From Hyphochytrium catenoides (taxonomy: Eukaryota > Protista > Hyphochytriomycota), in assembly GCA_900088475.1 (NCBI GenBank), contig FLMG01000368.1, forward strand, positions 162,822-226,821: a stretch of DNA of 64,000 bases, read 5' to 3'. Under the pieces are notes generated by a model. It saw nothing but the letters and a program-made list of their open reading frames with translations. It ran no database searches and was not told where the DNA came from. The translations under genes were made by a program, and so were the position numbers. Position 1 is the first letter of the stretch. Each line of letters begins with the position of its first letter. Shown piece by piece: positions 1 to 64,000 of the stretch.

Positions 1-1342
1 CTCAGCGTCCGAGACTCTCTCTCATAATCACTCTCCACAGCTGATAGTTGAACCTCAATAAATTTAAGTTGTCTAAAGAGTATAGTAAGCCAAAGCTGAT
101 TGTAAGTCAGGGGCTAAGGCTGGTCAAAGTAGCCCGTGGAGTAATCCAGGCCGGATGCGCAGCGCGCAGGGCTGTGAGGCAGAAGCAAGACTTTGGTTGA
201 CTTACAGGAAGGACCCACACACCAAGCTGCCTTACTCCCTTCACCTCGGAAGGCCCAAGGTCAAGAGGATTAAGCGACAGAGGGGGTGGTGCTGAAATGG
301 GCAAAATGATGGGACAGAGGTCTCATATTATACAGCCTCCACCTTCAACTGCTTGTTGCTGCTCTTGTTCAAGGTCACGGCGCTTAAAAGTGACGGTATG
401 TCAAAGCAATTGAGGAAGGTGAACAAAAGAAAAGGATACAGAGTTTAGCAGCCACACGTGGCGGAGGCGGCCGCAGCTTTGTGGCAACAAAAAGCAGCAG
501 GTGGCGCCAAGAGCCACTAAAGTCTTCATTCAAAGCTTGGGGATTCTGCTGTCTACAGAGTAGAAGGCTGTGACGGGCCGAAGAATGGAAGAAAGAAGGG
601 CCGAAAGAAAGAAAGGAGCGCCAACGAGATCTCAAAGCCGACTTCAAGTACGAAAGGACTCCAACACGAAACGTCCTTGTTTGAATGTCAGGGGGGACAA
701 GCTATTGTACGACTGTACAGAACGTACAGTAGATCCTGCAGCGTGATAACTTGCTATGGATCTACCGATGATCTGCTTCCTTCTGATATCTGGATCTGGA
801 GCAGTGGACTTATGCTAATTCGCCAATTATTGCAAGTAAAGGTATGGTACATATTTATATCTTTATAGTACTTAAGAACGGCGTCCTATTTGTACTCTTG
901 TTTCCCTCAGGAACGGTGTGGAGGTGTACTTATTCAAGTGTAAGTTACTCTTACTGTGACATTTGCTACGATCCTCTGTCTTTCTACAGGTAAAACTAGA
1001 ACTATCAATGTCGCTCAACAGACAGACCGCCCACGTTAGAAGAGCCACAGCTCCTACATGAAGATCCGAAGTGCATGAGCTTGAGCGGATAACTCATTCG
1101 ACGTTGAGCTCCTGAACAACTAACTCACCACAGGCACTTTGGCTCCACCTGACCTACCCTGCTACTTTGAAGTGCTAGTGTGCAGACAAGACGCAGGTAT
1201 TGACCTACTGCCCGTAACTGGCAGATTAGAGCAAGTATAGGTGCCACCGCTAGAGGCTGGCTGTAATAGGGACTTCAAGTCTCTCAAGAAACCCTTTCCA
1301 CTTAGAGCTGGACGTGCCTGCCAGTGTTCTTGTGAAGGAAAG

Positions 1343-4054
1343 ATGATGATGCGTAAGCTTGCTGAGAGTGTTGAGAAGCTTAACATGGACAAGCTGAAAA
1401 ACGTGGTCGATGACGCGTAAGTGCCATGTGCTTCTGCATGCTCTTCTGCTTCTTAACTGTGCGACGCAGGAGGCGGGAAGTACAGGCTAGAATGGGAACA
1501 GAGACGGATCGGAAGTTGGACGAGGCTCTGTCGAACAGAAACTGGGGTCTCTCCAGCACACAGCTTAACGAGTTGGCGCAGATGTCATTTAACTAGTAAG
1601 TTACCAAAGCTCCATCCGTGCGCTCCCAGTGTATCTTGACTAACCTTGAAAGCTGCATCTTTGGGGTTTTCCAGCTCTGATTACATGGTGCTGATGAAGA
1701 AGGTTTGGGAGTCTTTGGAACTATCTTCAAGGCAATGGCGTGTCATCTATAAGGCTTTGACGATTCTAGAGCATTTGGTCAAAAACGGAAACGAAAAAGT
1801 CATTGAGGACATTCGTGACAGGATATATAAGATACGGTCGCTGCAGGATTTTAGCTACAATGAAGATGGTGTGGAGAAGGGCTCTGGAGGTAAGAGTTAC
1901 CGAGGTCTGTCAACCAATAGTCCCTGACGCCTGCTGTCGGACACCGTCATCGGTTGCGCAGTTAGAGAGAAGGCAAAGCAACTTGCGGCTCTCCTGAACG
2001 ACAACGATCGCATTAGAGATGAAAGGGCAAAGGCGAGAGAACTAAGAGAGAAATTCGTTGGCATCGGAAGCGGCGGGGGTTCCTTCGGGAGCTACAGTGG
2101 AGGGAGTGGGTACGGTGGCAGTGGCTTTGGAAGCAGTTCCTCCTTTGAAAGGTCCAATTCCTCACGCTATGACGACTCTGGCCATGGAGGAGGTTACAAT
2201 CGGAATAAAAGCAGCGACAGCCGGTACGGTGATGACTATGATGATGATAGGAAGCTAAGGTACAGCCAACTGCGGTCGGTCTGAAAGGCTCGGAAGCTTA
2301 TAGGACTCTCTTTTTGCGCGCTAGATCGAAAGTCTACGATGAGGACGAAGATGAAGAGTATAGTGGGGCAGAAGAGGTGGCGCCAAGGTCAAGCAAAAAG
2401 AGAAGCCAGAAAAAGAGCAAGAGCAAGAAGAAGCTAGTCAGTGAGGTACGTGGACCCTCCGTCTCATCGGGGGGAGTACGTAGGACCCAAGTACTCTATA
2501 CAATGATCTCATTCCGGGTTAGGACGAGGAAGAGGAGAGTGAGGAGGAGAGACTTCAAGAAAAGCCTACGAAAGTAGAAGAGCCATCCCTCCTGGACGCG
2601 GACGCATTCTTTGGGGACGCACTGCCTTCGACTTCACAAGGTTTTTCAACAGTACTCCTCTAATACATGGTCTTGGTTCTGACTTCTGTTGTCCAGCGCC
2701 CTCTTTTGATGCCTTTGGCATCTCATCCTCTTCCGCAGCGTTCAATAACGATAATAGCTTCACTGATTTCTTCGGCGCCCCCACCACCAGTGCAACGTTT
2801 TCACAATCCGGCGCTCATGACGCATCAAATGCGTTTCTGTCACCTCCACCGACGACAGCCGCGCCAGCATCTGGAGTTAATCTGAATACCGGGAACGTTC
2901 TAGGGCAGGTGATGGGATTTCACAGCCATCAATTGCCTCAGGGGCAAGGGACAATGGGTACTCCTGGAGGCGTCCCAGGCACTGCTACTGCAAGCAAGCA
3001 ATCCTTTATTGCTCAGCAACAATTTCCTTCAACAGGGAACGTAGCAAACCTCAATGTAACTTCATCGTCAGCGCAGTATTTTCAACCGTCTCTCATGGGT
3101 AGTCAACCTCAATACCATTCAGGTGAATCTGGATCGAATCTGGCTGGCCCATTTCTGAGTCCGCACAACCCTAATGTCAATAGTACAGCCGGACTGAGTT
3201 CAAATAGCATGCTGGGGCTGACGCCACTTGCCCCCTTACCCGTAACAATACCCTCAAGCGCACCAAAAGAAGCCTGGCCCCCAGGAGCTTCTGTTGGAGC
3301 TCCAAATCAGAATGCGCAACAGAGCCAAGTGGGTGGCTCTGGAGGCTCGTACCCTTCTTCTGCGCCCAAGGACGCCTGGAGCGCAGGTGCAGGACTGGTT
3401 GATCTCAGCACGCTTTCAACGCAAGCGAAAACCGGGACAACTCAGCCTCCCGCAAGACCAATGCAGACAAATAGTTTTCAGGGTTTGGACGGGTTGGGCA
3501 CGACATCTAACGCTTTTGGATCAACAGGCTCAAGGACGTTGTCAATGCCATCAACTGCCAACACCAACCCCTCTAACACCGGTGCGACTGGACTCACCAG
3601 GCCAGGAGCTTATGGCCCCAATCAGTTCACCGCAATGGGTAATGCCCCGTCAAATCTTGGCTCTACTGGTAGCCTTGGTGGACGGAATATTGCGGTGATG
3701 CAGCCAATGGGTGCTGGTACCGGGTTTGGAACGGCGACTGCGTTTCAACCAACGTTCCCTACATCTTCAACCTCAGCTACTGCCCCGGCCCCAGCTCCAG
3801 GTGGCATGGGAGGGTTTTCTAACCTTACAAGTGGGTCAGCCTTAATGACAGGCAATGTAGCTTTCCCTTCCTCAACTGGACCACCCATGGGAAACACAGG
3901 TTTCTCAGCTTTTCCTGGTCCTATGAATTCTGGCACAATGCCTGCCAACTTTGGAAGCCAAGGAAGTAGTACTCAGAGCCGCCCCTTCGCTTCCCAGCAG
4001 CCTTTTGGTCAGCAACAGCCACCGCCTCCTCAAGGCGGCTGGCCAGCCTTCTAG
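1343..4054 (+). CDS. Epsin/ENTH-domain clathrin adaptor (multi-exon)
   Basis: Spliced ENTH domain: KLDEALSNRNWGLSSTQLNELAQMSFN..WRVIYKALTILEHLVKNGNEKVIEDIR..VREKAKQLAALLNDNDRIRDERAKARE. It is followed by a low-complexity G/S/P/Q tail with DAW and LVDL motifs ending at stop 4054. Confidence 0.9.
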
Positions 4055-4446
4055 TGACATGACATAGCATATCTATATACAGTCATGGCATAGTTTGTCG
4101 CAAAGAACAAATTCAGAATGGCGGAGATCGAATGAGAGCTACTCCTTCATTAGCGCAAAATGCAATAGGAGAAACTGAGGAGAATTGCTCGCTGACAGAG
4201 AGATCTACTAAATGACTTTTTATTATATGTTGTCCCCTGTGGGGCGTAATGATTCTCCAGTCGCGCGTGCCATTGTGCTTGCTGCAAGACAAGTAAGCGG
4301 ACCTTTCGTACGATGCTATTTTCCTGAGGGTTGTTAACATCTCAAGGATACTGAGTTAAGCAGTCTTCCTCATGTGATGGGGTGTGCTAACTATCTAGCT
4401 AGCTAACAGCACGAAGAATTGTCTTACTTCATTGTTTGTGTCACAG

Positions 4447-4962
4447 ATGACAATTCTTTTAACAGCTACCTTCCTAGGACCATTCGGCCTTTTCCTGATA
4501 CCTGTTTTCGTAGCTGTTCAGTGCATCCATGGAGTAGGCAGTCACCTACTGCGCTTGGTGGGGGTCTGCCGAAAGGAATGCGAAGGCGCAGGAGTCGGAC
4601 TGCAACCGTACTGGGAAGTGGAAAGGTTGTAAGTGAGATGCTGCTGCTCGTCTTGGGCCGTGTATCTTGAATCGAGGTTACTCGAACGGTAATCGAAAGT
4701 GGAAAGCATGGACTTAGGTCTGTGTGGTCTTGACGCTATTTGGCGTCCTGAGCACATGTCTCCACTGGAGGCATATCATTGTCTGGACAGACGAGTGATC
4801 ACAACCAAAGTAGTGCCTCTTCCTTCTCAAAAGTTATGTCTTCTACATTCTATGCTTTCAAGGCTCTGCTCTACCACACCAGAGACGACAACAACCCCCA
4901 GAAAATCAACTGTTGGCGTCTTCCCTGGCAAAATAACCTCAGTTCTTCCACCTAGGAGCTAA
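4447..4962 (+). CDS. Hypothetical small membrane protein (boundaries uncertain)
   Basis: Hydrophobic segment TILLTATFLGPFGLFLIPVFVAV, a gtaagt donor near 4629 and a downstream ORF. No family recognised. Confidence 0.25.
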
Positions 4963-5369
4963 TCATGATAGCGAACTTCTCCTTGCCCTATGCATCTAAC
5001 ACAGTTGCGGAATACGCATTAGCGATCTCCGATGTCAGTAAGAGATTGACATATGTGTTATTTCCTGAACATTATCATGTGTACCGACAATGATGACTTG
5101 AAAAGGTACTTGCCATCGTTGGCCCAGCAAATACTAGGAAAAAGCAAACCCATGGACACTTTATAAGTCCTTTTATAGATAACGGCAGCGTTGCTCCGTG
5201 AGAGGTATCGAGTGAGAAAAATCTCCATGTATCACAATCTCTGGAGTACACGACGACTCAGCTGAGAGTGGCCAATAGTGCACCATGAGGCAGGTATCCG
5301 AGCATCTCCACATAGCAAAAGCTACCTGCATGTGTTACAGTCGCCATTGTAGACCTTACTTTGGAAACT

Positions 5370-7128
5370 TCATTTCTCTACAGGCGCTACGCTTTCTGGT
5401 AGTGCTCCCCATTCCGACCAGGAGCCATCGTAAAGAGAAGTCCTGCTATTCCATCAACTCAGACTTCAGCACTTGCTAGGTAGAGATTCATGAAAGGGCA
5501 TTGTGGACGTACGTTGACCATTCTCTTCCCATCAGATGAAGCGCAAACGTGAGTACTGCAGCTGTCACACCGGAGCCGCAGCTAACAATAGATTGCATCA
5601 GCAACTCGCACTCTCATGAACTACAACCAATCATCGGACCTTGTGATAATTTTCTGGCTCTTGTCTGGTTCTATTCCTGTACAAGATTATCACAGGAACT
5701 CTATCAACGATATTGGTAAAGTCAACTCTAGTGATGAATGACTACTGACCCGCAGCCTTGAAAGCCTCGAGGAGTTCATCCTTGGAGCGAAAGCTCTGAG
5801 CATAAGTGTGTTAATGGTCATATTCGAAAAAGCGTTTCCTCGTGCTCATTACCGTCATGTCCTTGGAGTCAAGCAGTCTCCCGAAAGGCAAATTGATGGC
5901 ATTCGGCATGTGGCCACCCCTCAAGCCAGCTCGTGGCTCCTGTAAAGGAATTAGGCTCTATGACGAGGTTACCGCAACCAGCTCGCTTACCGGTTCTGTG
6001 CCCATAAACCGACCTGGTGAGCGCGCGTCGAGTATTCTCCCTCTTCCAGGATTTTTTGCCAGGTCAGCAATCTGCGGCCAACAATAGGAGGAGTATAAGC
6101 ATGAGCGGCACAAATGGCTTTTGCATTTCGAGAGATATCTCCGCTCACGTCATTCATGTCGGCCACGGCGGCATGGTTAAGCTTGGCGTTATAGTGCGAC
6201 GCGGTCCTTCCAGGGGGTTTCGGTGGGCCGGACTCCGTCGTGCCGCCTTCGGAGACCCAGGCCCTGATCCCTCCTTATGTACAGATCCGAAGTGGACTAT
6301 GTTAATGAGTTTTCGCTTGCGGGTAGAACCCTAGCGCCTGTCTTACCGTTCAGTATCCGTACATCTTGATGACCAAATACTTTGAACGTCCACCAGACTC
6401 GTGCAGCACTAGTCACAGGATCCAGGAGCAGTCACACTCAGTATACCACCTTTGAAACCCCGTGGAGGCAATAGACTAGCTTCGTAGTGATAAGCACCCA
6501 TTTTAGTCTGTGTACCTAAAGGAGTCAGGCTGAGTATAAACGACGACGGGGTCCATATTGGAGATTCCATAGCTGTCCATAGCATCGGCAAAAGTTTGCT
6601 CTGTAAGACCACGCGTCAAGAGATTAGTTAGGGGATTTGGAAGCACGGAAAGAGAGCTGAACCTGATGGCAGCATATGGGGTAGTGCGCTTTCCCTGTCC
6701 GATAGCTCCTCGATATCAAAGAAGACGGCACCGGGCAGCCTTTTCTAGTATCTCACGTGGTTAGGGCGAGATTCGCAGCTCTTTCATAAGTCATCGGCTA
6801 ACCTGGAGATAAAGCTCGTGTGGCTTCTTCGACGGCTGATTCAGGTACCTATGCTCGGTGCGAACCAAGCATTTATATTGTATGGGTCAACCGCGGGACA
6901 AGTAATAGGCACTGACCATGTCGCATCCACAAATCTGAATACTCTGAGATCACGCTCCTGCAGTACTTCCGAGGCAGAGAGAAGGTCTCGAGATCCTGCT
7001 TTGCCTGTTGTTGCAGCCCTAGTTAAACCTGCCGCCATAGCAGCCTTTGCTGCCGTAGTACAAGTACCCTCTCTCAGAAGCCTTTGAGGGAAGCCGAACA
7101 GTGTTTTACCCCTTGAAAGAAGGGCCAT
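5370..7128 (-). CDS. MPST: 3-mercaptopyruvate/thiosulfate sulfurtransferase (tandem rhodanese), probably mitochondrial
   Basis: Exons give FVDATW, RLPGAVFFDIEELSDRESALPHMLPS, AARVWWTFKVFGH, LDARSPGRF, GGHMPNAINLPF, active site CGSGVTA and LYDGSWSEWG. The N-terminus is Arg/Ala-rich like a presequence. Confidence 0.92.
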
Positions 7129-7807
7129 GCTGGAGTCCACTCCTCCCTTGAGATATGGGAGAGGCTGTGAGTGGTTGCTCCTCTCCTAATCAAGCCGAAC
7201 TCAACGCAGATGGCACCTGTTGGGCGTATCTTCTCATACCATTACTCAGCACGCGAGCTTCCTGTTCTCCAGTTCTCCAAGGTTGCCGCGCCGAGCTCTA
7301 CTTCTACTCTCCTGAAACCTGAAAGATACTCCTCAAAGCCTTAAAGGTCATCATCCCCGTTTTGTGAAGGGCAGACAGACAGTGAGAAGAGCTGATGTTT
7401 CTGTACAGCACACAAGTTCCGCTACGTTCCTGGGGGACATCTGAGGAACATATTCTAGCTGTGTTGAAATCTGTCTCTCAAACGAAAGGCAGCAGTAGCA
7501 GTCTTGAGACTGCTTGAGACTGCTTGAGACCACAACGTCATCCTCCTCTTCAGCCTCGCTCGCTCACCCGCTGCTGGCCAAAGAGCAGAGAGATCACCGT
7601 TTCTAGCTGGAAGGTCAAAGCCTCTTTTCCGCTGGCGGCGAACAAGGTGCCTTGTAGGACTTTCAGGTCGCTGATGTCACCCTAGGGAGCTGCCCTAGCA
7701 GCTAGAGGTCAAGGGGTTGGCACGATCTCGAGTTCTATGAAAGCGACCTTCTTTCCTTTGAGTCCAGCGGTCATTAGCCTAGTAGTATCAAGCTGGTCGA
7801 GCTCACA

Positions 7808-8818
7808 ATGAGCACCAAAGACCTATCAGCTGACAGGAAAAAGAAGGAGCTCGAGGCCCAGAAAGCCCGAGCCCTTGCATGGCAATATCTCAAACAAAAG
7901 GACTGTGGGCCGTCAGTCCGTGAATTGCAGAGCATGAAGGCCAAAGTGCCTCAAAGACTTCTCGAAGCAGAACGAGAAAAAAAGAAGACAGGCGATAATA
8001 CATTGGAAGTTCTCGCTCGGCGGAAGGCAGAGGAACGTCGAAAGCTACTAGCCAATCAAGCTGTAACTCAAACTGCAGCTTCTGCAGCGGACATTGATGC
8101 TGGGAAGTCTTCAAAGGGCTCAGACAGTGCTCAAACTTCCGGACAAAATGGCGGCTGGACTACGTCGGAACATAATGGAGGAGACAAGTCATCCAAGGTA
8201 AGCTTCAAAAGCGGTTCATTGCTCCGTTTTGTCCTAGTCTGAGCTCCTCTCGCCACCACCGCTGTTTCACGACAGGCTATCTCCGCCAAGCTACCACTGT
8301 AAGTATAGTCTGTCAAAGGCCTTATCTATCCTCCAGCGATGCAATGTCTTGCTCTTCTAAACCTTTTCTTTCTACCTGCTGTCATACATGCTCAGGGGCT
8401 GGGAAGCTGTAGAAACAGAGGACGGTGATGTGTATTATTGGAACAAAGTGACAGATCAAACAAGTTGGAAGATGCCAGCTCCTCCACCTCCTGCGGGTAT
8501 GGAATCTGCTCTCCACCAGAAGGTGATAACACTATTGACTCTAAGTATCTTCCCACTCTGCCAGTGCCATCCGAAGTCACCAATTCTGCCCCAGAGGGTA
8601 AGTGTAAGGTCCCGGACTGCCTAATTGGTTATAGGGTGGAATAACCTACCTAAACAGGCACAGACGGCATACTTAAGGCAAATCCTGCAGGTGAAAGCCG
8701 ACAGGCGGCGGGGCTGAAAGTGCAGTGGAGCTCAGGTACAAAAAAGCGAAAGCTCGGAGTTACTTCAGGTGGCGTCAAGATTTTCAGTGATAGTTCTGAA
8801 AGACAGGAGAAAGGATGA
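7808..8818 (+). CDS. WW-domain protein
   Basis: GWEAVETEDGDVYYWNKVTDQTSWKMP is a WW domain. It follows a basic helical N-terminus; the last exon ends at TGA 8816-8818. Confidence 0.75.
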
Positions 8819-9412
8819 AAAGAGCCTGCCATACGTTTCACCGAACGGACCTCAAGGCTGAGAAGTGGCCTGAGCTTCTCTTGTGCTGAACTAGGGAGGA
8901 GACTTCATTGACTATCCTCTTGAGACGTATCGTCGTGATGCCGTCTCAGCTTCTTGCGACACCTTCCAGCTACCCTGTCTTCTATTACCCGCCTCACAGC
9001 AACCCATCTTCATGCGTTCCTTTGGGTCTTTGCTCTACCTAACAGGAATACTCTTATTTATGCTCAGCTGAGAAGATATTATGGCCTTTCTACCTTCAGA
9101 AGCTTGTTTGAACTATTGGCTGCTCTTAGCCTTGTTTTAAAATAGAACCACAGAGCACTTATATGTATCAGTGATAACGGCTGGTGGACCTGCTGCTCTA
9201 TCTGGGGTACAGAGATGTCATTCTCAAGCTAGGACGGTACCCTCTGTCTAAGCAAGTCTCAAACTACGATTGCTTGATCACTAAGCAGCACCTTCTGCTC
9301 ACAGCGCGTTCGTCGCACTTTCTTTGCATTTGCTTACTGTGGCCATAATAATAATGCAAGCAGTACCTGCCATTAGAGCCTTCAGGCGACAAAACAAGGT
9401 CTTGTAGTGGGG

Positions 9413-12400
9413 TCATGCGTCTAGCTGAGTTCCAAGCTTTTGCGCGACTTCTCTGACATCTCCGGCGAGCTGAGCATCTATCACCTCTAACTTGTTCAAC
9501 TTGTTGAAGAGGTTCAGCACGGGCCGCATTTCATCGTGGTGTGTGTGCCACATCTCCTCGAATTCTAGATCTTCCCGGTCCCAGCCGTTGAACTCTCTCC
9601 CCTCCTGACTGTTCTGCATGTTCCCTGTTCCCTTAGCGGCTTGCTTTCTTTTGACCAGATATCGGTCATAGCTCTCTGATTTTGTGCATGAAAGATAGAA
9701 TGCCTGTAGTTGAGGAAGAGAGGTGTCGTCAGCTGAAAGAGCTATAATGGCCTACTTCACCTTCTTACTTTGTATATGTCCGCATATTGTTCCAGCAACG
9801 AAAACACCTGGTTATGCACCGTAGGTATGGTCGTGAGCCGGTGTCTAGCTAAGCTCTTCGGACTACTCTCCAGAAGCTGGGAAGGAAGGACAGGGAAGCC
9901 CAGTAGAAGTACAGTTTTACACCGAGAGCTCCTGGCTGCAGCTGCCACTTGCTCTGCAATAACGGAGGCCTTGAGCTCCACAGTCTCTTGCTCGCTTTGA
10001 GAGGCGGTCGTCGAGCGGTAGGCCCTAATGTCTGCAAGAAGTGTTGTTGCGTCCACAATGTGTACTCCAGGCCCTAAAAGGGCCGTAACCTCTCGGATCC
10101 TGCTCAGAGGTGCCCCTAAGAGAAGACAGAGCCGGGGTGCGACACGTGCAGCAATGGTGGCAGCAAGAGTTGGTAAATGCACAGATCTTCCTTTGGTCCG
10201 CTCCGAAGCCCCTCTGGGGATATTCAAGACATCGAACCGCGACTTTCCATCCTCCTCCTCCCTATAGAGCGTTCTTAGCGTGCTCTCCATGTTAAGATCA
10301 TCCGCGTGGAAGAGAAGGACAAGTTGTTTGCTCTTTGCCTCAAAGACCTCATGAAACAGTTCTGCCTATCGGACACGACCATCAGTACTAAGGGCTTCCT
10401 TTGAAGAAAGATGAATAAAGGGGATAAAGGATCACCGATCGCCCCAATGAGATAGGCAAGGGGCTCGGCTTACCTGGTCCACTGTGCGTGGAAAGTCCAC
10501 AAGCAAGATTTTCTCATTCTCATCGAGTAGCGACAGCACTAGATCGAGCTGAGATACAATCTGCTCAGCAGTATCGGCACGATCAAGATCGACTTGAGAT
10601 GACCCGGTAAGGGTACACTTCGCCCGCATCATTTCCTCCACCGAGAAAAGTCTATACCCATACTTGGCAGCAATCTGGGCGCAGAATGTTCTCTTATAGG
10701 GGCTATCATCTCTACCCGGTGCGACCAAGATCATCCGATAACTGCTCTGCAAAACGTCTTCAGCTAGCTCTTTTTCATCCAAGGCTACATTTCTAAAGAG
10801 CTGGATCTTTGGTGTGTGAAGTAAGTTGTGGTCGTCGACGACGTCCGCCAGATTCTTACACATAACGATTCTGGGCTTGACGATGGAGCTCGTGAAGAGT
10901 GAGAGCTGTTGCCGGCACACAGAAATGGCCGATGTAGAATGGGCGGGATCCAACAATGGAGGAAGAAGCGTACGAACGGGACACAGAGAAAGGAAGAGCA
11001 TTAGCGGATAATTAAGGTGGCAAAGCTAAGAAAAAGGCACAAAGCCCGAGGTGGGACTTGGAGGATACGTAGCTGCATACAGGCCGCATTGTCAACCTAC
11101 CTGGGCTGAATTTGAGGGGAACCTAAATAGAGCAAACTTGCTCTCCCGATTATAGACCATTGCCTGTCTTAGCACCGAAATGGTGATCTCTGGGGCCACA
11201 GTACGACCCTCCTTCATGCTGCGAAGAATCTCAGCTGAAAGTCGGCTACCTCGAATCCCTTCCACCCTCAGGAGTTCCATTGGATGGAGAGTGCGATAGC
11301 CAAATTCACTGGTCAGATGGCATCACGACAAAAAGGAGGAAAGTAAGAGTCAATCTCGCCCCCAAAAACCTTGTATACGGCATGGGTGTAAAGATCCATG
11401 TATGTCAGCCGTGCCAGGAGAGAAGTTCACCTGAATGCCGTCTCAGCTGCTTCATATAGGTTATCTTGCTCAATGGCCATTGTTATCACAGTTGGAAGGA
11501 GTGCTGAACCAATGTTTTCTTCGTCGTAATCGCCTTGGTGATCCGGCTTGAAAGTCTTGATCAGGCCGGTCTTTTCGTACATGCGGACAACCTCGACAGT
11601 TTCCTTTTGAAAAACTGCGGCACGAAGATCTGTGTAATTTCGTTTACCCTTCATTGGGCCATTGACCAAAGAAGTCTCAGACTCTACGGGGGAAGAACTA
11701 TGGAGTAAGTAGTTGATGTGATAAGGTGAACACTTGCCCCGGAGCGCTCACCTTTCGGCATGAAAAAAAGAACTTTTGATGGTCCAACTTGCAATCGTCT
11801 TTGCAAAGCTACTGCTTGATCGACGGTGTACGGGAAACCTTCGAGTAGCACCTTCTTGCAGGGCCTAGACCGTATCGAATGTTCCACTGCTCCAAGGATC
11901 TCGTCTCTTGACAGATGCGTCCCTGTTTCAAGCAGAGTCCGTAGCCTTTGCTGAGATGCAATATCCTTGTGGCTTTCGGCGATGGCAGACTCTACGGAGA
12001 TGTGGTACAGTCCATACTGGTCTGCTTTTTGTCGACAAAACTCCGTGAAAGCGTTGGAAGGGTAACCGAGTGCAACTATCAATGTTGGTGTGAAGACTTC
12101 TTGGAGATGTCTCGACGTGTCAGGCGTCCCCATTACAATGCTGTGCAACCTGCCGGTCTGCAGGCACAACAAGCGCAAACAGAGGGACAGTGGTGGAACC
12201 ATTAGAGACCCAAAGTAAGGTGAACGGTATGATAGGGCTAGATGGACCTTTGCATAAAAGGATCGGATATCGATGAGGGCTTGGTGCTGCTGGGACCTGT
12301 TCCGCACAGACATCCTTCTTCCCACGTTCTCCCGTCTTCTCATTAGTTCTTCCTTTTGGGTAGCCAAGTACACGCAGGAACTCTCGCCCACATGCTGCCA

Positions 12401-15247
12401 TTAAATATAGAGACAAGATCCGAACGACGGGGTCAGATGGCGCTCTCCCTGGACACATGGGTAAGTCGTAGCTTACTACGGACCTGCTCAAAAGCATAGA
12501 TATCATCCTTGATTCTAGGAAAGCCAGTGACGAAGACGTTGGGCCCCCGAGTCTGCGTTATCGCGTATTTTAAGAGCTTAACTGCAGCGTCGGACGTGAT
12601 CCTTGATGCTGCAAGATCGTCGTCCGCCAGTCCATAGAAAGGTGAGCCCTGTTGAGCACTCTAGTGGAAAGTTGGCCATGTTAGGTTTCAAACACCAGGG
12701 AAAATTGGCAGTTGGGCAGCTTTACTTCTTTTAAGGCCAGGCGAACAAAGTCTATGTGGTGGAAGTCGTTGCAGACAGCCACTTGCACGCATTGATCCAG
12801 AGAAATAGCTCCCGCTTGAGTGGTCGCACACAAAAGATAGTACTTTGCACCGCCTGACAATATTGATACCGTGTTACGCCAGTGCTTCAAGAGTTGAGTG
12901 GAAGGAACTTGGCACATCTTACCCATTCTGGTCGCGCCAGGGGCCGGTCCTGTGGCTGACCGCAAGGTATCAGCCTTTTCGTGAGTAGGAAGCTTTTCTC
13001 GGACAGATTCTCGTGCTGCCGTCGATTGTGAGGGTACTGTGTGGTAAACGGGAGGCAAAGTAAGACATGAGCAGTGAAGGATGTGGAGGAAGGGCTCGAC
13101 AGTCCCCTCTTACACGCGGAATCGCTAGAAGTTTCTCTTCCCCGGTTAGGGTTATTGTTAATGAGCCATTCTCCTAGGTAACGTATGGCCTCTAATCCCT
13201 CTGGTCGAGTAGCAAGTAATTGACGTAGGCCAACCGCCAGCACTTGATGCAGAGTCTGCGGTCCTGCTAAGAAGAGTCAATACATGAGGGCTTATTGCTC
13301 AAACTCTGCGAGTTACCTGAAACAAAGCTCTGATTAGCTAACCTTGCTCCTAGATAGGCGACTGTCGCCAAGTTTGAAACCAGAGGGCCCGTGGGATACT
13401 GATCCCGAAGTAAGAAAGATACTTCCTTGGCGTAGCTACCCGGGCCCACACGATCAACGAGCAGCAGCGAGAAGTCTTGTCAATTGGTTTTTGAGAAACA
13501 TCAAGAAAGGAAGAATAAAGATCTACCTACCTGGTGCGGCTTTTGGTTGTGTAGATGTCCTCTTGGGGAAAGCAATATTGTTCGTCTGCATATTTTTCTC
13601 TGAAGAATCTCGCCAGTTGGGCCATGACTTGTAGAGCGAATGGCCGAGAGAAGACCTAGCAAGGGGAAAAGGATGAGCCTCATTTGACTTAAGCTCCAAC
13701 AAACGGAAGTACCTGAATCACGCAATCACGATCCCTGAAGGGTTGTAAATGGGTATGTAGCTGGGGAGAGAGAGATGTATGGATTAGTGCCATGAACAGG
13801 GTGGGCACAAGAAGCAAGTAACCTCGGGATCCACTGGGAGCAGGGCTTGCAGTTCCTCGGAGGTGAGGCAGATCTTGTGTTCAAGCTTTAGTTCGAAGCC
13901 CCAGATATCAGCTAGCCGCCTGAAGTCTAGGTACCTGGCATGATCATTGCCGATTGGCTGAATTACCAGTGTTTCCTCAGACTACCCTCAAAGCAAGACA
14001 AAGCGAGTGATGTTAATAAAGAAGGGACACGAAAGGACCCAAGCTATCCTTCTGGAGGAGGCGATAGAGTGTTGCATACCGGAAATCCTCGAGGAAACCA
14101 ATAGCGGACCTCGCGCTCGGCTGCACTCAAGCTTGAGCTTGCCGTGGCACAGTCGTGGATGTGGCTGGTTCCGAAGCGGCCCCGTACAGTCGGGAATGGC
14201 ACAGCTGCCTGTTCTTCCGGACTGACAGGTCCTAAGAGCTCCTTCCACTATGAGGAGGACACATGAAGCGTGATAAGCCTTACAGTTGATAGCACAGTCT
14301 AGTGTGTGGTGGTACACCTGCTTTATTGCATTGACTCCCTCCATGCAGAGCACCAAACAAGGCTTGCTGGTAAGATAAGCGAGAACTTCGTCGCATAGGT
14401 CTGCAGATGAGGAGTTCATCCTCAAAAACTCTTGAGCCTTTTCTCTGGTGAGAGTCTCTCGAAGCTGTACAACAACCATCAAGTTCCGACTCTGCTCGAG
14501 GGACAGGCAAAAAGGAAGCATGGGCAGGTAGCCAAGAGATGGGGAGATGTGTACGCGTGACGAATGTTAGTGGGTTACGACTTCAAAAGCTGCCAAATGG
14601 GAGCAACGGCACCTCAATGGCCTCCAGAACAGCCTGAAGTTTGGCAGGTGAAGCAGCAAGATGGGGTTTTATAAGGGCAATGGTTCTTTGCAGTCGTCCA
14701 GGGTCGTCCTGGATGGTCCTCACTTCACCAAAGAAAAAGTCAATCTCTCGACTGGCCTTGAAGGCTGAGGGGCTTGCATGAAGGGTTTTCTTGATGGCAT
14801 CCGCTCCGTACTTTTTGTTGAGCTTCTCAGCCAGTGCAATGCAGTCACCTAAATGGCAGTATGAGCGCTCGACTAGGCTCCCATATTAAGATCAAGATTT
14901 TCTTCATTCTCACCAACAGCATTGAGCTTCTGAAGTAGCAGGACTGTTACCGGGGCAGACGTCGTGAAGGTTACGAGGTCTTCAAAAGTGGGTAGGGCGA
15001 GCTGGTCACTGCGTGATGCAATAATATCCACAAATGAGACGAGGTCTGCTTTGTGAGATTGTAGAGAGCACTTGACTTACCAATAAAAGAGCTTAGCATC
15101 TCTCTTCGATAGTGTTAATATTTCTTTCCTTTGTATGGTGAAGCCCTGTTTGACAAATTCTGAGAGTATATTCTCACTTCTGTCTCCTCCCCCTTTATCG
15201 GTCGTAGCCCATGCTAGGGGCAAGATTATGGCGAGTGTCTTCTCCAT
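9413..15247 (-). CDS. Large NDK(x3)-Dpy-30-adenylate kinase-like(x~5) protein, probably axonemal
   Basis: NDK repeats: MEKTLAIILP..TLHASPSAFKASREIDFFF; LQRTIALIKP..AAEREVRYWF; EETLVIQP. Dpy-30 motif: LHQVLAVGLRQLLATRPEGLEAIRYLGEWLINNNP. AK-like repeats contain GFPR, GFPY, RFPS, DFPR and GFPV. The junctions I checked from NDK2 to AK1 splice in frame. Confidence 0.8.
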
Positions 15248-15923
15248 AGTGTTCTTGGCGGTGTGCTTTAGATAGACCTTCAACTTGTCATAAGGACGAG
15301 ACTACCATCCTCATTCCTTGACTGGCTTCATCTCTGTTCTGTCGACATGGAAGAAGATCCTCCTCACTGACCTCTCCGTTCGATGGCTGTAAATCTGTGA
15401 CTGCCACGAAAGGGCCGGGGTAACTAGAAGCGGCGGGGGCAGGCAGCAGGAGGAAGTGATGGAAGGAAGCGCCCGTCTGGTTGTCAGCATCTCCAATCTC
15501 CATGGACATTCAATTCGGTCTCTTGATGTCTTTGATGTGTTGGTCTTGGGTGTCGTTTCATCCCAACTCAACCCAAGCAACTTTGATTACCGCAGGGGAC
15601 CAACTGTGATTATATTGACTTAGTTATCGATCGGAACCTGACAAGCAATTGACAAGGAAGTACTCGTACTCGCTCTGATGAGACAGACACAGAGGAGCTT
15701 GGAGCTTGGTGCAGGATGCTATGAATCTCCATCTCAAGAGGCCGATGAAGTTGAAGCTCTATCGGATAACCTATGGCAGCTCACAGATGTTACAATGAGC
15801 ACAATGTTGATCTACCGTCATCATCGGAGCTGTCACACCCCTTGAAAGACGGTATATGAAGGTTTTGCAAGGGGTCCTTCTTTTGAAAAAGCTAAAGCCC
15901 GCTAAGGGACGGATTGAGGCATA

Positions 15924-16476
15924 ATGGGAAAGTTGAGCAACATGCCAAAGAGCAAAGAGACCAATGGTAGATTTTCTACTATCATGATCTTTGCCTCGGC
16001 TCTTGCCTTTCGAGCCATTATCAAGGTAGCGACTCTCATGCTTATATACTCACTGCTATCCAGCTAAGTTGACTCATCAGAGTATACTGGGTAGCGGTCT
16101 GAGCTTCGTCTACATGGGAGCCATGGCTTTCTGGTACTGGCAGTCTCAGAGACAGCAGAGGGTCTCAGGCACCACGATCACAGAGTTACAAGTCCAAATG
16201 ATCAGGAGAATTAAGGGGACTGGATTGCCTCGTCGAGAACGCAGACGGAGAGCAGGGCAGAGCTTGTTGCCGGGGCTTAAGAAACCAAGTGCAAGAGCGC
16301 CACTCCATGAAGCTAATAGGACTATTCGGAAGAGCCTCCGGTCAACCAAGGAGGACTCTTATGCATTGCAAGGTAAATGGCAAAAGGAGTTTGAGACAAA
16401 GATTCGGGCCATGCCAGGCATCCTGACCTACGCATCGTACCAGAAGTTGCAGGTGTGTATACATGATACGGTATAA
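15924..16476 (+). CDS. Hypothetical protein with N-terminal hydrophobic segments and a basic C-terminus
   Basis: MGKLSN..IMIFASALAFRAIIK|SILGSGLSFVYMGAMAFWYW is joined in frame by a GT-AG intron. Confidence 0.55.
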
Positions 16477-16696
16477 TGCACATAGTTGGGACGATAACCT
16501 GACATCATTTGCTATCTTCCGCGTAGCCAGTAAAAGTCCTCCCTCTGCAAGCGGCTTGAACTCTCTCACTCTCCTTGGAGTAAACCTTGTCTGTTGATGC
16601 TTGCGGAGCCCTTCAGATGCTTGGTTGCCAGGGGCAAAGAGCTGATGGAGCAGAGAGTTTCCTCCAAGTAACACCGCAACTAGTCATCTAAAGTGA

Positions 16697-18126
16697 CTAT
16701 GGAAAGATGGCAGTACATATGTGATACAGGACTGGCATCACAAAGAGCATGCTGTCAAAGCGATCGAGCACTCCACCGTGTCCAGGAAAAAAAGACCCGG
16801 AATCTTTGACTCCTTCAAGGAAGCCTCTCAGATGGGTGAAGGTCAAGATAGCTGGCGCAGATTTAGTCTCACCTGCTACACGCTTTACATATGACTCCGT
16901 AAGGTCTCCAAATATCGATGCTAACTGGGCAAGGCACCGAGTGAGCTTAGCCCAAACGGGGTTTGAGTGCATTTGGCAAAGCTCTTACCCCAAGCGCTAG
17001 ACCTATGACGCCGAACAGTTCTAATGGAGCCCCTGGCAGGATCTGATATCGAGATGACTCTACACATAGCCGCTTTTAGGTTCCTCGGAGCTCGCCCGTC
17101 AGGAACTGACCACTGGTACCTGAGGCGCAAAGAGCTCCTAACGCTAGGGCTGTTAAGGTGCTACTTAATACACTCCCGCCAACTCCAGCTACTGTCTTGC
17201 CGGGGCTGACGTTCTGTGAGCGAAGTCCAAGGTTATGCGATGGGGTGCTGGCTGGCCTGTGTGATACTCACCGGGATTAGCTTGACGCCACCCAGAGCTC
17301 TTCCGAAGAGAATACCGCCGTTATCCGCGTTCCACATGCAGAGGCAACCGAGAACCTGGGAGCCAGAAGGGAGGACTGTCAGGTGGAACCTCTCCGGCGA
17401 GATCAGGGTGTATATCAGCCATAAGGTTCTTTATATACCTGATAGCCAGGGCCAAAGGGGCCCAAGTTTCGGAGTCTTATGGCAAAGGTATAGCCCCTAA
17501 CGCATGTTATAGTGAGTAACGGAGCCCATAGTACGCATTAAGGCGGCACTGGCACTAACCTTACAATGAATGCAAGGCCTAAGAGATCTAAACCGAGCGC
17601 CAAGAAGCTCGTAACACATACACGGTTGCCTGTAGCATGATGCGTTTGTTAGAATCCTTGTTGTCGAGTCTTACAAATACAAGCAATACCGCTATGCTTG
17701 GGCAGATAAACCACATGGTAGAGGAACGTCAGCAGCCAGGACAGTGTCTCCACTGTTTCTACACAGCCAAAGCGTTTGGAGCGTCTGAGGTTAATACTGG
17801 CATTTAAGGATGTCGGCACACTTGTTCAAGCGCCCACCATAGTGCTCTGGGGCTAGGAACGCAGCCGATGACAGGAGGGCAGCCAAAGCAGTAATTAGTC
17901 CTAGTCCTTCACTCTGCCTAATGGGTTCGTCCTTGCTTAGGCCCTTGGCATTCGTGCCTTGAGCTTTTTGAAGAATTCCAGGACAGATGTTGACTTTATA
18001 TTCATACAGCGACAGGAATAAGAAGAGTAGTACAGCAGAGAAGGAGAGACCGTGACTCTGGAGGATCAGCACTCCCGCGGGCATCCCAATGACAACCGTG
18101 ATAACCCGCTTGCCCCAGTCCGTCAT
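16697..18126 (-). CDS. cdsA: Phosphatidate cytidylyltransferase (CDP-diacylglycerol synthase), CdsA-type
   Basis: [18 protein letters not shown] and the signature [33 protein letters not shown] after splicing. Multiple TM segments. Confidence 0.92.
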
Positions 18127-19177
18127 ACTGCCTGGTTCACCTAGCGCGTTTTGAAGGTTGTGGCACTTTTCACTATGCTGTCGGGTCTTTTAAAGATAGT
18201 ACTTCGATTGGCATAGAGCAGGAGCACGTCATTGCGTTTCGAAGGCCAAGCAAGCAGTCGGTAGGGAACCTATCAAAAGTGCCTCCGACGCAGAGTTGGG
18301 CACGATCCTGGCTGCCTCCGCCGTGGTCGCTCTCTCATGTTTGGGCGATAGGTGACGGGTGACGGGAGATGTGAACAGACAAAGACAAATGATGTTGCTT
18401 TTGCTGCCAAGTCCTCCCCCTGGAGTGGAAGACCAACCCAGGACCCTGATCGTCAGCATCAACGGACAAGAATTCCTTGTTGACGATCCGCGCCTGGCTG
18501 TCGTGTGGCGGCTTGCCATCAAAAGATTCTTATTAGAAGTTTACAGGCAACAATGCTTCTTCAATCTGCCAGGCCAATGAATGATGGGTCTAAACTGAGT
18601 TCTACATTCTAAGCAAAGAAAAGTCAATCTGCGGTCCTTGGCGGCCGGAAGATCTTTTTATGGAGACGGGTACTTTAGTATACTGCCATAACCTCCGCTA
18701 CTCCTCTCCTCTGTAAGCAGCCAAGCAGCGGCTTCGGATATCACCACTAGGAGGAGCGTTACCATGGACTCCGCTGAATTCTCGATTTTGCAGATGTTTC
18801 CAGCATATGTAAAGGATGGTCTTGACTGCCGTCTTGGACATTATGCCTCTTGTCACGACTCTTTCCCTCCTCTACGTTGCCTTTACACAGTGTATAAACT
18901 CAGCAAAGGCAACCTCTTATCAACATAGAGGTGAGGCTCACTTATTACCGATGCCCATCTCAGATTCTCAGAAAGCTCACCCATCGGTGTCGCTCTCCTT
19001 GCCCATCTCAAGGTCCCAGAAGTAGTAGGCAAATAATAACTCATTGATTATGCTAATTAGTGGTTTGTAGGAGTCAGCAGGGGTGAATTTAGAGTCTTTT
19101 CTCTTGTCCCTTTGACCCGTCAAGGCCTCTGAGAGTAATACCGAACGCTTCTGCTCACGCTGTCACATAAGAAGTTG

Positions 19178-21765
19178 CTATCGTTTCATGTTGTTCAATC
19201 CGGCTGGTGGCAGGACCGCACTGGCCGGGACCGGAAGGAGCCGATGGGGGAACACGCTAGAGGTTAGCTTCCCGCCGTGAGTGGGCTGTGCTAGCCTCCC
19301 GCCTTTGAGGGGATTCTTTCTTGAGGGTATCTTCAGGTCCGATACCGTCAGTTTACCCCTACCTTCTTGCATTCGAAAGCTGTTATGCCCCTGCTCCTCA
19401 GAGTCATTCCGTCCGAGTTCCTGGAGATTACCCTGCCTTTGTCGTGCTAACTCCTCTTCGTCAGACTTCTGGATGCCATGCTGTTTCTCTCGCCTGAGAG
19501 GGCTATTGCCTGCCGACTGTGGCTTACTTGACCGTGGGTCATCAGGTGAAGCGTCCCCCAGTGGCTCGTTCGCAAGTGGCAAGTGGGAGTTTGCTCTGAG
19601 TATTGAGGCCTGTGCTGAGAGAGCTGATAGGCCTTGCTGCTGTCCCATCTGCTTCATTTGTCTTTGTCCAATTGGGGACGCTGATGGGGAGCGCCTAGGA
19701 GATAGAGAAGGCTGGACAGTGCCAGAAGGTAGGTCATTGAAGAAGAAAGGGTTGTCTCTTTGGTCCATGAGTACAGTCTGTGGAACGTGAATAGGTGAAG
19801 ATGGAGGCCGCGTTCCCGGCTTATCAGGGCTCCCGTTATGCGTAGCCACTTCACTCCCGTTAACACCTGTTGTCACGGATAACCCTCGGCCGAAGCGTGA
19901 CAGTGGTCTATCGAGGAGTAGAGAAGGATCAGAATTGTGATTAGGTTGATGGTCTATGGGCGTTACTGGAGTCACTTTGATGGGGCCTGAGCGTTCTAGA
20001 CTTTCAGATCTCGGTTCATGCTTCCAGAGCTGGTCCTCAGCTACGTTAAAAGCCTTGTGAGGGATAATGCCACGAGCAGGAGACCTAGGATGATCTCCCT
20101 TAGCCTTGTGAGACAAGTTCCGCCTACCCGCCCTTCCTCCGTTTGCGTCATGAGCATCCTGCCTGGGGCTAACCTTGAAAAGCTCATGGCACCGCAGAAT
20201 AACCTCTGATGTCTCTTTCTCCCTTTGCTTTTCTCGGCCTAATCGGAGCTTGGAGCTACTGATAATAAGTTGCAATGTGTTGGTTCCTTTCGCCGCTACT
20301 TGGAAGCTTTTTATATCCGAATAGAGCAAGACGAATGCCTCCACAATGTTTGAGCTAGCCAGCACTCCGTGACGCAAAGGCAAGCCTACTTGGGCTAACG
20401 CCTCACCACCCACCACTTCTCCTGTAGCGATGATGGCGACCTCAGTCGTTGCTCCTCTGTAATCTCGGCTCGTCGAGCTCCACTGGGGAAGACGGCCGTT
20501 GACGACGGTCGTTAGGCGGTTAATGACGGACTGTCTCCGTCGAGGTCGTCCTAACTCTTCTTTGACTCGCTTTAGAACCGAGAGGTCTGGTCCTGGGAAG
20601 TCTTTATCGCGCCCGTTCGGGGGTAAGACGCGCTTGACAATCTTTACCTCACCGGATTTAATGAAGATGATGTTAGGTGTCTTGTCCCCTTCCTCAAGCA
20701 AGGGATCCCCAATGCTATACTTTCGTTTGGAAAGCAGCCGTGCCATTGTGATCAACCGATGATGCGGCCATCCTTTAAAGTATTTATTCTTCGACAAAAA
20801 GGAAGTCTTCTCCGCTGCAAAAGTAGTGCGAAAAGATAGAAGCAGCATCAGGACAGGGTTCCGACAGTCAAATGACAGTGACCGAGCTTCAATGCCTCAC
20901 CTTGCTCCATGGCCTCCACATGATACTGGGCAAAGCTTCGATGGTATAGCTGCTTTGGAACTGCGATCATCTCCACGAATCCGTCCGCGACAGCTGATGC
21001 AGTACGCCGAATGCCGTCTTCAAATAGCGCCACTTCTCCAAAGCCAGCCCCGGTGGGCACTGTGGCAACTCTTACACCTGCAGGCGGCATCAATAGACAA
21101 CGGTGGAGTCACTGGTGGTCAAAAATAGTTCATTCCAAGGTCACCCGTACAACCCTAATCCTAACCCTACCTACCGAGGTAATCGCCTTTGAGGTCATTG
21201 TTCGCCGCAGCTTGCTTACGATCAGCCTTCAGTTCCACCAGGGAGCTAACAGGAGCACCGGCAAAGATGGCGACCTTGCCTGAGAAGATAATATAATAAT
21301 GGGTCCCAAAGTCACCTTGAAGAAAGATGAGATCGGCATCGGAGTAGGAGATGAACTCCATGTTCATGAGGACATCGTCCACAGCGCCTGAGTCAGTGCT
21401 TCTAAACGTCTTGGACTGCATCTCATAGGCCCATTCTTTAAGCCGCGCTACTTGCTCAAGGGTGCGCTGTCCCGGTATCGATTCTTGCAGTGCTTTCCTA
21501 GCATTTTCAACTATGGCTTCAAGCCTCTTCTTCTCCGCCAGTTCGCGCATCTGCTTGGTGAACCATTGCCAGCGGATAAACCCTTGCCTTTGATTGGCAC
21601 GTACCAACTTTCGGTGCAAATTCTCAATGAGCGAACGCTCATGGAGTCCAAACTGCTGCGACATTATTGGGATGCTTTTGCAACTAGTCGTGGCGACGTG
21701 ATTCGACACGCAGTGCTGGCTAATTATACCCTTTGCAGAAGGAACTCGTTGTCGGTGCTATTCAT
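19178..21765 (-). CDS. Tandem cyclic-nucleotide-binding domain protein with a long disordered tail (CNBD-like)
   Basis: IFLQGDFGTHYYIIFSGKV..FGEVALFEDGIRRTASAVA, then a second degenerate CNB (LLEEGDKTPNIIFIKSGEV). The first exon MNSTDNEFLLQR splices in frame. Confidence 0.82.
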
Positions 21766-22760
21766 GCTTATGGCACAGCCCCATGGCCCCATGCTCATAA
21801 TGCTCCGAGATCGCTGTCAGCCGGGAGAGGTCATTGCAGGGGAAGTAGAAAAGTTTCCCTCCTCTTGCTTTCTTAGTGAATGTTGACTGGGGGAGATTGC
21901 AGTGACCGTATGCGCAGATTCAGTACAGATGGTTTGTTAGTCAGAAAGAGTAAGAAGACTTTATTATTAGAGAGCAGACCGTGGAATGCAGCTCTAAGCC
22001 GCTGGAGAGGCGGCAGATTCGTAGACCACAGGCGGTTGCTTACAGGAACGTTCTCCGTACGAAAGAGAGATGCTCCCAGGGAAATCAAGGTTTAGAAGCG
22101 GGTTCAAAGAATTCTGGTGTGAAGAAAAGAAGGTACTTGTAGGAATAACAGCTCAGCGTGTAAGAGAAGGACGCCTGGGGGAGACTGCCGGAAGCGTATG
22201 CACAACTCTGCTGGCTCCTGGAGGAGATAGGGAGAGGGATGGGGGAACAAGGGAAGAAAGCTGGTGGTGGACATGGAGACTCATCAGCAGGCTTTACCGA
22301 GAACGAACGACATCAATGGAGGAGGAGGACCAGCCAATGGAGCGAGGAGGAAGAAGCGGCAGGGCAGAAGTTAGGGCGGAAGTAGAAGAGAAGAAGGAGC
22401 ATCGCATGGGGACGGGCACACGCAGGAATGTAACCGACAGCTCCTCTCTTCTTCTTTCTCCTCCTTTTCCTCTCCCGCCTGCTGTACTACAAAGAACTTG
22501 ATAGAACTAGAACAACGGTAGTACTTGTAGTAGTTAAACAAGCGTGTGCTGCACTGCTGTACCGCGGACATGACACACCCTAGCTTATCAGGAAAACAGT
22601 ACTGGGCTATAGGGTTTATATTATCCTTGAACTTTATAAGAACCTTCGGACACAGCAGCAACATGTGCGTACACCGCTGTAAGTGTGAGCCCTGTACAAG
22701 GAGGTCAGTATTCATACTATAGGGGGTTATGTGTTAGCCGCAGTTACTCTATTCCGTGAA

Positions 22761-22834
22761 GCCAGCGCAAAATTGCGCTTGGTAGGTGTTGCGCTGAGCG
22801 ACATGAAGTCAAGGGTTCAAATCACTCCTTGGCA
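22761..22834 (+). pseudogene. Degenerate tRNA-like sequence
   Basis: 74 nt with partial GCCAG.../...TTGGCA acceptor pairing, a TTGGTAG D-loop-like motif and a GGTTCAAATC T-loop/B-box. The stems are imperfect. Confidence 0.3.
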
Positions 22835-23559
22835 TAAGAATAGTGAACGATGATTAGTTGTCACCGCCTGTCTACTCTTTGGACAATTCTCGCCCACCTT
22901 GTGTGAGGCTTGAAACCTGGTGACAATGAGTTCTCTCTTTTTGCCGATGATGGAAGCGTCAGGCCACAATAATTTTGAGACGCAATGATATGCATATTGT
23001 TCTATGAGTAGCTCATAGATTCATCCTCACTCGTAGACTCGTAGTTCTTTAGCTAGTTCTTTACAAGGTGTGGATGATGGCATGAACTTCACCAGCAGCA
23101 GAATGAGTGCCTTTTTTGCTGTTATTAGTAGGGGTAAGAGCTACAGATGTGTTGCCCCACAGACAGTAAACAGATGGGCGGCAGTTTGTTGTTCCGTATT
23201 AGTGTTATGAAGACTCTTCATCTTTGGAGGAAGATTGATGGACGACGGCGCATGTAACTACGACGACCTGTGGCTTGTTTGGCGCTGAGAATAGATGCAT
23301 AACAGCCTACCAACTGCTGTCTCTCGCAGACGGCCGCGAGTTTGCCAGCAGTCAGCTTTATGAATAAAATTATCTTCTTCTTTGTCCTTGGCGAAAGTCA
23401 AGGCTTTCTTACCCAGGATACCGTCTCCTTCAAGCATCGATGGCTGGGATGTCCTAAAAGCTTTACCCTCCCTAACCTTGGGAGTCCCTTGGCCAGAAAT
23501 AAATCATAGCAAGTTCTTTTATGATGAAGAAGGGCCGTAGCTCGTACTAACTATCTAAG

Positions 23560-26500
23560 TTACCAAGCTTTCATGCCTGGTCTCTCCCCAGCTGCGGAAG
23601 AAAAGTCATAGCTCAATAACTTCATTTTCTCATAACCCACAAAAGTTACTACCGCCACCGGAGTTGTCTTGAGCATATTTGGAACCAGCCCTCGATATAA
23701 GGCACGGATGCCTCCTTCCCGCACCGTCGCGCTGAAGGCATGCAATGCGCCCCTATATGTTGGGAAGGTGACTGAACCCTCCCATGCTCCCTGCACCTGC
23801 AGTTTCCGTCGGACGACGTCCAGGGGATAGGTGACCACCTGAGCAATCCCAGAGGACAAAACGCTGCACGCCAGCTGCGAGATCACTGCAGGATGACCCA
23901 GCTCTTTGCTTTTGGTGTGATGAACCACCACCGCAGGCCGAAAGAGCTCATAGAGAGTGTAACTCAGACCGATGTAGGGCACAGCACCCAAGGCTGAAGG
24001 CCAGAAGCCCCGATAGAGAGCCCAGACTCCTTCATCTCGCACCACTGTAGATATAAGATGAGCGATAGAATTGTATCTTGCCTTAGGTCCATAGGCTTGT
24101 TGAACTGTCATCCGTGCCCTAGCAAACTCCAGAGGGTAAACTGCGGCCGTTGTGAAGAACCCTGCCATGCCCCCAGCGAGCAAGTTCACAACCTCGGGCG
24201 AGAGCTTTCTGTCTGAACTTCTCAGAAACCCTTGAAAGGTGTTGAAGAGTGTGAAATTGAGCGGAATTGTTGGTATAAGGCGCACTGCGTTGGCGCCATT
24301 ACCCACGAAGAAGCCTCTGATACCGTTATTCTGCAGAATCCTCCCAGCTGCGGACCTGACATGGGAATAGGGGCTCACTGCCGCCGGCCGAGTTTGCATC
24401 AACAGCTTGATTCGTTCAAACGGAGCGACAACTGCTCGAGCCGCAATAGCAGCAACGATGGCTGACAAAAGGGTAACTGCCTTTCTGCCTTCAAGCTCAA
24501 TGTCCTCCGGAGGCTTCTTGTTGACTCCTAGTGAGGGTAGACGCAGCGCAGAGTCCAGCTGAGATTTCTCCCAGATAGCCTGAAATCTGTTAAATTGTGA
24601 AACAGGCAAAGAGAAGGTCAACCTTGATTAATAGAGGGTGGACAAATGGAAGGTCAATATTTCCCGCCGCCAACTTACCCTATGACGTCCTCCCTGATTT
24701 GACTCAGACATTGGCGGAGGATCAAGGGATGCTTCTTAGTCTTTAATACTAGGCGAGTGAAGTCATCGAATGATAGGGTACGAGAGCCGTCCGGACCAAA
24801 GGTAGCTTGAACGAAGTTGAGAAAGTCTGCGGAGGATACGTTTTCATTGTGCTCCTCAGCCCATGAGTTCAGCCCAGCGACGAACTCCTCTCTGCTAATT
24901 AGGCCCGTCTTGACGGCAGTGGGACAGAGTAAGCGAAAGGCAACATCTATTCCCAAGTTGGGAGGAAGAGACGGATGTAACGTTAGAAAGCGCGAATCTT
25001 TCACAAGCCTTTCTTACGCGTTTCCTCACCTGCCAGAACTTTGTCCGTCTTTTTTTCTGAAAAGAGCATGTCAAAGTGAGCAAACTGGGAGAAGTTGATG
25101 ACGCCAGTCTGGTTCGGGTCAATAAGGCGCTCTGCGAGCTTGATGTGTGCCTTGCTGACCCTGACAGGTGCTTCATTCCTGTCACTGGAGCCCTTGCCTT
25201 GCTGATTGCTGTGGCACAGAAGCTGAGAGGTCGCTATTAGCTAATAGTAAAGGGGGAGTCTCTAAATAGCTCACATCAACCAACCAACCTTAAGAAAGTC
25301 TTCCACTTTCATGAAGTACTCGCCTTGGTCTTGGATGGTGCTCAGCGTTTTAAATATCTCGTACAGATGACTAGTGCCACTGAGCGCCAGAGAAGTGAAG
25401 TTGTCCCTAGTAAGGGCCCATATTTTAGCGTCCTTCTTCACTCTGACTGTCGCCCCTCTGGGGCTATTATACAGAAGCGCCGCCTCTCCAAAGCTACTTC
25501 CAGGGCCCAGAAGCTGCACCATCTGTGGGGATGGAGCCCCGGGCTTTCGTCGTAATATCTCACACTCTCCCTCCTCTATGACGTAAAAGTTATCCCCATA
25601 CTCTCCTTGGCGAATCACCTCTTCCCCACTCTTAAGATACAATGGAAAGAGGGCATTTGCAACCCTCTGCCGGCTGTGTCTATCTAATGGCTTGAAAATA
25701 CTATGAGATGAGAGGACACCAAAAAGAAAGCGTCTATCTCTCATCGTTTGCTTTGATAAAGCGTCCGCGTTGACAAAGTTCTGGAAAGCTGACTTGTCGA
25801 GCCGCCAAAGGATCACTTTGTCTACAAAACAAGATAGTCAAACAATGCACCGGCATCATGGCCGATTGGGCATGGCTCACTTACCTTCAGTGGACCTTGC
25901 TTGGACGGTCAGCGCTCGCTTGGTGTCATACAGTAGTGCAGAGTCTCCAAAGTAGTTAGTCTGCCCGTAAGTCAGAACCTTGACCTTAGGTCTGCCTTCT
26001 TTGTTCACGTAAGCGTCGCACTCTCCAGATCCCACTACATAGAAGTAATCTCCTTCATTCCCCTGATAGAATAACACCTCCTCATCTTGGGCCTCATATC
26101 GCTCAAAACAGTCGATTAGGCTCTCCTGGGCAGACTCTGCCAGAGAGCTGAAGAGTTGGTGCCTTCGCAGGCTCCGTCTGATGATTTCTCTTTCCTCTGA
26201 CGTCTCTGGATTGAGTCTTTCGACCATTGTGTCTGTGGAGTAGACCTTTTCATCTGCTAAATAAATTTCCTTTGACAGATGTGCCTGAGACGCCATGTGA
26301 GCACTCTTTGGTTTACCTCGAGATTAAATGGCCAGCAGTGAATGAACAGAGAGGATCAAAGTAATGGGATGAAGATGGGCTACACTTATAATGAGAGTCA
26401 GAGCCGACTTATAAGAAGTAAGAGCACGGCGCGTAAGGAGGGTGGTGGGACATACATCTCCTTTGAACGGTAGTACGTGATAAGAACTGGCGAAGTGATG

Positions 26501-27690
26501 AGGAAGGTAGGAACTGGAAGGTGGATAGGGTGCAAGAAGTCCGAGGTACTGATAGAGTCCTGCCACCAACTCGCTGCAAAACACCCGCGACGTGTCTTCC
26601 TCGTTCTCAAAGATGGACTTTTCTATCGACATGAACATGTGGGTCAGTTCATGCGTTTCAGTATCAATAGACTGGAGTCGAGTCTGGAGTGTTTGCCGTT
26701 GAAAATTTGTCAAGCGCTATCGGGCCATTGTTAGATGGCTATCGTCGTTGTTGCCAGAGGGGCTGATACAGTGCAATGAAGCTGAAATGGAAGAAGCAGC
26801 GCAAGAAAGGTAAAACTGCAGAGTGATCGCATAGAACAACAGGCGACAAGACAAGGACAGAGCCACCAAGGTAGCGGAATGGTCAAGATATCGGAGAAGA
26901 GATGCATGAACTAAGAGACTGGGAGACAGAGGAAAGGAGAGACAGAGAATGCTGAAATTGATAAGGACTTTGAGACGAAAAGCCGGGAGGAATCGCTGTA
27001 TAAGGAAAGGTGTATCTCCATACGGCAAAGATGTAAGGGAGAAGTACGGCTAACCTTGTTCTCAAGGTCAAACTTGATGTCCTCTTCCTCCTTTCTTTTC
27101 TTCATAAGGAGCTTTTGAACTCTTTCTCTGACGGCGCGGGCAGGGACTGTGAACTGGGCATTGAAGAACTTATCCAGTCTCTCTTCGTACTTCTTGTTGG
27201 ACATCATCTCACAGTATTCTAATGCCTTTGCACGAAGCTCATCAGTTCTTTGTATCTGTAGGCGTCGAATAGCTATCTGATTCGACCGACTGAATTTCAG
27301 TCTGTCTTGTAGGGGACGGAGCTTGGTCCCTGTCAGAGAGGCTTCTAGCACCATCAGCTCACCATTTCCATGTCGAACGATTACTCCTGTAGGTAGTAGT
27401 TGTCAAGAGTTAACTTCCATAGTGACGGCAAAGGTAAGCTTCCATCTATGAAGAGCTTACGTACCGATATGATCCCATCGTGACCCGGAGAATAGTTTAG
27501 CTGACACGCAGAGAAAGCCTCCCCATAAGTTCATCTTGGTACATTGCCGATCGAAGATAATAATATCGCCAGTGTCCAAGTTTCTGGGCAGGCGGAACTT
27601 CCCGATAAACTCCACCCGACTGTATGTGCGGAATAGCGGAGGGCGGTCCCTCAGGGTCGCGGTATCTGGACTTTGGTCTCTCCGTTCCAT
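23560..27690 (-). CDS. Fusion: permuted papain-like amidase (YiiX-like) + 2 cNMP-binding domains + EF-hands + mitochondrial carrier (SLC25)
   Basis: Seven GT-AG introns (27387-27464, 26717-27054, 26285-26455, 25822-25884, 25223-25288, 24947-25029, 24587-24678) give one 3240-nt frame. Motifs: GDIIIF/WDHIG/FCSELVA; FGDSALLYDTKRA and FGEAALLYNSPRGA; DPNQTGVINFSQF; carrier signatures PFERIK, PLEFAR, PLDVVR. The start codon is uncertain. Confidence 0.82.
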
Positions 27691-28257
27691 GGTTCTCTCT
27701 GATGCTTTCGACAAAGGACGCAATGGTCATGGCCAGACTAAATGTCAGCAGATAGTATGGGTTCCCTCTTACTCTGCGATGCTTCGTGACCTTGTTGATA
27801 TACCGTTAAAGAGGATAAAGAAGTAGATGATGGCATCCCGCGGGTCCTACATGGATGACATAAAGCTGTCTCAAAAAACCCGATGACTTGTGTAAGTTGC
27901 CGATGCTGAAGGCAGATATTGCCAACCACCTCCCGAAGTCTCTTTGGATTGCCTGGTCACTACTTCGGACGTCGGAGAGGTGACAAGCAGGGTACAGGGA
28001 CAGACAACCGTGGTAAGCTGTAAGGCTGATCGAACTGTGGAGCTCAACAAGACAAGAAATTTGTTTGTCTATCGGCTTTCTTGCAGTCTCCAAAACTGCA
28101 AAATAACCAAGTGAAGCCCAATCACTAATCAAGGAGGAGGACTGTGAGATAAGAAGCCTTCGTAGAATTTTAGAAGAGGAAATATCTTGGGTTTGTTGTT
28201 AGAACTGAATAGACAGTGGTAAAAAGTTGTGACTTTCTGTAAAAACAAAAACTGAGT

Positions 28258-28329
28258 TGCCCGAACTGGGGATTGAACCCAGGACCTTCAGTTTACAAGA
28301 CTGATACGCTACCACTGCGTCATCCGGGC
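28258..28329 (-). tRNA. tRNA-Thr(UGU)
   Basis: GCCCGGATGACGCAGTGGTAGCGTATCAGTCT-TGT-AAACTGAAGGTCCTGGGTTCAATCCCCAGTTCGGGCA folds as a full cloverleaf with anticodon TGT. Confidence 0.95.
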
Positions 28330-28749
28330 ACTACAGTAAGAGCCTTGACAGCATATTTAATCCTTATCGAAGAGTCGCTTCGCTGAATAAGAAGCGCCAC
28401 GAGGATTCGCATCTTTCGTCATTCCTCACCCACATCATCACAACCACTTGAGAACCTCAACTCATGCAACTCAGCAACTCTTCACCTCACAGGCTCTTCT
28501 CAATACATCTTCAGGAGCACATTAAAGCCTCTACTTCGCTCGGCCGCGCTGGCAGCTTGAAAGATTGCGTGCAACCACTGTAAAAGTGTCTCGCTCATCG
28601 GGCGGGCATGGTCCAAGATCGACTGGTCCAGTCTACTCCAGTCTACGATAAGGCCGAGTCGTGCTATCCTCAAAGATCAGAGGCTCTTCCTTGCATAGAG
28701 AAAGTGTCGGGCAGAACATAGGGTAGAGCAGACGTGACTTTGAGGTAAC

Positions 28750-30122
28750 ATGCAGGAGCAAGAGACCTTTCTTCAAATCGCTGGAGCTTGCGCTGTCTTC
28801 ACCTCCAGCCAGGTACTGACAGAACACGATCTACTCATTGGTGGCGGGAAAATCTTGGGTATAAGCCAGCGCGAAGCAAGTCTACAGAAGGTACATAGAA
28901 ATGACAGTTACCCCCTCAGTCGATCATTACAAGCTGAGACGTCATCTTCCAGTTGGAACAAGAGAAACCTTTTGCGCCCAAAATCATAGATGCTGCTGGC
29001 AAAATAATTGTACCAGGCTTTGTTGATATCCATGTCCATGCAACAGGTGGTGGAGGAGAAAGTAGCTTCCGAAGCCGATGCCCAGGTACGAACAGCCCAA
29101 CGTCCATCGTTTCTTTGCTCTTCATGCCTAATGAGGCTTCATGCGCAGAGGCAACACTTTCGGAACTCCTCGATGCAGGAATAACTACTATTGTTGGAGT
29201 GCTTGGGACCGATTCGCTCTCCCGCAGCCTGGAGAATTTGTTCGCCAAGGTTAGACAGCTTCTTCGATGCTACATCTCCTCTACGCCTTCATCTTACAGT
29301 GTCTATTCTCAATAGGTGAAAGGGTTGACAGAGCAGGGTATAACAGGGTTCATGTACACAGGAGCGTATGCTGTGCCGTCACCCACCCTCACGGGAGCGG
29401 TGAAGCGGGACATGGTGCTCATTGATCCAGTGGTTGGATGCAAGCTTGCGATTTCTGACCATCGTGGGAGTTACCCAACCCGGCAGGAGCTGATTCGCCT
29501 TCTGAGTGAAGTTCGCGTAGGAGGGTTGACAGCTGGGAAGCAAGGAGTCCTATACTGTCATATGGGAAGCGATAAGGCGGGCCTCGAACCTTTGTGGCAA
29601 GTTCTGGAGCACACTTCAATTCCAATCAAACACTTAGTCCCAACGCATATGGCGCGGACGCCAGAGCTTCTGGAAGATGGTGTTCGATGGATTGAGGCAG
29701 GCGGCAGAATGGACTTCGCAGGATCTCCGGAAGCCCAAGTCCTGGCAGTAGTGGACCTCGTAAACCGGAATGTACCGTTGACCAACATCTCTATATCGAG
29801 TGACTCGTATGGATCCCTGCCCGTGTTTGGACCTTCACGAGAAGTCATTGACTACGCGTACGCCAAGCCACAAGAACTCTATGACCAATTCCGCGACCTC
29901 CATCTGCAGCACCAGTTACCTTTGGAAACGATCCTCCCTTTGTTCACCTGCAATCCAGCGGCATCGCATGGTCTGTCTGGAAAAGGGCAGATAGCAATAG
30001 GAGCCGATGCCGATTTCCTTGTACTCGACCCCATCACATTAGAGATTGAGTTGGTCTTTGCTAGGGGAAAATGTTTGAAAGGTGACCTAGGCAAATACAG
30101 ACGGCAGTATAGCCAAGGCTAG
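28750..30122 (+). CDS. iadA: Isoaspartyl dipeptidase (beta-aspartyl peptidase, amidohydrolase family)
   Basis: PGFVDIHVHATGGGGE, GITTIVGVLGTD, GCKLAISDHR, YCHMG, PTHM and SSDSYGS. Three introns (28891-28952, 29086-29148, 29250-29315). Confidence 0.93.
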
Positions 30123-30195
30123 CTTTGCTTTTGTCGGGGTCTATCGTCAGCTCCAGTTAGGCTCCTTGTTGAAGGCGCATGGTTAATGGGAATAT

Positions 30196-31675
30196 CTATT
30201 TGAAGTATGGCAGGCGTAAGAGGGCTTCTGCATCTAGGCGGTCTTGTGGCCTCATCGTTAGTGACTTCTTCAGCACCTCGAGGGCATCAGCACTTGGCTG
30301 CCTTGGCGCCGTACGGAACAGCAACTCTAGCGGAATTCTGGGAAGAACTTTCACCGCCATCAACCTCTTTTGAAGGCTTCGGTCTAAATGGTCCAATGTA
30401 TTGAGAAGGTCCGCTGGGGGAGTGCCCAGAACAAGCAACATCTGCCCAGAGAGATAAGGTTGATTGAATGTCAAATGGCGGTGGCCGGGACAAGAATAGC
30501 TAATGGCCACGTTCTCACTTGGAGGAATTGCGTTGAGTCGTCCTTGCCGAGAAAGAGCGGTCGCTGCAGGAACATCTCGGCCATGACCGCGCCAAAGGCA
30601 TATAAATCCTGACAGTAAGATATATAAAGCAGAGTTCGACTTCCGCTGGCGGAACGATAGCTGGAATTTACCCACCACAGCCTTAGTGTACGCGCTAGTG
30701 CCAAGTAATAGCTCAGGTGCACGATAAGGCCTGCTGCCTACGTAGGGATCATGTGGCCCTGCCGAATCCTCTTTGGCTGCGCCGAAGTCACACAGGAAGA
30801 CGCTCTGGCCGCCTCGAATCATGATGTTCTTCGTACATGATCAGCGGTATTGCCCTTGCCAACCCTAAGAACAGGTGATAAGACCCTACCTGGGGCTTGA
30901 TATCCCTAGATGATATAAACAATGACGGTCTGAGTCCAATACATTACCCTTTCGACATAACCATGTCCCCATGTCCATACCGGTGTATGATGCCCAACTC
31001 GTGCACATAAGATATCGCTACATTGATGGATTCTGTCGTTAGTCCTCACACTTGTGGCCCCCGTCCAAACTACGAGGTAGTAGTAAAGCAGTCTGATACC
31101 TCTAAGCAACTGGCATAGTATATCCTTCATCCACTCTGCGGAGCACATTGAGACACCATTGGTGTTCTTTGGTTCATTGGCCACATTGGGATACAAGAAG
31201 CAAGTCAGAGGCGTCCCGCAATCATCCATGACAAGATTCCAGTATATATTCTCTGGCGATACTGCGGGACTCGCAAAAAAGAGATGGAGTCTTGGCACAC
31301 CTATCTTGCTGCCGGCTTCTCTATTGAGCATCATTAAAACCTTTATTTCTCTAGGAACCTTAAGCTCGTTCTGAGCGTCGCCGGGCGAAGTGATGGGGCT
31401 GGCATCTGAATATTCCTTGAACAACACGCGCTTGAGAACTATACGTTTACCCAATTGGTTATCAGGCCTGGCGGCACCATCTGCAGCTTCCCAGGCAACC
31501 AGATCACCGCCATAGACTGTGCCATCTAATAACATGCAATGAAGGTGTAAAAGGGTAGTTAAGGCACTGACACAAGTCGTTGAAAGCGTGCCAGAACTAG
31601 ACTAGAGGACAACTCACATGACCCTTTACTAAGCTTGTGGCGGAGTATGATCTCATAGTTGCTGTCCACGGACAT
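30196..31675 (-). CDS. CMGC protein kinase, divergent GSK3-like
   Basis: IVLKRV, REIKVL, IIHRDIKPQNIMI (spliced), LCDFGAAK, YVGSRPYRAPELLLG, RPLFLG and VLGTP. Confidence 0.85.
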
Positions 31676-32298
31676 TTTTGTCTCTGGAGTCGACACTCTG
31701 GACGAAAGAGCGCTCAGTCTAATGAAGCTCCGCACTTTCCGGTAAGCAAGCAAATGGTCCACTGACGGCCTGGCAATGTGAAGTCAAAAGGAAGATCCCT
31801 AATGAGGCCAAACAGCCCGACTTCACGATTAGTCGGTCCCCAAGGATATTTTGACCTCTAAAATCAATTGGAAGCTGCAAAGCAAATGTCGCCAAGCGAA
31901 TTGAAATAACGATTCTGAGTCTACACAGCTTTCGGAATTGCTTTACGCTGCACTGTGAAAGAACCAAAACAAAATAGGCTCCCAAGCGAAGCGAAGTAAT
32001 CATCACTATGTCGATTGAAAGACCTCCACTTTATGCTTAATGAAGGCTATCGCGTGAAATAAAAAGTAGAGATCGAAATGGAAAAGGAGAAAAATATCAA
32101 TGGATCCACAGCGCCACTTCGTCAATTGCATCGGCCTACGAAGAGTCCCAGTGGTTTTCCTAACGAAATGGCGCTGATCTGCGTCGTGCCAGGACTGTTG
32201 TGTCTCTGGAAACTAAGATTGCCAAAGGCTGAAGAGCACGGATATGTCATCAGGAGAAGTGGATAAATTGGAAAGTCTGTTGATGAGATGGTGGCTTG

Positions 32299-32716
32299 CT
32301 AACCTGAGTCCGAGGCAAGAGTGGAAAAGCCTTTCTTTTGTTCTCGAAGCACCTTCTTTGGTGTTGACTTCTTGGGTCGTACAGGATGAACCATGGGTGG
32401 TAAGATATCGGCCTGCCCTAGGACAAAGCGGACACGGTCCGAAGGCTGTGCACCCACAGATAGCCAGTACTTGATCCTTTCAGAGTTGAGCTGCATCTCT
32501 TTGACACCATGCTTATCTGCTATAGGATGCACTGTGCCCAGCTGCACTGTCCGTTAGATAAATCTGCAGATTCTTTAGAAAAGCGGTCTCCCCCGACAGC
32601 CTACTTACTCTTTCTATGAACTTGCCATCCCGAGGAGCTCTCGAGTCTGCGGCCACCATCCTGTAGACCGGGAAGTCTTTCCTACCAAACCTTTGAAGCC
32701 GGATCCTTACGGGCAT
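32299..32716 (-). CDS. MRPS16: Mitochondrial ribosomal protein S16 (may extend by one exon to 32122)
   Basis: [36 protein letters not shown]|[23 protein letters not shown]. Confidence 0.92.
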
Positions 32717-33312
32717 TGTGTCCAGGAGTTAGTCGTGGCGGAGGTCTCAGCTATTACGCTGTGGCCAGCTTCACCGGATTCTCGTGCTGCGAGATTGGCT
32801 TTCCAAGGCGATGCTGCTCAAAGTGATCGCTCCAAAACCTATCACTTGAACGATGATGCGGCGACAGTGTTGCTGGAAATGGTTGCTTTCTTGCTCCTTG
32901 AAAACAGACTGATGGTAATGGCAAGTGTTGGAAATAGCGAGTGCAGCGATACGTTAGCGCCTTGTGTGATGCCGCTAACGTGGAAACTCTTTGATGCTTT
33001 TTGGTGCAATCAGAACTACACGGCGAATAGAACACTCCTCACTAGGAACGTGTACAAGAATGGGGATTTATGATAGAAAGTAGAAGAGTGCAGGTAGAAC
33101 TACATGTTCTGATCACATCCTACCATCTCTCTTTGGAGCTTCCACGAAACTCTTCGACATGAGAAGGCGGAGCGCGGATCCTCCAAAAAATAAGGCGGCC
33201 TCAGGTATCAACATCATTCAAGAAGTTCCCTGGTGAAGTAGGCGGTTCCCCAGGCGTGTCAGTAGCTTCTTATCGTCATTGTTGAGCCTCAGTGCTTGGG
33301 TTTATCAGCAAG

Positions 33313-34308
33313 ATGTTCACAGGGATCATAGAGGAAATTGGGATTGTTAAGTCCGTGGACGAGCACTCAGACCTAGTTCTCTGGGACGGGAGAAAGGGTC
33401 AAGGGTTTGTTCTTGTCATTAGCTGCAAGACAGTGCTAGAAGGGGCATACCTGGGCTGTAGTATCGCGGTAAATGGCGTCTGTCTAACTGTGACAGCTTT
33501 TGGACCCGGAGACTTCACAGTTAACTGCGCGCCTGAAACGTAAGGTTGGGTTATAGACTCTTCCAACTTTGGTGGGATGACCGCCTCACGCCTATATATT
33601 TCAGGTTGAGGCTGACTAACTTAGGGCAGCTGAAGCCTAATGACAAGGTCAACTTGGAGCGCAGTGCCAAGTTCTCTGATAGAAATAGTGGTCATTTTGT
33701 ACAAGGTCATGTGGACAATACGGCAGTGATCAAGGTCAGACATCCCTTCCTAGTAGAAAGGCTTGCCGGTTGCAATTGTTAGCCAGCTAAAAGCGATGGT
33801 ATCAGGACTTCAGGCCGGATGGAGATTCACTGTATGTAAGGCTGCAGCCACCGGCAGATTTAATGAAGTTCATCGTTGCCAAGGGCTACGTCGCGCTCGA
33901 TGGGACAAGTCTCACTGTCTGTGAGGTAAATTAACCTGCCTAATGGAGGGCTTTCCTTGAAACTAAGACTCTCTGTGCGACAGGTCAATCGCGAGCAAGG
34001 CTGGTTTTCCGTGATGTTGATCGCTTTTACTCAGAAGAAAATCATACTGCCGCTAAAGCAACGAGGTGATCACGTGAACGTTGAGGTAACTTATGCAGAA
34101 CCATAAACGGCTGGCATCTTGCTAACCCGGGCAAATTGACCTGAAGGTTGACGTGATGAGCAAGTACGTGGAGTCATCTGTGACTGCCATTCGCACTGAG
34201 CTAGAGAGCTTAAGACTGCAGCAGCGCCACGTGAAACTACTGGGTGCCGCTGGCTTTACACTGGCTTCCCTCCTGCTAGCCATTACCTTTCTTAACAGAC
34301 GCCAATAG
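33313..34308 (+). CDS. RIB5: Riboflavin synthase with a C-terminal hydrophobic tail
   Basis: MFTGIIEEIG, SIAVNGVCLTV, VNLERS, GHFVQGHVD, KGYVALDGTSLTV and VNVEVDVMSKYVE across GT-AG introns. Confidence 0.93.
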
Positions 34309-34385
34309 TTCTGCCAGTACTTGTTGCACATTGAACAGGCACGGTGGCCAAAATAAGTTAGTTTAAGCCAAGACTCTTCTTTGGC

Positions 34386-37300
34386 CTATGTCTGAATGTT
34401 ACTGAGGTACTGCACGAGGCACATATTATTGTAGAGCAGATCCTGCATCGACATCCAGGCCTTGTGCTGGGTCTCTTTGAGGACCGAGACCTTCTCAAGA
34501 AGATCTTCTCTCTGGGCGATAATATCTGCATAATTGTGAAGAAATCGGTGCAAGTACGCCTGGATCACTTCAAAGTTCTTCTTCGACGCTATTTNNNNNN
34601 NNNNNNNNNNNNNNNNNNNNNNNNNAATCTAGGCGGCAACGCGGCTGGTCAAAGATGGCAGTAGTCTTGACAACCCGTGAGGTTTGTTGGTCTGCAGCTT
34701 TATCCCTTACAGCTTCATCAGGCTGTTCCCATCCTGCATTGTCATCACCGTCTTCAAAGTCACCCCATGCAGGAAGAGATGTTTGTCCGTTGACTGCGAC
34801 CTCTTCCTTGGTAGCAAAGGATGGGTTGACACCGTCGCGGTGGATAGTTGGAAGGAAGAAAGGAGCCTTCTGCGGAGCCTTCGGAGGCTCCTTAGGCTTA
34901 TTCCTTGCCTTGATGAGCTCAAGATTCAATAGTGTCTGCCACATCGTAGGAGGTAGTCCTGATAGCGTTGCCACATTAGCAGCCAGTGGGCGAACTGGGC
35001 CTTCTTCCGAAGCTGGAACGCTATTTTCTGTTCGGACAACTGTGGGATTCCCGTCCGCTCCTTCTTGAGGATCTGCTTGATCAGGTCCCAGACCAATCTC
35101 GGATGGCTTCACGCCTGGCAAGTCCATAGCGTAAGGTTCCAGGGGCGATGTGTCCAGATACACATCCGTAAAAAGGGATTTATTGGCCCAGAGAAAGATT
35201 CCAACGTTATCTACGTGAGAAGTTGCCAAGAACTCTCCATTCGGAGAGACAGTAACCCCAGTTACCGGCTTTCGGAACTTCAGCCAGTCTACGCAGCGAC
35301 CTGATGGGAGGTCCCACACTCGAATCTGTGGCCAGAGTCACAAGAAGCAGGCGAATTAATGAGTGAACGGAGGAGCGGGAATATAAGAGAGAGATACAGC
35401 GATGAGTGAGAGAGCCAGAGCGAGACACACAGAGAGAGAGAGGGGGGCTGGGGGAAAGAGAGNNNNNNNNNNNNNNNNNNNNNNNNNNNNNNNNNNNNNN
35501 NNNNNNNNNNNNNNNNNNNNAAATCAACCATCGCGCATCAGGTGTGAAGCATATATCGGAAACTCTATGGGTATGACCATGGAAGCGTCGCACCAGCTGC
35601 CGTGTAGCGATGTCGTACACCCGAATCACCAAGTCATCACAAGCGACCGCCAATAGTCCGCTGTCTCTATGAAGTTCCAGATGGGTGACCGCGGATCCTA
35701 CATCTAAGCTTTGTTCAAGCTTATGCGTTCGAAAGTCCCACCACTTCAAAGTGCCGTCAGCGCTACCGGAAATTAAGTATCGGTTTGTCGCGTCAACTGC
35801 TAAACCGAACACGGCGCCTTCATGACCGTCACCAGAATCGTCTTCCTCCTTCGGAGTTACAGGTAGGCCGGGGAGGGATAGGAGCTTGACTTTAACCTTC
35901 CTAGCTACAGCGCTAGGATAAGCGCCTCGACGCTGCCCGGACTGCATATTGTACTTGAATATGGCGCCTCCATAAGTTCCTACAAGGCCAAAGTTGCCGC
36001 ACGCACTGATCGCCACGGACATCGCCCTTTCACGGACCCGAACCCAGCCTTCCTCTCCAGCTCCTGATGAGTCCAGGCCGGGGAGACAATGGGTTTGGGA
36101 ATGTGAAACGCTACTGTCAAAACTTATCGCAAATCCAACTTCTCACAGAGCTAAGCTTACCTGACTTTGCCGCGTCAAATTGCCGTAGCGGATGCTTGCC
36201 AATGGCACGCTGCTCGAAGTGCCACACATAGGCCGTCGGATCATCTTCGTGGCATGTGATTATGTTGGCCCAGTCTCTCTGCCTTGTCTCAGAGGCAGCA
36301 AACCTTACAATAGCGGGCAGGCGTAGTGCCTCAAGCTTTACATCAAGCTTCCTCGCTTTCTTAACAAGTGGGCCTTGAGACATCTCTCTGCTTTGTTGAT
36401 CACGAACGGTGTGAAATACTCGGAAAGCCTTATCCTGGCCTGCTGAAAGGATCTGGCAGGCCGTGCCATCCGCCCCATCGCCCATTGTCGTCAGAGTCGT
36501 AGCCCCATAGTACCGGATCAGATGCGGAGGCGATTTGTGTCCTTCACGGCTCTTTAGCAGGCGAGCTGACCCGTCCAAGTTGTCAAAGATCCACATCTTG
36601 ATGGAGTTGTCCGCACCAGAAGACACAAGGACCGGTTCATTAAGAAGGAACTCAACAGACACGACCCGGCCTTCGTGAGCCTCTCGTATGACACTAGACA
36701 GCTTCTTCTGCTCCAAGTCCCAGACAAGTATCTCGCCTGCATCACTACCTGTCACACAAAGTGGGCCTTTCAGCGGATCTGTCATAAAAGATATTGCGGA
36801 GACAGCTCCCTCGTTGGTGTGAGAGAACGTCATCAGCGTCTCGTCAAACTTCAGATTGTGGATAACACAGCGACCGTCTGCAAGTCCAATGCCAACATTG
36901 TCCACGACTGGGCTGTTGACCACACAGTGCACCGGCGAGCCCCAACCTTTGAACTTATATATGCACTTCTCTTTCCTTAGATTCCACAATAGCATTTCTC
37001 CTTCTTCAGAGGCAAAGAGAATTTTGTTGAGATAGGTATTCGGGTGCATAATCGAGGACGTAGTGAAGCCTGGAGGCAATTTGTTCGTGCTGATCAGTTC
37101 TGGTTCGGTCTTCGGGGTGCCCGAGATGTCCCACGTGATGAAGGTTCCTGAGCTATCGACCGAGACCAGATAATCTCCCAGGAATAGTATGAAATCCACA
37201 TTCTGCTCATGCTTCTTCAATCGGTAGCGAATCTCCGTCCGAGCCCAAACAACAATTTCTCGCCCTGATGCCGTGAATGTAGCATCGGAACCCTTGCATG

Positions 37301-37523
37301 CGAGCGCTCTGATCTTCCTGTCTAGCTGTGGGGATACCAGTGCTACAGTCAGCTTCTCGCATTTGTACACCTGGAAGGACTTTCCCAAGCTAACGGTCAG
37401 GAAATTCTCTTGTCCCAACCGGTTGAGAACGAAAGGTATGTCCGCTGTCACCAGCCCTACGGCTCGAAAGCCCTGAAAGACTTTGCTGGCAGCAGTTCCG
37501 CCTAAAAGGACTTTCATAAGCAT
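34386..37523 (-). CDS. UTP21: U3 snoRNP WD40 protein WDR36/Utp21
   Basis: FQGFRAVG, HPNTYLNKILF, GADNSIKMWIFD..RLLKSREGH, and the Utp21 motif LNLELIKARNKPKEPPKAPQKAPFFLPT. Two N-gaps lie inside the gene. Confidence 0.93.
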
Positions 37524-38244
37524 CGGAGTGTACTAGCCAACAGCATCCGCCAGAGACAAGGCTCACCTGTTTTTGCGACCTGCGCCATCGAATGAGTTGG
37601 ACAACGGCAGATCACGAAAAGCCACCCTTATGGCCGCGTCCTCTCGCGCCTCGTTGCGCAGCGCAGGAAGCTTCAACACTTCCTATGTCAACTCCCTCCT
37701 GCAGCGCTATACTCTGGACTAGAGACACTTATAGCCCTGCAAAGCGATCGAAATCTCTTCTCTTGTCTCCACCATCGCGACACGCTAACATCAGCAGCAG
37801 CAGCTCATCGACGCTCCACACTCCCATCTTTTCCCTTGACCAGCACACTACCCAAGAAGCGGGTGCCATCGTCCTCCGCCTGCCCAACTTCATTGGTGTG
37901 AAACACACACAAGAACACACCGAAAGCCGCTAACGGCAATGTACTTGGTGGCCGCTAACGTCGAACCTATGCGTGGCTTTTTTTTGAGATTCGCTGTACA
38001 GTACGAAGCTCTGCTTCTGCCTCAAGGCGTCGGTGAGTAAGTTGACGTCTCTGTTGAAAGCCGCTCGGCTCTCAGACTCTCATCAGTCTCCGTCGGGTAC
38101 TGAGGTGTGCCCAGTATCCGCTCGTCCAGTACGTCCCTGCACGATCCAGTGACCCCCACCCTAACATCCTTCCTTCAGAAGTCCAGCATTCTTCATCAGA
38201 AAAATCCGTGCCTCCGAGAGGATCAGCTGAAGATTACTGGCAGG

Positions 38245-39214
38245 ATGTCCCAGGCGGATAGAGCGGCGGTGGACCGCCAACTAGAAGGTAGTCCGGCGTG
38301 TTGTTTGCGAGCTCTTTCATTACCGTCGTTATCACTTTATTGCTTTAGACTTATAGTTCTGGAATGTACTAATTATACCCCTTCCCCATGTATTGTCTGG
38401 ACATCACTCCGCCAGCCTTTGCCAAAGAGGAGCTGAAGGAGATGACGGCCGAGCTGAAGGAGGTGAATCCTTGACGTTCTGCTTTCATCTTCGACACGAT
38501 CTTAATAGGCGACCCTCATATCTTGCCTTTCCAGGCCCTGCACGAGATCGCGCAAACTGGCCAGCTTCATTATAAGTGGTCGGATCTGAAGCATCTTTTG
38601 TCGTTCAAAATGATAGAGGTCAGGGCCTTTCCCACTGTCACTGTTTCCCGTCCATATGGTATGCTCTACTAACTCGCAAACCCTCTACTGGCCTTGGATT
38701 TTGTATGGTTAGGCTGTTGATGTGGTGGAGAAGAGCTCTAAGCCGTTCGTGCCCCAGAGCAGCAGTTCGGAGACACTTGACACTAAAAAGCAGCAGCTGC
38801 GGAAAGATCTCTTAGCTTTCGATAGGTATGATCTGCGCCTCTTATGCTCCTCTTCAGTGAGCTTTCTCTTCTAGGCCCTTATCGAACTACCGTCGCTCTG
38901 AAACTCTTCTTACGAGTGTTGCCACCATCCAGTAGATACCTTACCCTCGTGTCGACTGCTGCCTCTAGTGCTCCTTTTACCCTCCAACGACTAGCAGAGA
39001 TTGTGGAAGACCCTACGCGGCACTATAAGAACATCAACAAGCTCTGTAATGGGCTAGAGAAGGTTCGGCATTCCTTTCAAATCTGGATCCCTGCATCCCA
39101 GGTGCGCTGACATGGCGCTTCTCCTTGCTTCTCATGCGCTTGCAGCTTCTATCCGTCAGCTCTACTATACCACAACAGCCACGAGAGGAGAGAAAGGAAG
39201 ACCCCACTCTGTAG
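38245..39214 (+). CDS. PPP4R2: Protein phosphatase 4 regulatory subunit 2
   Basis: Spliced ALHEIAQTGQLHYKWSDLKHLL and APFTLQRLAEIVEDPTRHYKNINKLCNGLEKLLSVSST. Confidence 0.85.
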
Positions 39215-39412
39215 AATGATCTTCCACCAAGAACCTCCCGCTTCGAAAACTTCTTAAGAAAGTGGGAAGGGTTTAAAGAAGTCTGTCAAGTGGAGCCTTG
39301 AAGAGGTCTGTGTGTGGAGTGGAGCCAAAGGGAAGCCTACGATTGAGCAGAAATCCCAGACGGACCTATATGCATACGTTCAGCCGTTACCGCCCAATAC
39401 GGCTGGCCGCGC

Positions 39413-42101
39413 TCATCCAGCGGACAGAGCATGCTGGTTTACGTGCCGACGAAGCGACGGCTCAGTCTTCATCACCTTAAGACAGCCTTGGACTGGGCAA
39501 ACAAACATCGTTCCTTGCCTTTTATGATGCAGAATGTGTTTCTGGCAGCGAATGCAGGAGCAAATATAGGTTGATTAGTCAACTCCTTTGTTAACAGCAC
39601 GATAGAATTCGATAGTGACGCACACAAATCGTTGACTAGTACCTGATGGCTAGGCGAGTCCTTCAGGAGTACGCGATCACATCCACAATGCTCGCATATA
39701 ATGTAGGCCTTGCCTGTTCTGCGACTCATCTCAGTTCTCTTTCGCTGAGCTTGGAGTCGTGCCTTAAACATCGAGTAGTAGGAGTGTTCCGCTTTAAAAA
39801 TAGTGGCGGGCTGAGAACTGGCTGTGAGAGAGACCGTCTTATGGCGACATATTCTATGCCACCTTCGACGATAGAGGACTTTCCACAGACGTTCACTTCT
39901 TGCAACGCTACGCCAATCCTGACAGACTTTAGAGAGGAAACACAACCGCTTGAATGTGCAGAACGACATGATGTGTTCAAGCAATTCGTCTGGGAAGCGC
40001 TGTGACCACCCATGAAAAGGTGGCCTCTGCTTGGGTTCCTTTTTGTCTATCAAAGGCCAGACAATAGGGCTGTCATAAAAGGTCAAGTCCGCTTTCCTTT
40101 TCTTGGGCATACTAGCAACCTTCTCAGAAGAGGCAGAGACGTCTGAGTACCTCAACCATCGTCCTTACCACACAGAACTACGGCCTACCTGTAGCAATCG
40201 CGACTCTCGGTAGTGTAATGCCCTCAGGTGTGGTTCCATCTGCGCCAGAGGAGACTTGAATGAAAAAGGCATGGGCGCCATAGGCTTCCATTCTTCCTAT
40301 AGAATAGCGGTGGTTGAGGGAAACGCGATGAGAAGCGAGAAAGAACTTTGCAGCGAAGTCGAACCGCTTCCACAGAGTCAGACGCATCCAAGATAAATTA
40401 ACAGCACGGGATACTTCGGTATCAATCTCAGACAACTGACCTTAAAGCTCGTCAACTTCACAATCTGGGCCCGGGTAAGCCAATTTTCCTCCGTCGCCAG
40501 AGCGAAGAATGCTTCCTTGAGCGGCGTAGGCATCCGCGCAAGAGGCTGGCCATAGATCTCTCAGTTCCTGGTTCAACTTATGATGGTAGCAAAACAAGGG
40601 AGAAAATACCTGAATAAGAGAAGACAAGATCTCCCTTAAGCTGTCAAGAACCCGTTTGAAGGAATCAGCAGTACTCAAGCGCGACGCAGGGCGTTGAATC
40701 ATTATGTACATGGTTCCCTTAGCCGCGGAGACAATAACTTTCAATCGCTCTGGATGCATCCTTGCCGCCTTGTTGAATTGCCGTACCTCCGGCAAAAGCT
40801 CTGAAAGTAAGATGTTTAACGCCCTTGTGACAAACCTCTCCTCTAGATATTCCGCATGGGCTAAGAGACCCGCCAATGACTCCACGGTCGAGGACATTGG
40901 TGTCCCATCCTGAAGGCGTTCATCTGCGAGCTGTGCTATCCATGAGCTGCATAACATAGCACTGTATTTATGGTCAAAGCTTGCATAGTAAAAGAGTAGG
41001 ATGGATAACGCTTCGCAGTACACTTGGCCCTCAGTGGAGAGAGATAGTCCATCATACAGTCGGAGAAGGGCATTGAATACGCATAAGCAGTCATCAGCAG
41101 TTCCTAACAGGTGAAGCTTCTGGACCCAGGCAATGAGGCTAGAGACAGCGCTAGACGTGATCCTTTCTAGTTTTGCATCAGCGGGGGGAAGAAACCTGTA
41201 TTGCCGCAACATCGCCCGGATGCAATGCAAGTCAGCCCTTTCGTCGTAGACGTCGTCAATTTCTTCGTCCGAGTTAAAATCATTGCTCCCGTCCTCAAAC
41301 CGGGCCAGCTTCTGATGATCAGCGCGTAGCTCAGCATAGATCAGTGCGCCCACTAGTGAAGTCAGTATCGGCGTCGCTGTACCACTAGTCTGTAGCCCAA
41401 TGTCCAGAATTGGACCAATACAGCTGGTCACAATCTCTACGTTGTCAGTTGCAAAAAGATCACCCCAAAACTGCAGCACTGACTCTTGGAAATGTCTTGG
41501 AACATAGAGAGGAACCAACGATGTTACTTCTCCCAGAGCCGCAGCAAACAGCTGAACTCCTTCAAGTTTTTTGGAACCCTTCAGTTGCCTCATCGAGACT
41601 ATCGCCCCCTTAAAGAGCACCCTAGAGAGAGGTACCGATAATGTGGCGTTCATTGATATTAGATCAACCACACAGCGAACCATGCACTGGGTAACGCCCC
41701 GACTCCAGCAGCCGTCAGCACACCAGGTCCATTGGCGGCGAAGCAATAGTGGTACGAGGATCGGGCTTGAAGGCCATGGTTGCCTTAGCCATTCCTCACC
41801 ATAAGCTCTACTAGAGGCTGGTGGAAACAGTATAGTCTTTTCACTTTCAGCTGCGTCATGAAGCAGTTGTTGCAATTCATACAGCGGCGGGTGATGGACG
41901 TTGTCAATTAGTTCAGAGAGTTGACGTTGATATGCTGTACCAGAGGCTTAGACAGGGACCTACCAAGATGCAGAAGCTGGGAGACTTACCAGCCAAAATT
42001 GAGGTGAGGGTAGGCTTGCGGTCCGCATCCTGCGGTATGGTCAAAGACGAGGACAAAGGTTGACTCCAAGCTCCCGAAGTTCTGATCTGAGGGCTGACCA
42101 T
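39413..42101 (-). CDS. Helical (RRN3-like) domain + F-box + two C2H2 zinc fingers; whether it is one gene is uncertain
   Basis: F-box: FPDELLEHIMSFCTFKRLCFLSKVCQDWRSVARSERLW. Fingers: CEHCGC..HQKHILHH and FVCPVQGCLKVMKTEPSLRRHVNQH. Upstream is a 477-aa helical ORF. Confidence 0.65.
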
Positions 42102-42827
42102 GATGGGAAGTCTACCATCTGTAAGTCGCCACGTTCAGAGGTTGACTACTCGCTCCACGAAACGACTTGCCTTACGCTTACAATCTTCATATCGGGATGA
42201 AGCCCAGACGTCACGCGCGCAGTGCATCAAGACGCCCAGACTCTAATTCTGCAGACTTGTCCTCCCGATAACGATCATTGACCAAGCTTCGCACTTCCGC
42301 ACATTCGCATCTCTTCCCATTCGCATTCTCACCCATTGCCCTTTACCAACGAGGCCATCTTGAATGTAACACCTTATCTTTCGAATGGTACGACTCCTTT
42401 CAAGTCTTATCAGGAACATCATCTGGCTACTAGATCTGAAATCGGAGAGCCAGGAATGGCAATCATTCTCGACGGCAGCTGGCGATATTATGGATAGGCT
42501 TACTCCGCCACGAGGTGGCTCTAGGAATACTGAACACATTGCGGCAAAGCACCCAATAACGGAGTTATCTACCTGCTCGAATTCACACGAAGCAACAAAA
42601 GATCATTTTGCTTCTCTCTCTTGACGATCTAACCGGCACCTTGCCGCGTTCTGTGAGCCTGCATTAGTTTCGCCGCAGATCCTTGTGCCGCAGCAGCCAG
42701 ATTGAGATTGCAGCTCAATACATCTCCAGAGCTCAAGCGCTTTGTCTCAGCACGAGAGCTCAATTGCCGTTGCAGATCCTGGAGCTGTCACTTCTTACAT
42801 CAGCCATTTTACAAGCGGCTCTTCACA

Positions 42828-43838
42828 ATGGTAAGGTCAAAAGAGAGGAGTATCTGCCGGAGATGCACCTCTTGGGCTTATTTCTAATCTCTGTACATAT
42901 CGATTGCTCCACGCTAGTCAATCCTTGAATACAATGGCGCTGCTGTCGTAGCTATGGCAGGGAAAAACTGCGTGGCTATTGCAAGGTGAGCACTACGGTT
43001 GATCGGAGAAACTTTTACACGGACCTTGACTAAGGATTGCTGTGGCAGTGACACCCGCCTAGGCATCCAGGCAAAGACCATCTCTATGGATTTCCAGAAG
43101 GTCTTTAAAATGCACGACAAGCTATATGTCGGGTTGGCAGGATTAGCAACTGACGTACAGACTGTTTCGCAAAGGTACCGCTTCTGGGGAAAGGTGGTCG
43201 AAGCGTAATGGCAAAGAGGATTAACACACTGTTCCCTTGTCTCCCTTAGGCTGATGTTCAGACGGAACGTCTATCAACTGAAGGAGGAGAGAGACATGAA
43301 GCCTAAGACTTTTGCGAATATGCTTTCACATATGCTTTATGAAAAGAGGTAGGGAAATTGCTATGGAGACAGTGTAGTTTCACGTTTCTTAGTGTGGTTC
43401 TTTAGGTTTGGCCCCTGGTTTGTTGAACCTGTAGTCGCAGGACTGGACGAGAACAATGAACCATTTATAACCAGCATGGATCTTATTGGGGCTCCGTGCC
43501 TTGCGACGGACTTCGTCTGCGCAGGTACCGCTGATGAGAATCTCTTAGGAATGTGTGAAGCTCTGTGGAAGCCCAATATGGTACGTGCATGGCTGCGCAA
43601 GCTCTTTACGTGAGCTTACAGTTTAGTGTCAGGGTCCGGATGAGCTCTGTGAAGCCATCTCTCAAGCTTTGTTGGCGTCGGTCGACCGTGATGCTCTGAG
43701 CGGCTGGGGAGCAGTGGTCCATGTGATGTGAGTGCGATGTTAGCAGAAGGCTGTCAGAATCATGTATAGCTAACAGCGCTGACTTGTAGAACTGAGACGG
43801 GCGTAACGACTCGGCGATTAAAGGTCAGACAGGACTGA
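42828..43838 (+). CDS. PSMB3: 20S proteasome subunit beta 3
   Basis: M|[53 protein letters not shown] and [10 protein letters not shown]. The first intron directly follows the ATG. Confidence 0.96.
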
Positions 43839-44702
43839 TCGAGAGTGCGCTGCAGATATTGCCACCTTCATCAAGATTGGTACAAAGCTTCATACAATGG
43901 CTTGGGAAGCCCTATTGTCCCCGGCTATATTGCAAAACACGCGATTCTATTATTCTCCCTAGCTATATCACCTCATAACTTCACCCAGAAATGAGAAAGA
44001 GACTCTTTAAAGCCATTAGAAGGCCCGGCAATTAGCACTTCTTATCCCAACAGGAAAGGCCTTGTCGTCTAGGTGGATTGAGGAAGGGTCTTGTCGTCTA
44101 CGTAGATTGAGCGAGGCTGGGCGATTGTCTGAAGTTGCTATCTGGGTTACTATCAGCTTCTGGATGGGAATCGCTGTCGCGTAACCCTCTCCGCACCCCC
44201 GACCCCGATCATTGCGTCCACCTATTTCATAAATCAAACTTGAGCAGCGGCAGCTCATGGAGCTCCGGGAGGTTGCGAGACTCTCTGCATTCAAGGATAC
44301 ACGTGCACAGTTTAGATAGTATCGTCCACGCAGTCCTGCACTGAAGCTACCCCCAACGATAGAGTCAGCTATTCCTTCCTCTCCACTTATTATACATGCT
44401 TTCATCATCACATGTGGACCGCACTGGGAACAGTTCACCTCTAAAGTTGTTTCCATAGCACAGCAGGAGGAAGAACAAAACTTCAAGACAGCAACAGACG
44501 CGCAGATAGAAAGAGAAGAATAGCCTGTGATGTCATAAGAGAAGGGACTGGTTGGCTACGTGCCATCGCACTCTGTTGATAGGAAGGAGTGCGCCGAGAT
44601 AACTACCAAGGAACCAAATGAGGCTCCACTACCAGTACAAACCTCCTGAATTTTTGACCATCATGAGAAGATGGACATACAGGCCATTGCAAAAGGAATA
44701 GA

Positions 44703-44723
44703 AGAGAGAGAGAGAGAGAGAGA
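44703..44723. repeat. (AG)n microsatellite
   Basis: About 10 consecutive AG units. Confidence 0.8.
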
Positions 44724-45466
44724 CTGCACCGACCGACCGAGCTGCCATACCAACAGTTCAAAGAGATAGAGTTACTATGCTTTGTTCAATCACTCTCCAG
44801 GCCGCACGGAACTCGAGGGATGTAAGCCCTTCAGTTCTATAAATAAAAATCCTCCATGATTATACAGTACGCCGTACTCCGTATATACTGTATCGTCATC
44901 CTTTCTACAATGCATACAGTCAACCCCGCGCCACCATCATCACTCAGCATATCACTCTCCTGTCACGATAAAAGGGCCTGCCTGCGCTGTCCTTCATCTC
45001 CTCACACAATAATAATGAATTGAAGAATGGCCATGTCTTCGTCCTGCCCGGCTCCGTCAGAACTTTGACCACTCTCAAAAGGCGAGGAGAATAGATGGAG
45101 AATGAAAAAGACAGGCATCACCATAGTTGAATGATGGATATTACGCTGAAGATAGTGCGATGATACACGGACGTGAGGGCAACGAGGAGAAGCAAGAGAA
45201 GCCGCTTGAACTGAGGATGAATGTGACTAAGGGGAATAGCAAGGAACTGATGGAACGGCAGATCTAAGTGGAAGTCTTTCGCTTCTTTGGCTCGGCAGCC
45301 TCCTTGGCAGCTCTGCTTTTTGCTACTTCAACCACTGTCTCGCATTTCTTGGCTGGCTCACGTTGACGAAAGTAGCCCTTGTTGGACTAATGAACTAACT
45401 GAGAGCCATATAACGGAAAAGGGGGAAGAAGAGTTGGCAACGACGCTACTACAGCTTGTGGATACC

Positions 45467-46716
45467 ATGACTGGCATTAGGAGTCCGCCGCTCTCACCCC
45501 AGACGACAGAGAAAGACGTAGCTCACGCTCCGCTAGGGGCATTGCGAGAGGAGGAGATATTCTCCCTCCCTGGGAATAAGGTTCGTCCCTCCTGAGTTAC
45601 TCCCGAACACTATGGCGATGTCGCTTTACCATTCCTGCCTGGCAGCATTGTGCCGACTGTGGAAAAGGACCAGCGAAATGGGCTGACGTGAGCCACGGAA
45701 TCGTTATTTGCTTACACTGCTCCGGGAAGCATCGCGCACTGGGCGTGGCGGTGTCAGTGGTCCGCTCACTCGACATGGATGACTGGACGGTTCCCCAGTA
45801 CAAGAAGATGCTGGTAAACGTCTAAACATTCACTCTACAATTGCCATCTTGCTGGGTTCAGCACAGCGGTCTGCTAATAGCTGGATCTGTGTAGGCCGGC
45901 GGCAATCACTCGTGGAAAGCATACTGCGATACCCACGGGCTACCGTCCAACTTTCATACCAGCGATAAATATACAAGCCGCTTGGCACAAGTCTATCGAC
46001 AGAGGTCTGGATTCTTCTAGAGAAGATATTTGGAGTCAACTCTGTTCTGACTGCGATTTTGTCTTCAACTGTCGGTGGTTAGAATTAGTGCCCTTGCTAG
46101 GGGTGAGCCCGTGGAAGAACTAGCTGCTCCATTAGCGTTAGCAGGGCAAGTAGCTCCTGATGAAGCGTCAGAAATATCTGCAAAGTGTACTCTCTGTAGT
46201 AACAAGGTCCCTTTAGAGAAACTCAATCTTCATTCAGAAGAGTGTCAAGTCTCTGGCTCGGTACGTGCAGGTAGACCTTGTGCCTAGCATGTCGCTGGAC
46301 CTCAACCTCACCCTGAAAGCAAGTCTTGCTAACTCACCACGATGCAGAAGTTGCCGGCGGCTGATGTTGTGCTGGAAGAGCCAGGTGCGAAGCTAGGCCT
46401 GCTTATAACTAAATCGTCAAAGGGGATGGCTGTCATCTCCAAAAGTAAGACTTCCTGTACATGTCCTGCCCTGCTAGTGGACTGATCTATGATCGCAGTT
46501 ATTGCAGGCAGCGCCGCTGACAGAAAAGGCATTCCGTCTGGGTCTATCGTAGTTGGCGTCAACGACACCATCATGAGCACTTATGAAGAGATTATCAGCG
46601 CGTTGCAATCGCCCTCTCGACCCATGAAGTTGCATCTCCAGGTGGTAATGAGCTCCTTGTGTGTGTCTCTCTCCCTCCAGCTGGTTCCTCACCTAACCGT
46701 GGTCCTACAGATGTAA
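45467..46716 (+). CDS. ArfGAP + small zinc finger + PDZ protein
   Basis: CADCGKGPAKWADVSHGIVICLHCSGKHRALGVAVSVVRSLDMDDW; KCTLCSNKVPLEKLNLHSEEC; KLGLLI..GSAADRKGIPSGSIVVGVND..RPMKLHLQ. Confidence 0.85.
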
Positions 46717-46928
46717 GCTTTCAACAGCTCAGCGGCGAAGGCAACAAGCGGCTCTTATATCCGCGGAATGGAGGAGCTTGCTATGAGCAGGTAGCACCCT
46801 GTGCCCTGTCAAGCACCTGATTAAGAGGACGGCCTTTATAAGCATCCTAAACTGTAGATATGTTACACTAGTACTATGTGTGCAAAGCCTGGGTGAGTGA
46901 TACGGCAGTACGCTTCCACGAAGAAATC

Positions 46929-49084
46929 CTATAGAGCATTTCCTTCCACTAGACTTTTGACTTGGCGGTAGTACCGCTTATTGAATGCCAGCCGGCAAGT
47001 GCGGCATGGGAATGGCTTCGTGTACACTGGTTCGTACCAATAGTTGACGGCGATATTCTTTCCCTCCACATCCGGGGAGGAGTAGACTTCATGCCACCAG
47101 TATGCCGGCTGCCAGAAGCAGACACAGAGGGTGATTGACGTGAGTTGGAAGCTTTTGATGTCAAGCAATCTCCTTACCAAGTATAGAGCATCGCCACTCT
47201 GGACATCGCAGGAGAGGGCACTGGCCTGACGAAACAATGGATACTTTGCGATGTCCGGGCTCTGAAGGTCCACGGGGCTATTCACCATTGATGTCGATTC
47301 AAGCAGCTTCCGTCGATGGAACTTGTCGTTTTCCCGATCGTACTCAAGGATTGCCTGCAAGTGCCAACGCCAGAGTCGCGTGATGCCCGATTGGCTAGAA
47401 GATGCGGGGCTTAGATTGGTTTCGTCATACCTCGCGGACGTGGCCCTCATACAGGTGTTCACTCTCCGAAGGTTCAAATAGCAGGAGCTTCTTGGAACCA
47501 GACACCATGACCAAGAGGTTCTCATATGGGTCAAAGTGAAGCTTGCCAACCTGAACGAGTGTTACGGCTGTGTATCAGTAACCAGATGCTAAGCGTCGTG
47601 GTGCACGCCTTAGTCACGAAGAGAAAATTATGAGCGAAGAAGCTCACCGTCTTGCCGTCACCAAACCAAAGATTAGTTGTGCTCTCGGCGAGGAAAGAAG
47701 CGAACGGAAACCCCGGCAGCTCCCTTCGCAAAACCTCCTTCAGGCTCCGAAGAGAGGTATATTCAATATAGAAAGAAGTATTTGAGCTCTTCCGCTGCAT
47801 AAGCTGCAGAAACTCTTTGAATTTGATGTCCATGGTCGCTGGCCGGACAACGACACGATCTGGGGACTCCAACTGCTCTAGAACACTCTGAGGAACGTGC
47901 TGAGATGTCGCCTGTTCCCACCAGAGCAGTGGCTCTGTTCCTTCGAAATTACCATCCGGGCTAATCTTGACATGGATCTGTTGGTCTCCCAGCTCCTCAT
48001 TAAAATATTGCAGGTTCCATTTCTCCAGGACTGACCAGTTCTGATAAAACGTGACATTCCAAGTATCAGAAGCAGCAGAAGACACATCTTCTCTGAGATG
48101 TTTCTTCAGAACCGATTTCTACGCACCTGCGCGGCGTTCTGGATGACAACCGGAGTATTCTTGCTTACGTAGTCACGAAAGAATGACCATGCCGTTACGT
48201 TCGAGACGTCAATTCGATCGCATTCGCTCTGCTTTGGGCCGTTCTCTACATGACGGGGGGTGAGGAAGATACGTGCCCGATTTTCCATAAACCGGCCTAT
48301 CTTTGTGGAGGTTCCCGGTAGAGATGAAAGGAACGTGCCACACTGTCCATCAAGATAAGGATAGCGCCCAATGAGACAACAAAAAATATCATCAGATGCC
48401 TGAAGCGGAGAACAGAATATTGAAGGGCGAGGTCGATCTAACCTTCTCGTTGATAAACTCAACTACATCCTCAAGTGTAAATGGGCCTGGTAGGGAGCTG
48501 ATTAGTCTTCTGAGCTGGGAACAGCCAGCATTACTCCAGGGCTATAGCAAACGACCAAGCAAATTTTCTGGTACCAAACAAAGGCAGAAATGTACTTGAC
48601 AGTCCTTTGAGAGTGGCTTGCGAGAAGGGAAATCGTCTAGGGCTCTAACGGGGACACTGCTAATACCAGCCTCCTTCGGGATGTCCTTTGACCCAGTCAC
48701 TGCAGCGTTACCTTGATACTTCTCCTTATTGAGGCTTAGATCGTATTTGTTTGTTGGGGGTGCAAGCAGACAGCTAAAGTCGCTCTCCTTCTTAGGGAAG
48801 TAGTAGAGAGCATGCTCTTCCCGTACGCTGATATAATCAAGGTTGGCTGTTGGCATCGACATGAAGATAACATTAGGTATTCCACGAAACAGCGCTTGCG
48901 TATCGTTGAAGATTTTTTTATGAAGGCTTGCACTGTCCATTTGCGGTTTAGATGGGAGGGAGAGGAGGAAAATATGATTCTGCCCTGCCAGTTCATCGAG
49001 TTGGCTGCGACCAAGACTCGCCTGAACGGTCAATAAGAAGAGCAGAAGAACCTGCAGGGTCTCGCAGAGCAGGGATGTCGCCAT
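46929..49084 (-). CDS. JmjC/cupin-8 2-oxoglutarate oxygenase with a signal peptide (JMJD7-like)
   Basis: FFRDYVSKNTPVVIQ, NLWFGDGKT|VGKLHFDPYENLL, GDALYL|PAYWWHEV and IAVNYWY. Hydrophobic N-terminus LQVLLLFLLTVQASLG. Confidence 0.88.
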
Positions 49085-49961
49085 CCTTCTCCTACCGGAG
49101 TCACCCTAGCTACTGACGTCAGGGTCTGTCGAACTTTTTGCGCTGCCTAACTGGAGTAAAGGGACTCTCTCAGGGTTCTAGATCTCGTTCACCTCCATTA
49201 TTGTCCCCTACTTTGTCTAGTAGCCGCGTATTCAAGAAGACTGTGGGACTATCAAATGGTCGTCTCCAAGGGTTACTATCTCCAACTTTATGAAGTGCTT
49301 GATACCTGGAATCTGGATGCGCAACACGTCTGACGCCTGCAAAGCTAGGCCCCTTGAGAGTGATGAAGATAGGGGCCCTGGACACTTGGGAGTGAAGACT
49401 GGATGGATACTGAAGAGTGAAGAGTGAAGAACGCAAAATGACGAATCAAGACTCAAGTTTGGAGACTTGAGACTGGAGCTTGGAGAGACTCTGCAGCTTG
49501 GAGAGACTGGAGACCGGGGACTCGAGACTTGACTTCAGACTGGCGACAAGAGTGAAGATTGGAGACCGCAGGTCGTGGAGATCGGAGATTTGACAGCTTC
49601 AACACCTGGCAGATCGTCTCGACCCGTGGGAATCGCAAAGCTCTGTGGGGTTCTGCAATAGTCATCAAGCAGATAACGAATCTGGCCAGGAATGGCTCCA
49701 CTGAAGTTGGATTATACTGGTTTGTATTCTAAATCAGTCCGCTGTGGCCTGTAACATACTCACTATGCTTTACGAAGAGACACGANNNNNNNNNNNNNNN
49801 NNNNNAAGCGCAGGCAGGGAAAACAGGTGGAGACAGCCACGGCGCCGGAGCCATCTTCCAGCTCGGAACGTAAGAAACTGAAAGAAAAATAGCCTCCATA
49901 TAGCTCTTGACAAGAGAAGGGCCCTTGCTCAAAGGCCTCGACTTATTAGCCTCCACCAGCT

Positions 49962-51596
49962 ATGTCGTCGACAAAGCCGAGCGATGATAAGGCAGAGAGC
50001 GATCTAGATGTCTCAGCCTCAGAAGGTGAGCTATCAAATCTTGACGAGAGTGAAGGTGAGGAAGAAGAAGCGGAGGCAAAGGCAGGAGTGACCAAGACCG
50101 GTGGGAAGGAGGAGAAGAAACCAGTCGAGGTAAAGAACAAGCCGTTCGATGAGGCACTGGAACTAAGTGCGAGCGCAAGTTTCGAAAGTGTGCCATCCCC
50201 CAACGCCAAGGTAAAAAATAAGCCTTACGATGAGGCCTTGGAACTGAGTGCAAGCATGCAATCACCGGATTCGAAACCTGTGCAGCCGCAGTCAGCCAAT
50301 GTAACCTCAGGACTAGCAGAAGAGAAGAAGGGTGGTGATGGAGGTAGGCCAACCACCCGAGGAGGATCCCGGATAAAGGCTCCGGACGCTGAGGAGAAGG
50401 GAAGTGCAGCAACCCCGGCAGCAGCAACTGGTGGTCGAGGGAGTGAGGCTAAGGTATATATCGTCAAACCTCATCGCGAGCTACTAGTGCTCTTCCTTCC
50501 TTCCATGTGTCTGCTATTACCGCGTTGTAAACATGGAATCGCGTACTCTCATTAGGGCATCTCATAAAAGTTGGTCTCTCTCTTTGTCTGATAGATCAAG
50601 AACAAGCCTTTTGACGAGCAGGTAGAGCTCGAGGGCTCGGAGAGTGAGGCAAGTGTGGAGACCGATGGTGTTCCGTCCCCCAAGAAAAAGCCGTCTGCCC
50701 CCAAGTCAAACCCGCTGGGAACTACACAAGAAAAGAAGGCCACCAAAGAGGCCAAAGAAGAAGAAGAAGATGGCGAAGAGTCCAGCGGCGAGGAGAGTAG
50801 TAGTGGTGAAGAGTCTAGTGAAGAAGAAGAAGGGACCGATAAAGGCAAGGGCGGACCAACAGCTTCAAAGTCGGCGGGATACAACGAGAAGGAGTATGCA
50901 CATTTAAACGTCTCGGGGGATGTGAAGGAGCTATTCCAGTACATTGGCCGGTATAAGGCGCAAGATATTGAGCTAGAAACACGGCTCAAATGCTTCTTCC
51001 CTGACTATATCCCAGCAGTGGGAGAAATGGATGCCTTTCTCAAGGTCCCACGCCCTGATGGAAAGGTTGACGAATTGGGTCTTAAAAGGCTTGATGAGCC
51101 AAGCGCTTCTCAGTCTGACCCCACAGTACTAGAGCTTCAGCTTCGCGCTGTCTCTAAGAAGCAGCATGGAGACCTTGTGGTGAGGTCTATCGAAGAAGCA
51201 GAGAAGAATCCTCAGGAAATCGAAAGATGGATCAAGAGCATAGAAGAGCTCCATCGAAGTAAGCCCCCTCCTCAGGTTCACTATTCTAAGCCCATGCCAG
51301 ACGTTGAGACGCTAATGCAAGCATGGGAGCCTGAGTTTGAAGACATCTTAGGCCAGCTTCCACTTCCTAGCTGTGACATGGAGATGGAGTTACACGACCA
51401 AGTCCGGCTGGCCTGCAGCATCTTGGATATTCCTGTCTATAACAATATTGTGGAGTCATTGCACGTGCTACTCACGCTCTACTCAGAATTCATTTCTAAT
51501 CAGCACTTTATGAACATTGCGCAAGCCAAAACGGATGTATCTGCGGGAGGAAGCTCTCCCTCCCAACGCGAGGAGCAGCCGCAGTACGACATCTGA
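49962..51596 (+). CDS. IFT46: Intraflagellar transport protein 46
   Basis: YNEKEYAHLNVSGDVKELFQYIGRYK..PDYIPAVGEMDAFLKVPRPDGK..LDEPSASQSDPTVLELQLR..MPDVETLMQAW, preceded by an acidic N-terminus. Confidence 0.95.
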
Positions 51597-51636
51597 AAGC
51601 GATTTTTATAGTTAATACTAAGTAGTATAAGAAGTC

Positions 51637-53107
51637 CTAGCCCTTTCTCTTCTTCCTATGACGGCGTTTATCGGTGCCGCTGTCTGAGTCAGAGGTAGCC
51701 GAGGAGCTGCTGCTACTACTGCTGCTCATTTTTCGTTTATGACGCTTATCCTTGCTTCTATGCTTTGAAGAGCTTTTCTTTGCCTCTTTAATCTTCTTCT
51801 TCTTGTCTTTCTTCCTCTTTTTCTCTTCCTTCTTGGCCTCCTTCAAGAGCTGTTCAAGCTCCTTGCGCCTGTGGTGGGAGCACTTTGTGCTGAAATAGCT
51901 CCAGACAAGGCCCAGAGAAGTCAGTGAGAACGCTACCTTGAATCTTTGTCACTCCTTTTGTCCTCCTTCGTAGCTAGGAACTTTGCCATTGGATCCTCCC
52001 GTGCCTGGGGCCAATGTCATGCAAGCGGAGTTACTACTGCTGAGCGCACCACCTAAAGAAGAACAAGACAGGCACTACCTGTCGCTCCGCGTCAAGGAGT
52101 ATATTGCCAGAAGTGTACAAGGGACATTCACGGTCGCCTAGAGGAGTAGAAGCTAGGTGAGTCTTGCGAGGGCCTAGCTTCTACATGATAATTGACTAGT
52201 AGGCTGAGTCAAGGTTTTCTCCTACTTCAGTGATGGTCTCTCTTCTCTGTGGTCTTTCTTTTACCGCTCTAGCAGCGTGGCAGGTAGGGCGACACTTTCT
52301 GGAATCTCCGTCTCCACTTCCACTTCCCCTGTGCTCGCCATGCCCATCCCCTGCCCGTCTCTTTATCTGTAGTATGTGCTCTCCATACTGACCGTCAATC
52401 ACCTATAAGGATCCCTACTAACGTTCACTTACCGGTCCGATGGCCGTAGGCTTTGCATCTCCAGCACTGCATCACCTTCACTTCAACTCCCATCGGAAGC
52501 CACAGACCTTTTGATGGAGCATTCTTCAGGAAGTCTCTAACAAGGAAAGTAGCTTCCATCAGCCAAGGTTTTGCTCTAGATTCGTTGAACTCAATGATAG
52601 GATCATATACCTCGCTGCTTTGTTCTCTGGCCGATCTGGAATCGCATCTTCAGGCTAGGAGCACACAACGCAGCCTCACTCTCAGACACATCCCAGCTCT
52701 TGCCAAATACGGGGCCGACGTCCTCACCCTGACTTTCTCCTCTACGTTTCTTGCGCTACGATCCTCATCCTCACTGCGAAGATCAAGCTGCATTACTTCC
52801 AATCCATCCTTCCGCGCATACGACTCTGAAAGCCTCACCTGTTCCCATCTGTGTTTCCGTGGCCAACGTGTTCGCGCTCGCTGCACATCATAGCGCCAGG
52901 GTAAGTGGAAAGACCTACATGGTAATGGCTGACAAGCTAGGTACCGAGCAAAGTTCTCATCTGCATTAATGATCTCCTGAAGCAGAAGCTCCTGAAACAA
53001 TCAGCAGAACATTCAGTCCCCGCCAGGTATCGCCACCAACATACCAAGGGTTATTTTACCCGTGAAGAAAGCAGATCGGACGTCTCCTTCCGGTTGAGCT
53101 GGCTCAT
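51637..53107 (-). CDS. RP9: RP9/PAP-1 splicing-associated protein
   Basis: PEDAIPDRPENKAAR, DFLKNAPSKGLWLPMGVEVKVMQCWRCKAYGHRTG|DRECP and REDPM, then a Lys/Ser-rich tail. Confidence 0.9.
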
Positions 53108-53749
53108 CGCGCTTTGCCTAGGTCTCTCTTGTTGCTCCCTGGTACGACTTATCTAACCCTGTCAAGTTAGCTAAACTGCTTCAAGACATCGTCCTGGTCG
53201 TCTTAGCGACAGCCTTAAACTACCGGTAGGCGGCCTGGGTGGCTTAGGTCTATTAGGTGCTACCGAGGCAGAAACGGACGCAGAATTAAGGACCCGACAC
53301 AAGGCGACAGGAACACGGACGGAGGACTTTTCTACTCGTCGCAGAGGAAAATTCATCAACAGATGACACCGAATGCTAAGGATTGATAGAACTATCGCCC
53401 AGCGATTGGGAACGCTGGCACGATCTTCAACAGCCAGCCTCCCTCACATCATCAAGAGACGAATCAGAGCGGATGAGAGCTGCTAACGATACGGATGGGA
53501 GCGGTTCAACGGTGAGGTCGTCCTAGGTCCAGTGAAATATTGCAGTCTTGGTGCTCCTATCATCACCTCCAACCTTGCCTCCAACTCAGCTTGCAATAGC
53601 AAATCTCTTCGTCGTCTTCAGCATCACTTTCTTGCTGCTTGTGAGGACGGCTAGGGGTCTATGAAGGATCTCAAGCTTGTTATTAGGGGTGAAGGAGGAG
53701 CAGTTGCGCTTCATTTGCGTTGACAAGTAGTACATATATCGAGAGAGCC

Positions 53750-54042
53750 ATGGCGAAGAAGAACAATCTCAAGAAAGCCAAGCAGCAACACGAGAAGAAC
53801 ATCGAAAGAGAGAGGGAGCGCAGACGCGCCGCCGACTCTGAGAAAGCCAAGGTAAAGGGAACCTTATGTCCTGCATCGCACTTGCTTACTTCTCTCAAAC
53901 TCCGCAGAAGGATGTGGAAGGCGTCAAGGTTCACAAGGCCAAGAACCGAAGGCGCAAGGGAATGCAAAAAGTGGTGAAGAAAGTTCTATCTAGGAAGGAT
54001 GTCGCAGCAATGGCCGTGGAAGAGGAAGGCGATGATAAATAG
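53750..54042 (+). CDS. Small basic hypothetical protein
   Basis: Two exons spliced in frame: MAKKNNLKKAKQQHEKNIERERE..KAK|KDVEGVKVHKAKNRRRKG..DDK*. Confidence 0.6.
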
Positions 54043-54251
54043 ATAACAGTCGTTTGCTGTCAGCTGCAGCTGCAGCTACAGCTGAGGAATATAATAGTCT
54101 CCTAGAACAATGGCTGTGAAAAAAGCGGTTCCCAATAGCACACTCCTACGAAATTTTCTTTGGGCATCCATCCTTCCGAAGCTGCAAAGGAGGACTCGTC
54201 GGTTAGACGGTGAGGGCGCAGAGCAGCAAGGGATGGGCTTCATAGTAGAAC

Positions 54252-55894
54252 TTACCTATAGTCCCAGTATTTATCAATATACTTTGCCGCCAGTTGGCCA
54301 AAGTCTGGAAATTCTTCTCTCTGAGCCTTCAAAAATGCTTCAACAGGCATTCGTTCTCCATCCTCTTTGTCTCCAAAGTGCCACATGCAACTGTCGAAAG
54401 ATCACACGGTGTTGAGATTGAGGAGTCTTGATAAGCCACGCATGCCATGCAAATATTTGGGCATACCGGATCTTCTCAGGAATTTTAAGGCTCCAGTCTT
54501 CATCTTTGACGTGCTTGCGAAGAGGCTTACGATTTTTTTTCGCTTGTCCATAGACCTTCGAATAAGAAAGGGAATGTCAAGTTCAGTCATAGGAAGGGAT
54601 CTTTGGATTATCCGCCTTTCCAAGTTCCTCCCTTACCATTCGAACCACGACTTCTTCAACTGACAGCTTAACGACAGCCACGCCATTCCTCATGCATGTC
54701 TCCATTTCTTCCTTCGTTAAGTATCCATCTCCATCTGCGTCAAAGACTTCAAAACAAACTGTACCGACAAACGTGGAGTGGTTTGAGTGCGCGTTATACT
54801 GATTCTTCTAAGAGTGTCAGGGTTGCTCACACTGAAGTCGCTCGGGCAGCGTGCCAGCCATGAAAGTCTGCAACCCATTGTGCAGGATAGACCCGTCAAT
54901 TAAACCTGATAGTAGAGTGATCGTGTCAGAATAACTCGTCCACGGCGCCTCGCTTCAGCATCATCTTCACTCTAACACTAGCTCCCTCAGCAGTTTCCCC
55001 TTCGAGGTCCGCCCGTTCTCAGTCTCGGCCGCAGCTTGAATGAATGGCCTTGCTCTACCTAAAAAATGACTAATCTCTTCTATGATAACCTTGCCGCTAA
55101 CACTAGAACTTACCGTCTTTGTCCTTATCCAGCAGATCAAAGTAGCGTGTCAGATCCTTCAGCTGAATGGATGCAAACATCAACCGCACTGTCCGTTCTA
55201 CTCTAGCTAAATCATCTGGTGATCGGCTGGCGTTCCAGCAGTTAGGAGTAGAGTAACCATGCTATTCATTGGGAGAAAGGGACAGCTTACTTTTCTTCTG
55301 CAGTGATCTGTACACCCTCTGCAATAGCAGCCTCGTAGGCAGTCTCCAATGATTCGATGAGGGTCTTGATAACGTTGTTATAGTCCTCCTTCGCTAACTT
55401 CTTCTCTGATATGGGCACTAGCCTTTCTAGCACAGTGAATAGCTCTGGGTACTGGTCTAATAACGACACTCTTTCAGAGACAAAGGTGAGGAAGGAGGTA
55501 CCATAGCGTTGATATGGTGCTTAGGTTTGGCTCAGGAAGGCTTACCTCGTGCTGCAACTTTTCCTTCTCCCTCCTCTATCCCTGAGATCATCTTTGAGGC
55601 CTGAACGATTGCTTTCAGCTCTGGTCTTTGATCTGATCAAGAGAAAGCATTGAAAATAGTGCTGTTAGGCCACGCTGGGACTTAGGATGGACCAGTCCTC
55701 GGCTTACGCAGATCTGGGCCCTGATAAGGCAACCGAAGGGAGGAGAGTGTCGCAAAAACCGACCGCGACGGCTTCAACTGCGGCTGGGTCGATGCAGGCC
55801 CCGAAAAGGCTCGAAATGGAGGCCGATGAAGTCGCCTTCTCTGGGCAACTCTCCCAGCCACCATTTGTGCAGTTCCGGCCTGTGCGCGCCGCAT
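54252..55894 (-). CDS. EF-hand protein with a mitochondrial-presequence-like N-terminus
   Basis: YFDLLDKDKDG and FCFEVFDADGDGYLTKEEMETCM EF loops, with an Arg-rich N-terminus (RRRLHRPPFRAFS). Exon boundaries are only partly resolved. Confidence 0.65.
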
Positions 55895-56338
55895 TATTCG
55901 CTATTTTAAGGAACCTTGTGCAGTCGACAGTTCTTGAGGCACTGGGTTGCTAACTCGACCCGCGATGCTTGATTGTTGAGCTCCCTAGGCCCAGAAGAGA
56001 CGCTAACCAAGCAGAATGAAGCATCAAGAATGACAAAAGACAGCAATAGCAATCACAAGAACCTCCCACTTCCATCCAGCCTCCACTTTGGTACCGGGCT
56101 ATAAAACTGAAGATTCACCTCGTTGGTACTGTAGTTATAATCATTACTATGCAGTGATGCTATAGGTTGAGCTAAACATATTCCCTTAACAGAGCTTCGC
56201 AGCTCGCCAACAGAGTTTGTCCTCTCGCCATCTGTACATTTCTACCCTGTTTGTAGGCTAGATCCGTCTCCGTCTCCGACTCGGTCTCAATCCTCCACTC
56301 CACAAAGGTCTCCAGAATCTCTGCTAAAGCTCTGTTAT

Positions 56339-57081
56339 CTAAGAAATTCTGAAGTGACCACGATTTCGTTGACCACCTCCTGATCCGGAAGGTTTTGGTC
56401 TACTATCTATACGCTTCCCCTTCTCATATTGATAGCAATATTTAGCGATGGGGCCCTCATATTTGCAATCGTGACAAACCAGAGGCTCTGGCCTCTCCTG
56501 GCCTCTCTGCCTTTTCCACGGCTTCCCCTCGTCTCTCTTCTTATCATAACGAGATCGCGTAGGGTTCTCTGTTGCGGACGTCTGTCGACCCGGAGCCTTC
56601 CCGCTTGAACCCGCTGTAAACTCTCTGGTGCGTAGGATCACCTTGTACAGCTCATTCCACTCCGTCCATGAACTAGGCTTCCTGAGCTTCTCATCAATGG
56701 CTCGTTGCTCAGTGACGGATAGAGCATTCTCCATTAGCATGTCTGCCATTTCCTCGTCCTGATCATCTGAGGATTCAGCTGCTGACTCATCTCCTCTAGC
56801 ACCACGAGGTGCTTGGGGCTGCAGTCTACCCATCATCTCATCGAACTTGCGCTTCAAATCGCGAACCTCCTCGTTGGCCCTTTCTATCTCTCGTCTTTCC
56901 TCTTCGAGCTTACGAGTTTGCTCCCCCAATAGGTTGCGTAGCTCCGCGATTTCAACCTCCGCTGCTGCCCTGCGGGTATTAACCCTGCTTCCACTAGTCC
57001 CAGCAGCTGACGCTCTCATTCTCTCTTCTCAGTAGTTTGAGATTCTTCACAAGCCACACACTTGCAGCTCAGCTACTACCA
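56339..57081 (-). mobile_element. LTR-retrotransposon gag remnant, copy 1 (internally deleted)
   Basis: Coiled-coil N-terminus and a degenerate zinc knuckle CHDCKYEGPIAKYC. Upstream is an ..AACA|TGGTAGTAG motif resembling an LTR end plus PBS. No pol is seen. Confidence 0.65.
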
Positions 57082-57112
57082 TGTTAGGCCGTGGAAAATA
57101 TCCGACAGAGCT

Positions 57113-57748
57113 AAACGCAGCAACCCTACCATTGGCGAGTATTTCCAGATGTTTGACAGGATAGCGAAAAGTCACCTATATGGGGACCAGCAAAAGCTAC
57201 ACATTCTTCTCAGTCGAAGTGTGGGAGCTGTTAAGGATAATGCGGAGCGATTGGCGCGTCAAGGTCAGAGCTACGCTGACGTTCGTCAATTCTTAATGGA
57301 CGTCTACGCTCTCTTGAGGGATGGCAAATCTATGATAGAGCACTCTCCATTAGCATGTCTGCCATTTCCTCAAAGCTTAAGGTCCTTTTATACACCTCAT
57401 AGGCTTTCGCATACTGCTCCACTTGCTTGACCTTCTTGCATTCAGATTCTCCGATGCCTCCTGTGACATGTCCGTGGGAAACTCCATGGCGGTAATGCCA
57501 GCCCCCATCATCAGACGAAGCTCCTTCATAGATTTGCCATCCCTCGAGAGAGCGTAGACGTCCATTAACAATTGACGAACGTCAGCGTAGCTCTGACCTT
57601 GACGCGCCAATCGCTCCGCATTACCCTTAACAGCTCCCACACTTCGATTGAGAAGAATGTGTAGCTTTTGCTGGTCCCCATATAGGTGACTTTTCGCTAT
57701 CCTGTCAAACGTCTGGAAATACTCGCCAATGGTAGGGTTGCTGCGTTT
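57113..57748. repeat. 223-bp inverted repeat of a gag capsid segment
   Basis: 57113-57335 is the near-identical reverse complement of 57526-57748; both encode KRSNPTIGEYFQ..RDGKSM. Confidence 0.95.
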
Positions 57749-58273
57749 GTCCCCTGTTCTGCCAAAACAGCTTAGGAGACTCCTCGAACTGCAACTTCCC
57801 GACGCCTCTACCATCCAGCGACAAATCCACACTTCTCCTCGCCGTCCTTGTTGGCCTCTGTACTCGCTCCTCAGCGCTACCGCTAGAACCCACTAACGAT
57901 GATGACGCCAGCTCCTCTCGTTGGTCACTCTCACCCATGCTTTCGTCATCATTCGCAGAATCCTCCTCTGCCTCATCAGCGTCTTCTGGTACTTCAGCGT
58001 TGCCCTCTTCAGCATCAGCACCGCCGGCCGTCTCCTCGTCCTGATCATCTGAGGATTCAGCTGCTGACTCATCTCCTCTAGCACCACGAGGTGCTTGGGG
58101 CTGCAGTCTATCCACTCATCTCATCGAACTTGCACTTCAAATGGCGAACCTCCTCGTTGGCCCTTTCTCTCTCTCGTCTTTCCTCTTCGAGCTTACGAGT
58201 TTGCTCCCCCAATAGGTTGCGTAGCTCCGCGATTTCAACCTCCGCTGCTGCCCTGCGGGTGTTAACCCTGCTT
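57334..58273 (-). mobile_element. gag remnant, copy 2 (frameshifted, truncated)
   Basis: 58033-58273 repeats 56751-56990 and 57334-57371 repeats 56718-56755. Between them lie a capsid-like segment and an acidic linker. Confidence 0.75.
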
Positions 58274-58275
58274 AC

Positions 58276-58554
58276 GGGGGGTTGGGAGCCACAAGGGCAA
58301 CGTGGTCCCTCCCCAACAGCACGAACATCATCCTGGTCCGTCAATCACTTTTACTGATGTGTGCACTAGTTCCTATACACAGAGAGAGTATTGCCAGGTC
58401 CTACTGGGGGCTGGGAGCCACAAGGACAACGTGGGCCCTTCCCAACAGCACGAACATCCTGGTCAATCACTTTTACTGATGTGCACTAGTTCTTATACAC
58501 AGAGAGAGAGAATTGCCAGGTCCCTTACTGGGGGCTGGGAGCCACAAGGGCAAC
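58276..58554. repeat. Tandem repeat of about 125-130 bp (2.2 copies)
   Basis: Units begin GGGGG(T/C)TGGGAGCCACAAGG at 58276, 58406 and 58530. Confidence 0.92.
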
Positions 58555-58688
58555 ATGCTGACAACAAACGGGCAGAAAGAGACCGACAGACCCTTCCGAT
58601 GGAGTCCACGGCGAGTCCGTGGAAGATAATGAGTCTAGACATCGACCACTCTAGCTAGAATAATAAATACTATAGTCTCCGGGACCCA

Positions 58689-60756
58689 CTACCGCACAGC
58701 TGGAATACCAAGAATCTGTAGGATAATTTCCGTGGCATTCCATACCCATTCGTCCTTGATTATCTTCATCCCGCTCCATGTGGTTGTGCAGTAGCACTGC
58801 AGGCTTAGATACTTCTTGGTTGGCATAATGCCGAACACTGGCCCCACATGTGTGCCACTGAAAATTAGCCGTGAGCGTATCTGCCAGTAAGAGAAGAGAA
58901 GAGTGGCACCACGTCGTTTAGCTTCTTAACCATAGGCACATTCAAGCGCACACACATCACACTCGTAGAAAAAGAAGCATGGGTATAATCCAAAGCACCT
59001 TCTCTCCGTAAGGATCCAGGGGGCAGATCTCCTTGATCTCTATCAAGGCATCCGGGACGGAGTCCTGCATACGAACCCTATTTGAAAGCATTGATGTAAG
59101 CATCAGAACGACAAAGACAAGTCTGCCACTTGTGAAACGGCATCCCTAAGAGAAGCAGCGCACTACTCTCTGAATCCCCGTTGCAGCTTTTGAGAATAGG
59201 TGCACTCACCAGTAATTGACAGCGTTTGTTGCCCCTCTGATGTCAATAGAGACGTCTGGACTGGAGGTGGTAGAAGACGCGAATAGGTAGGAGTTGCCAG
59301 ATCACAACCCCCACGAAAATAAAAGAAGAGGCAGATTTGTTGGTGAGTATGTTACGTGACAACACACACAGAAAAGGAGTGCGACATCAAACGAGACGTA
59401 CTTGATCATGGTGTAGTCTTTGTGATACAGATCGGGGGCCATGTCCTTGAGCTCCTGAACGCCGCCACAGTTAATGGCTTCCCAGAGATCTCGGAGAGTT
59501 TTACATCGCCGATCCCGAATCTCCTCGGCCGTCTGGAGCTCCTCTTGAAGCTCTTTGACAGTTTTAGCCTCCCCGCTAATTGCCTTCTCTAAAATGGCCT
59601 TCATACGCTTGCTGAGAATGGCATTCTCTTCCTTGAGCTTCTCGATTGTGTTTTTGAGGTTAGCTATGTCCTCAGACTTTCTCTTCCGGCACCGCTTCAC
59701 AGCTTCTTGTCTTTGCTTCCGCTTGTTTCTGACGGCACAAACCAGCAGGAGTCAGTAATCAACAAAAGGAGGAGGGAAGACAAAGAGACCGCTTCACCCA
59801 CTTGGTATCATCGCTCTCATCGCTTTCTGACACCTTTCGGGCCGCTTGTGCGACCGCCTCCTTCGTTGTGTCAGTGCTTGCAACCGCGTTAGGCCGCTCA
59901 TCTCGAGGCGGGTCTTGTTCGCCACCTATCCCAGAACTATCCCACGGGCAGCCGCTTGCCAGCAAAGTACTGAGCTGAGCTGCAGTCAAATGAGCCATAG
60001 AGTCGTGGCTTCCCAGCCAGTCACTAAAAGAAGGATCCGGCAAGCCCATCAACGGAGCAATGGGGGGAATGCTACTAGCGGCTATGGTAGTTGAGGGTGA
60101 CCCTTGGGGCCATTTTGAATCCTGCTGCAGAGATGTTCGCCCGGTTGCCGAAGTAGGGGAAGGGAAAACGTCTCCAGTGTACACGGAGAGTTCCTCGGAC
60201 CCGTTGTCTTCAACCTTAACGAATTTGAAGCCTCCTAGGCTTAAAAGGTCTCCTAAGTTTTGAGGCAACGCATACGTCTCAGCAAGATATCTAACGTAGT
60301 AGAGTATGCAGTTCGGGAGCGGAGATGGGAAAGAAGGTAGTCGATAACAAAACATATAACTAACCATTGACAACACGGACGTGGGACGAAGTTGGCAAGG
60401 GGGCGAACTGCTGCTGTTGCTGGAACAAAGATCGTGGAGTAATGTAGGGTTAGCCTTAAGAGTACGTCCCTTGTTAACGCGCTCGCTGTTCAAACGAGGC
60501 ATAATGCACGTACCTGGCTACTTGACAAGATACCTGGAAAGGGGTTGGTGCCAAATGGAGGACCAAGCGTGGGACAACTTGGTAAGCTTGGCCTTGCAGC
60601 CATTGCGGCCCTTAAAGGGGCAGTATGCGTTCTGTCTCCTCCGGAAGAGCTAAAGCAGTGCTGCTCGTCGCTACGTGTCAATTCATTTGTCATGACTGGT
60701 AGAGTCTGTCGCGACGTGTTTTCTGCTTCGTGAGAGCCAGATGGGGCGGAATCCAT
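58689..60756 (-). CDS. bZIP transcription factor with a C-terminal SnoaL/NTF2-like domain (5' end uncertain)
   Basis: NKRKQRQEAVKRCRKRKSEDIANLKNTIEKLKEENAIL. The spliced C-terminus reads IRGATNAVNYW..PDALIEIKE..FSGTHVGPVFGIMPTKKYL..GMKIIKDEWVWNATEIILQILG. Confidence 0.8.
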
Positions 60757-62503
60757 CTGATGTTGCCTCAGTCCCAACGGCCGGCACTCCTCCTGGTTAG
60801 AGTACCGGACAATTGCACTCACTCACCCTCGATTACTATAATACTTTTAGAAGGGAGAGCCTTGTTGCCGGTATTGCTGCTCTTGTCAATGGGAAGTTAG
60901 TGTGGAACTTCACGCAGTTTTGACTTCAATGCCAGCGTTGTCCGCTTGTACTCTGCCAAGTAGCTCGAGTAACTCCAATCAGCAGCCAAGATTTTATTGC
61001 CTGAGTAGTCTAGATCTCTCGCTTCATTCGTCGCCAATAATGCGGTTCGTTGGAGCACCTGTGTAGGAGCCAAGCAAGCCCGCTGTCAAACAAGCACACC
61101 TCTATCTTTATCTCAGCTTGCCCTTAGAAAGCATCATTGTATCGTTATCTCTTTCTTCCGTGACCCCTTGCGCTAGCTCTCTTTATCTCAGCTCGCTTGT
61201 CATAAGCTTCATCGTATCGTCCTCCCAGACTTTATGCACTCGCCAACTCACTTCAGCGATAATGCAGTTATCTTGTCTTCTATCTTCCTTCCGATCTGCC
61301 AGTGCTTCTGGCTCCCCCTTTATCTTTCCAGTCCTACCTGGTGTTCAGGAAAATTGCTGAGTTCCTAGCTCATTACTCCTTGTCCTCCTTTGATAACAAG
61401 AAGCTTTACCCGGATGATCCACACACCTCTCCCTCGCTTGTCTCTCTCTCTGCTTCTGTCTCAATGAACAAGCCCTGCATTCTTTCTCCGCGTGTCTGGT
61501 CTGTTCTGATCCTGGCGTTCTTCTCTTCTGCTCATGAAAAACAATGGACCAACAAAAGCACACAGTTCAGTTCTTTGTCTGTACCTCTGAGCTAGTAGTG
61601 AATGAGTGCGACTTCTGAGAATCATGAACAGGAAGGGACAGAGGAACTTGGTGGGTGGCGGCGATTCTTCCAGAGTCATGTCCAACAGGTTCCGAACTGC
61701 AACCAGTTATTCCAGACCTTGGTTGGGTTTATGCTAGTTTTATTTCAATCATAGACAATTTATTGCGGAGAGGTGTGATGAGAAGATGTGGTTCTAACCG
61801 CGAGCGGCTAATTATTGGCCGTCCCCCCATTGAACCCGTTCTTCACTTCATATCCAAGTCGAAGTACTTCTGGGGGACTACTCTAAAACGACTGAACCCC
61901 TAAGCTAAATACAGGATGATGTTCTACAAAGGGGGCTGGATGGGTTGGCAAAAGCTTCCTTTAGGATGATGTTTCACTTACTCTAGGAAGAATATACTAG
62001 AACTACTCCGGAGTATTACAAATCTTCCCTCGTGGGTGACACTCAGTACCTGGAGCTTAATGAGACATTCAGCGCACGCTGGAAACACTTGATGAGCACA
62101 GTGATCAAGCTATCGCTCTTGACCCTCTGCGGAATGCGAGAAGTATCCAGGAGCTATAAGGGTCAATCAGCTACCGATTGCCTTAAAGACAGATGCCACG
62201 GCATGGGCTTTGAGAGAGAAGACCCAATGTCACGCCTGGTGTACTACGATTCGCCTGTTTGTGACAAGCAGGTTGTTCGCTTTGCATTTGCTCACTACTG
62301 TGCCCACCTCCACCAAGTGCTACCGTAGGATAGCTGTGTAGTCTCCAATCAACGACTTTTAACCGAGAAGTCGGTGGTGATTGACCCTGTTTGTTCTCGG
62401 AGTGGAGGAGATTTGTCTTCATCACGGGTATCTTGTATGGTACATAGAGGACGGTTTATTCCAGTTTATGTTATGCGGCGAACCTTCTCTCTCGATGCGC
62501 CCC

Positions 62504-62569
62504 TTCAGGTCTGCACCCCAGTCTAAAAAGATGTCATTCAGGTCTGCACCCCAGTCTAAAAAGATGTCA
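62504..62569. repeat. Perfect 33-bp tandem duplication
   Basis: TTCAGGTCTGCACCCCAGTCTAAAAAGATGTCA occurs twice in tandem. Confidence 0.95.
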
Positions 62570-63550
62570 TCGCAGACATGTCGGGGATACACTGCTAGAC
62601 ATCTCGCCTTACTTCAAATGAGTTGGAGTTGAGGAAAGTGTTAAAAGCCAAGCCAAACCGCAGCATTACTCGCAGGGAAGATGACATCAAGCCTGAAGAA
62701 GGAGTATTGACTACTACAATAGACGAAGGCCAGAATAGTCCAAGTTGAGAGGAATAACAGAGACCAATACATCAACATCTGCTTTCAGCACTACATTCGA
62801 GGAGTGTGACCTACGTGCTTGAGACGGAGCCAGTCCCAAGGGTCCTCCTCGGAAGGTTACCAAGAACAGAGAGGGCATCTACCTCGAGAAGTGGTGCCCA
62901 TAAGAGCATAAGAGAGCCTCAAGACATCGAAAAATGCGAACCTTGAGACATGCCTTACCAGCTTCCTGATGCCCCTTGCAAGAAGCAAAAACCTGCTACC
63001 ATCGACGGCTATCGGAGTAGAATGACTGTATTAGATGGGACTTCAGATACGTCTCCTCCGCCCTTCGCCCTTTACGTTCCCCGCCTTCCTTACTTTCACT
63101 TTTCTCTATTCTTTCTCTTCTGATTCGTCCATCCTCTGACCTCTATCTTTGTTCCTCCTGGAGGTTCGCTTTCTCCTTCCTTCTTTTCCTTAGTCCATAG
63201 TCCTTCGTCCATCCTTTGTCCTTTGTCTCTGTTCCTCCTGCTGGACGTACGTTCGCCACTGTACCTCTTCCTTCTCTATCCTTAGTCCGTAGTCCTTTTG
63301 TTAAGACCTTTTGCGAGATATGTACGGGCCAAGGTCGCCAACTAAAGATACCAGCTGACGTGGTATCCCTTTAGACGAGGTGCCGAGACATTATAGACTA
63401 CTCGGCCCGTCCTTCTGCCACGACATATGGTAAACTCTTGGTAAAATCTTGGGCTAACGTCGCTTTCAGAAGAAACTCGTTAGCGAAGTATGACTTTGCG
63501 GTGAGGTGCTGAGGTAACAGATCCTGGTGAAGGTAATCGAGAAAGGACTT

Positions 63551-63700
63551 CCTTCTGTCACGTCGTATGGTGAGAATTGAAGGGTCACGATAGGCCTTTC
63601 GTCCTTCTGTCACGTCGTATGATGAGAATTGAATGGTCACGATAGGCCCTTCGTCCTTCTGTCACGTCGTATGGTGAGAATTGAAGGGTCACGATAGGCC
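63551..63700. repeat. 52-bp tandem repeat (about 3 copies)
   Basis: CCTTCTGTCACGTCGTATG(G/A)TGAGAATTGAA(G/T)GGTCACGATAGGCC.. at 63551, 63603 and 63655. Confidence 0.95.
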
Positions 63701-63717
63701 GTCAGAAGAGACGCCTT

Positions 63718-64000
63718 GATGAGGTGGGGCCAAGGTGCTGAGTTATAGACTATTGAAGGTGATGGGAAAGAAGGAACGCTATTGCAAAGCATGGGCAAAC
63801 GATGATGCAGATGACAAAAATGGAGAAGGTTGGCAGACACATGGATATTGACGACGAGCGACAGAGGAGAAGGAATGAGGATCAAGGTAGGCCATCAAAA
63901 GAGACGAGTTGACGCAAGATGAGGTGGGGCCAAGATGCTGAGACTTAGACTATGAAGGTGACGGAGAAAGAACAAACACTTCTATAAAGTATGGGCAAAC
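63718..64000. repeat. Diverged direct repeat with a period of about 200 bp
   Basis: GATGAGGTGGGGCCAAG..ATGGGCAAAC occurs at about 63718-63800 and 63918-64000, running off the window end. Confidence 0.75.

What the first reader, a model, noticed from the sequence alone, without database searches (positions are those of the whole stretch)
23560..27690. Single polypeptide: cysteine amidase + tandem cNMP sensors + EF-hands + mitochondrial carrier
Seen: six fragmented ORFs plus one exon missing from the track join through seven canonical introns into a 1079-aa frame. The key link is intron 26455-26285 (GAT|gtatgt..ctcac..ctcag|GCA), giving HHFASSYHVLPFKGD-AHLSKEIYL. The two-gene alternative leaves only 27 bp between a stop and the next ATG. 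Known: SLC25 carriers with N-terminal regulatory domains (SCaMC/APC, aralar/citrin) use EF-hands; I know of no characterised carrier with cNMP domains or a peptidase. Inference: an organellar nucleotide carrier gated jointly by cAMP and Ca2+ and coupled to an enzyme, acting as a second-messenger effector independent of PKA.
Basis: partly seen in the sequence, partly recalled or inferred. Interest (0 to 1): 0.92.

Follow-up and report, generated by a model that had tools for sequence, protein, structure and literature searches.

The report
Cyclic-nucleotide sensor fused to mitochondrial carrier
One real 1079-residue gene joins a thiol amidase, two cyclic-nucleotide sensors and a degenerate calcium-sensor scaffold to a mitochondrial-type nucleotide carrier. 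The same layout is already in oomycete and red-algal databases under automatic names, and I found no paper that studies it.

Summary
Eight minus-strand exons (27690-23560) join through seven GT..AG introns into one open 1079-aa frame.

The frame aligns end to end, across every junction, with full-length homologs. These carry the same order of domains: Peptidase_C92, two cNMP_binding domains, an EF-like region and three Mito_carr repeats.

Such homologs occur throughout oomycetes and red algae. In two red-algal-clade cases the protein is a single uninterrupted ORF. Intron 6 is spliced out in a contig from a run of a close relative. The two-gene alternative is therefore unlikely.

- The amidase keeps its His/Glu/Tyr/Cys centre.
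- CNB-B has a canonical phosphate-binding cassette and CNB-A a near-canonical one.
- The carrier keeps its three PxD/ExxK/R motifs and is closest to ADNT1, CoA and ATP-Mg/Pi carriers.
- The EF region is aralar/citrin-like but has no canonical Ca2+ loop here or in any oomycete ortholog examined.

Orthologs are public but carry only automatic names, and I found no paper describing them. Verdict: a real gene, a new variant of the regulated SLC25 carriers, function untested. The scan noted the EF/carrier part of this same stretch before (s1-371259).

The parts
27465..27690 (-). Exon 1. It holds the first in-frame ATG (27690), an unconserved N-terminus and the start of the YiiX-type (C92) domain, including catalytic His74 (27471-27469, motif WDH).
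   Evidence: The WDH motif is invariant in 15 aligned family members.
27055..27386 (-). Exon 2. C92 core with Glu90 (27345-27343, LEA) and Tyr142 (27189-27187, KYE), and the start of a helical hairpin insert.
   Evidence: Pfam Peptidase_C92 at 22.3 bits. Residues are invariant. YiiX alignment.
26456..26716 (-). Exon 3. The end of the helical insert and the catalytic Cys233 (26578-26576, FCSELVA), then the tail of the C92 domain.
   Evidence: The model of a homolog's N-terminal domain matches YiiX (2if6) and BcPPNE (3kw0).
26285..26455 (-). Intron 3 (171 nt, GTATGT..TCTCAG). This is the junction that decides between one gene and two. It contains the read-through stop (26326-26324) and an ATG at 26296 in frame with exon 4.
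   Evidence: Homologs are continuous across this point.
25885..26284 (-). Exon 4. Linker and CNB-A, whose phosphate-binding cassette reads FGDSALLYDTKRALTV (Asp387, Arg396).
   Evidence: Pfam cNMP_binding at 42.1 bits. Motif alignment.
25289..25821 (-). Exon 5. The end of CNB-A and all of CNB-B, whose cassette is canonical: FGEAALLYNSPRGATV (Glu519, Arg528).
   Evidence: Pfam cNMP_binding at 72.6 bits. Best solved-structure matches are PKA type I regulatory subunits, E 1.5e-43. Motifs.
25030..25222 (-). Exon 6. Variable linker and EF-like loop 1 (DPNQTGVINFSQ, with Gln at position 12). It aligns with the DQTKDGLISFQE loop of citrin.
   Evidence: The start of this exon has an in-frame alternative at 25208.
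24947..25029 (-). Intron 6 (83 nt), shown to be spliced out in a close relative.
   Evidence: A 159-nt contig of run X4 (organism B) joins 24946 to 25030, skipping 83 nt with ends CT..AC on the + strand.
24679..24946 (-). Exon 7. EF-like loops 2 (TAVKTGLISREE) and 3 (GPDGSRTLSFDD), both non-canonical, and the start of the helix that links to the carrier.
23560..24586 (-). Exon 8. Linker helix and the SLC25 carrier domain with three repeats, then the stop codon at 23562-23560. It carries the motifs PFERIK, PLEFAR and PLDVVR. The contact-point residues are Arg840, Gly938-Ala939 and Lys1044.
   Evidence: Pfam Mito_carr x3 at 208.9 bits. Model pLDDT 84.5. Nearest reviewed proteins are ADNT1, CoAc2 and SLC25A24. 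ADP/ATP carriers are the best PDB matches. Motifs.

Best explanation
SHOWN:
- This is one gene for a 1079-aa membrane protein.
- Its C-terminal third is an SLC25 carrier of the ADNT1 / CoA-carrier / ATP-Mg-Pi-carrier group.
- Its N-terminal two thirds carry three modules in order. First is a YiiX-type permuted NlpC/P60 thiol amidase or acyl-hydrolase with an intact His-Glu-Tyr-Cys centre and an ~85-residue helical hairpin insert. Second is a PKA-R-like tandem of cyclic-nucleotide-binding domains. Third is an aralar/citrin-type EF-hand scaffold without canonical Ca2+ loops.
- It belongs to a conserved, uncharacterised family of oomycetes and red algae. On the tree it branches at the base of the clade that holds all the oomycete orthologs.

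INFERRED:
- As in other carriers with N-terminal regulatory domains, the extension should face the intermembrane space or cytosol.
- Cyclic nucleotide binds mainly at CNB-B. I weakly favour cAMP, because the residue after the cassette Arg is Gly or Ala-like rather than Thr or Ser.
- This binding takes over the switching role that Ca2+ plays in APC and aralar carriers.
- The EF-like region acts as the mechanical coupler to the carrier's cytoplasmic side.
- The amidase works on a lipid or acyl-amide substrate at the same membrane surface, under the same control.
For: Gene model.

Collinear homologs.

Same Pfam layout in Achlya, Lagenidium, Phytophthora and a Logan contig. Wider oomycete and red-algal sets are, with source names.

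Single uninterrupted ORFs: L002 214-3831 and L003 1501-5169. Complete transcript ORFs with the full layout also exist, namely the TSA and Trinity entries P0217 and P0227.

Splicing: intron 6 is removed in the contig of run X4.

Tree: the window groups with P0255 and the oomycetes at 100/100 support. Red algae are the sister clade and C92-less forms lie outside.

Amidase: the catalytic tetrad is invariant in 15 sequences. It aligns with YiiX. The fold matches 2if6 and 3kw0 at E about 1e-4. The triad and oxyanion Tyr are defined in PMC3142127.

CNB domains: they resemble PKA RI and keep the cassette Arg and Glu/Asp.

EF region: a family profile hits citrin and aralar N-terminal domains at E 1.8e-9 and 1.1e-6.

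Carrier: motifs and contact points. Nearest reviewed carriers.
Against: - No RNA run of this organism was listed. Six of the seven junctions, including the decisive 26456/26284, rest on comparative evidence only.
- No ligand binding, transport or enzyme activity has been tested for any family member, as far as I could find.
- CNB-A has Asp in place of the cassette Glu. Red-algal orthologs have Leu, Phe or Met there, so one of the two sites may be weak or dead.
- The window's C92 piece alone scores below the Pfam cut-off.
- The fold test was run on an ortholog, and that model was of modest confidence (mean pLDDT 61.8).
- Organelle and topology are assumed from the carrier family.
- Pythium, Lagenidium, Phytophthora and Albugo orthologs carry Trp at carrier contact point I. 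That raises doubt about whether all family members transport.
Confidence: 0.55

Rival explanations
1. There are two genes. An amidase gene (exons 1-3) reads through to the stop at 26326-26324. A separate CNB-EF-carrier gene starts at ATG 26296. A milder form of this rival is one locus with an internal promoter that also makes a C92-less isoform.
For: The ATG at 26296 is in frame with exon 4, and the read-through stop lies 27 bp upstream of it. C92-less CNB-EF-carrier proteins exist as a separate clade in other eukaryotes. No RNA data exist for this organism.
Against: Oomycete and red-algal orthologs examined are continuous across this exact point, with a conserved motif straddling it. L002 and L003 encode the whole layout as one ORF. 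The read-through peptide lies where the homolog alignments run straight on without a gap. A 27-bp spacer leaves no room for a terminator and a promoter.
Confidence: 0.07
2. One reading: the carrier is gated jointly by cAMP and Ca2+.
For: The EF region is homologous to the Ca2+-regulatory domains of citrin and aralar. Most of the red-algal orthologs tested keep one canonical EF loop, and C92-less relatives keep one or two. EF-1 here keeps 5 of 6 ligand positions.
Against: There is no PROSITE-type EF loop in the window protein or in any of the eight oomycete orthologs tested. EF-1 has Gln at the bidentate position 12, and EF-2 has Thr and Val at positions 1 and 3. Pfam EF-hand scores are below the cut-off.
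Confidence: 0.12
3. The cyclic-nucleotide module controls the amidase, as a PKA regulatory subunit controls its catalytic subunit. The carrier serves mainly as a membrane anchor or has lost transport.
For: The catalytic tetrad is invariant, and it is the most conserved part of the N-terminal module. YiiX-type enzymes are proposed to act on lipid-linked substrates at membranes (PMC3142127). Pythium, Lagenidium, Phytophthora and Albugo orthologs replace contact-point I Arg/Lys by Trp.
Against: In the window protein all three PxD/ExxK/R motifs and the R/G-A/K contact points are intact. The carrier is as well conserved as the rest. C92-less relatives keep CNB, EF and carrier together, which argues that the CNB-carrier link is the older functional unit.
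Confidence: 0.2
4. The CNB domains no longer bind nucleotide and serve only as a structural or dimerising module.
For: CNB-A cassettes are degenerate in red algae.
Against: The CNB-B cassette FGE...PRGATV is canonical and nearly invariant from red algae to oomycetes. Exon 5 matches PKA RI at E 1.5e-43.
Confidence: 0.08

Closest known systems
Uncharacterised orthologs in public databases. Examples: Achlya hypogyna OQR92581.1 'Mitochondrial Carrier (MC) Family', Phytophthora infestans 'Mitochondrial carrier protein' (P0173), Cyanidioschyzon merolae 'similar to mitochondrial calcium-dependent solute carrier' (P0252), Gracilariopsis chorda 'ADNT1' (P0226).
   Same: Same domain order from end to end, at 30-37% identity. 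The catalytic tetrad and the CNB-B cassette are the same.
   Different: The window protein is a separate early branch. It is shorter in the linkers. It keeps Arg at carrier contact point I, as red algae do. It lacks the canonical EF loop that most of the red-algal members tested retain. None of these orthologs has a described function that I could find.
ATP-Mg/Pi carriers (APC / SCaMC, SLC25A23/24/25; Arabidopsis APC2)
   Same: An SLC25 carrier with an N-terminal regulatory domain. The carrier domain is 24-29% identical and among the best reviewed matches. JGI's automatic KO name for some relatives is the same.
   Different: APC has four canonical EF-hands and no CNB or enzyme domain. Here there is no canonical EF loop. 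The EF region's profile matches citrin and aralar regulatory domains rather than any APC/SCaMC regulatory domain among the hits shown.
Aralar / citrin (SLC25A12/13) N-terminal domain
   Same: The EF-like region's family profile matches citrin residues 77-182 (E 1.8e-9) and aralar (E 1.1e-6). The match includes the segment that aligns with citrin's DQTKDGLISFQE loop.
   Different: The carrier domain is not of the aspartate/glutamate type. There is no C-terminal domain. Loop position 12 is Gln here.
ADNT1, CoA carriers (CoAc1/2) and Brittle-1
   Same: These are the nearest reviewed carrier domains. ADNT1 is 33% identical, E 7e-18. The Atlas feature search gives SLC25A16-like and ADNT1-like clusters.
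   Different: Those carriers have no regulatory N-terminal extension. The substrate of the window protein is unknown.
PKA type I regulatory subunit (tandem CNB-A/CNB-B)
   Same: Two CNB domains in tandem. Exon 5 aligns with both CNB domains of RI-beta (E 1.5e-43). The cassette Arg and Glu are kept.
   Different: No docking/dimerisation domain and no conserved inhibitor site were seen. The module is covalently joined to a membrane carrier and an amidase, and does not bind a kinase.
YiiX (2if6) / BcPPNE (3kw0), the YaeF/YiiX-like permuted NlpC/P60 enzymes (Pfam Peptidase_C92)
   Same: Permuted order, with His before Cys. The Cys-His-Glu triad and oxyanion Tyr are conserved. The fold of a homolog matches.
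   Different: About 85 residues of helical hairpin are inserted between the Tyr and the Cys, where YiiX has 13 residues. The domain is fused to sensor and carrier domains. The substrate is unknown.

Membership tests
SLC25 mitochondrial carrier family | Three tandem repeats of about 100 residues (Pfam Mito_carr) | tested here: met
   Three stretches, 208.9 bits against a cut-off of 22.3.
SLC25 mitochondrial carrier family | PX[DE]XX[KR] signature on helices 1, 3 and 5 | tested here: met
   PFERIK (from 793), PLEFAR (from 889) and PLDVVR (from 992).
SLC25 mitochondrial carrier family | Six-helix bundle fold | tested here: met
   AlphaFold model with pLDDT 84.5 and pTM 0.83. TM-score 0.72-0.78 to reviewed carriers.
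SLC25 mitochondrial carrier family | Transport activity and inner-membrane location | not testable with these tools
   Needs reconstitution and localisation.
Ca2+-regulated carriers (APC/SCaMC, aralar/citrin) | At least one canonical Ca2+-binding EF loop in the N-terminal domain | tested here: not met
   No PROSITE EF loop in the window protein. Pfam EF-hand scores of 14.3 and 20.1 bits are below the cut-off of 25.4. EF-1 has Gln at position 12.
Ca2+-regulated carriers (APC/SCaMC, aralar/citrin) | EF-hand-type regulatory domain directly N-terminal of the carrier | tested here: met
   A profile of the region hits citrin (4p5w, E 1.8e-9), aralar (4p5x) and calmodulins.
Cyclic-nucleotide-binding domain (Pfam cNMP_binding), PKA-R-like tandem | Two CNB domains above the Pfam cut-off | tested here: met
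   42.1 and 72.6 bits against a cut-off of 27.5. PKA RI is the best solved match.
Cyclic-nucleotide-binding domain (Pfam cNMP_binding), PKA-R-like tandem | Phosphate-binding cassette with the ribose-binding Glu and the phosphate-binding Arg | tested here: met
   CNB-B has Glu519 and Arg528 and is canonical. CNB-A has Asp387 and Arg396, so only the Arg is strictly kept.
Cyclic-nucleotide-binding domain (Pfam cNMP_binding), PKA-R-like tandem | Actual binding of cAMP or cGMP | not testable with these tools
   Needs a binding assay.
Peptidase_C92 / YaeF-YiiX-like permuted NlpC/P60 | Pfam score above the gathering cut-off | tested here: inconclusive
   The window's exon 2 alone scores 22.3 bits against a cut-off of 27, and the domain is split over exons 1-4. 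Orthologs P0110 (43.2 bits) and P0041 (32.7 bits) pass.
Peptidase_C92 / YaeF-YiiX-like permuted NlpC/P60 | Permuted catalytic residues: His, then the polar third residue, then the oxyanion Tyr, then Cys at a helix start | tested here: met
   His74, Glu90, Tyr142 and Cys233 are invariant in 15 sequences. They align with the YiiX residues defined in PMC3142127.
Peptidase_C92 / YaeF-YiiX-like permuted NlpC/P60 | YiiX-like fold | tested here: met
   Tested on ortholog P0110 residues 1-330, not on the window protein. Foldseek gives 2if6 and 3kw0 at E 1e-4 to 7e-4, probability 1.00, rmsd 2.4-3.3 A. Model pLDDT is only 61.8.

The most novel reading that the evidence does not exclude
The carrier and the amidase form one working unit switched by cyclic nucleotide. 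The thiol enzyme makes or consumes the carrier's substrate at the mouth of the carrier, for example by removing an acyl group from a nucleotide-cofactor or lipid-amide conjugate. A second messenger would then directly control a coupled reaction-plus-transport step at the organelle membrane, without any kinase.
Probability: 0.12. Interest if true: 0.9.

Novelty: new variant of a known kind. Interest (0 to 1): 0.62.

Why it matters
The mitochondrial carriers with regulatory domains that I know of, the ATP-Mg/Pi and aspartate/glutamate carriers, sense Ca2+. This statement rests on my own knowledge.

A carrier that carries PKA-R-like cyclic-nucleotide sensors in the same position would be a direct, kinase-independent route from cAMP or cGMP to the organelle's nucleotide or cofactor pool. 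It would also carry a conserved thiol enzyme of unknown substrate.

The family is conserved across oomycetes, which include major crop and fish pathogens, and across red algae. Both groups contain organisms in which it could be studied at the bench.

The related forms differ in how many canonical Ca2+ loops they keep:
- C92-less relatives have canonical Ca2+ loops.
- Red-algal forms have one loop.
- The window protein and the oomycete forms have none.

These forms therefore offer natural variants for asking how regulatory modules are exchanged on SLC25 carriers.

Tried and rejected
RNA evidence:
- Two run searches listed no RNA run for this organism.
- The one read-laying run gave DNA contigs, plus one spliced contig from a relative covering intron 6 only.

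Searches limited by the tools:
- The whole spliced protein could not be handed to the tools by reference. I searched exon pieces and used homolog ids for the full-length searches.
- None of the three word-based homolog searches listed the window's own annotated protein. I cannot say how the public annotation models this gene.

False leads:
- The best-scoring carrier hits, P0001-P0012, turned out to be tandem double carriers that score twice. They are not relatives of interest.
- The 637-aa Phytophthora fragariae models are the C-terminal half (654-1290) of the 1290-aa model. They do not show a split at the C92/CNB boundary.
- An RRSL motif before CNB-A looked like a PKA inhibitor site but is not conserved in homologs.

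Literature: six searches for a CNB-bearing carrier found nothing relevant. The one oomycete paper that held all the terms mentions them separately.

Weak result: the sequence-profile search of the C92 region against PDB was weak (YiiX, E 0.038). It was accepted only together with the Pfam and fold results.
Full report
**1. The observation**

The region 23560-27690 was read on the minus strand and the exons were joined by script. There are eight exons:
- 27690-27465
- 27386-27055
- 26716-26456
- 26284-25885
- 25821-25289
- 25222-25030
- 24946-24679
- 24586-23560

They give 3240 nt, that is 1079 codons and a stop, with no internal stop. All seven introns are GT..AG and 63-338 nt long.

Reading through from exon 3 meets a stop at 26326-26324. 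An ATG at 26296 lies 27 bp further on, in frame with exon 4. Exon 6 is in no listed ORF in its own frame, so it is the 'missing' exon.

Enumerating alternative splice pairs shows that introns 3 and 5 have other in-frame GT..AG solutions. For intron 5, the pair 25275/25208 (GTGAGC..CCACAG) is at least as good as the chosen one. It changes only a few linker residues and not the length.

**2. Domain content**

Pfam on the exon pieces gives:

| Exon | Pfam family | Bits | Cut-off |
|---|---|---|---|
| 2 | Peptidase_C92 | 22.3 | 27 |
| 4 | cNMP_binding | 42.1 | 27.5 |
| 5 | cNMP_binding | 72.6 | 27.5 |
| 6 | EF-hand_1 | 14.3 | 25.4 |
| 7 | EF-hand_1 | 20.1 | 25.4 |
| 8 | Mito_carr x3 | 208.9 | 22.3 |

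**3. One gene or two**

No RNA run of this organism was listed. Laying the four best runs gave genomic contigs. One 159-nt contig came from run X4, a relative with about 94% nucleotide identity in exon 8. It joins 24946 directly to 25030, which removes exactly intron 6.

The rest of the evidence is comparative, and it is strong.

*Same layout in long relatives.* An exhaustive HMMER search with the carrier exon found long proteins whose C-terminal end matches. Apart from tandem double carriers that score twice, the best match is P0008 (1044 aa, 40% identity).

Pfam shows that P0008, P0024, P0041 and P0110 all carry Peptidase_C92, two or three cNMP_binding stretches and three Mito_carr repeats; P0110 also carries an EF-hand. 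Their sources are Achlya hypogyna, Lagenidium giganteum, Phytophthora species and a Logan contig.

*Taxonomic range.* Word-based searches seeded with P0008, P0110 and P0255 extend the family.
- Oomycetes: Saprolegnia, Thraustotheca, Aphanomyces, Pythium, Globisporangium, Phytophthora, Peronospora, Bremia, Plasmopara, Hyaloperonospora, Albugo.
- Red algae: Cyanidioschyzon, Cyanidiococcus, Galdieria, Rhodosorus, Porphyridium, Gracilariopsis.
- Many unnamed metagenomic or Logan proteins.

*Collinearity.* The spliced window protein aligns collinearly with them. BLASTP gives single alignments over residues 37-1062 (P0167), 40-1060 (P0008), 24-1057 (P0241) and 34-1057 (P0247). The multiple alignment is continuous at junctions 1-4, 6 and 7. 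That includes the C92/CNB junction, where homologs read Q-(G)-G-A-S-(Y/F)-L-P-E-(L/I)-S-L. Junction 5 lies in a variable linker.

*Single ORFs elsewhere.* In two cases the whole layout is one uninterrupted ORF. These are L002 214-3831, on a 4.1-kb Logan contig, and L003 1501-5169, on a 39-kb genomic contig encoding the C. merolae protein. Complete transcript ORFs with the full Pfam set also exist: the TSA entry P0217 and the Trinity entry P0227.

I put the strict two-gene reading at about 7%. An extra C92-less isoform starting at ATG 26296 cannot be excluded.

**4. Position in the family**

A maximum-likelihood tree of 26 full-length proteins gives these groupings:
- The window protein groups with P0255 plus all the oomycete orthologs at 100/100 support. 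It is the earliest branch in that clade.
- The red-algal proteins form the other C92-bearing clade, and with the long-branched P0256 they group with the window clade at 89/83.
- CNB-EF-carrier proteins without C92 lie outside. One of them is from the ichthyosporean Chromosphaera.

The root is a midpoint root, so the order of events is not established. If it holds, the CNB-EF-carrier core would be the older unit, with the amidase added in the lineage leading to the red-algal and stramenopile forms.

**5. The amidase**

His74, Glu90, Tyr142 and Cys233 are invariant in 15 sequences spanning the whole family. A family profile aligns WDH, LEA, PYE and FCS with the matching residues of E. coli YiiX. 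The triad and oxyanion tyrosine of YiiX and BcPPNE are defined by Xu et al. 2011 (PMC3142127). Those authors argue for lipid-like substrates and membrane association.

An AlphaFold model of the N-terminal 330 residues of ortholog P0110 has mean pLDDT 61.8, with 80-90 across most of the core. It shows the beta-sheet core, a long helical hairpin (143-207) and the cysteine helix. Foldseek finds only YiiX (2if6) and BcPPNE (3kw0) at significant E-values.

The hairpin of about 85 residues sits between the Tyr and the Cys, where YiiX has 13 residues.

**6. The sensors**

Exon 5 matches both CNB domains of PKA type I regulatory subunits (E 1.5e-43).
- CNB-B carries a canonical cassette, FGEAALLYNSPRGATV. 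It is nearly invariant from red algae to oomycetes.
- CNB-A reads FGDSALLYDTKRALTV. The Arg is kept but Glu is replaced by Asp. Red algae have Leu, Phe or Met at that position.
- Neither cassette has Thr or Ser after the Arg. From general knowledge of PKA and PKG cassettes, this weakly favours cAMP over cGMP.

**7. The EF region**

A profile of residues ~585-775 and its homologs best matches 9k6m_A, an EF-hand protein. The next best matches are the N-terminal regulatory domains of citrin (4p5w, E 1.8e-9) and aralar (4p5x, E 1.1e-6).

The PROSITE EF-loop pattern finds no loop in the window protein or in any of the eight oomycete orthologs. It finds one loop in seven of the ten sequences of the red-algal clade, and one or two in C92-less relatives.

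The three loops in the window protein are all non-canonical:
- Loop 1: DPNQTGVINFSQ, with Gln at position 12.
- Loop 2: TAVKTGLISREE.
- Loop 3: GPDGSRTLSFDD.

Ca2+ sensing is therefore doubtful in this branch.

**8. The carrier**

All three PxD/ExxK/R motifs are intact. The contact-point residues are Arg840, Gly938-Ala939 and Lys1044. The model is confident, with pLDDT 84.5.

The nearest reviewed proteins are ADNT1 (33% identity), the CoA carriers CoAc1/2, SLC25A24, Brittle-1, APC2 and thiamine diphosphate carriers. ADP/ATP carriers are the best solved structures. The Atlas feature search agrees.

The substrate class is therefore a nucleotide or nucleotide cofactor. The exact substrate is unknown.

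**9. Mechanism**

Shown: the layout, its conservation, and the intact catalytic, ligand-binding and carrier motifs.

Inferred:
- The N-terminal module faces the intermembrane space or cytosol.
- Cyclic nucleotide binding to the tandem CNB module replaces Ca2+ as the switch.
- The EF-like scaffold transmits the change to the carrier.
- The amidase acts at the same membrane surface.

Rival readings, each scored separately in the Rival explanations section:
- The sensors control the enzyme, and the carrier acts only as an anchor.
- Ca2+ is a co-regulator.
- The CNB domains are dead.

**10. Novelty**

Six literature searches found no description of a carrier with CNB domains or of this family. The only paper holding all the terms mentions them separately.

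The sequences themselves are public under automatic names. The gene is thus a new, early-branching member of an undescribed family. As a type, that family is a new variant of the N-terminally regulated SLC25 carriers.

Noticed in passing
window 26285-26455 (ATG at 26296-26294): The last 12 nt of intron 3 (ATGGCGTCTCAG) put an ATG in frame with exon 4. An internal start could give a C92-less CNB-EF-carrier isoform of about 810 aa. That would resemble the C92-less family found in other eukaryotes.
   Followed up: partly
window 25223-25288: Intron 5 has an equally in-frame alternative, 25275/25208 (GTGAGC..CCACAG), with a donor closer to consensus. The protein length stays 1079 aa and only a few linker residues change.
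   Followed up: yes
window 19178-21709, minus strand: The next gene downstream on the same strand has two long ORFs with motifs that look like cyclic-nucleotide-binding domains (GDFGTHYYIIFSGKVAIF and EGDKTPNIIFIKSGEVKIVKRV). A second CNB-type protein may lie next door.
   Followed up: no
window 28953-30122, plus strand: Two adjacent ORFs with an amidohydrolase-like motif (DIHVHATGGGGE). They may be an isoaspartyl-dipeptidase-type gene, divergent from the carrier gene with about 1.2 kb between the two starts.
   Followed up: no
window 30196-31535, minus strand: ORFs with protein-kinase-like motifs (for example SRPYRAPELLLG).
   Followed up: no
P0167, P0024, P0173, P0193 (orthologs), at the position of window Arg840: Pythium, Lagenidium, Phytophthora and Albugo orthologs have Trp at carrier contact point I (HCLWVIP). 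Saprolegnian orthologs and P0255 have Lys. The window protein and red algae have Arg. This hints at a changed substrate or lost transport in part of the family.
   Followed up: partly
P0242 (Porphyridium purpureum, 1989 aa): The public model joins the C92-CNB-EF-carrier protein to GTP cyclohydrolase II and 'uracil catabolism protein 4' domains. It is probably a merged gene model.
   Followed up: no
P0152, P0154, P0157, P0158 (Phytophthora fragariae, 630-637 aa): The two alternative public models tested (P0152, P0157) equal residues 654-1290 or 661-1290 of the 1290-aa protein, that is the EF-like region plus the carrier only. P0154 and P0158 are of the same length and were not tested.
   Followed up: yes
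P0280 (eukprot EG_transcript_1323, 912 aa) and P0034 (Chromosphaera perkinsii, 744 aa): CNB plus carrier fusions without the amidase occur in very distant eukaryotes. The sensor-carrier link is therefore widespread.
   Followed up: partly
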